A stretch of 64,000 bases of DNA from Rebecca billardiae RCC1528 (Eukaryota > Protista > Haptophyta): positions 434,001-498,000 of the forward strand of contig OZ251237.1 in assembly GCA_965240325.2 (NCBI GenBank), read 5' to 3'. This document shows, piece after piece, positions 1 through 64,000 of this stretch. Positions within the stretch are counted from its first letter, which is position 1; each line of letters begins with the position of its first letter. The position numbers and the translations under genes were made by a program. Under the pieces are notes generated by a model. That model ran no database searches. It was given only the letters and a program-made list of their open reading frames with translations, and was not told where the DNA came from.

Positions 1-3000
1 GTCATCGTCAGCAGCACTGCCCGTGCCGGCACCACGCATGGTCGCGTGGTACGCCAGCCAGCGATCGGCGCCGCCCTCCCCGCTGATGAACTCGCCGAGC
101 ACGGCGTCGAGCGCGGCCGGCGTGAGCACACCGCGCACGTGGGCGGCGCCGGCGTCCGCCAGCCGTGCCCACGCCGCGTCGTCGTCGAGCAGCTCGCGCA
201 CGTGCTGCGCGAACGCCCGCGGCTCGTCTGCCAGCCGGATCGCGCGCGCCGCGTCGCTCGCGGACGAGAAGCCAAGGCCGCGCACGCCGTCGGTGCACGT
301 GACCGTGGGCAGCCCGCGCGCGAGCGCGTGCGCGTTCTTGGTGGCGATGCCCGTGGCGTTGCGCAGCGGCGCGGCGAAGACGCGCGCTCGGCTGTACTCG
401 GCCTCGAGCTCGGCCTCGGTCGCCTCGCCCACCAGCGTGACGTCGCCCGCCGCCAGCGCCGCGCTGAGCGCCCTGGAGTGCGCCGCGCCCTTGGAGTCCC
501 ACCCAGCGCCCACCAGCCTCAGGTGGGCGCGGCCGCCCGCGCCGGTCGGCGCGCCGAGCGCGCGCAGCTGGGGTAGGACGCGCTCGCACATCCAGTCGAG
601 CGCGAGCACGCTGAGCGGGTGCGCCGTGCCCACGTACAGCAGCCCCCGCCGCCCGGCGTGCGCGCGCGCGCGCTGCGGCAGCCCGCTCGTGTCGAGCACG
701 AACGGCAGCCATTGCGCGTGCACGTGCTCGGCACGCACCGCGCTCAGCCACGCGGGGTCCCAGCCCCAGGGCAGCCGGCCGGTGCCCTCGGGCGCGAGCA
801 GCAGCTCGGGCGCGCACGCGCCCTCCGCGCGCGCGCGCTCGCCGCCGCCACCGCCGCCGCCGCTGCCACTGCGCGCGGCTGGGCGCGCGCCCAGCGTCGC
901 CTCCTCCAGCCGCGCCGACAGCGACACGCCCGCGCACCGCGCGTCGCGCGCGCACTCGGCGAGGGCGGCGTCGAGGCTGAGCACGCGCGTGGGCGCGGAG
1001 CCGCCGCCGCCCTCGGGCGCGCTCGCGGCGGCGTTGGCCAGGTCGCCGCCGTCGACCGCGGCGTCTGCCTCGGCCGCGCGCGCCGCCGCCGCGCTCGGCA
1101 TGCCCGCCGCGCGCACGCCGTGCGCGAGCGCAAACCGCGGCGGCGCCGCGCTCGCGTCGGCGTCGGCGCCGCCGTGCGCGTGCGCCGTGCGCTCGAGCAC
1201 GAGCAGCCGCGCTGCGTCGGAGGCGTCGGCGGCGGGGAGGCGCGCCAGCGCCTGGCCGGCGTGCGTGCGCAGCTGGAAGCGCGCGCAGCGCGCGGGCAGG
1301 CGCACGCCGACGCAGCGCGGCGTGCGCTCGCACTGCTCGTCGAGCGCGCGCACCGCGGCGGCGCGCCCCGAGCTGCCGCCGCCGCCGCGGCCGCGCGCGC
1401 CGCCGCCGCCCTCGCCGCCGGCGAGCGCGGCCGCAAGCCTCTCGGGCACTCGCACGGCCGTCGCGCCGACGGGCGAGCCGACGTGCAGCACGCCCGCCGG
1501 CGCCGGCGCGTCGGCGCGCGCGCCCACGCCGCGCGCGATCGCCGCCGCGTCCTCCGTCGAGACGGCGAACGTGACGTCGGCGCGCGCGTACAGCCGCGCC
1601 TCGCGCCGCCGCAGCCAGCGCGACACGGCGTCGACGTCGGTGGCGGGCGCGTGGTCTGCGAGCACGGCGCGCACGCGCACGTGGTGGATGTCGTCGGTGA
1701 CGACGGCGACGCGCGCGCGCGGCAGCGCGGCGCGCAGCCAGTGCAGCGCGCGCTCGGCGGGCAGCGCGAGGTGCGCCGGCTCCACCTCCACGCGCTGCTC
1801 GACGATGTGCGCGCGCGCGTACAGCTCGTGCGCGTGCGTGCTCATGAAGTCGGCGTCCGCAGCGTCGCGCGCCGCGTCGCGCTCGGCGTGCGCGTGCGCG
1901 TTCTGCGTGAGGTGCGTCGCGAAGACGAGGGCGCGCGAGATGTTGGCGCGCGCGAGCTGCAGCGCCGCCGACAGCTGCTCCTCGAACGTGCCGCCGTACG
2001 AGCGCACCGCCGGCGCGCGGAGCGCGGGCGGCAGCCGCGCGGCCTCGGCCGCGGCCTCGGCACCCTCGGCGGCGGGGTCGGCGCGCGGCGCGCGCTCGGC
2101 GCGCGTGTGGAAGCTGACGTAGTGCACGGCGCAGCCCAGCCGGCGCAGGCTGCCCACCACCTGCAGCATGCGCTGGTTCATCCCGGTCACGCCGTGCTCG
2201 GTGTCCAGCGTCGCGCTCGACGCCTCGAAGCACACGAGCACGTGCCCACACGCGGCCGCGGACGCGCCGGCCGCGGCGGCGGTGTCGGGCGTGGGCAGCG
2301 GCGCGCGCGGCGGCGGGCGGACCCAGCCCTCGGCGGGCATGAGCGCGTGCGCGCGCGGGCTCACGCCCACCAGCACGTCCGCCAGCGCGTGCGCGCCGTC
2401 GTACCCCTCGAGCGGGCGCGCGTACACGCCCGCGCCGCTCAGCCGGAAGGGCTCGAGGGAGAACCCAAACGCGCGCAGCCGCCCCTCGAGCTCGGCGGCG
2501 AGGGTGGCGAGCGTGCGGCGGCGGCGCGCGGCGCGCGAGCGCGCGACGACGCCATCGACGTCGCTCGTGCACCGGAGCAGCCGGTGGCCGTCGTCCGGCG
2601 CGAGCGCGAGCCCGTGCAGCCAGCAGGCCGCGTAGCCGTACGAGTGCGCGCCAAACGAGCTCAGCCGCGCGCACGCGGACGCGGACGCGCCGCGCGCGCG
2701 CGCGGCCGGCGCGGCGCTCGCGTTGGGCGACGGCGCGGGCGCGCCCTCGTCCTCCGCGCCGCCCGCCGACGCCGCCGCGCTGCGCTCGCACAGCCGCGCC
2801 GGGCCCGGGCCGAGCGTGTACTCCAGCAGCTCGCGCTGCACCGCCGGGTGCGCGGCAAACGACTCGACCGAGACGGCGCGCACCGCGCGCAGCGCGCCCG
2901 GCGCGAGCGCGTGCGCCGCCATGCGCTCGAGCGCCGCGACGGCGGCGTGCACGCGCTCCTCCACGCGGCGCATGTGCACGAACTCGTCGCGCACCCACTT

Positions 3001-3849
3001 GTCCGTGCACAGCGCCCACACGAGCGGGTGCCGCACGGCGAGCACGAACGCGCTCGGCAGCGGCGCGAGCAGCGCCTGCAGGAACGGCGCCATCGCAAAG
3101 TTCTCCGGCGTCTTCTCGAGGAAGAAGCGCACGCGGCCGCGCTCGGCGGCGTCGTCGTCCGGCGCGCCGCCGGCGCCGTCGCGCGCCCAGAACCGCCCCC
3201 ACTGCGCGAGCAGCGCCTTGCGCGCCGCCGCGCGCCCCGCCGCGTCGGCGGGCGCCGCGTCCGCGCCGCGCACCACCGCGTCGAGCGCGCGCGGCCCGTC
3301 GAGGCCCCACTGGCGGAAGAGGTTGACGTACGGGTAGACCGTCTGCACGAACTTGCCCTCGAGCCCGCCCGAGCGGATGACCGTCTCGAAGTACGCGCGC
3401 GTGTGGTTCTGCAGCGTCCACGGCGCGGAGAGCTCGTACTCGTCCGCGTCCATGTGCGCCTCCGAGAGCGTCCACACGTCCGCGCCGGGCGCGCGCGCGA
3501 GCCAGCTCTCGACGAGGGTCGTGCCCGAGCGCTGCAGCCCGCCCACGAAGACGTACGCCTTGCGAGCCAGCTTGCCCGAGGCGCGGCGCGCCCACGGCGG
3601 CGCGTCCGGCGCGTCGTCCGCTACCATACCGCCGCGCTCGGCGGCGCCCTTGCTGCGCTCGGCGGCGCCCTTGCTCGCCGCCGAGCGCGGCGCCGTCGCC
3701 ACCGACGGGCCGCGCGACGCGCGCCGCCGGTGCGTGAGGAAGGCCACCAGACCGGCGCCGAGCAAGACGGACCAGGCGCCCGCGACGAAGACGACCAGCG
3801 TGATCGGCGACGAGAGGATGCGCACGCGCTGCCGGCGCTGTGGTGGCAT
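1..3849 (-). CDS. Type II membrane sulfotransferase (Sulfotransfer_3-like) fused to a C-terminal GT4/GT-B glycosyltransferase; 3' end lies beyond the window
   Basis: ATG at 3849 (MPPQRRQRVRILSSPITLVVFVAGAWSVLLGAGLVAFLT, TM anchor); my hand translation stays open to position 1. PAPS-binding motif YVFVGGLQRSGTTLVE, then LLEKTPENF and VLAVRHPLVW. C-terminal GT4-like LLYVGTAHP...LDWMCERVLPQL...VFAAPLRNATGIATKNAHALARGLPTVTC. Not in the ORF track because there is no stop in the window. Confidence 0.85.
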   Translation of the reverse strand, partial: MPPQRRQRVRILSSPITLVVFVAGAWSVLLGAGLVAFLTHRRRASRGPSVATAPRSAASKGAAERSKGAAERGGMVADDAPDAPPWARRASGKLARKAYVFVGGLQRSGTTLVESWLARAPGADVWTLSEAHMDADEYELSAPWTLQNHTRAYFETVIRSGGLEGKFVQTVYPYVNLFRQWGLDGPRALDAVVRGADAAPADAAGRAAARKALLAQWGRFWARDGAGGAPDDDAAERGRVRFFLEKTPENFAMAPFLQALLAPLPSAFVLAVRHPLVWALCTDKWVRDEFVHMRRVEERVHAAVAALERMAAHALAPGALRAVRAVSVESFAAHPAVQRELLEYTLGPGPARLCERSAAASAGGAEDEGAPAPSPNASAAPAARARGASASACARLSSFGAHSYGYAACWLHGLALAPDDGHRLLRCTSDVDGVVARSRAARRRRTLATLAAELEGRLRAFGFSLEPFRLSGAGVYARPLEGYDGAHALADVLVGVSPRAHALMPAEGWVRPPPRAPLPTPDTAAAAGASAAACGHVLVCFEASSATLDTEHGVTGMNQRMLQVVGSLRRLGCAVHYVSFHTRAERAPRADPAAEGAEAAAEAARLPPALRAPAVRSYGGTFEEQLSAALQLARANISRALVFATHLTQNAHAHAERDAARDAADADFMSTHAHELYARAHIVEQRVEVEPAHLALPAERALHWLRAALPRARVAVVTDDIHHVRVRAVLADHAPATDVDAVSRWLRRREARLYARADVTFAVSTEDAAAIARGVGARADAPAPAGVLHVGSPVGATAVRVPERLAAALAGGEGGGGARGRGGGGSSGRAAAVRALDEQCERTPRCVGVRLPARCARFQLRTHAGQALARLPAADASDAARLLVLERTAHAHGGADADASAAPPRFALAHGVRAAGMPSAAAARAAEADAAVDGGDLANAAASAPEGGGGSAPTRVLSLDAALAECARDARCAGVSLSARLEEATLGARPAARSGSGGGGGGGERARAEGACAPELLLAPEGTGRLPWGWDPAWLSAVRAEHVHAQWLPFVLDTSGLPQRARAHAGRRGLLYVGTAHPLSVLALDWMCERVLPQLRALGAPTGAGGRAHLRLVGAGWDSKGAAHSRALSAALAAGDVTLVGEATEAELEAEYSRARVFAAPLRNATGIATKNAHALARGLPTVTCTDGVRGLGFSSASDAARAIRLADEPRAFAQHVRELLDDDAAWARLADAGAAHVRGVLTPAALDAVLGEFISGEGGADRWLAYHATMRGAGTGSAADDD

Positions 3850-3975
3850 GCTCCGGCCGGCTGGGTTCAATCGCGATGAGCCGCCATCGCTGCGCCTTTG
3901 CTTGATTTCATATTCGTCGATCGTGGTCGTCCCCGGGTTCCGATCTCATCATCGTCAGTTTTCAGCAGTGATAAG

Positions 3976-4077
3976 CAAGGGGGTTCAATCAAGGGGGGAG
4001 AAAGCACAGCGGGACTGCCCATCAGGTGCGCCGTCCCGCTCCCTCGGGAATTAATTGAGAGTCCGGTGTTTGCCCAT
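3976..4077 (+). repeat. Left terminal inverted repeat (~100 bp)
   Basis: Matches the reverse complement of ~9274-9377 (blocks CCATCAGGTGCGCCGTCCCGC and AATTGAGAGTCCGGTGTTT shared). Confidence 0.9.
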
Positions 4078-4879
4078 AGAAAGCGAACACGCAGGGGCGT
4101 TCCCCGCACTGGTCATACGCCAAATCGAACCGCGTTCCTATTGAAATTGGCTTTCTCTATTTCAAGCGGGTACATTTGATATTACGGCCCGCGCCAGTCC
4201 GGTAGCCATGCCCCCCCCAGGGGGGCGGGGGGCGACGGGTGAATTGTACCTAATCAAATGGCGGGCATGCCCGGCATGCTCTAATTGCACTTACGGGGCA
4301 TGCCCGGGTGTGATAAATGGAGCATGCCCGGCATGCCCCGTAAGTGTAATTAGAGCACGTCCGGGCATGCCCGGGCGAACTCTCTAATGGGGGTTCGTAC
4401 TCGCGGCCGCCCGCGCCCCGGTCATCACTCAAACAAAGAGCCTCGGCCCACAGCGACGACACCGCCCGAGACAAGCCCAACATGGGCAGGAGCGCGGGAG
4501 TCACAGCCTCGCGCCTCGCGCCGCCGCTTCTGCTTGCTCTCGAGCTCGGAGCGCGACGGTCAGCAGGCTGCATGTCTCTGGCGAAGTCAGCTTCTGCCGC
4601 TGTCTCGTCCGCGCCAGTCATGCTCTTCGATGACTGCCGTCGTGCATGCAACTGACGAGTGACGTCGGGAGGCAAGACGCCGCCGTCGCCGCTGTCGGCC
4701 ACAACCACCTCTGCCGGCCAGAGCATGGGTGGGGGGTGGGGGGTGGGGGAGGGGCTCTCGTGTGAGCGGGCTGAGCCCGCACTGAGTGGTATGCGCGCGC
4801 TGCGCCGCTGCTCTCTTCCTCTGCGTTGCCTTTCCTCACTCGTGTGGTGCGCATGCTGTGCGGCGCCGCCGCCGACCGC

Positions 4880-5705
4880 TCACCGGCGACACGATCGGAG
4901 GGGGTGGTGGTGCTTGGTCCCCTGCCGATGTTGCCGCTCACGCTGCTCGCGAATGACTCCTGGTCCTCCACCGCCGCGCACCTTCCCTGGCCCGCTCGCC
5001 ACTCCGCTGTGCACTCGCGGCCGAGCTCGCACGCCGCCGCCGCCGCCGCCGTCGCCGCCGACCTGCTCGTCACTGGCGACACGATGGGCCGCAGGGGGTG
5101 GGTGCTCGGTTCGCAGCCGATGTTGCCGCTCGCGCTGCTCCCAAACGACTCCTGGCCCTCCACCGCCGCGCACCTCCCCCCGCCCGCTCGCCACTCCGCT
5201 GCGCACGCGTTGCCGAGCGCGCACGCTGCCACCGCCGCCGCCGTCGCCGCCGCCCACACAGCCGCCGCTGCCGCCGCCGCCCTGACCTGCTCCTCACCGG
5301 CGACACAATGGGCAGGGGGGTGTTGCTCGGTCCCCAGCCGATGTCACCGCTCGCGCTGCTCGCAAGCGATTGCTCGCCATCCACCGCCACTCACCTCCCC
5401 CCGCCCGCTCGTCACTCCGCTGCGCACTCGCCGCCGAGCGCGCACGCCGCCGCGCCGCCGCCGTCACCCGTCCACACAGCCGCCGCCCGCCGCCGATCGG
5501 CGACACGATGGGCCGGGCGGGGGAGGGGGGGGGGGGGGGGTCGAGTACGCGGTCCTTAGCTGATGCTGCCGCGCACGCTGCTCGCAAACGACTCCTGGCC
5601 CTCCACCTCCGCGCACCTCCCCGCCTGCTCGCCACTCCGCTGCGTGCTGACTCGCCGCGCCGAGTAGCGCGCACGCGGCAACGCCGCCGCCGTCACAGCT
5701 GCCCA
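4880..5705. repeat. Degenerate tandem repeat, ~4 units of ~200 bp
   Basis: Recurring GGCGACACGAT...GCCGATGTTGCCGCTC...GACTCCTGGCCCTCCACC...CTCGCCACTCCGCTG blocks at about 4885, 5075, 5300 and 5500. Confidence 0.8.
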
Positions 5706-5846
5706 CACGGCTGCTCCCGCTCCCCCCCCCCCCCCCCCGGGGGGGCCAGCCGGCCCGAGGCGAAGGTTGTTTTGATGGGCCTACTTCATAAGGGCAGGTG
5801 GCGGGCCCAATTATTTTAATACATAATAAGCTACAATCAGGCTACA

Positions 5847-5848
<2 letters not shown>

Positions 5849-5890
<42 letters not shown>
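5849..5890. repeat. (TA)n microsatellite
   Basis: Pure TA run. Confidence 0.95.
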
Positions 5891-5892
<2 letters not shown>

Positions 5893-6039
5893 CATCGTAG
5901 GCGGGCGCAATCTATCAGCGTATAGTGATGATGTTCATATGATGCATATATTCTGAGTTGCAGATAAGACACAGCCCATCACGACGCGCGGGCGCAATTT
6001 TACTCGTCATCATGCAGAAGACGACTAGTCGTCGGTCAG

Positions 6040-6580
6040 AGTCGTAAGTCCCATCCTCCGACTGCTCAGAGACAGACTTAGACTAGCTAGTAGACTCCGT
6101 TTCAGATCGCGGTGGTGCATCGGTAGCCAGAGCGCGCCTACTACGGACGGACGAGTCGATCTCAGTTATTTAGGTCCGCTCGCCGCGCCGAGGCGTGGGG
6201 GGCGCGGGGGGGCAGTGCCCCCCGCTGTCGAGTGTCGGACGTTCAGACGCTGTCATCAGTCTTTAGGCCAGGCCGGCGAGGCCGAAGAATTTTTTGGCAG
6301 CACAATTCTACTAAAGCACATCTGCTAGCATCCTTATGCTGCGCATGATGCCGGCGCACTGCCAGTGCGGTCTGAGAAGCGCCGGCGCTGATGACGTGAC
6401 TTGGAGTCCACGCTAGGCGACGTGCTGCACCGCGCGCGCGCCGCCCTCGGAGCGGCTGGGCCCGCCTCCGGCCGCCGGTAAGCGATTATTGGATGTCACT
6501 GTAGCTTTTATATAGTCTCGATTTCTCCGTGGGACTGTGCGTATAGCGAACCAGCAAACTGCTAGTCTCAATATGTTGCA
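6040..6580 (+). mobile_element. Old degenerate copy of the MITE family seen at 7389 and 40477
   Basis: Shares TAGGTCCGC..GGGGGGCAG.GCCCCCCGCTG..TTTAGGCC.GGCCGGCGAGGCCGAAGAA and GTATAGCGAACCAGC...GCTAGTCTCA blocks. Boundaries approximate. Confidence 0.65.
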
Positions 6581-6783
6581 TCAGGATGCAGGCGCACCCG
6601 TTGCAGGCGTTGGTCAGGCCCTATACACTAATACAGGCTTGGTGCTCCAGTCACTCGCCGCTCGATGACCCGATATGATTGTCTGCTTAGCGCGATTGCT
6701 GCTGCTAGGCGCCAGCGGCGTCAGAGGCGGAGGCGCAGATGAGTTAGCAGCAGAGAGCCTCTACTGACGATGATCGGCTTCTT

Positions 6784-6799
6784 AATATAATATAATATA

Positions 6800-6866
<67 letters not shown>
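6784..6866. repeat. (AATAT)n/(TA)n microsatellite
   Basis: Direct reading. Confidence 0.95.
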
Positions 6867-6869
<3 letters not shown>

Positions 6870-7129
6870 TCTTATCATCGTGTGGCGACTGCGCTTTATT
6901 CTAATGAAATACACGATGCGTGCCAGTGGCCTATAAGGAGCTTCTCATACGGCGAGCAGTGTGTCCGGGGGCACAGGTGACAGGGCCCCGCCTGGCACGC
7001 CCAGCAGTGGTGGTGGCCTGGTGGTGGTGGTGGTGCAGGGGGGAGGAGCCCTCAACCAGAGCCTCACAGGCCCAAGGCGAAGGTTTGTTTTGGGCCTACT
7101 CTTTGGCTGGATTTGGGCCATGGGATATA

Positions 7130-8140
7130 TACAACTGCTGGCGTAAGAATTCGTCAGAGATCCAACGGCTAGTCTCGGTTTCGTCTTAGCAGTTAGCAGT
7201 TCGGTAGCCCTAGCGCCTAGGCGGCGGAGTCTCATTTCCCGTATAAGTAGGTCCGCCCGCCGCGCAGGTGCAGGGGGGCAGAGCCCCCTGCTGAGTAGAC
7301 CTTTAGGCCCGGCCGGCGAGGCCGGAGAAACTTTTGGGCCATTTTGGAGCAAATCTGGCATGCTTTTGCATGGTGCCGGCGCACTATACAGGCAATCGCT
7401 GGCAATAAGAAGTCAGAGATCTCACTGCTAGTCTCGGTTTCTTAGCCGCGGCGGTAGCCCGAGCCCCTACGGAGTCTCAGTTTCTTAGCTAGGTCCGCCC
7501 GCCGCGCAGGCGCGGGGGGCGCAGGGGGGCAGAGCCCCCGCTGAGTCTTTAGGCCCGGCCGGCGAGGCCGAAGAAAAAATTGGCGGGCCATCATTTTGGA
7601 GCAAATCTGGCATGATGTCGCATGGATGCTGCGGTGCACTGGCCAGGAGTCAGTCATCATCAGGAGAAGTCGGGACGCGTGGCGGCCTGTACTCGTAGTC
7701 GGGCCGCGCGCCGCGTCCCACTGGCCGACTGTGCCTCGGCGGACCACTCGTCAGCCGCGACGACGTAGTCCCTGTTTCTTAGTGTGACTATGCGTATAGC
7801 GAACCAGCCAATCGCTAGTCTCAGTTTCTAGGCCAGATCCGCAGATAGCAAGCCCCAGTTTCTTAACGTGACAGCTCCTTATTGCGTGCCCGCAATTGCC
7901 TGTAGCCAGAGTCGCCAGTCGGGTCGAGAACAGCGCGCGCTGATGACGTGCCTAGGAGTCCAGGCTAGGCGCGCTCCGCACCGCGCGCAGCCCGAGCGGC
8001 TGCGGGCCGGCCGCCAGGGCGCCGACGCAGGCGGCCCGGCAGCGGCAGTCAGCAGGGGCTCGTAGTCTCAGTTTCTTGGCCAGATCCGCAGATAGGAAGT
8101 CCCAGTTTCTTCACGTGACAGACCGTCTGCTTATTTTTAT
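7130..8140 (+). mobile_element. Older MITE-family copy interrupted by a younger copy
   Basis: 7130-7388 matches the MITE 5' half. After 7904 the sequence resumes (GCCAG...GCTGATGACGTG..GGAGTCCA.GCTAGGCG) colinearly with the 6350-6440 copy and ends in the family 3' motif CAGATCCGCAGATAG..CCCAGTTTCTT.ACGTGACAG. Confidence 0.7.
7389..7902 (+). mobile_element. MITE, Tc1/mariner-like (TA target duplication), ~514 bp
   Basis: TA|CAGGCAATCGCTGGCAATAAG ... CTTATTGCGTGCCCGCAATTGCCTG|TA; nearly identical to 40477-40990. Confidence 0.85.
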
Positions 8141-9273
8141 ATAATGATATTCTCTATAGTTATTATTGCTGCCAGTGATTGTCTGTCTCTCGACCGAGTC
8201 ATAAATGGTCTGAATGGTGCCAACATATGACGGCACCGCACGCAGGCTCTGACAGGACTAGGAGCGGACGTCGTCAGTGGCGCGCAGCCGGGCGCGTGCG
8301 GCGTGCGCGCAGACAGGTCTGAACTGCATGTCTACTATACATCTGCGGCGGCGCTGTCACTGACCGTGGCGTCACTGACACCTGCCTTGAGCACAACCGC
8401 GGACGTCCGCGGTCTTACTCTTCGGTCTCGGATTTTCGTCGACCGTTGTTCTCATCGGCGCGGAGCGTTGCGCCAGCTGGACAAACGCGAAGGGACCCAC
8501 CGTCCAGGATCCTTGGACTTGTGGAGGGCCCCGGCGAGACCTGCACTCGGATCGGGGCCCTCTCCCGCTGTGCCGCTTGCGGCGCACGCCTGACCGGTGC
8601 GGCGGGCGACGTGTGCGCACGCCGTGCAGCTCGCGGCGCGTGCGCGTTGGCTAGATGGCACACGTCTCCCGACGCACAAGTCGAATGACCGCAGCTGGGA
8701 TGCCCTTTCGCGCCGCAAGGACGCTTGCGAGGCCGGTCGCGCGGCCGAGCGGCGTGGCCGTGCCGCCTGCACGCAGTGCGCCCATGGACTTGGCTTCGCC
8801 GCGCGCGCTGAGGCTGGCGAGCGTCACGGCCGAATTCTACGACGCGCGCGGCGCGCCATCTGCCTGCTTCCTTGCCTCCGACGCACGTTTTCTGCGAGCA
8901 GCGGCGACTCGCCCGCCCATGCGGCGGCGAGCCGCCATCCACCGCGCTTCGCCCTAAACAGAGCGCGGAACATTTCGTTTTGAAAAGCGCAGATCTGAAA
9001 AGACCGGAGGGCGTTTGTCCAGCTGGCGCAACGCCCCTGTGGCGGACGCATCTCCCAAAAAATCGTCCCGCGCTCCGCGCGGGATTTCCCGCGCTCCGCG
9101 CGGAGGGCCCCTCCCGCGCTCCGCGCGGGAGGGGGGGGAGGGGGGGAGTATGTACCTACAACCCACTTGGCGGTGGGCCGGGGGGGGCATGCCGTTCGGA
9201 GCGTGTGGCAGGATCCCGGGAACGCCCTTGTTTGCTCGTTTTGAAATGTTTTGCTCCCGGGCCGATGGATTCA

Positions 9274-9377
9274 CATGGGAAAACACCGGACTCTCAATTT
9301 CCCAGAGGGCGGGACGGCGCACCTGATGGTCCCGGATCCCCCGCTGTGCTTTCTCCCCCCTTGATTGAACCCCCTTG
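9274..9377 (-). repeat. Right terminal inverted repeat (~100 bp)
   Basis: Reverse complement of the left TIR; outer 38 bp identical. Confidence 0.9.
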
Positions 9378-9900
9378 GTGCCAGTGCTGTCGCATGTTTC
9401 CTCTGAGGCGGGTTCGCGTGTTTCCAGAGCATTCGCTCGTGGCCGTGGGGCCGGACAGGCTTCGGACCAGCGGGACACCTGTGAACTTGTGAAGTTCTCC
9501 CACTCAGTACCCACGTCACACGTGTACACGTCTGGCGTGCGGCATCATGTCAGCGAGGCCCACACCCACGAGGGAATGTGCAGCACGCGGGGCGGGGCGG
9601 GTAGCCCGATGCTCCGCGCGAGCGCAGGTACGCGCTGTATGTGCCGCATCTCGACCGCGATGGCGTAATCGAGCGCCTCGCCGCCGACGAAGCCGCCAGA
9701 GTAGATCGTGTGCATGTCCTCCTGCCGCCAGCCGAGAGCGGTCGTCGCGAGGACGCTTGCCGATGTCCGCTCCGGGCATGATGGGCTCGGCGCAGGTCGC
9801 GTTGGCATCGTACACGGCCGTCACGCTGAGCACGAGCGCGTTGACGTTCACGCGGTCGTCGCTCTTCGCCTCTTCGACAGGTCTGGCGCCCGCGTGTTCG
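9378..9900 (-). pseudogene. Disrupted coding remnant, possibly the N-terminal part of a Ulp1/C48-like peptidase domain
   Basis: Codon-like stretch QEDMHTIYSGGFVGGEALDYAI...PRVLHIPSWVWASLT*...SSQVSRWSE with a frameshift near 9760 and an in-frame TGA at ~9545-9547. Cut off at the TIR end (9377). Family resemblance is weak. Confidence 0.3.
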
Positions 9901-10929
9901 GCGGCACAAGGAGCTGTTGGTTGTGCGCGCGCGCGCGCACAGCGCGCACAGCGACAGCATGTGCCACCCGCGATCGAGAGTGGGCACGAGCTGCTCACGC
10001 GGGCACACGAATCGCAGCGCATCCGTCACCGGCGTGACGACGTCCGCCTCGTCCCGCAGCGCCTGCGCCATGGACGAGGATGGCGCGGCGATGTTGCATG
10101 CTCGACGTTTCATCTCTCTGCGGATGGCATCACGGGCTTGTCTGTGTCGCGCTGCGGCGAGGGTCGCCAACTCGCGAAGACACGGTTGCTGCCACGGCGA
10201 CAGACCCGGGAGGTGCGTCCGCTGCGCGTCGTACGCCGTTGGCGCTGCGCTTCCGTCGCATTGGTCACCGTCGACGCCATGCACGCCGGACGTGGGCTTT
10301 CGGCTGAGGGACGCGAGCGACAGTCCGGCGCGCGGATTCCGGGCTTCCGGCAATCGAGTCAGAAGGCCGCGCCAAATCTTGCGTCGCGTGCGATGGCGCT
10401 TCCCGCCCGCGAGACACCTCGTGATGAGGGCCTTTCCGCACCGAGCCCGACGCGCGGCGGTGGATCGCGCGAGGTGGTTGTCGTGCGCAGCGCTTGCTAC
10501 GATGGCCTGTGCGAGCGCTCGACGTGCAAGTCGGGCGAGGATCGCCCCAGGTCGCACGATCGTGTCGACGCGCCGAGCGTACCTCCAAACGCGTCGACTT
10601 TGGCCCCCGTTCGACCTGCACGCGAGACGACGAGGGCAGCAATCGCGAATCGGGCGAAAACCCGTCTAGGGAATCCTCGCGCGATGTCCGCGCCGGCGTT
10701 GGATCTGGCGCGTGCCACCCACGCGCTCCGCGCCATGGGCAACCCTTTTTCGGCCGAGCGTCCCCAGTGGGAGCTGCGAGGGCGCCCGGTAGTGAGCGAC
10801 GCGATTTTCTTTTCTTTGGCTAGGCGATTTTCCTTTTCCTTTTCCTTTTCTTTTCTTTTTCCGGGCACTACAAGGGGCGGGCCGAAGGGGCGGACCTACG
10901 GCCCGCCATTCATGCAAGGCTTGATAGCC

Positions 10930-12003
10930 TCATCCATCGCCCAGCCTCATCCATCGACGACCCTCGTCGGACGCTGCGGGTCCAAGTGACCCAAGAACGA
11001 CATCACGAAAGTCGATGCAGCCGTAGAAGAAGACCTTCGAGTAGGCGTACTCGCCCACCTGCACCCAACGCGTCACGTTGAACTCACCCAGCGAGAAGGA
11101 CGTCACGTACGCGTTGAAGGTTGTCTGCGGGCGCCACGACAGCAGCGGGCGAGGCCTCCACAGCGCCTCGCCAGGGTGCGGACCATCCACGCCGACATCG
11201 ACGGCCTCGGTTGCCTCGCGCGCCGTGGCGTGCAGCGCGCGCCACTCCGAGTACGCCTCCTCCCAGCGCGGGTTGTGCTGCCGCTGCCACTCGGCGAGCA
11301 TGCGCAGGTACAGCTGCTGTCGCAGGGTGGCATAGCTGGCGTTCGTGTTGATGTGGCGCTCGAGGTGTGGCAGCAGCTCCTGCCGGTACAGCTGCGCGGC
11401 GATGCGCCCATCGCGCGCGGCCTCCTCGTCGCCGCTGCACCCGTCAAACACGCTCTGGTAGTCGGACTCAAGCATCACCCCCAGGCTGCCGTTGACGAGG
11501 GAGACGCGCTCGGCAGAGGCGGCGACTGCGCCGTGCTGCGGGACGAGCCAGGTGCGGAAAGAGAGGCACAGCTTCTGCGCGCGCGGGTTAATGTGCGAGT
11601 ACACGGCGCCCCAGAAGGCCGCGCCCGGCTGCAGGTCAGGGTGCAGCAGGTGCGATGCGTCCACCTTCATGGCGAGGTCGGCCTCAAGCAGCGTGCGCCC
11701 GACGTGTGTGCGCGCAAGTGTGGGGTCGATGACTCTGTCGGGTTCGTTCGGGTTCAGATTGACCCAAAATGTATCCGCCGCGCCGGTGAGCCACAGGAAG
11801 TACGCCTCCGCGTCGTCATCCGCCCAGTTCGATGGGTCGAGCACCGCGCCGCTCGACGTGAGCACCAGCCGCGCACTCGCGAGCACGGGCAGCACGCGCT
11901 CGCCTGGTCGGGGAGGGCCTTCGCGCACCGCCACCGACTTCAGCTGCGGCGCGGTGAAGTCGATGCCGGCCGCGCACAGCAGCAGGACCGCGCGCGGCGA
12001 CAT
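10930..12003 (-). CDS. Protein of unknown function resembling actinobacterial secreted hypothetical proteins (DUF1598-related motif)
   Basis: Intronless 357-aa ORF of normal composition; motifs GIDF, FWVNLNPNEPDRVID..L..T.VGRTLLEADLAMK, SFRTWLVP, YLRMLAEW, FNAYVTSFSLGEFNVTR, YGCIDF. Confidence 0.8.
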   Translation of the reverse strand: MSPRAVLLLCAAGIDFTAPQLKSVAVREGPPRPGERVLPVLASARLVLTSSGAVLDPSNWADDDAEAYFLWLTGAADTFWVNLNPNEPDRVIDPTLARTHVGRTLLEADLAMKVDASHLLHPDLQPGAAFWGAVYSHINPRAQKLCLSFRTWLVPQHGAVAASAERVSLVNGSLGVMLESDYQSVFDGCSGDEEAARDGRIAAQLYRQELLPHLERHINTNASYATLRQQLYLRMLAEWQRQHNPRWEEAYSEWRALHATAREATEAVDVGVDGPHPGEALWRPRPLLSWRPQTTFNAYVTSFSLGEFNVTRWVQVGEYAYSKVFFYGCIDFRDVVLGSLGPAASDEGRRWMRLGDG

Positions 12004-12185
12004 CGGTCGCCATGCATCCCCGGACCACGGACCAGACGACTCCCGGACTCCCGGAGACCCGGACTCCGGCTTGCTCGCGAAGACCTTGGTCGCAAGCTTG
12101 CCGCGACACGCCGGCCATCACGCGCTCGGCGACCTCGCTCAGCAACCGTGCACTCGCGAGCGCGGGCAGCACGCGCTCGCCTGAA

Positions 12186-13169
12186 ATGGCGGCGTACGCG
12201 CAGCAGCGACGAGCTCGGCCCGCTGGCGTGCGGGGCGGCGTGCGTGACCTGCCCCTTCAGTTCAAGTACAGCCTGATGGCTCTCGCGCTCGCCGTCTGGC
12301 AGGTCACGCCGCTGCCCCGGCTCATCACGGACGTGGTCGTGGCCATGATGCCGATCGAGAATGACGTCGAGATCGGCGCTGCTTTCGTGCGCGAGAGCCA
12401 GCTCGACCGACGGGTCGTGGACACGCGTCGGCTGCCATCCGTGCATCGCGCGATGCAGCACATCACGAGTACCCTCCTTAGCGCCCTGCCCGAGCGCGAA
12501 CGTCGACAATACGAATGGCGCGTCGAGATCGTGCGCGATCCGGCGGTGAATGCGTTCGCGCTGCCCGGTGGCTTCATCTATCTGAACTCGGGCCTCATCG
12601 AATCCGCGCGCAGCGCAGGCGAGGTGGCCGGCGTGCTCGCCCATGAGATGGGCCACGTGCTCGCGCGCCACTCGCAGAAGCGCATGCTCGAGGAGAAGCT
12701 GCTCACGCACCTGCTGAAGGCGCTCGTCCACGAGGACGGCGACGACCAGGACGAGAGCTTCGCGCAGCGCGTCGCGGAGACGCTCGCGCGCGGGGCGATA
12801 CAGCTCGGCCGCCTGCGCTACAGCCGGGCCAACGAGTTCGAGGCAGACGCGCTCGGGTTCGAGCTGCTCGCCAACGCGCGGGTGGGCGCCGGCGGCATGA
12901 TCGGGTTCTTCAACCACCTGCTCGAGCTCGAGCGAGCAGGCGGGCGCGCGCACGACACGCCGGCAGCGCTCGCCAGCGTGCAGTCGTGGCTCTCGACCCA
13001 CCCCGCGACGGATGAGCGCATCGATGCGCTGCGGACGTCGATCGCCGAGCTCCCTGCGCGAGACAGGCGCGAGCAGGAGCTCGGCGGCCGCGCACTGCGC
13101 GATCACGTCGGCGATTGGGATGCGGTCCAGCGCGAGCTTGCCTCGATGCGCTCTGCGTACTCTTACTGA
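12186..13169 (+). CDS. M48-family zinc metalloprotease (Oma1/BepA-like)
   Basis: VNAFALPGGFIYLNSGLI, VLAHEMGHVLARH (HExxH), YSRANEFEADALG, WLSTHPATDERI; N-terminal hydrophobic segment. ATG at 12186 preferred. Confidence 0.92.
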   Translation: MAAYAQQRRARPAGVRGGVRDLPLQFKYSLMALALAVWQVTPLPRLITDVVVAMMPIENDVEIGAAFVRESQLDRRVVDTRRLPSVHRAMQHITSTLLSALPERERRQYEWRVEIVRDPAVNAFALPGGFIYLNSGLIESARSAGEVAGVLAHEMGHVLARHSQKRMLEEKLLTHLLKALVHEDGDDQDESFAQRVAETLARGAIQLGRLRYSRANEFEADALGFELLANARVGAGGMIGFFNHLLELERAGGRAHDTPAALASVQSWLSTHPATDERIDALRTSIAELPARDRREQELGGRALRDHVGDWDAVQRELASMRSAYSY

Positions 13170-15826
13170 TGAGCTCGAGCTGCCGCCGTCCTCGCTGTCG
13201 CCGTCGTCGGGCTCGCCCATCTCCACGTCCCCGTCGCTGCCGTCGCAGCGCCCCCCTCCGCGCCCGTCGCCCTTCTCCCGTCCGCCTCCGCGCGACTCTG
13301 GTGGCGCAGCGGTTACCAATCGGGCACGAACGAAAACCATTGGTGATTGGAAACGGAAACCGCAAACGATCGATTAGACAAGACGATCCAATGCACCCGC
13401 CGAACATCAAAATTCAAAATGCGTCAAGGGGCGATGGCCGACGCGACGGGAGTGGTGGGGTTGGCACGGGGGGGCTGGGCGTCCGTCCGTCGGGGTGGGC
13501 GCTGCCTCATAAGGAGCTCGACGCGCGCGCGGTTATAGGCGCATCAATGAGATGCAAAATGCCAACCAAGGCCCAGCCTGGACAACCCCCCTCGGCGTGG
13601 TTGGTCGGAGCGCTCTCGGGACGAGCTCGCGATCGTCGTGAATGGATGTCTTGGGGGGGCGCACCGCCTCACGCGCGCACCCGTGCTGCTGAGTGCGGTG
13701 GCCCCGATGCCCGTCGGGGGAGGCGCGTCCGGCGCAGGGCATGACCGGCACGCGCTTCTTGCCTCGCGCGAAGCTCTGATTGCGTCTCTCGCCCGCCGAG
13801 CTCGCCACTAGCCGGCGCGGCCATCCGCGACAACAATTCGCAATGGACCAAGCACACAGCAAGTGCGTGAGTGGGCGCCTGAGCGCGACACGCGCGAAAG
13901 ATGATGCGGCCACGCCCCTGCACGACCGCCTGACCGCCTACTGGCCGCTCGGCGCATCTCAAGTACCCCTCGCGCGAGCGTTTCGCAGCACCGAACGAGC
14001 GTCATGAACCATTGGCCCGACCGCGAACGACGAGGCACAGTGCTCGAGCTGCGCGGACACAGCGCGTGCGCAGTGAGCAGACGCCTGAGCGCGACGTGCG
14101 CACGAGACGATGCGGCCAATCTGAAATCGCTCGACCGCGGCAACACGGGGGGTGCCGGCGCGGATCGGAATGAGCCTCCGGTCGACTGCTGCTCGGACCA
14201 GATGGCTGCATTCGTTGAGGCCGTTGCGCGCCGCGGCTGGGCGCTTGGCGCGCGGTCGCACTCACTGCTCCGCGCGGCCCAAAGCCGACCGCCGACTGTC
14301 GGTCGTCTATGCACGAGTTCGCGCGCCAATAGTCCCCCTCGGGGCGCCAGTCCGGCTCAAAAGCCTTGCCGCGATCCGCGAGATGGCTGCCCATCGCTCC
14401 CAGCGTGGGCCATCTCTCGCACGAGCGCCCACCCGGACACCACGGGCGCGACGGCGCGTGTGGCGTTACGGGTTGTGTGGCATGCACGTGCATGAGGTAT
14501 CTATGCACATTGGCGCCTGCAATCTACCTCCATGTCGCTTGGCATGTGCAAGCGACCGCTGCTGTGATCTTTGATCGGACGCCTGCCCACACGGCTCCCT
14601 GCTCGGTTTCTTACCCTGCGCTCCTGGATGGGTGAAAGTGAGCAGTGCACGTAGCCTTCAGAGGGAGGCTGCCAGCGCGTGCGCGAGCTCTCGAGCCCAT
14701 CCGATCCTTGCAGACACCCCCAAGAAGAGCTCCATAGTCATACACGACAGAAGCTGCAGAAAAATCCCAATTCAAAAAGCAATCACCGTCATGCCTGGTA
14801 TACTACCACGGGAACGGAGACGCTGGCCCTGGAGCGGCGAGCGAAGCTACAGGCGAGCTGCGAGCGCTGACGGCGTTCCATGAAAGATACGCAAGCATCT
14901 ACCACCCACAACTCCGACCTCCCCCGGCGTTATGCACTTGCATTTGCCCGTGCACGGTCGGCGTGCACGTCGATCACTGGCCATGCGGAAGCAGGGACAA
15001 GAGGAGCTGGAGAGAGGTGGATACGAGTCGCCCAGCGATGCCAAGGCCTGAAGAAGAGTCATCTACGACCACCAAACCCCCGCGCCCTGCCGTGCCCGCA
15101 CTCTCATACCTCCCATACCTCGGCCCTTGTGCGTCGTGCCGCACTGGCACGCAGCGGGTCGCCATCACGAACAAAAAGCCTTGCGGCAAGGCTTTTGCCT
15201 CAACTGCCGGCAGCCATCGTGCCCCGAGGGGGACTATAGAGCGCGTGGCACACGGTCCAGCACGCACGCCGCGAGGCCCGAGGCCGTCCGTGCAGGACTC
15301 GGTCTATGCCGGGCTCCGAGCCAACGCGCGTCGGGATGGTCCGAGGCATACGGAACGTGGTGCGGCGCACTCGCCGCCCAGCCTTCGGACACATACTGTA
15401 GTACTGCGGCAGTCCGCGAATGGCGCCGCCTTGGCGGAGACAGATTATTGCGTCAGCACGGCCCCACGCTAGTCGCTACCCCGGGCCCGCTCTCCTTGTA
15501 GGCACCAGGCCGGATTATACCGCTTGCGCCACCAGAGTGTGGCGCAGCGGTGAAACGCCTCGTCATCTGACCAGCGCGCCTCGATAGCGTGAGCTATCTT
15601 ACCAGCCACATGCTTGCCAGCGGTCGGCGATCGTCATACGGACTACTCTAGCCGTCAGACTGACGGCCAGCGCGACCGAGGCGTCTTGCTTGATTGAGGC
15701 ACGGCCGTCGTCGACACGCTGCCCCGGAGCGCGGCTGGGCTAGCGAAGCTTGCGGAGGGGGCGGAGCTGGTGGGCGGATCGACGATCGACCGTTGCTGCT
15801 CGACGCCCGTGCATGCACTATCGACG

Positions 15827-18800
15827 TCAGTGTGACGCCCCGCCACCACCAGCTGCTTCGTACCAGTGGTTCCGCACCGTGGCTGCTCGAGAGCGCACGA
15901 GACGCTTTCGATCGTCCAGGGCGTCGCGCAGGCCGTCAAGGACGTGCCGTCGCAGCGGATGCACCTTGGCGTATGGGAGGTGCCGAATATCGTCGACGCA
16001 GTCCAGGGCGAGGAGCCTGCGCGCACACGCATGGGCCGGGCGCTCGACGTCACATGCGCGCGCGCACGCGCTGGAGGGCGTGGCGAGCGACGGGCCTCCC
16101 AGCAACGGACCTGATTCGCATGGCGTTGTGCGCGTGGGTCAGCGGCAGGAGAAAGTCGACCAAGGCGTTGAGGTGCTCAGCGAGCTTGGTGGCCAGTGGA
16201 GCTGCTGCAGAGGGGCTTTCGTGCTGAGCAGCATACGTCGCTTGCAGAGCGCGCAGCGCGCCCAACACCTGCTCCGCCTCCGTGGCTGCCATATCGGCCG
16301 CGGGCAGGGACACCGCGATCACTGCCGCGATGGCGCGAGTGAACAGCGCGGCGACACGAGGGGCTTCGGCGCGGAGCGATGCGGCTGGGACGCCGTTGAC
16401 AATGTGGCCGAGCGTCAGCAACCACGCGCGCGCGCTCGAGGGCGATTGCGGCCGGCTGATGGCGGCCTCAGCAATCGGCATGGCGACGGAGAGCAGCCGC
16501 TGGCCAGCGAATCGGCTTGTGCGAGCTCCGCCCTCGAGGACGAGCGGGCCCAGTAGACTGGTCGACACCGTGCCACACTCCTCATCGCAGATCGGCGTGT
16601 GCTGCGCACAGGCCAGGGTGCCCAGGCCAATGCGAGCGAGTGTCGTGGCCCACTCGGCCGCGCCGGAGTCGCACACGCCCAGCAGCACGGCGGGTGCCTC
16701 GGTGGCAGCGGCTTGGCCCCGCACAAAGAGCCCGCGGCTGACGGCCAGCCATGCGTCGAAGTCGGCCTCCGCCGCCGGTCCGCTGTCCTTGCCAGCCCCG
16801 GATTGCGGCTGCAGCGTCGGGTACAGCACGTCCACTAGCTCAGCCGGCTGCCACTTGTTGGCCAGCGAGCACAGTGCGCCGCAGGCGTGTCGCCTGTCAC
16901 CCGGGTCGTCGCCTGAGCCCTGCGCGAGCGCCACCAGCGTGCGGCAAAAGTCGGGCTCGGCGGGTTCGGAAGACGCAGCCGCCGGAACGAGCGCAAGAGC
17001 GGCAGAGATGACAGGAAGGAGGGCGCGCAGGCCGGCCTCCCGATCTGGAGCTTGCGCGAGGCAGTGGGCGAGCCGCAGTGCGGAGGCCGCATGCGACTGG
17101 TCCGATGCGTTGGGGGCGCGCGGCGCTGCCTCTGAGAGCGCGTGCGCAACGTCCTCGAGCACTCGCTGCTGGTCGCGCGCCGCCAGCCGCGGCAGGATCT
17201 GGCGCAAGGCCGCGCCGATCAGCGGGAGCAACGCAGGGAAGCCCGCGCGCGACGAGGGCATCGACACCATCGGCTCGATTGCATCGCCCAGCAACGCCAA
17301 TGCCCGTGCCGCGAAATCGTCGACCGCGCCCGGTGGGGGCTGTTCGTCGGCGCTGAGATGCCGATGGATCGCTTCCAGCACGAGCACAGTCACTTGCTTG
17401 CGCCCGTCCGTCTCGCCCGCCTGGCCGCGCGCCGCACAGCTTGCAGTCAGAGCGCCCAACCCATCGAGCAGTGCCTCGCCCACCAGCCAATGCACACCGG
17501 CGTGTGTCGCACTCCCGCCATCTGGGGGCGGCTCGACGGCAGTGGAGGCGAGCGCGCTCGTCACACTGAGCTCCGTCGAGACACGCGCAAGCATGCTCGA
17601 ATCCACGCTTGCCGCGCTCGCAACCTCGCGCAGGCACGCCTGCACTCCGGCCACAAACGGGCTCACGACCCTCTCGATGACCACCTGGCGCAGCGCGTGC
17701 AGCTTGCCCCTGCGTGTCGGGTGCGCGCTCGCCGCGTCGAGCCGGCTGAGAAGGTCGCCGACGACGTTGCCGGCACCAGCAGCCGCTGCCGCCAGCAGCG
17801 CGCCATCGCGTGTGCCATCTCCGGGACGGTGAGAGCACAGAGCGCGCGCCAGTCCGTCCAGCAGGCTGTCAGCCTCGTGCTGCGGCGAGAGGTCGGCCCC
17901 AAAGCACGCGAGCGCGGCCGCGCGTGTGCGCGCCGCCACGGCCACCGACCCGTGCTCGTCGAGCGCACGCAGGGCCTGCACCAACGACAGGGTCACCTCG
18001 GCGCTGTCTGCCAAGCTCGAATCGGCTGCCACTGCTGCAGCATCCGCATCATCGGCACTCAGCCCCACCGCAGCGGCGGTGAGCAGAGCATGCAGAGCGC
18101 CGCTGAGCACACCACCCGCGCCATGGGGTGGAGTGCTGCCGTCGACGTCCATCGCAGCTAGCGGCTCCGCCCGGTCCTCGTCTGACGGCGCAGGCACGGG
18201 GGCTGATACGCGATGCTCCATGGCCTCGACCAGCGCGCCGCACACTGCGGGAAGCGCTCGGCGCGCGACGAGCGCTGCGACCGCCGGACGTGCTGCAGCC
18301 GAGGCGCACAGCAGGCGGACACTCGGCGGCAGGGCGCTCGATGTCGCGGCCTCCGCTGCCACCTGGGGCGCGTCGCGGGCGCTCGCGGCGGCGTGCGAGA
18401 GCGTCCTGGGCAGCTCGCGCTCGAGCAAGGGCGTGACGAAGGCGTGCAGCGCGTCCTCCGCGCCATCCGGCGCGCTGAGCGCCGCGCAGATGTGCTTGCA
18501 CGCCTGCATGCAGGCGCGCGCCTCATCCGAGTCGGCCGGCGACTGGTGCATGAGCGCCGCGAGCTCGGACACGAGGGTGGGGGCGGCTCCGCCGAGCGTG
18601 CGCGCGCCCAAGCGCTCCGCCGTGGCCTCGAGCGCCAAGAGCGCATCGAGCTTGGGTGGCACGGCCGGATCTGCGAGCGTCTTCAGCATCAGCGCGAGAG
18701 CGCGCGCGCCCAGCGCGTCGCAGCTGACAGTGTCGTGCCACGCGGCGCGCAGGTGCTCCGCAGTGATGCCGTGCGGATCGCCAGGGGGCGGCGTGAAGCG

Positions 18801-19499
18801 GATGGGGAAGTAGCAACTCACCACATCGAAGAGCTCGTCGACGCACGCGTCGAGCGGCACTGCGCCGCGCGCGGCGACGCGCGCCACGACCGTCTCGCAC
18901 GCGGTGCGCACGAGCGCAAACGAGCGCAGCAGGTTGCGCGGGTCCTTCTCGCCCTCGACCGACTTGACGACGCCCATGGCGACAGTGGCGCCGAGCTCGA
19001 GCGCGACGAGCTGCTCGGTCTTCGTCTCCAGCAGGCAGGCCATCGCGTCGTAGCTCGCCAGCCGCTCGGGCTGCGCGAGCGCCGGCACATGCAGCTTCTC
19101 GAAGAGCGCGGCGCACATCAGCCGCACGTCCTCGTCCGCCAGCTCGCGCGAGAGGAGCGCCCGCAGACCAAGCGCGGCGGCGGGAATGCAGGGCAGGTCA
19201 TCCAGCCGGTCCGCGTAGAAGACGACGAGGTGATGCGCCGCGCGTCCATCCAGCGCGTCGAGGCTGAGCGCCTCGAGCGCGCGCGCGAGCAGCTCGGTGC
19301 CGCGCGCGCGGCAGAGCGCGTCCAGCGACGTGAGCTGCGGCCCGAGCGCGGTCACGAGGCGCTGGAGGGACGAGGCGGACGCGCTCGCAGCCGCGATGAC
19401 CGCGGCTCGCGCACGCTCCCGCTCGCTGATGTCGTCGGCATTGCACGCGACGTGCACGTCGCGTGCGTCGCCCGCATCGCCCAGGAGCGCGTTCGACAT
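15827..19499 (-). CDS. MMS19: MMS19 (MET18) cytosolic Fe-S assembly HEAT-repeat protein; 2 exons
   Basis: VEGEKDPRNLL, LFDVVSCYFPIRFTPPPGDPHGIT. Intron 16110-16017 (GT..AG) joins MRIR to LLALDC...LDDRKRLVRSRAATVRNHWY, the conserved MMS19 C-terminus. Confidence 0.93.
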
Positions 19500-19791
19500 G
19501 CTCTCGCCCGGTCACGCGCGCTGCTGCCCAGTGCACGGCCCTTGCCAGTGCTTGCGCGCCGGGTCGTGACCTCCAGTCCGGAAGCTTTCCGCATTCCGCA
19601 AACCGGCCGACTCATCCTTTCGCGCGCGCCCGTTGGCCGATGGCCGATGGGTCGAGAAATCTATCAGCAGAAATGGCGGGAGCTGTGGGCTGTGGGATGG
19701 GACGCTCGGATGGGACGCTGTGGGATGGGACTGCTGCCCTTGACGAGCGCCGAGCCGCCAATGTAGAATGCCGTGGTTCGGCCGCTGGAAG

Positions 19792-19963
19792 AAGCCGTCG
19801 TGGATGTCACGATATCTGCGATGCGAACGGTGCGGGCTGGCCACTCGAGTCCGACGAGCCCGTGAACTCCTATCCGCGCCGATAGGAGTTCACGGGCTCG
19901 TCGGACTCGAGTGGCCAGCCCGCACCGTTCGCATCGCAGATATTGTGACATCCACGACGGCTT
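19792..19963. repeat. Long near-perfect inverted repeat (83-bp arms, 6-nt loop)
   Basis: 19792-19874 is the reverse complement of 19881-19963 with one difference, which would pair as G-U in the + strand RNA. Confidence 0.95.
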
Positions 19964-20888
19964 GTCTCTTCTCGGCGTGGCCACTCCTCGCCATTCAGTC
20001 ATGAATTCACGAGCGACGACGAGAAGAATGACTTTTTAGGATGTGAGAGCCGTGCGCCCTTGTACGAGCTCGTCCAGATTGCGGAACTCACGCAGCTTGT
20101 CATGCTCGGCAGAGGTGTCAACGTCGAGTAATAACGGATCAGGGCCAGCTTCACCTAAACCATGAAACACATGTTGTACGGTACAGGGTGGCAAAGAACC
20201 TGAGCGTGGGGCATCCACCAGTATACACGAGGCGCACTAAAGCGTGGGCGCGTCTGAGCCTGTGATGGACTGCTTGTCGTGCGTGCTGCTGGCCTTGTGC
20301 GTGCGCGTGTGTGCGTGTGAGCGTGTGCACATACTACGCATACGCATACAGCTTGTCCTTCCTTCTCTTCGCGATCGTGTCGTCGCGCAGGCTCGGAGGC
20401 TGCGCCTCCTCCGCGCAGGCGAATGGCGGCTAATCAACGTCACCTTGCCCCGTGCGGGCACACCACCGCGCAGCGCCTGACGAGCGGCTGCCCTGGGTGC
20501 GAGGCGGTGCTCGGACGAGCCGCAAGGTGCCAAGGCACCTTGCGGCACCGCCCAGGCGCTGGCGGTGCCGCAAGGTGCCCACGCAAGGGTGTGACTGTGT
20601 GGCAAAGAGGGATCTCACCGCAGGTCAGGGACCTGATCACATCGGTGGTGTGGCCACTTGCGGTGGAGCTGGCGGCTCGCCCAGCCGCGCGGAACGTTCG
20701 AGTGTATTACTGTATATACCGTCGTCCTGAGTCAGCTGAGAGTGAGGCTGAGCGGCAATCGACGACGACACTGGCGGACGGGCAGACGCAGAGGCGCAGA
20801 AATCAGAATATATAATTCGGCGTGAGTCGGACTATACGACTGTGACGGGCGTTATATGATGTGCCACTAACCTAAAATACGAACGAAG

Positions 20889-21512
20889 CTACGACCCACT
20901 GAGACTGTGACTGCCACGTGAGGCCGGGGGACTGACGGGCAGCCCAGCCAGGATGCGGGTGACGACGTTTTCCTGGTGCCGCCGGCGCACCGCACCAGTT
21001 CCAGTGCCGGTTGTTGCCGGTGTCGCGTTCACGGCGAGTGCACCTCCAGCCTTTGAGCCGTCGCGCGTGGGTCGAGGTGACCCTGCTGGGGCATCGCGCG
21101 CTTCGCGCGTGGGCTCAAGCATGGGCTCAAGGCGCGAAGCCACGGCGTGTGCGCGCACGCGGCCGAATGCGACGCTGAGCTGAGCATGACGTTTTGCATC
21201 GGTAGCTTGCCACCAGCGCAACACGCTCTCGGCCGAGTATGCACTCCGAGGTGTACTTGGACACTCGGCCTCGGCGCTGCACTCGGAGCGCCGCTCTGGG
21301 CTCAGCGTGTTGCGCCGCTCTGGGCTCAGCGATGGGCTCAGCGATGGCGAGCCGTCGCTGAGCCCATCGCTGAGCCCAGCGACATCGCCTGGAACATGTG
21401 AGCACAGCGACGTCGTCGCCGTCACCTGCGCCTTCATCGAAGTTGCGACCGCTTCAAAGTTGCGGCATCGCGCGCGACCTCCCAGCGCCATCGGCCCCGG
21501 GGGCCCCGGCAT
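20889..21512 (-). CDS. Hypothetical low-complexity protein
   Basis: 207-aa ATG ORF divergent from FKBP, with short LSP(S/E) repeats; no recognisable domain. Confidence 0.35.
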   Translation of the reverse strand: MPGPPGPMALGGRARCRNFEAVATSMKAQVTATTSLCSHVPGDVAGLSDGLSDGSPSLSPSLSPERRNTLSPERRSECSAEAECPSTPRSAYSAESVLRWWQATDAKRHAQLSVAFGRVRAHAVASRLEPMLEPTREARDAPAGSPRPTRDGSKAGGALAVNATPATTGTGTGAVRRRHQENVVTRILAGLPVSPPASRGSHSLSGS

Positions 21513-21653
21513 GACGACGGATCGCGCGCGCGTTTGAAGCTGACCGCGCGCCCCCGGCCCGGCCGGACGGCAAATAAGATCCGGATCCGAACAGCGACCT
21601 CATCACCGCCGCCGCCGCCACGCCCTGGCCAGGCTTCATCACTCATCAGTCCG

Positions 21654-22256
21654 ATGATCACGAAGAGCCTTGCGGCGGCGCTCGTCGCGGCCGCGGCGAC
21701 AGCGCCGGGCTGTGCAGCCCTGCTTCATGGCCGTCCCGCCGGTGAGCTTTCAAAGACTGCCTTGGGGCGTCGATCTCTGGCCGGCTCGACGGCGCTCGCT
21801 CTGGGCGCCGCTGTTCTTCCGTCGGGTGCTGTCGTCAAGGTCGACCCAGCCGCCGTGAAGTCAACCCCGAGTGGCGTCAAGTACGTGGTGGTGAAGGAAG
21901 GCAAGTGCCCTGCGGCCGATCCGACCGGCCTCGCCGGCTCGTGTGCCGCGGAGCCAGGGTCTCTCGCAGTCATCGACTACACGGGCTTCCTGCCATCCGG
22001 CGATGTGTTTGACACGACGGAAAAGAAAAACGGAAAGCCGCTCGCGTTCAAGCTCGGGCAAAACCAGGTCATCAAAGGTCTCGAGGAGGTGGTGCTGCAG
22101 ATGCGTCCTGGAGAGGAGGTCCAGGCCCTCATCCCATCGGAGCTCGCGTACGGCAAGAAGGGTGTCTGCAAGGATGACGGCGAGTGCTTAATCAAGCCAG
22201 ACACGAGCCTGAAGTACTTCATCCGGCTGAAGCGCGTGGCGGTTGTGCCAGGCTAG
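21654..22256 (+). CDS. FKBP-type peptidyl-prolyl isomerase, probably thylakoid lumen
   Basis: TPSGVKYVVVKEG, IDYTGFLPSGDVFDTT, FKLGQNQVIKGLEE, IPSELAYG. Signal peptide followed by an RR + hydrophobic (Tat-like) segment; Cys pair GVCKDDGECLI. Confidence 0.92.
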   Translation: MITKSLAAALVAAAATAPGCAALLHGRPAGELSKTALGRRSLAGSTALALGAAVLPSGAVVKVDPAAVKSTPSGVKYVVVKEGKCPAADPTGLAGSCAAEPGSLAVIDYTGFLPSGDVFDTTEKKNGKPLAFKLGQNQVIKGLEEVVLQMRPGEEVQALIPSELAYGKKGVCKDDGECLIKPDTSLKYFIRLKRVAVVPG

Positions 22257-22732
22257 ACTCTGCTGACAGTGCCACGGCCGCCCGACGATGATGATCGATT
22301 CAATATCGTCGTATAGTATATATATATATCGCGTATCACATCAAGTCATTAATATAATAATATATATCGCGATATATATTATTATTATATATTATTAGTT
22401 TTTATTCAGGACGTAAACTAGTCGGACGCCGGCAAGTGACTGCCCGAAGTGCCGGTCGCGGCGCAGTACTACTTACTAGTTACAGCCCGCCGCCGCGCGC
22501 AGTCACTCACTCACTCTGAGGCGCGGGCGGGCCGCGTCGGCCGCCCGGCAGGGCCTCCGCAGGGGCTCACACGCAGGGCGGTCCCACTGGCCACTGGCAC
22601 TCGGTCTCGGACCAGGCGCCTCCGGCCCGGCGGGCGGCCGCTCAGCCAGCACGCGGCACGGTCAGCGCCAGCGGGCACGGGCACGGCGCTGGCAGCCTGT
22701 GCGCAGTCGCGAGTCGCCCGAGGCGCGCCACA

Positions 22733-24701
22733 TCACAGCAGCTTCTTGTCTTTGAAGTCGGTCGCGCGCTTGTAGAAGAGGAAGACGGCGACGAAGACCG
22801 ACTGGCACAGCAGGAAGATCAGCCAAAACGAGTTGGAGCCGGAGCCTTTTCTGAGCAGGTCGGCCGCCGCGTTCAGCTCCGCCGCCACCTTCCCGTGCAG
22901 CGTCTCGTGCGAGCCCTGGAGCGATGAGAGCAGGGAGGCCTGCGCACGCGCGCGGCGCGGGCGGAGGCGCGCGCGCGGCAGAAGTCAGGCGCGAGCGGCG
23001 GCGGCGCGCCGCACGGGCGCGCGGCGGGGCGCGCCAGCGCCGGCTCGCACCTGGTGGTGCTCGTTCAGCTGGTGCAGCTTGTCCACCGACTCCTGGATCA
23101 GCGTCTGGATGCTGGAGATGGTGGTGTGCGCCGCTTTGAACCCCTCCGAGCCGGCCGGCGCGCCCTGGCCCTCGTCCGCCTTGCTCAGGCCCTGCCCGAG
23201 CGCGGTCAGCTGCTGCTCGATCGCAGAGCGCATCTGCGCGAGGCTGTCGTTGCCCTCGCCCGCGAGCCGCTCGAGCGCCGCCTTCATCTCGGCGATGTCG
23301 GACGCGAGCCCGCCGAGCGCGGCGGGCTCGACATCGCCACCCCCTAGCCCGCCCCCGCCGCCAGCCACGCGCATCGAGCGCAGGTAGCCCATCACCTCCT
23401 CGTGCCGCTTGAGCGCCGCCTGCCGCTCGCGCACCGCCTCCTGCTCGAGCGCGCTCAGCCGCTCGGCGAGCCCGCTCAGCCCCGCGCCAGCGCCGGCGGC
23501 CGCGCCGACGCCGGGCGTGGGGATCGTGCTGCGCTGCGGCTTGGGCACCGGCACGGTCGGGTGCTGCGCTTTCGGCTGCGCCTTTGGCGGCGCCATTGCG
23601 CCCTTGCCGCCGGCGCTCGGGGCGTCCGCCTCGCCGCCGCTGCCGACCGGCACGACGGCCTCCGTGTGCCCGTCCACCGCGTGCACCTCGTGCGACGCGT
23701 GCGGCTCGTGTGGCAGCTCGGGCTCGACCTGCGGCGTGCTGAGGTCGCGCAGCCCGAGCGAGTAGAGCACGTGCGAGTCTGCGTGCACGCCAGTGGACGC
23801 GGTCACGCCGATGTACACCTTGGGCGGCAGGCTGCGCAGCCGCTCGTCCGCCTCGGCGGTCGAGAGGCACGCCTTGAACTTGCCCTCGCCCTCGAGGTCG
23901 AGCGCCACGTGCAGCGTGCCGTCGCGCAGCGTGATCTTGACGTGCACGGGCTGGTGGTGGTTGCGGTAGTCCGCGAAGCACACGCCCACCTGCGCGCGAG
24001 CCGCGCCGCGCCGCGCCGCGCCGCGGGCGAGGCGGGCGCCCCGCGAGTCAGCGAGGGAGCGCGTGCTGAACGGTGGGCTCGCTCCCTCGGTGTGCAAGCG
24101 AGCGCTTGCACACGCGCCCAGCGCTTGCTCCCTCGGGCCCACGCTCCGCTCCGTCTCTCTCGCGTGCACGCGTGCGCGCGCGGCGCACCTGCTTGCTCGC
24201 GTAGGTGGCCTTGCCGTCCGCGCCGAGGTCAGCGCCTTGATTGACCATGGCCACGACAAAGGGCTCGTTGCTCGTCGGATCGTCACCCTCGTACGTGTCA
24301 AAGAGCAGGCCGAGGCCGTGGTAGCTCTCGTCGTGGCCGTAGATCGAGCCGTTCGTCCCCTTGTTTCCCGTGAGCCAGAAGGCGAGCCCGCCGCCCGCGC
24401 CACGCTTCGCCACGCCACCGATGTGCAGCTCGAGCTCCGCTTCCAGATCGGAGGCGCGCACGCGCTCGTTCGTCCACACGTACCCGATTTTGTTCTGGGA
24501 GGGCGGCGTGAGCGCGAGGTAGTCCTCTGTGAGGAACGCGTCGCCGCCAAACTCCCACCCCGGGATCTCCCCGCTGTCGTACGCGCCATACGGGTTGCCA
24601 AAGCTCAGCCGATCGATCGGCGGAGCCGGCTGCGTCTCGCACCGCCGGAGCAGCACGATGAAGGACGCCAAGACCGAGAGGCGGCCGCACCACGTCGCCA
24701 T
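22733..24701 (-). CDS. LMAN1: L-type lectin ER-Golgi cargo receptor (ERGIC-53/LMAN1-like); 3 exons
   Basis: Signal peptide; WEFGGDA, GGLAFW, GLGLLFDTY, YIGVTASTG. Introns 24188-23990 and 23050-22940. Coiled coil, then TM (FWLIFLLCQSVFVAVFLFY) and C-terminal dilysine KKLL*. Confidence 0.9.
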
Positions 24702-25109
24702 CGGTCCACTGATGTGCTGCGACCGACGATGTGCTCGTCGGTGCTGTGCTAGGACCGATGTGTGCTCGATATGTGCTCGTCGGGGTTGGGACCGACGATG
24801 GCCGACGACCCGCCCGTGAGAAAAAACCTTGCTGCACAAGTCGCAGGTTGTGGATCCGGTATTCCGGTCATTCATTCCGGTGGCCTCCGTAACCTTGCGG
24901 CTGGGCCCTGACAGTTGACACTGGAGGCCACCCGGCTCGCCCCTCGGCCTCGGGCTATGATCACTCACTTTGCCACCTTGGTTACTTGCAAGCAGGGGTA
25001 CTGGTATCACGGACGGATGTCAGAGCCACACGTGACCGGGCCGGTCGCAACCCATCGTCTTACTCACCACGCCGCCAGCGGCCAGCCGCCTGCGTACCAG
25101 TGATGGTCA

Positions 25110-26498
25110 CTAGTCGTAGTAGTAGCGCTCCTCGTCAGTCAGCGCCCCCTCGTGCAGCGCGTGCAGCCGGCCCGCGAGCTCGCGCGTGCGCAGCTGCTCG
25201 AACGCGATCGTCTGGTGCTCGAGCACGTCGAGCACGTACTCGAGCTGCCGCTGGAGCTCCATGCAGAGCGAGCGCATCTCCGCCGCAGAGTGCGAGCGCA
25301 CGTCCGCCACGAGGTGCGGGCGCGACATGACGCGCAGCTCGTCCACAGGGCGCGGCTCGCGCGGCGAGGTGGCCGTCTCGACGCGCATTTGCTCCCTCGC
25401 CGCGCGTGGCAGGCCGTTCGCTCCCTCGCCGCGCGTGCCAGGCTCGGGCGCGGCAGACGCCGTGCGAGTGGCCGGCGCGTGCGCGCTCGGCTGCGCGTCG
25501 TGCTCGGCGCCGTCGCGCGGCGTGGACAGCCGCGCGGCCGCCACCTTGAGGCGCAGCTCGAGGATCTCCGCATCGCGCTCCTGCACGAGCCTCAGCAGCC
25601 GCGCCGAGTGCGGGTCCGGCGGCGGCGGCGGCGGCGGCATCTCCCACGTGCGCGTCGAGGACACGTACGGCACCCCCGCGGCCGTGAACGCGTCGGCCGC
25701 GGCGGCGCGCCGAGGGAGCTCGGCTGCCGGCTGCGCCGCCGCGTAGGCGCGCGATGCGCGCGGAGGCGGCGCGCGCGTGCGCCGCGCGAGGTGCAGCTCC
25801 TCCTCGAGCGCACGGCGGCGCTCGCGCTCCGCGCTGAGCTCGGCCAGCGTGCTTCTCAGCGCGAGGTCGACGCCACCATCTGCCTGCGAACTTGGCCGAG
25901 GCTCGCGGGCGTGCGGCGCGTCGTGCGGCGCGTCGTCAAATGCGTGCGCACGCGCCGGCACGCGGAATCTCGCGGGCCGGCGCGGGATTCCGGCCCGCGA
26001 GGTCTCCGCAGCTCGGGCTGCGCTGATGTCGTCGTCATCGTCATCTGGCTCGGCTGATGTCGAAGGTCGGCCGTAGGCGCGTTCCTCATTCAGCAGCCGA
26101 CGCAGGTACTTGACCTCTTGCTGTTGCTTTCCGGCCTTTTCGTTCGCCTCCATGATGCGATCCTCAGCCCACGACACCATGTCAACGAACGCCCGACGGG
26201 GGCTCCCACCTGAGGCCAGTGCCGGCCCGGCGAAGAGTTCGTCGTCGTATGAGCCGTCGTATGAGTCGGAAGGGCGATCGCGATCGTCCTCCTCCTCTTC
26301 CTCCCGCTCGCTCGCTTTGGCTCCGCGCGCTCCAGCGCCACCAGTGCGCGCGGCGCGCACTGCCCGATATTTCGCGACGTCAGAGGTGAGGGAGGGGCCA
26401 CCAGTAGTGGACGCTGAATCAGCGGGCCCTGCAGCCGCGGCGAGCCTCGCATTCGAGTCGCGGATTATCCGCCCAAGCCCGGCTGCGTTCGCGCCCAT
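25110..26498 (-). CDS. Hypothetical coiled-coil protein
   Basis: ATG 26498 (MGANAAGLG); heptad-like segments QQQEVKYLRRLLNEE, LVQERDAEILELRLKV, LCMELQRQLEYVLDVLEHQ; no known domain recognised. Confidence 0.65.
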   Translation of the reverse strand: MGANAAGLGRIIRDSNARLAAAAGPADSASTTGGPSLTSDVAKYRAVRAARTGGAGARGAKASEREEEEEDDRDRPSDSYDGSYDDELFAGPALASGGSPRRAFVDMVSWAEDRIMEANEKAGKQQQEVKYLRRLLNEERAYGRPSTSAEPDDDDDDISAARAAETSRAGIPRRPARFRVPARAHAFDDAPHDAPHAREPRPSSQADGGVDLALRSTLAELSAERERRRALEEELHLARRTRAPPPRASRAYAAAQPAAELPRRAAAADAFTAAGVPYVSSTRTWEMPPPPPPPDPHSARLLRLVQERDAEILELRLKVAAARLSTPRDGAEHDAQPSAHAPATRTASAAPEPGTRGEGANGLPRAAREQMRVETATSPREPRPVDELRVMSRPHLVADVRSHSAAEMRSLCMELQRQLEYVLDVLEHQTIAFEQLRTRELAGRLHALHEGALTDEERYYYD

Positions 26499-27231
26499 CC
26501 TTCTCGACGAGCATGCACGGGGAGTCACGGCCGGCAATTTTCGGTTTGGGCGGTTTCCATAGTAGCAGCTGGCCGGACTTGGACTCGGCCGGACCGGCAC
26601 TCGCCGAGCACACTGACGAGTGACGACCGCTGGAAGTGGAATCCCGCCGTAGTACGCTGCTCCTACTGCTCCGATGTATGCCGCCGACTCACCGAGCAGC
26701 GAGCTGTCTGAGCTGGAGTCGGTGATGCTCTCTGCTTGCTCATGGGGTCCTGATGATGATGCCGCGAGTCTTGTTACTAGCTTAGCTACTCCTTTCGCCA
26801 ATCTCCATCCCATCATTCCAACGGTCAGTACCGTCGACGAGTGTCGAGTCGGACTCCGTGTCACGGACACGGAGTCCGACGACGGACGAGTCGACCGGCC
26901 GACCGGGGCCGACCGCGGAGTCCGGGTCAAATTCGGGAGGACGACCAGATGAATCGACGATGACGATGACTATGAGACGAGGACGATCCGCGAGACGATG
27001 TCGATGTCCCGGCCGGACTCCGCGGACGTGCTTGTGAACCTGCAGTCTGCACTTGCAGTTGCCGCAACGATCGCGCGCGGGCGGGTTCGCGCCGGAAAGT
27101 CGCCTGCGCCCCTTGCGCCCCTTGCGGAGTGCGCGGCCCAGAACCGCCCGTCTGTGCTCCGGCCCCCGAGGCGCCGAGCGACCTGCCCGCGGCCCCGAGG
27201 GCCGCGGGCAGGTCCGCGGCGCGCGCGCGCG

Positions 27232-29266
27232 CTAGTCCGAATCGAACGCACCACCACCACCTTCCAGCCGGTCCACGGCCGAGCGCGACGGGCGGAGCCC
27301 CACCGGCGGCGGCTCGCAGTCGCCCAGCGCCTCGGCGGGCAGCTCGTCCGCGGGCATCGTGACGGAGCGCTGCAGCCGCACCGGGTACGGCGGCTGGGCG
27401 ATCGCGGCGCACGTGCGCGCGCTCGGCTCGTCCGAGACGTGCATCGCGCCCTCCACCTCCTCGATCGTGTTGCCCACGAGCGCCGCCTCCGCGCGCGACG
27501 CGGAGCAGCGCACCGCGGCCGCCGCGTTGCCGAAGATGTGATTGGCCGTGATCGTCGTGTCCGCGCTGCCCGAGTTGAGCGCGATGCCCGAGCCGGCGTT
27601 CGAGTGGATGCGGTTGCGCTCGATGGTGAGCCCGGGGTTGTTCCACGAGGCGATGCCGTCGCCGCGCGCCGAGTGCACCTCGTTGTCGAGCAGCGAGATG
27701 CGCCCGCCGTTCACGACCACGTTGGCGCCGCACGCCGAGTGGCTGATCACGCTCTCGCGCGCAATCAGCTGGCCGCGGCACACCTTGAGCGCGGGCCCAC
27801 GGTGGTGCGTGATGTGGCAGCCGGTGAGCTCGGCGCGCGCGGCCGGGCCGACGGAGACGCCTGTCTGCGGCGGCTCGTGCGCGCTCAGCCCTGAGCGGCA
27901 CGGCGGCGGTGGCGCCCCCGCGCTGCCAGCCCAGAACTGCTGCGGCGAGAGGCAGAGCGTGCTCGCCGTCGCGGACGCGAGCTCCGCCATCGAGCACGGC
28001 GGCTTGGCGCGCCGCCCGCCCTCGGGGAGCGGCTCGGCCTCGGCGCCGACGACCACGCAGTTGCTCATCTCGAGCGTGCCCGCCTCCGCGTGCACGACCG
28101 AGTTCGGGTGCGCGCCGATCGCGCACACGCGGCGCACCTCGAGCCCGTCGCAGCTCACGTTGGTGCGCGAGCGGATGGCGACGCACGACTGCGCGACAAT
28201 CGCCACAGAGTCGCTCGGCCGAGTGGCCATCAGCCTGCGCGCCGAGCGCGGAAGCGCGGTCGCGGGAGTGCGCGCCGCGGCACGTCAGCCACGGCCGCGC
28301 GTGCGCGCGCGGAACCGACCCGCGCACACCCACGCACGCCCACCACGCACGCGCCCCCGGCCGCGAGCGCGCGCGCACCGCAGAGGCACGTCGATCGTGA
28401 TCGTCGAGTGCACGGCGTGCACGCCGCCCTCGAGCAGGATCGTGTCGCCCGGCGAGGCGGCGCCGACCATGCGCGAGAGCTCGCCCGCGATCGCGGCCAC
28501 CTGCCTCCACCTCCGCTGGTAGTTGGCGACCGCCGCCTGATACCACGCGTGGCACACTCCCATCGACGCAAACAGGTCTGTAGGCACGTGCGGCGCGCGC
28601 GCGGGCGGTGAGCAACGTGACCGCCCGGCGCAGCAGCGCGGTGTGAGGCGGCGCAGCGGCCGGCTGCTCGGTCCGGACCGGCGTCCGACCGGGTTTCCTA
28701 CGTCGCCTCAGCGGTGGCGGCGGCGACGGCGGCGCGGCGCGCGGCGTACCGGGGTGCGGGTCCAGATGGGCGAGCACGTGGTCGAAGAGGTCGCTCGGCA
28801 GGTTGAAGGCAAACGGCGTGACCGTCGCAGCGGCCGCCGCGTGCGAGGCCGATGTGTACGCCTCCGCGCATGCGAGCGGTGCGCTGTCCGCAGGCTCGAA
28901 GGAGAACTTCGCCGTGACGAGCTCCGAGGCGCCCTTGTCGCTCGCGCCCTGGAGCTCAAAGGTGTCGGTGAGCGGAAGCCATCTGCCTCGGTGTGCTGCG
29001 CCGTGCGCGCAGGCGCCGCCGGCGCCGTAGATCGCATCGTGATCGGGGAGTGGGGCGAGGCACGGGACGGAGCGATACACCGGTGACTCCAGCGCCTCGA
29101 TCGAGAGCGCGTCGGCGCCATCCGCGGGGCGTGGGCATCGCCAGACCGGCGACGCATCGTCCTCGTCGCCGACGTACAGGCCATCAACGCCCTGCAGGTG
29201 CGGGGGGAGCGCCAAGGCGGGGTGCTCGTAGCACGTGACATCATCGTCCACTTCATCGTTGAACAT
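27232..29266 (-). CDS. F-box protein with right-handed beta-helix (pectin-lyase-like) domain, FBXO11/SKIP5-like; 3 exons
   Basis: Splicing 28749-28578 and 28378-28235 (GT..AG) gives F-box FNLPSDLFDHVLAHLDPHPDLFASMGVCHAW, then ASPGDTILLEGGVH and beta-helix repeats (NEVHSARGDGI, NRIHSNAGSGI, NHIFGNAAAAV). Confidence 0.85.
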
Positions 29267-29639
29267 CGCTACAGGTCAGGGCGCCTCCTCGGGGGGGTGG
29301 CGCTTAGTAAGACATCATCGTCCCTCCGCCTGGAGACCAACGCGCCCAAGGCCTTGTTGGTCTTGCACGGTCGGCAGCGGATGGATGCTGCTGGGGCGAA
29401 AATGCTGCCTGCTGATGAGCCAGCGGCCGCCGCCTCATACGCCGCGACGGTTGAGTGTCCTGGAAATGTCCTTCGCTGTGGTACCGAAGCCTGCCTCTCG
29501 GACCGTAGCTGGCTTAAGCCCGCCCGCTACGGGCACTAGGAGCATTTACCCAGGTCATAAGTGCGAATATGAACAACCCGCGTGTGACGACGAAAGACGC
29601 GCGCTCGCCCGCGCGCGCTCGGACGCGGACGGCCGTTTC

Positions 29640-30816
29640 CAGGGCCTGGTGCTCGCAGCGAGGCACTCGCGGTGCGAGTGCGAGCAGGGCGCGAGCGCGA
29701 GTGCGAGCAGGGCACTCGCACTCGCGCTCGCAAGGCGCCGATCCGGCCCAGCGGGCTTGCGAGTCAACTCGCAAAGGTACTCGCAAGGTGCGGTCTAGCG
29801 CGAGCATGCGAGTTGGCGCGAGCAGAAGTGCGAGTCCCTGGGCGGCCTCGTGACCGCCTGCACGGCAGGCGAGTCACAAAGCGTCAAAGCCTCGCTGCCC
29901 CCCGCCCAGGGCGGCAAATGGCGAGCTCATCGGCGGCGCCGGTCGCTTCGGCGCCTGCGTCGGCGCCGGCTGCCGAGATCACCGTCTGGTCGCTGTCGAA
30001 CCAGCGCGGGGTGATCGACCCGGCCTGGCTCGATCTGCCCCCCAACGGCAAAGGTGTCTCGCTCTTGTGGACGCACGTCCACCCCATCTCGCAAGCGGCG
30101 CCGACCGACTTCTCGTACGTTCAGGTGGGCAGTCAGTCGAGCAACCCGAAGCTGTACACGCACGTGTGCGTCATGCCGGGATGCGGCCAGCGCTTCACGC
30201 TCCCCCTCGACAAGGTGCGCTCGAAGGGGGGCAAGTCGGTCTTCACGATCACAAACGCGGGCAACCACCTGAAGACGATGCACCCGCTGACCGAGTACAG
30301 CAAGAAGGCCTCCATCAAGGCGGACGAGGCAGCGCTGGGGGCGAAGCGGACCATGCAGCAGGTGGGCATGTCGGTGAGTATGCCCGTCGAGAAGCAGCTC
30401 AAGCAATCGGGCCTCCTCGCTGCGGGCTTCAAGAAGGTGTCGCGCGCCGACAAACAGCTGGCGACGCAGGCGCGGTGGCAGGGTGGTCAGGGCGGCGGGT
30501 CGGGTGTAAGGCATGCTCTAATAGGGCCAAATAGGGCCAAAAATTTTCTTCGCCTCAGGCCGGCGGGGCCCCGGGGGAGGCCCCCCGGACCCCCCGCTGG
30601 GCGTGTCCGGGGGCTGCGCCCCCGGACACGTTGCGAGTTGGGACTCGCACTTTGCGAGTTGGGACTCGCACTTTACTCGCACTCGCACTCGCAGCCACCC
30701 ATTCCGCCCAGTGGGCCTGCGAGTTCAACTCGCAGTGCACTCGCAAAGTCCCCTCAAAAGTGCGAGTGCGAGTTCACTCTACTCGCAGCCGCGGAAAGTG
30801 CGAGCGACGGTCCCTG
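29640..30816 (+). mobile_element. Internally deleted (Ds-like) hAT DNA transposon, 1177 bp
   Basis: Perfect 8-bp TSD GCCGTTTC (29632-29639 and 30817-30824). Imperfect TIRs CAGGGCCTGGTGCTCGCA / TGCGAGCGACGGTCCCTG. Subterminal TGCGAG/CTCGCA arrays at both ends. Confidence 0.92.
29918..30480 (+). pseudogene. 5' remnant of hAT transposase (BED zinc finger), catalytic domain deleted
   Basis: SLLWTHV...HVCVMPGCGQRF...TITNAGNHLKTMHP (W..C-x4-C..H-x4-H, BED-type); protein-like sequence breaks after QARW. Confidence 0.8.
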
Positions 30817-30910
30817 GCCGTTTCTAGAGAGCTGTCCGATTTTGAGATATTTTCCGGAAATCAGCTCGCGCTTTTTGCTGCGAATTCGGAATTCCACCGC
30901 GCACGAATTC

Positions 30911-31912
30911 TCACGACTCGATGTGGATGCGATCGCCCCACCTATTCTTGCGGCTGATCACGCGCGTGCTCCCCGCCTCGACTGAGCCGTCTTGCCCTGC
31001 GCGCGCGCCGCCGCGCCGCGTCGGGCCAGCACGAGAGAGCGCCGCGGACGCCGCCACAGCGGCGTCGTCGCCGCTCAGCATCCCCGCGCCGCCCGCCTCC
31101 TGCTGCGCGGCGCGCCGGCGCGCTCGGAGCTGGTCCCAGGTGCTCTCTCGGACGGGCGCCCCCGCTGCGGCCCGGCGCCCGGCTGTGGTGCTGGATGCAG
31201 CGCTCGCCACGCTCGCCGCCGCGGCAGCGGCGGAGCCGATCTGGCGCTCGCGCGGGGCATCCGGGTCGGCGCCACGCGCGGCGTCTGCAGAGAAGGCGCC
31301 GTCCGCGAGCACGCCGTCCGCGAGCACGCCGCCTGTGGTGCCGGATGCAGCGCTCGCCGCGCGCGCGCCGCTGACGGCGGCCTGCCGAGCACCGGCGGCG
31401 CCCTCAGATGCGCGCGCGGCGAATGGCGAGGCGTCCGTATCCACGCGCGCGTGCGCCAGGTCCGATGCGCCCCACGATTCGGAGGAGGGCGGCGGCGCCA
31501 CGCCGAGCGTCTCGCGCACGTGCTCCGCCAGCGCCGAGTCTGGCAGCGCGAGCAGGCTGCGCAGGCTCGCCTTGGTCGCCTGCATCTTGGCGGCGCCCGC
31601 GGCCATGTAGGCCGTGCCCGCGGCGACGACGAGGCGCGGGCCCATCGAGAAGCGCCGCGCGGGCGCGCCGAAGAGCGCTATCTTCTGGTGCGTCGCGAGG
31701 AGCACGGCGCCGAACGTGACGCCTCCGGCCATCGCCTGCGAACGCATCACAGACATGCCGCTGCGCATCAGCCATGTGCCTTCGTCGGGCGAGAAGCTGT
31801 AGTGGGTCTGGCGGACCCAGCGACCGAGCTCGGAGAAGGCGTGCGCCACCGCGCGGTCCGAGAGCGCGTCGGCGCCTGGCTGCGCGCGCTCCCGCTGCTC
31901 GCTGGCGGCCAT
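30911..31912 (-). CDS. OCIA-domain-like (OCIAD/Asrij-like) membrane protein
   Basis: Two hydrophobic segments (AGGVTFGAVLLAT; GPRLVVAAGTAYMAAG), then LALPDSALAEHVR, STWDQLRARR and terminal RKNRWGD, resembling the OCIAD layout. ATG 31912. Confidence 0.6.
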   Translation of the reverse strand: MAASEQRERAQPGADALSDRAVAHAFSELGRWVRQTHYSFSPDEGTWLMRSGMSVMRSQAMAGGVTFGAVLLATHQKIALFGAPARRFSMGPRLVVAAGTAYMAAGAAKMQATKASLRSLLALPDSALAEHVRETLGVAPPPSSESWGASDLAHARVDTDASPFAARASEGAAGARQAAVSGARAASAASGTTGGVLADGVLADGAFSADAARGADPDAPRERQIGSAAAAAASVASAASSTTAGRRAAAGAPVRESTWDQLRARRRAAQQEAGGAGMLSGDDAAVAASAALSRAGPTRRGGARAGQDGSVEAGSTRVISRKNRWGDRIHIES

Positions 31913-32174
31913 GGTCGCTGTCGCTCGCCTCGAGGCTTCGAGGAGCGGCAAACTCGCGGGCGTCGGAGCGCGGAAGCTGATGGATACTTCTCCGCAGTCC
32001 GCTCGATCTCCCGGACCGGTTTTGCCGCCGCATTCGCCCATCACTGTTTTCAAAGCTTCCGGTTGATGCTCCCGCAACATCAAGCTTGCTCATCCACTTC
32101 TCGGACCGGCTTGCCGGGGACCCTCCCCGAGGAACTCGGCGCGCTGACGTCGAGGCGTGGCGGAGTGCGGCGCG

Positions 32175-35100
32175 ATGAGCGGGTACGGTGAGGGCGGGGT
32201 GGCCTTCGCGCCCCGCCTCGGAGCGCCTCGTCGGCCGGGCGCGCAGCCGTCGGGCGCCGCTGCGCGCCTCTCGGCCGCGTCCACGCTGCGCTCGGCGGCG
32301 CGCACGCCGGTGCAGCGCGGCCAGCCGGTGCGGGCGTCCGCGCCCGGCCTGATCGCGCTCGAGCGCGTGATCGAGAACTTCACGAGCACGCTCATCCTGC
32401 AGAGCTTCCTCCGATGGAAGGTCGTCTACGCCATGGCCACCTTCTCCGCGCGCGACATCATGCACAACGCGATCGAGCAGCTCCGATTGGCGACGCTCGA
32501 CGGCACGCTCGAGCGCGCGCTGCGGCGGTGGCGGCGGCGCGCAGCGGAGCAGCGGCGGATGAAGCGGCTGACCCAGGCGATGCAGCAGCTCATGTTCGAG
32601 GCGCGCGTCGACACCTTCGCCTCGCTCGCGTGGACCGTGCCTGTGCTCGCCGCCTTCCGCGATTGGCACGGCGCGGCGCTCGCGCTCGCGCAGGCGAGCG
32701 AAGCGACGCAGCTGCTGGGCGCGCAGCTCGGGCTCACGCCGGAGGAGACGGCGCAGTACGAGCTGGCCTCGCTCACGGCCGCGCGGCGCGGCGAGGCGCG
32801 CCGCCCGTTCATCCACCGCCCTCCGCCCGAGCCGCCGACCGAGGCGGCGTCCACGGCCGGCAGCGACGGCGGCGGCGCCGCCGTTGCGGAGGGCGCGCAC
32901 CGCACGGCCGCGACGCTCGTCGTGACGGCCCTGCTCGCCGTGCACGCGCGGAGCGCCGAGGCGGCCTTCACGCGCTGGCGGCTGCACGCCCTCCAGCTCC
33001 ACGCGCACGGGCTGCTCTCGCATGTCGCCGAGGCGGAGGCCGCGCTGAGCGAGCTCGACCTGGTGGCGCGCGCCGCGGCCGAGGGCGGCGCGTCCGACCC
33101 GCTCGCGGCGCTGGCGCACCGCACGCAGTTCGAGCACGCGCGGCAGGAGCTCGGCGAGCGGCGCGAGTCGCCGCGCGGCGCCGACGCCGACGCCGCCCAC
33201 CTGCAGCAGCTCGAGGCGGCGCTGCGAAGCTTCCCCAAAGTTCTCGACTGGCTGTGGGTCGCGTCCGAGTCGTCGTTTGCGCGGCTGACGAGCGCGCGGC
33301 TGCGGCAGGCGCTCATGCAGTGGCAGGCCGCCGCCGCGGCCGTCGCCGCGAGCGACTTCGCCGCCGAGCGTGCCTGGCTGCTCGACCAGCTCACGCGCGC
33401 GCACGAGGCCACCGACGCCGCGCACGCGGCCACCACCGCCGCTCGGCTCGAGGCCGCCGCTCAGCTCGAGGCCGAGGTGGCCGCCGCGCGCGAGGCGGCG
33501 GCCGCCGCCGCGGCGGCCGCGCAGCCGCCCGCGGCTGCCGACGGAGCGGCCGAGGAGGATGCGGCGGCGGCGGGCCTGACGCTGCGCGTGGCCTCGACGT
33601 CGTCGAGCCGCCGCTCCAGCGGCGCCGGCAGCGCCTCCGACCGCGCCCGCCTCGCCCTCCCCAGCCCCGGCCGGCTACTGGCCGCGCACGGCGAGCGCCG
33701 GCTTGCGGCCGAGGAGCGCGAGCGAGACCTGCGCGCGCTCAAGGACGACATCACCGACTTTGTGGACGCGCTGGGCAGGCTCAAGCTGGCGCCGCTGACG
33801 GAGGAGGAGACGGCGGCGGGCAGGCTGCTCGAGCCCGTCGGCTCGTTCGTCGCGCCCATCGAGATCAAGACGGCGAAGGACATAGCCCTCTACTCGGCGC
33901 CCATGCCGCCCCCCGCGCAGCCCTCGGAGGCGCCGAAGCGCTCCGCCTCGCGCGGCGGCGCGGCCGACGCCGATGGCGACGCTGACACCGAGCGCGCGGC
34001 GCTCGGCGTGCCGTCAGCTGGTGCCGAAGCCGACGCCGATGCCGCCGCTGGCGCGCCAGCCGACGTGGCCGCCGCGTCGCGCAAGCCGCGCTCGCGCGCG
34101 CGCGAGGGCGCAGGCGAGGGCGAGGGCGGCGCCGCCCTCGACGAGCTCGACCCCTCGGAGGCGGCGCGAGCGGCGCGCGCGCGGCGGCACGGGGAGGGCG
34201 GCACCGAGGGCGAGGGCGGCACCGAGGCCGACGACGCCCCGACGGGCGCGGCGGGACGCACCGGGCGCGCCGCCGAGCGCCGCGCGCGCGCGCTCACCGC
34301 CGCGCCTGGCGCCGACTCTGCCAGCGGTGCGCCAAGCGCCGGCGGCACGCCCGCGCCGTCCACGCCGGCCGGCCGCTCCGCGGTGGGCTCGCCGCGCATC
34401 AGGCCCATCGACGACGACGCGGTCGGCGACCTTGAGCCGGCGCCGGGCGCGGCGGGCTCAGCAGCTGCCGGCGCGCACGGCGGTGCGGTCAGTGCGGCCG
34501 CCGACGCGCCGGCAGCCGCCGGCGCGGATGGCGCCGCCGACGGCGCAGCTGCGGCGGCGGGCGCTGCTGCGGCGCCGGCGGACGGCGCGGCGGATGGCGC
34601 TCTCACGCGCCGCGGCCGAGATCGTCGGCAGACGCCGGCTGGCGCCGAGGACGAGGAGGCGGACGCGGCTGCGCGCGAGGCGCGGCGGCGCGGCGCGCGC
34701 GCGGACGGGCGCGGCGATCGCGGCGGCGGTGCGGACGACGAGGGCGGCGCCGGCGAGAGCGGGGCGGCGGAGCTCGCCGCCGACGCCGCCGCCGCTGGCG
34801 CCGCCGCGGCCGACTCCGCCGAGGCCGCCGCCGACGACTCCGAGGGCGGCGTGCACACGGGCTCGTTCGTCGGCGGCGCGCTCTCCGCAGACGCGGTGCA
34901 GGCGGTGCGGATGTCGGCGCAGCGGCGCGCGTCACTGCTGCTGCTGCTGCGGCTGCACGCCATGCGCTGGATGGCGTCGTCGGCCGTCCGCGCCGCGTGG
35001 CTCGCGTGGGTGCGCTTCGCGTACGACGGCACGGGGCCCGACAGCGTGCCCGCGCTCGCCGACGCGACGGCGGCGAACCGGCAGCGCGCCGCAGCGGCGC

Positions 35101-38100
35101 GCGCGGGGCCGCAGCCGGACGAGTCGCGAGCGCTCTTCTCGCTCCGGCGCGCGCTGCGCCTTGCGATCAACGAGGAGATGGGCGCGCACGCGCGGCAGGG
35201 CAGCGGCGGCCCGCGCCGCGCCCCACTCGCGCCACCCTCCGCCGGCGAGCTCATCGGCGCCAACCGCTCGAGCATCGGCGGGCTCGCCAAGGAGCTCGAG
35301 GCGCAGGGCTTGCTCGAGGCGCTCACGGGCGGCGACGGCATGCGGCGCGGCGCGGGCTACGGCATGGTGTACCCGTACGGCCGATCGACGCTGCCGGGCG
35401 GCGCCGGGCCGTCGGGCGCGGGCGCAGGCGGCGCGGGCGGCGCGGACGCGGGCGGCGCGGGCGCGGGCGCGGCGGGCGCGGCGGGCGCGGCGGGCGCGGC
35501 GGGCGCCGCAGCGGTGGCAGCTGCAGGCGCGGCTGGCGCGGCTGGCGCGGGCGGCGCGGGCGCGGGCGGCGCGGGCGCGCGCGCGGGCACTGGTGCCGGT
35601 TTAGGCGTGGCTAGCTTGGCGGCAGAGGCCGCGGCGGCAGCAGCAGCACGCACCGCATCCGCCGGAGCGCCCGCCGACGGCGCCTCGGGTGATGCCGGCG
35701 CGGACGCGTCGGCGCCTGCGGGCGCAAGCGCGGCCGCGGCAGGCGCTGCGCCCGCCGCATCGCACGCCGACGGTTCCGCGGGTGATGATGCGGGCATGGC
35801 TGGCGCGGCGCCCGCGGGTGCCGCTGATGTGGCGGACGCAGCACACACAGCGGCTGTGGCGCTCATTGCGCCCACCACACACGCGCCCGCCGGCACCGAC
35901 GCGGCCGACGCGGCGCACACCGCAGCTGCCGCGCGCGCCGCTCCCGCCACCGACGCGGACGCGCCCGCAGGCGCCGACGCGGCGGCCATGGCGCTCGCAG
36001 CGGCTGCCGCGCTCGGCGCGCCGGCTGCCGACTCGCCGGCTGCGGCTGTCGCCCTCGCTGCTGGTGTCGAGGGCGCCGCGCTCACCCTCGGTGACGGCAC
36101 TGGCGGTGCGGACGCCGGCCGCGCGCGCTCCGAGGCCGAGCTACTGCGGCACATGCGCGTCGACCTCGAGCAGTTCGCCGCCGAGCTCCGGCTGCATGCA
36201 CGGCCGCCCGTGGCGGCTGAGAAGCCGACGGTCGAGAAGCTGAGCTCGGGGCCGCAGCTCGATGCGGATGCGTCCACGAATCTGTACTCGGCCGCGCCGG
36301 GGCAGACGCCTGCCCGGGCTGTGCGGAGTGTGCCTGACCCGGGCGCGTCCGGACCCAACGATCCGGCTTTTGGCGGCGGCTACGCTGGCTACGGCGGCTA
36401 CGGCGGCGGTGGGCAGGGCGGCGGAGGGAGCGGGTACGGAGGTGGCGGCTACGGCGGCGGCTACGGCGGTGGTGGTGGTGGCGCGGCCGCGGCGGCCGAA
36501 GCCGGGTTGGGAGGGCTCGGCGCGGCGGCTGGTGCGCTCGGGGATGGCGCCGGCGGGACCGGGGCCGGCGGCGCGGGTGCAGGGGGTGGGGCGGCTGGCG
36601 CCGCGGGCCTGGCTGCTGCCATCGCGGCCGCAGGTGGCACGGCGGCGACGGGTGCTGACGCGCTGGCAGCGGCGGCCACAGCAGGCGGCGCAGGGGGTGG
36701 GAAGGGCGGCGGTGCTGACCCCGGCAAAGCTGACGGCGGGAGCGTGGCCGCCGATGCTGCCGCAGACACTGATGACGCCGGCGGGTCGGCCGCCGCGGAC
36801 GCGGATGGCGCCGCCGACGGAGCAGCTGCGGCGGCGGGCGCTGCTGCGGCGCCGGCGGACGGCGCGGTGGACGGCGCTCTCACGCGCCGCGGCCGAGATC
36901 GTCGGCAGACGCCGGCTGGCGCCGAGGACGAGGAGGCGGACGCGGACACGGCTGCGCGTGAGGCGCGGCGCCGCGCCGCGCGCGCGGACGGGCGCGGCGA
37001 TCGCGGCGGCGGTGCGGACGACGAGGGCGGCGCCGGCGAGAGCGGGGCGGCGGAGGCCGGCAGTGGCGTCGGCAGCCGCATCGCGACCGGCGGCAGCGCA
37101 GGCGCCGCCGACGCGCCGGCCGGCAGTGGCGTCGGCAGCCGCATCGCGACTGGCGGCAGCGCAGGCGCCGCCGACGCGCCGGCCGGCAGCGGCGTCGGCA
37201 GCCGCATCGCGACAGGCGGCAACGCAGGCGCCGCCGACGCGCCGGCCGGCAACGGCGTCGGCAGCCGCATCGCGACAGGCGGCAGCGCAGGCGCCGCCGA
37301 CGCGCCGGCCGGCAGCGGTGTCGGCAGCCGCATCGCGACTGGCGGCAGCGCAGGCGCCGCCGACGCGCCGGCCGGCAGCGGCGTCGGCAGCCGCATCGCG
37401 ACTGGCGGCAACGCAGGCGCCGCCGACGCGCCGGCCGGCAGCGGCGTCGGCAGCCGCATCGCGACTGGCGGCAGCGCAGGCGCCGCCGACGCGCCGGCCG
37501 GCAGCGGTGTCGGCAGCCGCATCGCGACTGGCGGCAGCGCAGGCGCCGCCGACGCGCCGGCCGGCAGCGGCGTCGGCAGCCGCATCGCGACTGGCGGCAG
37601 CGCAGGCGCCGCCGACGCGCCGGCCGGCAGCGGCGTCGGCAGCCGCATCGCGACTGGCGGCAGCGCAGGCGCCGCCGACGCGCCGGCCGGCAGCGGCGTC
37701 GGCAGCCGCATCGCGACTGGTGGCAGCGGAGCCGGCGGCGGAGCGGACGGCGACGGCGGGAGCGATGCCGACGGCAGTGGCGTGAGCGCGGCTGGCATGG
37801 CGGATGACACCGGCTTCTACGGTGGCGCGGCAGGGTCGGCAGTGGGCGCCGCCGTCGCCGCCTCGGCTGTGGGCGGTGCGTACGGTGCGGGCGCGCCAGC
37901 TGGCGTCGGACCCGCCGGCCGCCGCAGCGCCGCAGCGCCCGCCACGTCTGCGCCGGGCGCGGCGGCGGCGGCCGGCGGCGCGTCCGGTCTTTCTGACGGC
38001 GGGGCCACGGCATATGGCGTGGATGTGGCCGCGTACGGGCTGGGTGCGGATGAAGACCGTGCGCCCGCCGCCGCCGCCGCCGCCGCCGATGCCGTGGGCG

Positions 38101-40164
38101 CCTATGCGGGCAGCGAGCGGAGCGGCTCGCGGCGCAGCTCGGGCGCACGCGCGGCGGAGGGCGGCAGCGATGCGCTCGACGAGGACGTGGGGTTTGGCGG
38201 CGTCTCGCGCGCGGCGCCAGGCGAGGCCGATGGCGGCGGCGGCGCGATGGGCCTCGGCGCGCTCGGCATCGGCGCGGGCGCGTACGCGGCAGGGGTGTAC
38301 GGCGGCGCTGGCGGCGGCGGCGCGGGCAGCGGGCTGGACGAGCGGTACGGCGCGGGCCTCGCCCCGGCGGCGGCGGCGCACTCGGCCGAGGCGCTGCTCG
38401 GCCTGCCGCCCGCCGCTGCGGATGAGAGCCCGCACGCGCGCGCGGCCAAGCTCGCCGCCTCTTCGCTCTACTCAGTCCGGATGGCTGCGATGGCGAGCGC
38501 GCTCCAGGCGTGGGCGATGGCGGCGGGCGTGGACGCGGTGACGGAAGGCTTTGAGGCGTGGCGGCTGCGCGCCGTGCACCTGCTCACCTACCTGATGCGC
38601 GCGCGCTCGCGCCGGATGCAGCTCGAGGTGCACGAGCGCGTGGAGAACCAGGTCTTCGCGCAGCGCTTTGCGCACCACCACATGCGCGCGAGCGCGCTCG
38701 CCGAGCTGATGTGGCGCATGCAGACGGACGTGCCGATGCGAGCGGCGTGGGGCTCGTGGCGCCGCGCCATCGTCCACGCCTACCGCGAGCACGTGCGCGC
38801 TGCGAGCCGCCGCGGCCGCCCCTGCCGAGCGAGGGCAGCGCGAGAAGGAGCAGCCCCGCGCGGCCTCGCGCGCGCACGCGCGCTCACACGCCACGGCGCG
38901 CCGCCCCCGCCGCCCCCGCCGCCCCCGTCCGCTCGCGCGCACACGCGCACGCACACAGGCGTTGCGCTGGGCGGAGGCGTCCGAGCACTGCAACGCGCAG
39001 CTCGTCAGCCTGCGCAAGGAGTACGCGCAGCTGAACGTGCACCTGAACGGCCGCGTGGTCGGGCAGCAGGTGGACGTGGCGGTGGCGCGGCAGCGCATGT
39101 GGATGCGCGCCAGGGCGGTGTACATGCACGCGCCCTCGAGCGAGCTGCTCAAGCGCATCATCTTCACGCACTGGCGCGCCGCATTTGGGCGCGGTTGGCG
39201 GCTGCGCAGCGCTCGAATGCCCGCGGCCGTGCGCGACGGCGACTCGCCGTACGCTGCCGTGCCGCCGCCGCCGCCGCCGTCGCACAGCGTGTGGGAGCCG
39301 GATGCGACGGGCGCGCGCGCGGCGCGCCGGACACCGCCGTCGCCGCCACCACCACCGCCGGCCGGGCAGAGCAGGCTGTATGTCGGGTGCGCGCGCTCGG
39401 CGCGCCGCGGTGCTGCTGCGCGCGCGCGTTCGCGCGCGCCGCGAGGGCCGGGCATGAATCAGCAGCCCTCGCTGAAGCCCCGCGTCCCCTCTTTCTGCCT
39501 GCGGCGGGCCGCGCGCTCCCTCCTCACCAGGCCTGGGATCGGCGCCGGGGGGCGGCAGAGCAGCGGCAGTGCCCAGTGGGGCGCCTACCCGAAGGGCTCG
39601 CCTGCGGGCGTGACGCGGGCGGGGCCGGCGCCGTCCGCAACGCCACCAAGCGTCTACTCGTCGCCCCCGCGCCGCAGCTCGCTCGACGATGTCGAGAGGG
39701 CGAACGCGCGCTACCAGCGGCAGCGGATCAGCACGCGCATGTGGGTCCTCAGCTCGTGCCGCAAGGTGCGCCGCCGCGCCGCGAGCGGTGCGCCCGCGCG
39801 TGGAAGGGCCGAGGCGCGCGGGCCGGGGCCTGCGCGGGGGCCCGCGCGCGGGCCGCGGCCTCGCGCGCGCGCGCGTGCAGCGGCGCCCTGAGACGCGCCG
39901 CTCGCTCACCATGCGGTCGCGCAGGTGGAGACTCGCAAGGCGTGGGATGCATGGCGCATCGCGCGGCTGATGCTGCAGAATGAGAGGCTGCAGGCGGCGG
40001 TGGCGCAGCGCGCCACGCCACCCGAGCCGCGCGAGCCTCAGGGCGCCACGGCGGCCCCGCCGCAGGCCAACCCGCCGCCCACGCCGCCGCCCACGCCGCC
40101 GCCAGCTGCCAAGCCGCCGGCCCGCGGCGGCCGCTTTGGCTTGAGCCTCCTGCAACGGCGTTGA
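32175..40164 (+). CDS. Giant Gly/Ala-rich protein with dispersed Sfi1-like (centrin-binding) W repeats; at least 3 exons
   Basis: Exon 1 is 32175-38792; introns 38793-38958 and 39766-39924; a further small intron near 39385-39445 is possible. About 11 [AS][FLW]xxW motifs (QSFLRWK, RALRRWR, AAFRDWH, AAFTRWR, QALMQWQ, AAWLAWV, EGFEAWR, AAWGSWR, IIFTHWR, KAWDAWR). Confidence 0.75.
34522..34772 (+). repeat. First copy of ~250-bp intragenic duplication (second copy ~36800-37055)
   Basis: Both encode [81 protein letters not shown]. Confidence 0.9.
37059..37730 (+). repeat. Coding minisatellite, 63-bp unit x ~10.7 (GSGVGSRIATGGSAGAADAPA)
   Basis: Unit starts at 37059, 37122 ... 37689; near-identical copies. 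Confidence 0.97.
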
Positions 40165-40476
40165 TGGTGTCTTGCGAAGAGTGCCGCCTGCCGTGCCGGC
40201 AGTCTGTCAATCGACAAGCCTGTATGTGGGCGACGACGAGAGCGGCGCGTTAATATTATATTCGCCGTTCAACGCGACAACTAAGGACACAACGGCGGTT
40301 GCGCAACTACAGCAACTGCAAGTACATGCTCACAGCAACTTATTCGTCATCACGCATCAGTCATGACGATATGATCATGACTACGATAAGTGCGCCGCCG
40401 GGAATCATGATGAATTTATTTATAATCATCATGTTCGCGCTTCAGATGACACCGCGATTGGCGCGATTCGACGATA

Positions 40477-40990
40477 CAGGCAAGCGCGGGCAATAAGAAG
40501 TCAGAGATTCACGGCTAGCCTCGGTTTCTTAGCCGTTCGGTATAGCCCGAGCGCCTACGGAGTCTCAGTTTCTTAGCTACGGGTCCGCCCGCCGCGCAGG
40601 CGCGGGGGGCGCAGGGGGGCAGAGCCCCCCGCTGAGTCTTTAGGCCCGGCCGGCGAGGCCGACGAAATATAAATTTTGGGCCTTTTTGGAGCAAATCTGG
40701 CATGATGTTGCATGGATGCTGCGGTGCACTGGCCAGGAGTCAGTCATCAGGAGAAGTCGGGACTTGGCCTGTACTCGTAGTCGGGCCGCGCGCCGCGTCC
40801 CCGACGGGCCGACTGCGCCTCGCCCCCGTCGGCGGACCACTCGTCAGCCGGGACGACGTAGTCCCGGTTTCTTAGTGTGACTATGCGTATAGCGAACCAG
40901 CCAATCGCTAGCCTCAGTTTCTAGGCCAGATCCGCAGATAGCAAGCCCCAGTTTCTTAACGTGACAGCTCCTTATTGCCCGCGATTGCCT
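40477..40990 (+). mobile_element. MITE, same family as 7389-7902
   Basis: TA|CAGGCAAGCGCGGGCAATAAG ... CTTATTGCCCGCGATTGCCT; colinear with the 7389 copy along its length. Confidence 0.85.
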
Positions 40991-41239
40991 TAGTACGCGT
41001 TATTCTGTATTCAGAAGGTAGCTATAGTACGTCATCATATCGCGTCATGATGAGCAGTACGACTATACGAGTATATATTAGTCATAGCCGCCGACACGCA
41101 AGCACGTCCGTGCGACGGCGCTGTCATGGACAGCGACGCTCCCCGGCGGGCTGCGCGAACTGCCCACGCAGGGCGAGCTTGGGATCAAGCCGCCGGCTCG
41201 CCTCGTGCGGGGCACCCTCGCGTACTGCGATCTGGCGCG

Positions 41240-41704
41240 CTAGACCCTCGCCACCGCGCTTGCCCGTGGCGAGGGTCCAGCGTTGCTTTCATATGGTTGA
41301 ATTGAGATTTGTGCAGCGGTGGCGAGGGTCCAGCGTTGCAGAAGCCGCAGCATGTCGTCGCTATCGGCGAGTTCAGTCGCGCCGGCGACGCACACTGCCA
41401 CCGAGACGCCCGTCATGGCGGCGCGCACGGCGCGCTCGTCCCTCAGGTCGGCCACAAACGCCTCGGACCGCGGGTGCGTGCCGACCGCCTGATCGAGCTT
41501 CTGCGCGCTGCGCACGAACGCGCGCACGGTATGGCCCGCATCGAGCGCGCAGCGCACGAGGTGCGTGCCCGTGCGGCCAGTCGCGCCGTACACCACGATG
41601 TGCTCCGCGCCTTGGGGCGCGACATCTGCGAGGCGAGAAGGCGAGGCACGCCGCGGTGCATCCGCGGGCTTTGTCTTCGTCATGTGGCGCACGGCAGCGG
41701 ACAT
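41240..41704 (-). pseudogene. Truncated NAD(P)-binding Rossmann protein (flavin reductase/BLVRB/NmrA-like)
   Basis: HIVVYGATGRTGTHLVRCALDAGHTVRAFVRS..., ADLRDERAVRAAMTGVSVAVCVAG. Similarity ends in a locally repeated motif at ~41237-41345, well short of a full-length enzyme. Confidence 0.65.
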
Positions 41705-41873
41705 GGCGACGAGAACCAGGAGCGCTGCTGCAAGCTCGCGAGTGCGCCCAACATCCGCGACTCCGCGCGCCTGTGCCCGGCCGGTGGACGGGTTCGTCTA
41801 AACATCACGTCGCTCTCAGAGTCGACACGACGGCTGACGCCAACCGGCACACCGCCCCCCGGCAAGCGGACGG

Positions 41874-44285
41874 ATGATCCTCGAGGACGCGCTCCTCGAC
41901 GACGAGCAGCGCCCAATCCCCGCGACCGATGGGCCACGCACCTCCCGCCGCCGCGCCTGGGCTCGTACCGGTCTTTCGCTGCTCGCGGCGCTCGCGCTCC
42001 TCTTCGTGCTGAGTGGCGCGCTGTGGCGTCATGGCGCCGCGTCAGCTGAGACCTCTGACAGCGCGTCGGTGGTGACAGAGCGTTTCGAGCTCACCGTGCA
42101 GCGCCCTGTGGGCGCAGAATCCGTCGCGCACGGCCTGGCTGCGCTCCTCGGCCTGCAGCTGTCGCGCATCAGCGTCGAGCAGGCGGACGCTTCGGCGCAA
42201 CACGCTCGCCTCGCCATCTCGGTGGCACATCCACGCGCCTCGGCTGTGTGCGCGCTGAGCGTGCTCGGCTCGATCCCGCGCGCCACGCTCGACGCCGCGA
42301 TCAACGCGACGGTCCTCGCCGGCCTCCCCTTCTGCCTCTCGCTCCTCCACGTCAACGACCAGCACGCGCGCATGGACCCCGTGAACGCGGACCTCAACCC
42401 GTGGGGCTCGCGCGACGACATCGCGAGCAACGCGACCAAGTACGGCGGGGCGGCGATCGTGTGGGGCGCGCTACACGCGCGCCGCGCCGCGCTCGAGGCG
42501 GCGGGGCGGCACGCGCTCGTGCTCAACGTGGGCGACGAGTTCACGGGCACGGCATGGTTTACGTACTACGGCTCGGAGGTGACGGCGCGCGTGCTGCGCG
42601 CGGCTGGGCTCGTCGACGCGATGGTGTTGGGCAACCACGAGTTCGACCACGGTGCGCACGGGCTCGCGCGCTTCCTCGAGCAGCTCGGCGGCGAGGTGCG
42701 CGTGCGCTCGCACAACATCGACGTCTCGCGCGTGCCGCAGCTCGCGCGCCACGCCGACGCCTTCTACCCACGTGGGTACCACATCATCACGCGGCGGCAC
42801 GAGGGGCGCGCGGTGCGCATCGCGGTCGTCGGCGTCACGACCGCCTCGACGCCCGAGTCGAGCAGCCCCGGCCCCGACGTCATCTTCCGCGAGCCGATCG
42901 CCGCGCTCCGCGCGCTCGTGCCGCGGCTGCGCGCCGAGCACGCGGTCGAGCACGTGATCGTGCTCTCGCACTGCGGCGTGCTCAAGGACGAGCAGATCGC
43001 CGCCGGGGTGCCGGGCATCAGCGCGGTCGTGGGCGGGCACTCGCACACGCTCATCCGGTACGCGCACAACGTGAGCACCGACGGCGGCGCGCCGCGGCTC
43101 GGCGCGTCCCCCGCGAGCGTGCCGGTCGTGCAGGCGCGCGCGTACTCGCGCTACATCGGCGAGCTCGAGCTGTGCTGGCCGCCGCAGAAGCGCACCGCGC
43201 ACGGCGCCGCCGATGGGCCCGAGCCGACGGCGGTGGTCGGCGCGGAGCCCGCGCCGAGCGTCGTCGCCGCGCTCGAGGTGATCGACCTGCCCGAAGGCAC
43301 GTTCGCTCCGCACCCGGCCGTCGCGCGCGTGCTCGCCGAGATGGCGCCCGCGATCGATCGCTTCAAGAGGACCGTCGTCGGGTACGCGGACGCAGACATG
43401 CGCAACACGGGCTGCTTCACCGCCGACTGCGCCGCGGGCCTGCTGCTCTCCGCCGCGTACCTCGCCTCGGACTTTGCCGTCGAGCACGGCGCGCAGATCG
43501 CCCTGAACAACGCGGGCGGCGTGCGCGCCAGCTTCGAGCGCGGCAACGTGACGGAGGCGGAGGTGCTCACCGTCGTCCCCTTCCAGAACCAGCTGGTTGC
43601 GTGCGCACTGCCCGGCGCGAGCGTCCTCGCCGCGCTCGAATACAGCTTCGCCGCGCTGCAGTATGACCCGGCGAGCGGAAGCCTCCGGCCGGACGGCCCC
43701 GAGGGCGCGCCAGGCGCGTTCCCGCAGCTCGCCGGCGTGCGCGTCACGTTCGACCCTCGGCGGCCGCCGGGCGAGCGCGTGCTCTCAGCAACGCTGGCGC
43801 GCACCGCCGAGCCGATCGAGCCGAGCGGAACGTACACGCTCGTGACGAATTCGTACCTGATGCGCGGCGGAGACGGGTACGACGACCTCAAGGAGGGCTG
43901 CGCACACCCAATCGAGGACGGGCCGATCGACGCGAGCGTGGTGTCCGACTACTGGCGCGCGTCCTCGCCCGTCGACCCCAGCCGTGACCTGCCGAACGCA
44001 ACGCACATGGACCTGACCGCCGAGTGGCCGCAGCGGACGCCGCCGTCATCCAGGCAGCACGGGAGCCCGACTCTGGCAGCATGGGAGGAGCGGCTCCAGA
44101 TGTGCTCGGCTGCGCCGGCGGGCGGCACGGAGGGTGCGCGCTATGCCCCGCGCGCTGCCCGTGAAGCACACGCAGCACAGCTCGTCGCAGACGGCGCTGC
44201 GCAGCCCTGCGTCATCGGTGCCCGCCGTGGAGCCTCGACGTGGGCTTTCTGCGGCGCAGATCCTGGGCACGTCCTCGGCGCGTGA
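41874..44285 (+). CDS. 5'-nucleotidase/apyrase (metallophosphoesterase + 5'-nucleotidase C domain) with N-terminal TM anchor
   Basis: LHVNDQH, LNVGDEFTGT, LGNHEFDHG, LSHCG, VGGHSHT, NAGGVRAS, PFQNQL, FPQLAGVRVTFD, TNSYLMRGGDGY. Confidence 0.93.
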   Translation: MILEDALLDDEQRPIPATDGPRTSRRRAWARTGLSLLAALALLFVLSGALWRHGAASAETSDSASVVTERFELTVQRPVGAESVAHGLAALLGLQLSRISVEQADASAQHARLAISVAHPRASAVCALSVLGSIPRATLDAAINATVLAGLPFCLSLLHVNDQHARMDPVNADLNPWGSRDDIASNATKYGGAAIVWGALHARRAALEAAGRHALVLNVGDEFTGTAWFTYYGSEVTARVLRAAGLVDAMVLGNHEFDHGAHGLARFLEQLGGEVRVRSHNIDVSRVPQLARHADAFYPRGYHIITRRHEGRAVRIAVVGVTTASTPESSSPGPDVIFREPIAALRALVPRLRAEHAVEHVIVLSHCGVLKDEQIAAGVPGISAVVGGHSHTLIRYAHNVSTDGGAPRLGASPASVPVVQARAYSRYIGELELCWPPQKRTAHGAADGPEPTAVVGAEPAPSVVAALEVIDLPEGTFAPHPAVARVLAEMAPAIDRFKRTVVGYADADMRNTGCFTADCAAGLLLSAAYLASDFAVEHGAQIALNNAGGVRASFERGNVTEAEVLTVVPFQNQLVACALPGASVLAALEYSFAALQYDPASGSLRPDGPEGAPGAFPQLAGVRVTFDPRRPPGERVLSATLARTAEPIEPSGTYTLVTNSYLMRGGDGYDDLKEGCAHPIEDGPIDASVVSDYWRASSPVDPSRDLPNATHMDLTAEWPQRTPPSSRQHGSPTLAAWEERLQMCSAAPAGGTEGARYAPRAAREAHAAQLVADGAAQPCVIGARRGASTWAFCGADPGHVLGA

Positions 44286-44752
44286 ATGGCATGAATCAAG
44301 ACGAATCTTGCGCAGAGGACACCCGCCGCCGTGCAGTCGGTGGGCGCGCTACTCTCGGCAGGCTTCTCTCACTAGTAACTTCATCGCGACTGCTACATTC
44401 AGTCTGCCAGTCGAAATATACGTAGTTCGTCATGATCAATATCCGCAACAGCAGAATCGTCGCGTCAACGAGAGAGAGAGATCGATCGAGAGAGACCAGC
44501 GTCGTAGTCATCATGATCAGGGCGCCCCGAACCGTCACCGTCACCGTCGTCGCTGACGGCACGCGGTTCGCCCTGATGATCCTACTCAGGCCGCGAACGC
44601 GATGAGATCCGCCCATGGCCATATGGCCCGGCCCCGCTGCCCATGCCCTGCTGCCGCCGACGGAGCGCACGGGTCGGGCATCGAGAGCTGCCTAAGGCCT
44701 TGCCTGCCACGCACCAGCAGTCGCGAGGCCGCGTGCGCTTACTCGAGCTCGC

Positions 44753-46362
44753 TCAGCGGTTTGCCTGCGCGGGCTCGATGCGCTCGCCTTTCCGGATCTC
44801 GCCCCAGCCAATCAACCTCCAGTGCTTGTCGATGCGCCGGCTGAGCGCAATCTTCTCGCCGACTGCCGTGCACACGGGCGACGTGAGCTGCACCTTGGCC
44901 AAGTCGGCCTGCAGCGCGTGTCGGGCGCACCGCGCGCGGGGGAGAGGCCGTCAGCCCCCGCGCGCGCGCGTAGGTGCACGGCCGCGGTGCATCGCGCACC
45001 TTCACTGCTGTGATACGCCCGCCGGTCGAGGTCGAGCCGATGTTGACCATGAGCATCTCGCCCTTCGCCAGCTTCTGCACCTTGCCCTGCTTCTCGCCCT
45101 CCGCCGTCTTCACGCCGAGCAGCCTGCGCAGCAGGTAGTAGTTCACCTCGAGCTCGACGTAGATCTCCGGCAGGTGGCCGACTGCGCCGAGCACCTGGCC
45201 GACTAGCCGGTCCGCGCGCGTGAGTGTCGGGTCGAGCAGCGTGCCGACGCCGATGAGCCCGCCGGGCACGGCGAACTGCAGGTCGTTGTGCTCGGCGTAA
45301 AGCGACTTGATCTTGGAGAAGAGCGGCACGCAGTTCACCGAGCCGTCCGACAGCCTCGAGACGATCCCCGGCCGGATCTCGATCTCGTCGCCGACCCTGA
45401 GCACGCCCTGCAGGATCGAGCCACCCGCCACGCCGCCTTTCAGGTCCTTCACCTCCTCGCCCGGCTTGTTCACGTCGAACGAGCGGATCACGATCATCCT
45501 CGGCTTCAGCGTGAAGTCGCGCGTCGGGATCGGGATCTTCTTGGCGATGTACTCTGCGCGGCGGCGAGCGCGCGAGCGACGCGGGCGAGCATCGCGTGCG
45601 GGCGGGGTGAGGCACGGGCCGGGTGCGCGTCGGCACCGCGCGGCCAGGTGGCGGCGCTCGGCGCGCGCCGCCCGCGCGCGGACCGGCGACCACGTCGACG
45701 TTGTACTTGAGCTGCGCGGAGATGGGCACGATCGGCGCGCTGTCCGCCACCGTGCCCTTGACGAACGCGCGGATGTCCTCGTTCTGCGAGAGCGCGGCCG
45801 CCTCCTTGACGAGGTCAATCTTGTTCTGCAGGATGATGATGTGCTTGAGCTTCATGATCTCGACGGCGGCGAGGTGCTCGGAGGTCTGCGGCTGCGGGCA
45901 GGGCTCGTTGCCCGCGATGAGCAGCAGCGCGGCGTCCATCACCGCCGCGCCGTTCAGCATGGTCGCCATGAGGATGTCGTGCCCCGGGCAGTCGACAAAC
46001 GAGACGTGTCGCACGACCTCATACGTGTACTTGCCCACCTTGAAGCGGTCCTCGGTGGAGGAGCCGCGCGCGAGGAAGTTGCCCGGGCGGGGGCACTCCG
46101 GATCCTTGCACTCGTAGATCTTCGCGTTCGCGTAGCCGAGCTTGATCGTGATGTTGCGCTCGAGCTCGTTCTTGAAGCGCACCGTCTGCACACCGGAAAT
46201 TGCCTTGACGACGGTGGACTTGCCGTGCGCGACGTGCCCGATCGTGCCAATGTTGATCGTCGCCTGCCGGCTGATCACTTCGTGCGAGAGCGCGTCGAGC
46301 TTGCTCACATCGAGCTTGCTCAGATCCTGCACCGCGAGGTGCGGCTGCGTAGGAGCCGCCAT
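44753..46362 (-). CDS. EIF2S3: Translation initiation factor eIF2 gamma subunit; 3 exons
   Basis: [56 protein letters not shown]. Introns 45683-45554 and 44999-44909. Ends [18 protein letters not shown]...ANR*. Confidence 0.98.
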
Positions 46363-46487
46363 GAGTGTTGGACGCCACTCGGGAGCGCGACCGCGTGCCG
46401 CTGTGGCTCTGCGCAAGCCAAGTCGGCAGCGACACGTCCGGGGCAGCCGTGCAAGCCGTCCGGACCCGAGCCAAGCGCGTGTCGACG
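46363..46487. promoter_or_regulatory. Probable bidirectional promoter between eIF2-gamma and STRAP
   Basis: Only 125 bp separate the two divergent ATGs. Confidence 0.6.
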
Positions 46488-47525
46488 ATGGTGACCGCGG
46501 CAGCCGCGCCGCCGTCATCGGACTTCATATGCCCGGGGCACTCGCGCCCCGTGGTCGGCCTGCAGTACTCGCAGGAGACGGCGGACGGCGTCTTCCTACT
46601 GTCCGCATGCCACGACAAGACCGCCATGCTGCGCGACGGCGAGACGGGCGACTGGATCGGCACGTTTGAGGGCCACAACGGGGCGGTGTGGTGGGCGGCG
46701 CTCAACCCGACCGCGACGCTCGTGAGCACGGCGTCGGGCGACTTCTCGGCGAAGGTGTGGAACGCGATCACGGGGGACGAGCTCTACACCTTCAAGCACA
46801 AGCATATCGTGCGCACGGTCGACTGGACCCCGGACTCGAGGCGGGTCGCCACGGCGGGCAAGGAGCAGCTCGTGCGGCTCTTTGACATTGGGAAGCCCGA
46901 CGCGGAGCCGCAGGTGCTCTCCGGGCACGAGAAGCTCATCAAGGTGCTGCTCTGCACGGAGGAGCCGTCGGGTGCGCAGCTGCTCACCGGTGGCGACGAC
47001 AAGACCCTGCGCACGTGGGATGTGCGCACGCTCGCCCAGACGCAGAAGCTCGAGCTCGCCGGCCCGATCACGAGCGTCGTCGTGTCCCAGGACGGCAAGG
47101 TGCTCACCGTGGCGGCGGGCGACGACGTCGTGTTCCTGGACCGGGCGACCCTGGGCGTGCTACGCAAGCACACCATCCCCACCATCGGCGGCGTCAACTC
47201 CGCCGCGCTCCACCCGAACGGCAGGAGTTTCGTCGCGGGCGGTGGCAACTTCTGGGTCTACCTGTACGACTTTGAGACATGCGAGGTGCGCCGTGCGCGC
47301 GCGTGACGTGCTTGCGCGCTCTGGCCGCAGGCTCGCGCGCTCACTCGCGTTGGTCGTTGCGCGTGTGCGTCGTGTGCGTGGCGCCCGCAGGAGCTACAGT
47401 GCAGCAAGGGCCACCACGGACCGGTGTACTGCGTGCGCTTCGCACCGAGCGGACAGCATTACACCTCGGGCGGCGACGACGGCACAATCCGCACGTGGCA
47501 CGTCCACAACAGCTCGTACGTGTGA
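46488..47525 (+). CDS. STRAP: STRAP/UNRIP WD40 protein; 2 exons
   Basis: [47 protein letters not shown]. Intron 47286-47390; last exon [31 protein letters not shown]. Confidence 0.95.
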
Positions 47526-47701
47526 TTCGTGTCATACGCGTGACCGTGTATGACACGTATGCGTGCACGTGTGATGAGCAGTATACGCGCGCCATGCTGA
47601 GCAGCGCACGTAGCTGGCCGTCTGATATGTCCGCGCCATCGTCTGAGAGAGTCAGATCGATATATGATGATGACAATGCAAGAATATATATATCTATCGA
47701 A

Positions 47702-49267
47702 TGACCGCGTTCCGCGGTCCTTTTCTGCATAGAATCAACGCAGTTGGGGGCCCGCGGTGGCCGTGCAATCGCGGCTCTCCGCCGTAGTGGCAGTTCGCCA
47801 GTTGAAGTCGGTTCTGAGATGACTGAAGCTATATTAGTCCGACCGTCGCCCTGCCTGCGCGACCGCGAGACTCATTCACACTTCACACAATCACAGCAGC
47901 GGACCTGAGACCGCACCCGGCACCGGTCGTCAAATCGGACGTCCGCCTGACAACTAGCTGCCAAATGTCCAACTGGCTGATCAGCTCGGATCCGACCCGT
48001 CCGCGATCGTGCCATCGGCATCGGAATTACTACTAGTAGCTGCCAAACTGTGTCCAACTCTGGCTGATCAGCTCGGATCCGACCCGTCCGCGATCGTGCC
48101 GAGTGAGTCGTGCCGCGGAGCTCGGAGTACTGAAGGCCGAGTCGGGTGTGACAGCAGGGTGCTTTAGCGCTGCGGCCCGTGCCAGCCAACGACCAGACGT
48201 ACTCTGGCCACTTGACCCGTTGCACGGGTGAGTGACCGTACGCCCTGCCTAGTGCCTACCGCGCGCGCCGCGCGACCGGCGACTCGGGGTGATGGAGAGC
48301 GGATGGCGACAGCAGCAGCAGTCCTCATGAAGACGATGAAACTGGCGGCACGGGTGCACGAGGTGGCAGGCGAAAGCGCGCCGACGAGACCGCATTTGAC
48401 ACACCTGAGCCGCACGCGCGTGCCGTCGCCGAGCTGCGAGCGCTGCAAACGCGCAACCGTACCGCGCGCGCCACGACGGCGCGGCACTAGCTGATGCAGG
48501 CCGTACTGCCGGCACTGCTAGTCTGCGATCATGCGCCACGGTCGCAGCTGACTGCGTGAGCAGCAAGCGGGAGGCGGGTCCGGAGGCACGTGCAGGCGCC
48601 GTCCCGATGAAACTGGCGGCACGGGTGCACGAGGTGGCAGGCGAAAGCGCGCCGACGAGACCGCATTTGACACACCTGAGCCGCACGCGCGTGCCGTCGC
48701 CGTCAGAGCGGCGAGCGCTGCAAACAAACGCGCAACCGTACCGCGCGCGCCACGACGGCGCGGCACTAGCTGATGCAGGCCGTACTGCCGGCACTGCTTC
48801 TGCGATCATGCGCCACGGTCGCAGCTGACTGCGTGAGCAGCAAGCGGGAGGCGGGTCCGGAGGCACGTGCAGGCGCCGTCCCGCATATCCGCCATCGCCC
48901 ATCGTGCCGGGGCACGTCACCTCCGACGATCCGGATGTGGCCCAGTCCGGACGTCACGCGATCCGGGAAGACGAGTACGATTCGCTCGTAACGAACCGTT
49001 ACACTAATGTCACGTCCAGCTGACGTCCAGATCGCACTTTACTTATAAGGGAATCAGCTGGGCGCGGTTTTTTTTGGCCTGATAGACCTCTCAATGCGAT
49101 CTCAAAAACTCGAAACTCGGTCTCCGCCAGCCCTAAAAATCGCCCCCCGTCCCTTTTTTTCCGCCGCCCCCCGTCCCTTTTTTCTTGATCAAAGATCTTT
49201 TTGAAACGTGGTTCGGGCCCGCTGGTGCGGGCTCCACGCTGCGCGCTCCGCCCTGCACCGCGGGCCA
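47702..49267. mobile_element. LTR-like unit, copy 1 (has an extra ~280-bp internal duplication at ~48520-48800)
   Basis: Begins TGACCGCG; near-identical to 49268-50556; lacks the last 5 nt (TAACA) at the junction. Confidence 0.65.
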
Positions 49268-50556
49268 TGACCGCGTTCCGCGGTCCTTTTCTGCATAGAA
49301 TCAACGCAGTTGGGGGCCCGCGGTGGCCGTGCAATCGCGGCTCTCCGCCGTAGTGGCAGTTCGCCAGTTGAAGTCGGTTCTGAGATGACTGAAGCTATAT
49401 TAGTCCGACCGTCGCCCTGCCTGCGCGACCGCGAGACTCATTTACACACTTCACACAATCACAGCAGCGGACCTGAGACCGCACCCGGCACCGGTCGTCA
49501 AATCGGACGTCCGCCTGACAACTAGCTGCCAAATGTCCAACTGGCTGATCAGCTCGGATCCGACCCGTCCGCGATCGTGCCATCGGCATCGGAATTACTA
49601 CTAGTAGCTGCCAAACTGTGTCCAACTCTGGCTGATCAGCTCGGATCCGACCCGTCCGCGATCGTGCCGAGTGAGTCGTGCCGCGGAGCTCGGAGTACTG
49701 AAGGAGTCGGGTGTGACAGCAGGGTGCTTTAGCGCTGCGGCCCGTGCCAGCCAACGACCAGACGTACTCTGGCCACTTGACCCGTTGCACGGGTGAGTGA
49801 CCGTACGCCCTGCCTAGTGCCTACCGCGCGCGCCGCGCGACCGGCGACTCGGGGTGATGGAGAGCGGATGGCGACAGCAGCAGCAGTCCTCATGAAGACG
49901 ATGAAACTGGCGGCACGGGTGCACGAGGTGGCAGGCGAAAGCGCGCCGACGAGACCGCATTTGACACACCTGAGCCGCACGCGCGTGCCGTCGCCGAGCT
50001 GCGAGCGCTGCAAACGCGCAACCGTACCGCGCGCGCCACGACGGCGCGGCACTAGCTGATGCAGGCCGTACTGCCGGCACTGCTTCTGCGATCATGCGCC
50101 ACGGTCGCAGCTGACTGCGTGAGCAGCAAGCGGGAGGCGGGTCCGGAGGCACGTGCAGGCGCCGTCCCGCATATCCGCCATCGCCCATCGTGCCGGGGCA
50201 CGTCACCTCCGACGATCCGGATGTGGCCCAGTCCGGACGTCACGCGATCCGGGAAGACGAGTACGATTCGCTCGTAACGAACCGTTACACTAATGTCACG
50301 TCCAGCTGACGTCCAGATCGCACTTTACTTAAGGGAATCAGCTGGGCGCGGTTTTTTTTGGCCTGATAGACCTCTCAATGCGATCTCAAAAACTCGAAAC
50401 TCGGTCTCCGCCAGCCCTAAAAATCGCCCCCCGTCCCTTTTTTTCCGCCGCCCCCCGTCCCTTTTTTCTTGATCAAAGATCTTTTTGAAACGTGGTTCGG
50501 GCCCGCTGGTGCGGGCTCCACGCTGCGCGCTCCGCCCTGCACCGCGGGCCATAACA
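49268..50556. mobile_element. LTR-like unit, copy 2 (1289 bp, TG...CA)
   Basis: Ends GGGCCATAACA (TGTTATGG on the - strand). The pair is flanked by TCGAA/TCGAC, or by ATCGA/ATCGA if the borders are shifted 1 nt. Confidence 0.65.
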
Positions 50557-50982
50557 TCGACGATCGTCGTCCGCCGTCAAACTTTGACCGGACGACCGTC
50601 GTCAATGCTGACGAGGACGGGCTCCGATGATGACGCATATAACGCGATCCATCGTCGTCGGACGAGCGCACCGAACAGTGACTATAACAGTGATCCGCCG
50701 ACGGTCCGGCGACTTGTTATGCAATATGCTGAGCAGGGATGATGATGGTCATGTACGTGAGGTCACGCTGCGCCGCGTGCATGCAATGGCTGTGTTGCTG
50801 ATCGACGTTGATACTGTACGCGTGCGCATACATAATCCGCATCGATCGATCGTCAATCGATGTTGGTGACACCTGCGAGTCGCGTGGACGCGCGTGCGCG
50901 CCGGTGGGGCCGTGGCGGTGTGACCCGAATCAGCGGGGCGTGCCGGCACGGCCGTGTCGGCGCGGCTGGGTACTGTCCTGCG

Positions 50983-53426
50983 CTAGCGCGCAGGTCGCGG
51001 GCGCGCACTGTTCTGGTCCACCACGACGAGCTCGTCCTCGGAGTCGGAGTGCACGACGTTCTCGAAGCGGTGGCGCTGCCTGAGGCCCTCTCGGCGAGGC
51101 TGGCGCGGGGGCGAGTTGACGTGCACGCGGTTGAGCGCGGCGGTGCCCGCGGTCGGCTGGCCGTTTCTGTCGCACTCGGTCACCTCGACCTTGTACCCGT
51201 GCTTCTCGAAGGTGCCCTTCCACTTGTAGCCCACGAGCTTGATGCCGACGAGCCGCCTGCCACTCATCGCGCCATCGTTGATGCGCACTCGGCAGATCTT
51301 GATCGGCTTCTGCGCTCCGCGCCGCGCGTCGTCGAGCGCAGAGTTGAGCATGCTCCACAACGGCATGATGCAGCCGCCGAGGAAGGGCTGCAGGTAGATT
51401 CGGTTCTGGATGTTGCAGTTGCCGTTGTTGTGGGTGCAGCCAGGTCCGTGGTAGCACGCCGTGAGCGCGTGCTCGAAGAAGCCCCGCCACAGCGGCTCAG
51501 CCTCGCTCTCCGTCAGCCGCACGAGCTTCTCGGGAATGTCCCGCTCCGTGTAGAGAGTCTTGCTCAGCCCGCTGCGCGACGCGCGCGCGCGGGTCACGGC
51601 CGTCAGCGCGCGGCTCAGGGGCGCGCACGCACGCCCGGCTCTCACGCGCGCACCAGTGCGGCATGTAGTCGCGATACGTCGGGATCCACACGTGCTCCGG
51701 AATCAGCTGCGGCCGCGGGATGCGCGCGAAGAGGTGCGGTCGGTGGTTGCGCGTGTGCGGGATGGTGTTCCTCGTGCGCCACCAGCCCGTGAGCCCGCCC
51801 GCGTCCACCGTCTTGCGGTACTCGAGCTCGCGCCTGGCCGCGTCCCAGGACATGCCCTTGTCCAGCTCGAGCTCGTAGTACTTGGCGGGCGCCTTGGACA
51901 CCTCCTCGTGCGCCACCTCCTGCGGCGTGCCGCGCACGCGGATCAGCCGCGCGGTGATGTCGACGACGCCGTCGTCGTACTGCCCCGCCTCCTTGGCGCG
52001 CTTGATCCGCTCCTGCGTCTCCATCGAGAAGTGCGCGAACGCCTGCCGCTGCAGCGCGATCGGCAGCCCGAGCAGCCGGTTGAGGAAGGTGCGCACCTGC
52101 ACCTTCTCGATCTTCTTCTCGTCGTTCACGTCGAGGCCGGTGGCGGCGAGGCCGTCCTCCAGCTCCTCGAGGTACGTCTGGAACTCGGCGGCACGCTCCT
52201 CCTCATCGCCCCCGTCCTCTGCGCCGTCGGGCGGCGGCACGGTGCCATCGTCGCCGCTGCCGCCGGCGCCGCCGCCACCGCCGCCGCCGCCCGCGCTGCC
52301 GCCCGCGCCCGCGCTGCCGCCGGCGCCGCCCGCGCCGGCGCTGCCGCCCGCGCCGCCCGCGCTGCCGCCCGCGCCCGCGCTGCCGCCCGCGCCCGCGCTG
52401 CCGCCCGCGCCTGCGCTGCCGCCCGCGCCGCCCGCGCCGGCGCTGCCGCCCGCGCCGCCCGCGCTGCCGGCGCCCGCGCCGCCCGTGCTCGCGCGCCGCC
52501 CGCCGGCGTTCGCGGGCGGCTTGCGCGCGTGCAGCACCGCGTCGAACACCTGGTTGCTCGGCGGGCTCGAGTGGGGCGAGCGCACGAGCGACAGGATCTC
52601 GTCCACCGCCTGCCGGCCGTACTTGTGCTCGTAGTTGAACGCCTGCGCCGCGAGCGCGCGCGGCGAGCGCGCGCGGCGTGCGCGCGGGTGCAGGGGCGCG
52701 CGAGCACGCGTGATGGGCGAGCCGCGGGCGCGACGAGCGCGCGCGCCGCGGGCGCGTGCCTCGGCCCCGCGCAGCCCCCGCCCCCGCCCGCCCCCGGACG
52801 CGCGCGCGGGCCCTCGCGCGCGTCCGCCCGCCGGCGCACACCTCGAGGTTGGCCGCGTCGTTGGCGCGCCGGTCGCCCTTGGTGAGCGCGCCGAGCGCCT
52901 GCAGCCGCTTCGCCACGGAGGAGGCGAAGCGGCGCTCGCCGCCGACGTTGGTCATGAGCAGCAGGTACTCGGGCGCGACGATCTGGTTGGAGCGGTGCGT
53001 GCGGCCGAACTGCTGGATCGCCTCGTCCGCCGACCACGGCAGCTCGATCGTGATGTGCAGCCGGCGGCGCGCGTTCCGGAAGCGGCGGTCGGCGTGCAGC
53101 GAGATACCGGACGACGCGGCCTCGCTGATGATGGCGACGCGCTTGCGGTCGCTGATGAACTCGTCCTTCTCGCGCAGGTTCACCTTCGCCATCGCCACCA
53201 GCTTGTTGTTCTCCTTCAGGTCGCGGTTGCGCGGCCGCACCTCCATCCGGCCGTTCTCCCACACGCGGCGCGCCTTGCGCCCCGTGAGCTCTGCCACTTT
53301 GTGGATGCCGCCGAGGTCGTGCACCAGCTGGTCGAGCGGGTTCTCGGGCAGGTCGAGGTCGGCCAGCTTCGAGAGCATCTGCTCCTTCAGCTGGCTGAGC
53401 CGCCTCCACAGCGACTTGGGCACGTA

Positions 53427-53478
<52 letters not shown>

Positions 53479-53930
53479 GGCTTGCTCCCGCCCGCGCCGG
53501 CGCCGCCGCCCGTCTTTGCGCGCTTGGTCGGCGGCGCCGCGGCCGCGGACTGGCTGCCCGCCGCCGCGCCGAGCCGCTTGCGCCACAGCAGCTCCACCTG
53601 CGCGCGCCTCGTCTTGGGCAGCTTGGCGCGGCTTACCTCCAGCGCGACCAGCCGCTGCTGCAGCTCGGAGCGCGCGAGCTTCCACAGCTTCTCGAACTCC
53701 GCCATCAGCGCGTCGACGAGCGCGGGCGTGCCCGAGGGCGCGCGCTTGGGCACGCCGGTCGGGCCGGTGCACATCACGGAGAACATCTGCGCGAGGTCGG
53801 CCCCGCCGGCGAGCTCGAGCGTGCGCCGCTGCACGCGCTTCGACACCACCTCGTCCTGCGTGAGCTGCAGCAGGTCCTCCTCCTCCTCCGAGTCCTCGTC
53901 CAGGTTGATCGGGCTCGAGCCGCCACCAAA

Positions 53931-53967
<37 letters not shown>

Positions 53968-56069
53968 TCGTCGGCGCCGCCGCCGCCGGAGGGCGCGCCG
54001 CGCAGGTCGTTCGCCGCGCGCGTCCACGCCGGCAGGCTCACCGGCGGCAGCGCCTTCTTCTGCTTCTTCTTCTTGCCCGCCGCGCCGCTCGACGCCGCGC
54101 CCGCCGCCGGGTCCTCCTCCTCGGCCTCTGGTCCCTCGTCGTCGTCCTCCTCCTCGTCCTCGCGCACGACGAGGCTCTCCTTGCACGGGAAGCGCTCGAG
54201 CAGGTGCTCGAGCAGCGCGCGCGTGCCTCGGAACTCCTCAAGCTCCTCCTCCGTCTGCGCCTGCTTGACCGCGTCCGCGAGCCGCGCCTCGCCCGTCGAC
54301 TGCAGCCCGATCACCACCGCGCGGCCGTCGGCAAGCGCCGCGTTCGCGTGCCGCACGACGCTCGGCACCTTGATCGACATGCACAGCTGCTTGAAGAAGC
54401 GCTGGTGCGTGCCCCACAGCACCGCGAGCGGGTTGTACCGCGGCTTGAGGCCGAGCGCGCGCAGCTCGATGTACGCGTGCGCGAACACCTCGTACAGCGA
54501 GTGCCAGAAGCTCACCGCGTCGTCGTACATGCGCGTCTGCGCGCGCGTCGGCTCGATCTCAACCGTCTCAAAGTCGCAGTCCTGGTACGAGAGCATGCGC
54601 GAGACGTACGCGCCGCGCTGCTTGAGGTCGAGCGCGACCAGCTCCATCGCGCCCTCGCCGCCGTTCGAGATGGCCTTCTCGAACGCGGAGAACTGCGGGA
54701 ACGGCGTCGTCGGGCCCCACAGCCCGAGCCGCACCATGTACGCCATCCCCTTGACCGACGAGCAGCCGGTCGCGGAGCAGTACACGATCTTGGCCTTGGG
54801 CAGCGCGAGCTGGAGCTCGCGCACCGCCGCGCCCGTCTTCGTCGCCTTCGCCCCGCCCTCGGGCACCAGGTTCTTCGCGCGGTGGCACTCGTCGAAGATG
54901 ATCACGCCGCCGCCGTCCGTGCCGCCGCCCTTGAGCCACTCGACCAGCTGGGTGAGGCGGCGCGCCGGGTCGAGGTTGACCTGCGGCTCCTCCTCGTCCG
55001 CGTCGTCGTCCTCCTCCTCGTCCTCCTCGTCCTCGTCGTCGTCCGCACCGCCGGCGGGCGCGTCCTCCTCCTCGCCCGCGCCCTGCGCGCGCTTGCGCCT
55101 CGAGCCGCCGCCGCCGCCGCCGCCGCCCGCCGCCTTGCCGCCCGCCTGCCGCTCCGAGCTGATGAGCGTCGCGTACGTGCAGAAGACGATGCCTTCGGGC
55201 TGCGCGCGCAGCTTGGCGCGGTCGAGGTCGTTGAGGCGCAGCACGCGGAGCGGGCAGCCGATCTCGCTCACGTCGCGCCGCGCGTCCTCGACCAGGTCGT
55301 TCGAGACGGAGATCCACACGTGGTGCTTGAGCCCTCGCAGGTACTGCTCGTAGATGATGCCCGCCTCCTGCCTGCCCTTGCCCACGCCCGGCCCGTCGCC
55401 GAGGAAGAAGCCGCACGTCGTGTCCGACTGCGGGAAGGTGCGGGCGTGCCGGTCGGCCGCGAGGGCGACGGTCTCGAGCTGCAGCGCCGACAGCCGCCCC
55501 GCCGACTTGCCGCTCGCCGACGAGGCGACGAGCGCTGCGAGCTTGAGGCCCGAGGTGTCGATCGTCGGCAGCTCGACAAACGAGAGCGACGTGGTCTCGA
55601 AGACGGCGCTGGGGTGCGAGGGCACGTCGTCGAAGCGCACCTGCGGCTCGTACTCCTGGAACAGCGCCTCGACCTCTTCGTCCATGTCGAAGCGCTCCTC
55701 CTGCTCGCCTGCGGCGGCCCTCGCCTGCGCGGCCGCCGCGGCCGCCTCCTCCTGCTCGCGCACGCGCTGGCGCGCCGCATCCTCCGAGGCGTCCGCTTGG
55801 TGCCGCGCGGTGCGCTCGCGGCTCTGCTTCGCCCGATTCCGCGCGCTGATCCAGCTCGGGTCCTCATCCGTGGCGTCGCAGTGGGTGGACCATTGTTTGC
55901 ACGCCGAGGCGACGTCGTCGCAGACAAAGCAGTAGCAGTTCTCGCAGCAGCTCGAGTTCTGGCCCTCGCCGAAGCGGTGCACGACGCACTTGTCGCGCGG
56001 GTGGGGAAAGTCCTTGAGCGCGACCGCGCCGCGCGTCTCGAGAATCTCGATATCGTCGTCGTCCTCCAT
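50983..56069 (-). CDS. SBNO1: Strawberry notch homologue (SBNO/FORGETTER-like helicase-related protein) with N-terminal RIN13-like Cys/His domain; 3 exons
   Basis: [108 protein letters not shown]. Introns 52841-52643 and 51653-51572. Confidence 0.93.
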
Positions 56070-56342
56070 GGGGGCGTCGCCGCTCGCGCGACGAGACCCG
56101 CTCGCTGGCGTGCTCGACCGGTGGCCCGGTCTCCGCGGAAAGGCGGAGTTGCGCGCGCGCGGCGCCCAACCGGCAACTTCAAGCTGTCATTGGTGCCCGA
56201 GCCCCGGATCCAAAGCGAGTGAACGAACGTTGGCGTCTTGGCGAGGCGGCGGCGGCGGCGAGCACGGTACTGCAGTAGCGCCGCCAGCGCGGCCGGGCGG
56301 GAAGTCGAGTCTGCCGGCGGCGGAGCAGCGAGCGTCGCGAGC

Positions 56343-58288
56343 ATGGCGGCGGCGGCGCCGGCGGGCGGCACGCTCCTCGACCAGATGCTCGCCCTGCCCG
56401 CCTACGCGCACCTGCGCGACATCGTACTGCCGGAGCCGAAGCGGCCACCGCCTGCTGCCCCGCCGCCCGCGCCGGCCGCTCGCCCCGAGCACGACATCCT
56501 CATGGCGGGACCGACATCCTCATGGCGGGACCGACATCCTCATGGCGAGAAGGCCATCTCGCCAGCGGGCGTGGGCCCGTTCGAGCCGATCTCGGCCGCG
56601 CCCCGACCGAGCGGCGGCGCACCGCCGCAGCTGCCGCAGCGCCCGATCCTCTCCGTCGAGCGCGAGATGGCTGCTGCTCCACCGCCCGCAGCACTGCGGC
56701 CAGGCGCGCGTGCCGGCATCAGCGGCGGCGGCGCGGCGGCGGCGCCTCCGCCGGGCGCAGCCGAGGAGCGCCCACGGCCGGGCTTCATCACGGCCGGCGA
56801 CAAGCTGGCCATCGACGAGCGCGACAAGCCCGGCGCGCGCGGAGCAGGCGCGGCCGGCGGCTCGCGCGGCAACGGCCGCTCCCTCGGCCTGCGGCGCGGC
56901 CGAGGCGGCCCCGGCGGCTTTGTGTCGCCGCTCGCGCGAGAGGACGACCTGCCGCAGGGGACGGGCGGTGCGGCGGCCGCGCGGCTGGGCGCGGGGCGCG
57001 CGCGCGACGAGGCGGACGCGCCCGCCGAGTGCGAGTACAAGGGCGTCGACCCGAAGATGGCCGAGATGATCCTGAACGAGGTGCTCGACAAGAAGCCAGG
57101 CGTGAGCTGGGACGACGTCGCCGGCCTCGACTTTGCAAAGCAGTCGGTGCTCGAGGCGGTCGTCTGGCCGATTCAGCGCCCGGACCTTTTCACCGGACTC
57201 CGCCAGCCGTCGAAGGGCCTGCTGCTCTTCGGGCCGCCGGGCACGGGCAAGACGCTGATCGGGAAGGCCATCGCCACCGAGTCCGGCGCCACCTTCTTCT
57301 CCATCTCCGCGTCGTCGCTCATGTCCAAGTGGATCGGAGAGGCGCGCGCGCGCGCCGCGCGGCCGCGGCTGACGCTGCGGGCCCTGGGCGCCCGCCGGCG
57401 GCGCGCTCGTCGGCGCGCGTGCGCGCGCGCTGACGCTCGCCCGGTACCCACGCGCCTCCGCCCGCGCCACGCCGCGGACGCCCACGCCCCCGCCCGGCCG
57501 CGCCGCCGCCCGACCGCGCGCGCACCGCAGGCGGAGAAGATGGTGCGCGCGCTCTTCACCGTCGCGCGCGCGCACCTGCCAGCCGTCATCTTCGTGGACG
57601 AGATCGACTCGCTGCTGTGCCAGCGCTCGGAGGGCGACCAGGACTCGACGCGCCGCGTGAAGACCGAGTTCCTCGTGCAGCTCGACGGCGCGGCCACCAA
57701 CCCGGAGGACCGGCTCCTCCTGATCGGCGCGACCAACCGGCCGCAGGAGCTCGACGAGGCCGCGCGCCGCCGCATGCAGAAGCGGCTCTACATCCCGCTG
57801 CCGGACGCGCGCGCGCGCCACGTGATGCTGGGGAACTGGCTCAGGGGCATCGCGGTGCGCCGCGCGCGCCGGTGCGCACCGCGCGCGCGGGGGCGACCCT
57901 CAGCGCGGCCCTCCCCGGCGCCGCGCGGCCACCCACCGTCGCTGCGCGCCGTGATGCGCGCCAGGTGGGCATGTCGGAAGCGGAGCTCGCCGAGATCGTG
58001 CGCCGCACCGACGGTTACTCGGGCTCGGACATGAACGCGCTCGTCCGCGAGGCGGCGATGGGGCCGATGCGTGACCCCGGCTGCGACGTGCGCCAGATGA
58101 GCGCAGACGCTGTCCGGCCGATCCTGCAGCGCGACTTTGAGGCGGCGCTGTGCCAGGCGCGCGCGAGCGTCGCGCGCGACCAGCTCGACACGCTCGTCGA
58201 GTGGGACAAGCAGTTCGGCTCGTTCGGGCGGCCGGTAGCTGCGGGCGGCGCGCCATCGTCCGCCCCGGCGCCCGCGATGCCGGGCTGA
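56343..58288 (+). CDS. FIGNL1: Fidgetin-like 1 AAA+ ATPase; 3 exons
   Basis: GFITAGDKL and GFVSPL motifs, VDPKMAEMILNEV, WDDVAGLDFAK, GLLLFGPPGTGKTLIGK, IFVDEIDSLL, GATNRPQELDEAARRR, TDGYSGSDM, WDKQFGS. Introns 57342-57530 (GC-AG) and 57855-57964. Confidence 0.92.
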
Positions 58289-58565
58289 CTGGCTCCATCG
58301 GCACGCCGCGGGCCGAGCTCAGCCGTCGGACGGTCAGCCAATGGCGCTGCGGCCGCAGCCAGCAGCCAGAAGGTCACTCAGGTGGCCCCGCCTGCCGCCA
58401 CCGGCGCCACCCGGCCGCGCGCAAGCACGGCCTATTGCCTAATTAAGCGCGCCCGTTAGCAGCGCGCATTATTAAAGCGCTCGGTATACAAGCCGCGCTA
58501 GCCGACGCTCATGCAGCGCAGTAGCTTACGTCGCGCCGACGACGAGATCAGACAGCTCATCAGAT

Positions 58566-60611
58566 TCAGAACCACGGGATGGCGCGGTAGTCGCGCAGCA
58601 GCTCGGCGAGCACGTCGCTGTAGGCCACCGCGCCACCGCGCGAGTCGATGCGCGTGGCTGCCTCCTCGTCCTGCTCGCAGATGCACATGAGCGCCTGCGC
58701 CGCCTGCTTCCGCGCCTCGGCCGCGACCGGCTTCTCGATCACGCCGATGAGCACGCGCAGCCCGTCGCACTCCTCGATCAGCCGGCAGTGCGCCGCCGAG
58801 CGGTCCGCGAGCAGGTGGAGCGACGAGGTCGCCGCGTGCTGGATGCGCTCGTCCGGGCTGGCGGCGAGCGTGAGCAGGGAGCGCACCGCGTCGCGCCGCT
58901 CGCCGATGTGCTGGCGCATGCGCGGCACGGAGAACATCAGGTTGCGCACCGCGCGCACCACGTACCGCACCAGCCGCCGGTCGCCCTGGCCGCGGTTGAG
59001 CAGGACCACCAGCGTGTCCACAATCATCGAGCCGTCAAAGCCGGCGGCGCCGCGCGGCGCGCCCTCCGGCGCCGCGTCGTCCGCCGCGCGGAGCACCGCG
59101 ACGGCGTCGGTGGGGCCTCGGTCGAGCTGCTCCGCGGCCTCGGGCACGTCGAAGAGCGCGACGGAGAGCTGCACGCTCGCCTCGAGCACGTCGCGCTCGG
59201 ACGAGAGCAGCGTGTGCTGCAGCCGCGCAAACGCGCCCGCCTCCGCCATCTCGAGCGCGTACTCCGGCTGTTGCGCAAAGCGCACGAGCGTGCTGAGGAT
59301 GAGCGCGTGCGACGGGCTGGTGGGGCGGTGCTCGAGCAGGCCGACGAGCCGCGGGAGCAGCGCCGGCGCGTGCAGGCCGCGCGGGTCCTCCGCCACCTCG
59401 CTCGCGTGCTTGAGCACGAGCGCGGCCTTGTGGATCGCGCGGTGCCGCGCGTGCAGCTCGACCGCCGCCTCGAGTGGCACGAGCCGCGCGGGCGCCGAGT
59501 ACCGGAAGAGCCCGGCGAGGTGCGTGAGCGTCGACGCCGGGGCGCCCTCGACGAAGCGCTTGGCGTTGCGCCGGGAGAGCGTGAGCAGGTTCGCCAGCGC
59601 CCACACCGCGTGCAGCTGATGCCTCGTCACGACGTGCGGCCCCTGCAGCGCCTTGGCCGACATGGCGGCGCCGAGCGCGACGCACGCAGCGTCGACCGCG
59701 CCGAGCTCGCCGGCGCGCTCGGCTGTCTGCTTGTCGATCGCGACGTTGGTGAGCAGCGCGAGCGCGCTCGAGTAGAGCGCCGACTGCTCGCCGAACTCGT
59801 CGTCCTCCTCGCCCTCGCCGCTCTGCAGCGCGTGCGTCGAGCGTCGCCGTACGACCGCGCGCGTCGCCTGCTCGGCCGCTCGGCGGGTGATTGTGACGAG
59901 CTGCGTGAGCGCGCGCTCGCCGGTGAGCTCGGGCGCGCGCTCGTCGAGCTCGGACATGCGCCAGAGCACGAGCAGCGCGCTCACCGCGACCCCCGCGTCG
60001 AGCTCGTACTTGTGCAGCAGCGCGAGCAGCGCGCTCACCGCGCGCGTCTGCGCGAGTGCCGCCGCGGTGCCGTCGTGCGTGCACAGGTTGCGGAGCGTGG
60101 CCACGGCCGGAGGCGCGAGCACCTCGCGGTCGGCCTGGGCCTTGGCGTCAGCGGTGGAGAGGGCGGGCGCGGCGGCGGACAGAGGCGGCGTGGCCGTCCC
60201 CGCGACCGCGTCTTGCGACGGCAGCAGCGCGATGATGGCGTTCAGCGCGCCAGGGAGCGCGCGGAGCGCGCGCGCATTCTCCGCCTGCGCGGACATGTTC
60301 CACAGCAGATGCGCCGCCTCCTTCTGCACGAGCAGGTTGGGCTTGCGCACGAGCTGGACGAGGATGTCGAGCGTGCCTGCGGCGCGCAGCTCGCTCTGCA
60401 GCACGGCGTCCTCGGCGCCGCGCCACACCACGTCGTGCAGCTTCTGCATCGCGAGCAGCTGGTCACCAATCTCGCCGTGCCGAAGCGTCGTGAGCACTTC
60501 TTGCAGGTGCGCAGCGGAGAGGTCGGTGATGGGCGCGCGCGCCGGCGAGGTCTCCTTGGGAGGACGCGTCGACACGATGACGTGCGAGTCATAGAGCTCC
60601 TGTAGCCGCAT
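58566..60611 (-). CDS. Armadillo-repeat protein
   Basis: ARM-like units: AGTLDILVQLV...VQKEAAHLLWNMS, AVATLRNLC, AVWALANLL, VVRAVRNL, IEECDGLRVLI. Confidence 0.85.
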   Translation of the reverse strand: MRLQELYDSHVIVSTRPPKETSPARAPITDLSAAHLQEVLTTLRHGEIGDQLLAMQKLHDVVWRGAEDAVLQSELRAAGTLDILVQLVRKPNLLVQKEAAHLLWNMSAQAENARALRALPGALNAIIALLPSQDAVAGTATPPLSAAAPALSTADAKAQADREVLAPPAVATLRNLCTHDGTAAALAQTRAVSALLALLHKYELDAGVAVSALLVLWRMSELDERAPELTGERALTQLVTITRRAAEQATRAVVRRRSTHALQSGEGEEDDEFGEQSALYSSALALLTNVAIDKQTAERAGELGAVDAACVALGAAMSAKALQGPHVVTRHQLHAVWALANLLTLSRRNAKRFVEGAPASTLTHLAGLFRYSAPARLVPLEAAVELHARHRAIHKAALVLKHASEVAEDPRGLHAPALLPRLVGLLEHRPTSPSHALILSTLVRFAQQPEYALEMAEAGAFARLQHTLLSSERDVLEASVQLSVALFDVPEAAEQLDRGPTDAVAVLRAADDAAPEGAPRGAAGFDGSMIVDTLVVLLNRGQGDRRLVRYVVRAVRNLMFSVPRMRQHIGERRDAVRSLLTLAASPDERIQHAATSSLHLLADRSAAHCRLIEECDGLRVLIGVIEKPVAAEARKQAAQALMCICEQDEEAATRIDSRGGAVAYSDVLAELLRDYRAIPWF

Positions 60612-60846
60612 CTCGCCGCGAGCACGTGCGGAACGCTCGCTTGCTCAAAGCGGGAGCACGCTCGCCGCCATCGCCTCCATGATGAAACGTTCGTGGCGGC
60701 CTTCGCAACGGTCCGTTGCGCCGAAGTCCGGGAGCGCGCGCGCGCAAACCATGTGCACTTGTGCAGGCTGGTGCATCGGAGCGGATCACGACGACTTGCA
60801 TCCCAGCCTGCAAGTGAGTGCAAGGGCGCGCAATTGCGTATCGACG

Positions 60847-61611
60847 ATGAACACCCACCACGCCGCGGCCCTCACAGTCGTGCTGCTCGGTCTGGGTGCA
60901 GCGAGTCACGCCGCCCTGGTGGGCCATCCAGCCCTTCGGAGTCCACATGTCCGCGCGCCCGTGGTGCGGCGGCCGCTGCACCCGACGCGCGCAGCTGTGC
61001 ACGCGAGAGCACATGCTGTGCAGGACGTGGCAGCCGTGCGCGCGGCCGTGCTGCTGCGGAGCTGGCAGAAACAGGCCGAGGACTCGTGGGCACAGGGGTT
61101 CACGCCAACTAGTAACCTCGACAAGATGAAGCGGCTGTCCGCTCAGGTCAAGCAGCTCCAGCGCATGGCGGCGCTCGCTCGCGTCATGACTGTGCGCTCG
61201 CAGGCTCCGACGCCGGGCATCCCTGCCCCGGCTGTGGAGGGTCACTTCACGCCGTACCTGGCTCTTCTCGACGAGACGTCCATCGTCGCGGCCGTGGCGC
61301 CTGGGAACGGCACCGCGATCGCCTTCGCCTGCCACATGCCCGACGAGGCCCGCGCAGAAATGCTGCACCTGGAGTCATCGCCTGCCTGCACGCAGGAGCA
61401 GTCACGCAACGCGCTCCGCGCGCTGCTCGCAAACTTCATCGAGCGCTCGTCGGAGCAGCTCCCGGAGCGTGCGCAGCTGGCGGTCGACGCCGCGCCGGGC
61501 TCGGATCTGGAGTACGTGCTGCTCGAGCGGGGGTTCTCGCTCGAGGGCGAGGTGGAGGAGACGTGGATGCCGGACTTCAACCGGTACGTGGCCATGCTCG
61601 AGCACCTTTGA
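60847..61611 (+). CDS. Hypothetical protein with signal + transit-like presequence, possible degenerate GNAT fold
   Basis: MNTHHAAALTVVLLGLGAASHA followed by an Arg/Pro-rich segment; C-terminal LAVDAAPGSDLEYVLLERGF loosely resembles the GNAT terminal motif. Confidence 0.65.
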   Translation: MNTHHAAALTVVLLGLGAASHAALVGHPALRSPHVRAPVVRRPLHPTRAAVHARAHAVQDVAAVRAAVLLRSWQKQAEDSWAQGFTPTSNLDKMKRLSAQVKQLQRMAALARVMTVRSQAPTPGIPAPAVEGHFTPYLALLDETSIVAAVAPGNGTAIAFACHMPDEARAEMLHLESSPACTQEQSRNALRALLANFIERSSEQLPERAQLAVDAAPGSDLEYVLLERGFSLEGEVEETWMPDFNRYVAMLEHL

Positions 61612-62106
61612 TGGCGCGGGCGACTCATTGATAGATGAGACGAGGACTCTCCACTATCCTCATCGTCCGTGCAGCGAGACCGTGGACAGTGGCAGTGGCC
61701 CGCGCAAGTGTGACTGAGTCAGTGGCGGCCTCGCGCGGTCAACGAGAGTGACGCGCCGACGCAGACTCCGCGGTCTGCCCGCGCGACGCTCAGCGTGCTG
61801 GTCAGTCGTCCATCGTCATATATATATATATGATGATGATGATGACGACGACGACAATATAATATATATCGCCGCGACTGGCGTATAACTCGATCCTAGG
61901 TGATGATGATTCTATGATCATCGGCACGTCCGGTGTGACACATGTGCTCGCGACCGTCCCGAATGCGAGCCTCGTCAGCGCGCAGCCTCAGCCCGTGAGC
62001 CTGGACGAATAGCCGGCCAGCCAGGCGGTCGTCGGCGGGGCGCAGCTCTCCCGGAAGCCAGCCCTCAGCGCACGGTGGCGTCGCGCAGAGGCGGGGGCGG
62101 CCTCTG

Positions 62107-62288
62107 CTGTCCCTGCGATGCGACTCAGAGGACGGTGCTCCGTCTGCCACGCCGAGTCGACCGCCAGGAGTAGACCTGCTGCGCCTGTCCCTGCGATGCG
62201 ATGCGAAGGATGGTGACGAGGCGACGGCGCGGTGCAGCGTCTGCCGCGCCAAGTCGACCGCCATGAGGAGTAGACCTGCTGCGCCTTC
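62107..62288. repeat. Degenerate two-unit tandem duplication just 3' of argJ
   Basis: CTGTCCCTGCGATGCGA, AGTCGACCGCCA and GGAGTAGACCTGCTGCGCCT each occur twice. Confidence 0.75.
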
Positions 62289-63665
62289 TCACGACCGGTA
62301 GTCGCAGTTGATCGTCACATACTCGTGCGTGAGGTCGGAGCCGAGCACGCGCACGGCGGCATCGCCGGCGCCCAGGTCGACCTCGATCTCAACGCAGCGC
62401 TCGTGCGGCGGGAACGGCCAGCCGCCCTCGAGCTCGCGCTCCGCCTCGGGCGGCAGCTGCGTGTCGCACAGGTACGCGTACATCGCGTCCTCCGCCGCCC
62501 CGTCGAGCGCAAACTGGCCGCGCTCGAAGAGGAGCCGCCCGCCCATCGTGATGGTGGCGTCTCGCACGTCGAGCGGCGCGGGCAGCTTGCCCACGCACGA
62601 GCCGATGGCCGCGACGATTCGGCCGACGTTCGGGTCGTTGCCCGCGATGGCGCACTTGAGCAGGTTGGAGTTCACGACAGCCTTGCCGACCGCGCGCGCG
62701 GTCGCGGCCGACGGCGCGCCGCGCACGCGCACGTCCATCACGTGATGGACGCCCTCGCCGTTCCTGACCACGTCGGCGGCGAGGCGCTCGCAGACGCGGC
62801 AGAGCGCCGCCTCGAACTCCGCCGCGCCGCCCGGCGGGAGCGCCACCGCCGCCGACGAGAGCGCGAGCACCGTGTCGGACGTGCTCTGGTCGCCGTCCAC
62901 CGAGATGCAGTTGAACGACTTCTCGACGGCGCGCACGAGCATCGCCTGGAGCTCCTCCTTGGGCACGGCGACGTCGGTGAGGATGAAGGCGAGCATGGTC
63001 GCCATGTCGGGCTCGATCATCCCCGCACCCTTCGCGAACGCGACGATGCGCCCGCCGCATGCCGCCTCCGCGCGCAGCTTGGGATAGGCGTCGGTCGTCA
63101 TGATGGCCTGCGCGGCGGGAAGGCCCGACTCGGACTGGCGCGCGGCCACCAGCGCGTCGATCTGGGCGCACATGGCGTCGACCGGGAGGCGCCAGCCGAT
63201 CACGCCCGTCGAAGACGGCACGACGAGCTCGCCGCCCCCGCCAAGCCCGAGGCTGGCAGCCACGGCCTCGCACAGCCGCTCGCTGTCCGCGACGCCGCCC
63301 GCCTCTCCGCCGGCGCACACGTTCGAGATCTTGTTGTTGACGAGGACGGCCTGCAGCTGCGAGCCCTGGAGACGGCGCTTGCCGACGATCACTGGCGCCC
63401 CCGGGAACGCGTTGCGCGTGAACACCGCCGCGAAACTCTCGGTCGGCTGCTCGAGCGCGATCAGCGTCAGGTTCATCTTCGCATTCATGTCGGGCTTCTC
63501 CTCTGGCCGGAAGCCGAAGCCCGTGGTGCCGACGGAAAAGCCGCGCGGAAGCTTGGAGTCGGCGACGAGCCGAGAGAGCTGAGGCCCGGTGGCGCCCGTG
63601 GACATGGCGCGCGCGCCAGCGACCACGAGCAGGAGCAGCGCGAAGACGTACCCCGACGGCGCCAT
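62289..63665 (-). CDS. argJ: Ornithine acetyltransferase / bifunctional ArgJ with N-terminal signal peptide
   Basis: AVFTRNAF, SSTGVIG, AIMTTD, AKGAGMIEPDMATML (autoproteolysis Thr), SVDGDQSTSDTV, RNGEG, GNDPNVGRI, SDLTHEYVTINCDYRS. Confidence 0.97.
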   Translation of the reverse strand: MAPSGYVFALLLLVVAGARAMSTGATGPQLSRLVADSKLPRGFSVGTTGFGFRPEEKPDMNAKMNLTLIALEQPTESFAAVFTRNAFPGAPVIVGKRRLQGSQLQAVLVNNKISNVCAGGEAGGVADSERLCEAVAASLGLGGGGELVVPSSTGVIGWRLPVDAMCAQIDALVAARQSESGLPAAQAIMTTDAYPKLRAEAACGGRIVAFAKGAGMIEPDMATMLAFILTDVAVPKEELQAMLVRAVEKSFNCISVDGDQSTSDTVLALSSAAVALPPGGAAEFEAALCRVCERLAADVVRNGEGVHHVMDVRVRGAPSAATARAVGKAVVNSNLLKCAIAGNDPNVGRIVAAIGSCVGKLPAPLDVRDATITMGGRLLFERGQFALDGAAEDAMYAYLCDTQLPPEAERELEGGWPFPPHERCVEIEVDLGAGDAAVRVLGSDLTHEYVTINCDYRS

Positions 63666-64000
63666 CGCTTCGCGCGGCGACTTTCGGCGGCCGCGATGAC
63701 GTTTGGCTGCGGCCGAGTCCACCGGACTCGGGCTCGGCCGCGGTGCCGAGTCCCGGTCCGGCCGCTCGACGGGCACGGCCTTCCTGCCGAGTGCCGACCG
63801 GCGGTACCACTCACAGTCCGACCGGCAAGTTAAGTCGGTGTGACTACGTCTCAGTCTACTACTCACGGTAGCCGTCACTCGGCCGCACTGGGGCGATCAC
63901 GGATCAGCGCGCCGCGCGACGGGCTCGCGGGCCGACGCGACTCTCGCCGACTGCGGCGGCGGCACGGCATCCGATTCCGAGGCTCGCGAGTCGGAGTCGC

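Follow-up and report, generated by a model that had tools for sequence, protein, structure and literature searches.

A probable haptophyte gene for a large protein with Sfi1-type tryptophan motifs and Ala/Gly-rich tracts: a possible tether for centrin-type proteins

Much is known of centrin fibres, and of the Sfi1-type proteins that scaffold them, from work on yeast, animals, apicomplexans and ciliates. In Sfi1, each repeat docks one centrin directly, and the repeat region is a single proline-poor alpha-helix. The repeats of Sfi1 follow the consensus AX7LLX3[F/L]X2W[K/R] (PMC2173958); 17-23 of them, contiguous and 23-37 aa apart, build one long centrin-coated helix (PMC2173958, PMC2063913), with 23 motifs in the 1,242 aa of the human protein (PMC2173958), and the centrin filament requires this contiguity (PMC2063913). 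The shorter pattern [FLW]xxW[KR] is the field's minimal centrin-binding motif; it singled out the Sfi1-like centriolar plaque protein of Plasmodium falciparum (PfSlp), a very large protein without Sfi1 homology that co-purified with centrin and was named from its accumulation of motifs (PMC10180636). In the myonemes of the ciliates Spirostomum and Stentor, giant Sfi1-family proteins are the scaffolds of centrin networks (bioRxiv 10.1101/2024.11.07.622534, 10.1101/2025.08.11.669701). For haptophytes, a literature search found no study of Sfi1.

The locus described here lies in a window of 64,000 nucleotides of Rebecca billardiae RCC1528 (the whole stretch of DNA analysed, from contig OZ251237.1), where an open reading frame of 2,608 codons without a stop spans positions 32157-39983 of the forward strand, as do all features below, with an ATG at 32175. 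This frame has a strong coding signal in 32200-34000, 34900-35500 and 38200-38800 (GC3 0.94-0.97, GC2 0.48-0.61), which is gone beyond about 38800. A four-exon model from the ATG to a TGA at 40162-40164 predicts a product of 2,506 aa, 241 kDa and pI 6.0, matching in size and end coordinate the protein of about 2,500 aa proposed in an earlier sequence-only reading. Exon 1 (32175-38792; 2,206 codons) encodes the N-terminal, the central and the first C-terminal Trp-helix modules together with all low-complexity tracts. The coding frame is lost in predicted intron 1 (38793-38958; 166 nt, phase 0) and resumes in exon 2 (38959-39386; in-phase codon-position GC 0.73/0.59/0.92), a helical segment with the motif FTHWR at 39163-39177 and then a Pro-rich tail. 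Predicted intron 2 (39387-39530; 144 nt), delimited by splice signals and phase, leads to exon 3 (39531-39765; in-phase GC3 0.91, stop-free join); predicted intron 3 (39766-39924; 159 nt), recognized in the same way, leads to exon 4 (39925-40164), which was placed by phase and carries WDAWR at 39943-39957 and a Pro/Thr-rich tail. All three predicted introns have the form GTGCGC...CAG, as do the two introns of the only relative retrieved, and the exons join in phase; the joined four-exon protein was used for this phase check and for the motif counts, and searches and folding took the exons separately. The distance from the ATG to motif 1 is similar to the corresponding distance in the relative, and GC drops at both ends of the model, to an intergenic-like 0.46-0.6 downstream of exon 4.

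Tracts of 80% GC may be open by composition, partly intron or intergenic, and the locus might then encode a single, much shorter product or a set of two to three. Within the tracts, other frames too stay open over 500-760 codons, and GC3 goes down to 0.76-0.89; GTGCGC donor-like sites occur at 34327, 36532 and 38059, with in-frame CAG acceptors 135-234 nt downstream, and searches of protein databases did not find the gene as an annotated protein. However, the three regions of clear coding signal lie in the same frame (a 1-in-9 chance if independent) with no stop between them, the frame of exon 1 is stop-free, and all others are interrupted by stops in most sub-regions. The ordered parts of exon 1 have a GC3 of 0.93-0.96, and their preference for GGC as the Gly codon persists in the tracts; 29 of 32 tandem-repeat periods are multiples of 3, as are both offsets of a duplicated block (2277 and 2283), in which four of the six changed codons are synonymous. 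Candidate introns of about 150 nt would, moreover, excise little of the 3.7 kb of tracts. The unbroken frame across three separate coding-like regions, the GGC preference, the repeat periods and duplication offsets in multiples of 3, the intron form shared with the relative and the drop in GC at both ends thus favour a single gene, as the earlier reading had assumed, and make an artefact of the gene model unlikely. Codon usage, in-frame repeats and the relative on metagenome contigs support a real gene. Most likely the locus is one nuclear gene with four exons, from a haptophyte-type alga of very high GC, with a narrow lineage distribution.

About half of the protein is low-complexity sequence rich in Ala, Gly and Asp; over the 1,236 tract residues, Ala accounts for 34.5%, Gly for 24.9% and Pro for 4.0%, and the net charge is mildly acidic. 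Tract 1 (33975-34874), composed of Ala, Gly, Asp and Arg, holds the first copy of an acidic/Arg block (34527-34772), and tract 3 (36372-37054; Gly 34%, Ala 33%), with a GGY run from 36372, holds the second (36804-37055); the copies are 97.6% identical, with 6 differences in 246 nt. Between them lies tract 2 (35397-36164; Ala 46%, Gly 20%), with a GAAGAA run from 35466. The second copy of the block overlaps by one base a 63-nt (21-aa) tandem repeat of 10.7 units (37055-37728; TRF score 1271, 97% matches, no indels), whose copies are 95-97% identical to each other; tract 4 (37731-38414), assigned by composition, has 31% Ala, 27% Gly and some Tyr. Tandem arrays of 9, 15 and 42 nt occur as well, and the other long ORFs of the window contain no stretch of 60 aa with at least 60% Ala+Gly. 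The long Gly/Ala-rich tracts reported between the Trp clusters, with their GAAGAA, GGY, 21-aa and duplicated elements, were thus all located. Short tandem repeat units of this kind are also found in elastomeric and silk-like proteins (elastin, abductin, resilin-like proteins and spider silk), and the Ala/Gly blocks of spider silk resemble the tracts by composition only. Self-assembling elastomers are characterized by a high combined content of Pro and Gly (PMC5703643, citing Rauscher 2006); by that measure the Ala-rich, Pro-poor and net acidic tracts do not bear the label of elastomer-like spacers that they had been given.

The 26 Trp residues of the protein all lie within three helical regions, 17 of them in exon 1 (aa 81-401, 932-945 and 2113-2195) and nine in the 3' exons; the Trp-helix regions inspected have few prolines. 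The N-terminal cluster (32349-33404; aa 59-410) contains FLRWK (32406-32420), LRRWR (32520-32534), FRDWH (32655-32669) and FTRWR (32967-32981); the central cluster (34932-35024; GC3 0.96) consists of W932, W942 and W945, and the C-terminal cluster of exon 1 (38472-38792) contains FEAWR (38550-38564) and WGSWR (38748-38762). The pattern [AS][FLW]xxW, from which N-terminal, central and C-terminal clusters had been proposed, occurs 9 times vs. 1.05 expected, a count reached in none of 20,000 shuffles, and the proposal of three clusters stands. The further claim that these clusters are the only ordered-looking parts needs a qualification, as some segments without Trp, such as aa 500-590, likewise look ordered and coding-like. 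A resemblance of aa 505-600 to aa 1326-1400 (a helix plus an LYSA motif) was considered and dropped, BLASTP being not significant. In the ordered parts of exon 1, [FLW]xxW[KRH] is found 6 times vs. 0.40 expected after shuffling (0 of 20,000 shuffles reach 6), and 7 of 26 Trp belong to an [FLW]xxW[KR] motif; in ten other ORFs of the window, one Trp out of 57 does so (binomial P 2.5e-7).

Altogether, seven to eight copies of hydrophobic-x3-[FLW]-x2-W-[KR/H] are scattered over the 2,506 aa in three modules, and the minimal pattern accumulates here as it does in PfSlp. On inspection, five to six of the motifs have hydrophobic residues at positions -7 and -3, which belong to the Sfi1 triad (PMC3871271). 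Such a motif is short, and hydrophobic residues at -3/-4 and -7 are expected in any amphipathic helix. The Trp helices of a real gene could also be the hydrophobic seams of its own coiled coils or bundles, serving self-association or another partner within a scaffold or matrix protein that is lineage-specific and for the most part disordered, a possible though uncertain explanation that would accommodate the irregular motif spacing (38, 45, 104 and more residues), the long amphipathic helices predicted, the clustering of Trp outside the motif as well (W153, W359/361, W401, W932-945) and the failure of family, structure and profile searches to find a tie to Sfi1. A purely structural core, however, offers no explanation for the basic residue that follows Trp so much more often than elsewhere in the window, and the most conserved stretch of the protein is a Trp-anchored, basic amphipathic helix of the type typical of EF-hand targets.

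The likeness to Sfi1 of yeasts and human (S. cerevisiae Sfi1p, S. pombe Sfi1, human SFI1) resides in the helical, Trp-ended [FL]xxW[KR] motifs and is closest in motif 1, which on inspection reads V-x7-LI-x3-F-x2-W-K and contains nearly the whole consensus (PMC2173958). The ScanProsite rule A-x12-[FL]-x2-W-[KRH] (PMC2173958), which needs at least three matches, finds one (aa 252-269); the paired rule [FWL]x2W[KRH]-x21-34-[FWL]x2W[KRH], which needs at least two, also finds one (W81 to W119), the only pair at Sfi1-like spacing, as the other motif-to-motif distances range from 45 to more than 1,800 aa. Pfam returned no family at E<=1 for the whole ORF and no Sfi1 entry at E<=10 for six segments, so that the Sfi1 profile scan suggested earlier came back empty. 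Compared with the sequences of the PDB, the N-terminal region gave noise only (E >= 0.68), and a profile of 30 columns built from eight Trp motifs retrieved nothing from the PDB at E<=10, Sfi1 chains included. Judged by these comparisons, the protein falls outside the true Sfi1 repeat proteins, and to describe it as giant and Sfi1-like goes too far in view of the few scattered motifs, the single Sfi1-spaced pair and the shortfall under both Kilmartin rules. It is accordingly very improbable that the protein belongs to the Sfi1 family proper and forms the backbone of a centrin fibre, Ca2+-contractile or elastic, in which the Gly/Ala tracts would be entropic springs; the motif enrichment and motif 1 would suit such a backbone, but the rules are matched in one of three and one of two instances, the profile match is missing, and about 3 motifs per 1,000 aa, in three far-apart modules of a protein that is half Ala/Gly-rich, contrast with the density in human Sfi1 and with the contiguous repeats that the filament requires (PMC2173958, PMC2063913). 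The tracts also differ from the Pro+Gly-rich elastomers (PMC5703643). The giant ciliate proteins, on which the earlier reading had modelled its Ca2+-responsive fibre, are likewise large and have Trp-type motifs, whereas the motifs here are sparse, with hundreds of low-complexity residues between them (bioRxiv 10.1101/2024.11.07.622534, 10.1101/2025.08.11.669701). PfSlp was discovered by centrin co-immunoprecipitation and localizes with centrin (PMC10180636); the present protein has no kinship to it in sequence or lineage.

An exhaustive search among 1.84 billion protein representatives retrieved a single relative, encoded in three exons on two ENA metagenome contigs (L001/L002), to which aa 23-231 are 49-64% identical. 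Within this N-terminal comparison W81, W119, W153 and W164 are kept and RALRRWRRRAA is invariant. The best conserved motif copy lies within a strongly basic, Trp-anchored amphipathic helix; loss of the Trp motifs in orthologues had been named beforehand as evidence against centrin docking, and in the sole relative these four N-terminal Trp persist. Neither of two scans of metagenome contigs from JGI, one using the exon-2 alignment and one the C-terminal domain, yielded a relative. Word-index protein searches with the N-terminal region in whole-length context, with the N-terminal domain and with the C-terminal domain gave no match; in the first two, low-complexity words swamped the matches and the relative known from the exhaustive search did not come up, which leaves these blanks with little weight. 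No synteny could be detected between the upstream neighbour and the contig of the relative. An N-terminal VAFAP was considered as a plastid-targeting motif and rejected; it does not follow a signal peptide and is absent from the relative.

As a tentative preference, we read the protein as a flexible tether that carries a few helices for docking centrin- or calmodulin-type EF-hand proteins, and not as a contractile rod. The low-complexity half would have expanded by in-frame slippage and duplication, and the remainder would form three alpha-helical modules (N-terminal, central and C-terminal) whose motif copies represent the short pattern through which Sfi1-type proteins dock centrin. Each module might dock one to three centrin- or calmodulin-type proteins, and the long, flexible, mildly acidic spacers would keep these modules at a distance from one another; in that case the protein would serve as a flexible tether or linker between centrin-containing structures, unlike the continuous centrin-coated contractile rod of Sfi1 or of the ciliate giants. 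The more ambitious reading, a new kind of centrin-system component in which clusters of Sfi1-type docking helices and Ala/Gly-rich spacers make up a modular tether within an unusually elaborate Ca2+-responsive centrin cytoskeleton of a haptophyte-type alga, seems rather unlikely. If centrin docks, the short Trp motif would be usable as sparse anchors on a flexible, mostly disordered chain and not only in a continuous rod, and haptophyte-type algae would have in this protein a specific candidate for a linker of centrin structures; if it does not, the locus would exemplify how in-frame slippage inflates a lineage-specific gene to 7.5 kb in a genome of 80% GC, and would warn against deriving the label Sfi1-like from a five-residue motif.

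Structure prediction shows a helical propensity. AF2 modelled the N-terminal module as all helix at low confidence (pLDDT 48); two Atlas look-ups gave scores under 0.9 throughout and no Sfi1, and the C-terminal model had no Foldseek match. For the C-terminal module, single-sequence AF2 predicted three long helices without compact packing (pLDDT 75, pTM 0.36); about 120 residues of this module form a near-continuous predicted helix, which together with the low pTM suggests that the module is extended.

The gene under study extends over window positions 32175-40164 on the forward strand, and its predicted four-exon model was obtained by reading the DNA by eye and checking the phases by script. 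A single open frame runs from 32157 to 39983 and has an ATG at 32175; its codon-position GC is strongly coding-like (GC3 0.94-0.97, GC2 0.48-0.61) at 32200-34000, 34900-35500 and 38200-38800, and this pattern is gone beyond ~38800. Predicted exon 1 (32175-38792, +) is followed by exon 2 (38959-39386, +), exon 3 (39531-39765, +) and exon 4 (39925-40164, +), which ends with TGA; the three predicted introns (166, 144, and 159 nt) all start with GTGCGC and end with CAG, and in exons 2-4 GC3 is back to 0.85-0.92. The predicted product of 2,506 aa (241 kDa, pI 6.0, Ala+Gly 43%) agrees with the position and size proposed in the sequence-only reading. Cysteine is absent from the 2,206 residues encoded by exon 1; lysine is very rare in this part (0.7%, vs. 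7.9% arginine).

The three clearly coding regions share the same frame, the only one that is stop-free across 6.6 kb, and GC drops to non-coding levels directly before 32175 and after 40164. In the Ala/Gly-rich tracts between the Trp-helix modules, GC3 decreases to 0.76-0.89, as might be seen if the gene model were inflated by non-coding low-complexity DNA; yet glycine codons are mostly GGC there, as in the ordered parts, a preference that would not be expected from composition alone. Periods divisible by three were found for 29 of 32 tandem repeats, and the duplicated block has offsets of 2277 and 2283 nt, both multiples of three; its core (34527-34772 vs. 36804-37055) shows 6 mismatches over 246 nt, with synonymous changes in four of the six changed codons. 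An inflated model is accordingly considered unlikely. Small in-frame introns may nevertheless occur within the tracts, given that three GTGCGC sites (34327, 36532, and 38059) are each followed after 135-234 nt by a CAG acceptor in frame.

Low-complexity sequence accounts for ~1,236 residues (49%); it is net acidic (Ala 34.5%, Gly 24.9%, Asp 7.7%, Pro 4.0%) and contains GAA runs, a GGY run, a 21-aa unit repeated 10.7 times (97% matches), and the duplicated block. No other long ORF in the window contains a 60-aa stretch with at least 60% Ala+Gly, so that such tracts are peculiar to this gene rather than typical of genes in the window. In contrast to self-assembling elastomers, which commonly have high Pro+Gly content (PMC5703643), the tracts are Ala-dominated and Pro-poor, so that the earlier label "elastomer-like" is not backed by composition; "flexible low-complexity spacer" is safer. 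A much smaller in-frame low-complexity expansion, a GC-rich 18/27/45-nt tandem array (52252-52505), lies within a Strawberry-notch-like helicase ORF (52203-56069, minus strand).

All 26 tryptophans of the predicted protein fall within helical parts. The originally noted pattern [AS][FLW]xxW was found 9 times vs. 1.05 expected (at least 9 in 0 of 20,000 shuffles), and [FLW]xxW[KRH] 6 times in exon 1 vs. 0.40 expected; [FLW]xxW[KR] includes 7 of 26 tryptophans here vs. 1 of 57 in ten other window ORFs (P 2.5e-7). Hydrophobic residues at -7 and -3, read by eye in five to six motifs, correspond to the L8xxxL4xxW1 triad of Sfi1 (PMC3871271), and motif 1 (FLRWK at W81) matches the Sfi1 consensus (PMC2173958) almost throughout. 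Enrichment, triad, and consensus fit together indicate that the motif is real and, judging by sequence, of centrin-binding type.

Word-index protein searches gave no match; exhaustive phmmer with aa 55-600 against 1.84 billion representatives returned a single one, P0001 (E 3e-12), a mis-called gene on two ENA metagenome contigs of 2.4 kb each (71-72% GC). By tblastn, these contigs contain three exons equivalent to aa 23-82, 83-145, and 145-231 (identity 49-64%), a comparison covering aa 23-231, where the contigs stop before the tracts and other modules. Within this range W81, W119, W153, and W164 are kept, RALRRWRRRAA is invariant, and the start methionine precedes motif 1 by a comparable distance. 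The P0001 gene has two introns of 139 and 157 nt (GTGCGC...GCAG; 1528-1666 and 1865-2021 on contig L002) where the gene under study is continuous (window 32420/32421 and 32606/32607), a sign that introns were gained or lost between close relatives; the GTGCGC donor is common to these introns and the three 3' introns of the gene under study. Two metagenome scans yielded no further relatives, and the family seems restricted to a narrow lineage.

The predicted protein fails every available formal test for an Sfi1 protein. Pfam returned no family for the whole ORF (E<=1) and no Sfi1 row for six segments (E<=10), the HMM check suggested earlier; Kilmartin's two scan rules, which require at least three and at least two matches (PMC2173958), both failed with one match each; and Sfi1 repeat spacing occurs for W81/W119 alone. 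A profile of eight Trp motifs found nothing in PDB at E<=10, and Atlas and Foldseek look-ups gave no match. Single-sequence AlphaFold2 predicted the N-terminal region as all helix, though at low confidence (pLDDT 48), and ~120 residues of the C-terminal module as nearly continuous helix (pLDDT 75, pTM 0.36), the latter compatible with an extended rod and also with other explanations. A true Sfi1-type fibre backbone, consistent with motif 1, is highly improbable. The observation at this locus is confirmed, and its interpretation holds in part: one large gene carries centrin-type motifs that are enriched and in part conserved. A giant contractile or elastic fibre of Sfi1-like type exceeds the evidence. 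Tentatively, the best explanation is a flexible tether, a few helices of which would serve as docking sites for centrin or calmodulin-type EF-hand proteins. It is almost as likely that the Trp helices are purely structural, although such a role would not account for the [FLW]xxW[KR] enrichment.

The window (GC 64-83% per 2 kb) belongs to the nuclear genome of a eukaryote with very high GC content, and the neighbor genes are ordinary eukaryotic ones (MMS19, Strawberry-notch helicase, ArgJ, 5'-nucleotidase, ARM-repeat protein). A divergent upstream ORF (30911-32083, minus strand, 390 aa) is coding-like in its GC pattern and matches no Pfam family; as only ~90 nt separate it from the ATG at 32175, both genes may share one very short bidirectional promoter region. 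Elsewhere, the window contains large tandem duplications at 48348-48883 (277-nt unit x 2.0, 95% matches) and 4899-5252 (192-nt unit x 1.8, 87% matches), and an (AT)43 microsatellite (6785-6867) within a stretch of otherwise 58-66% GC.
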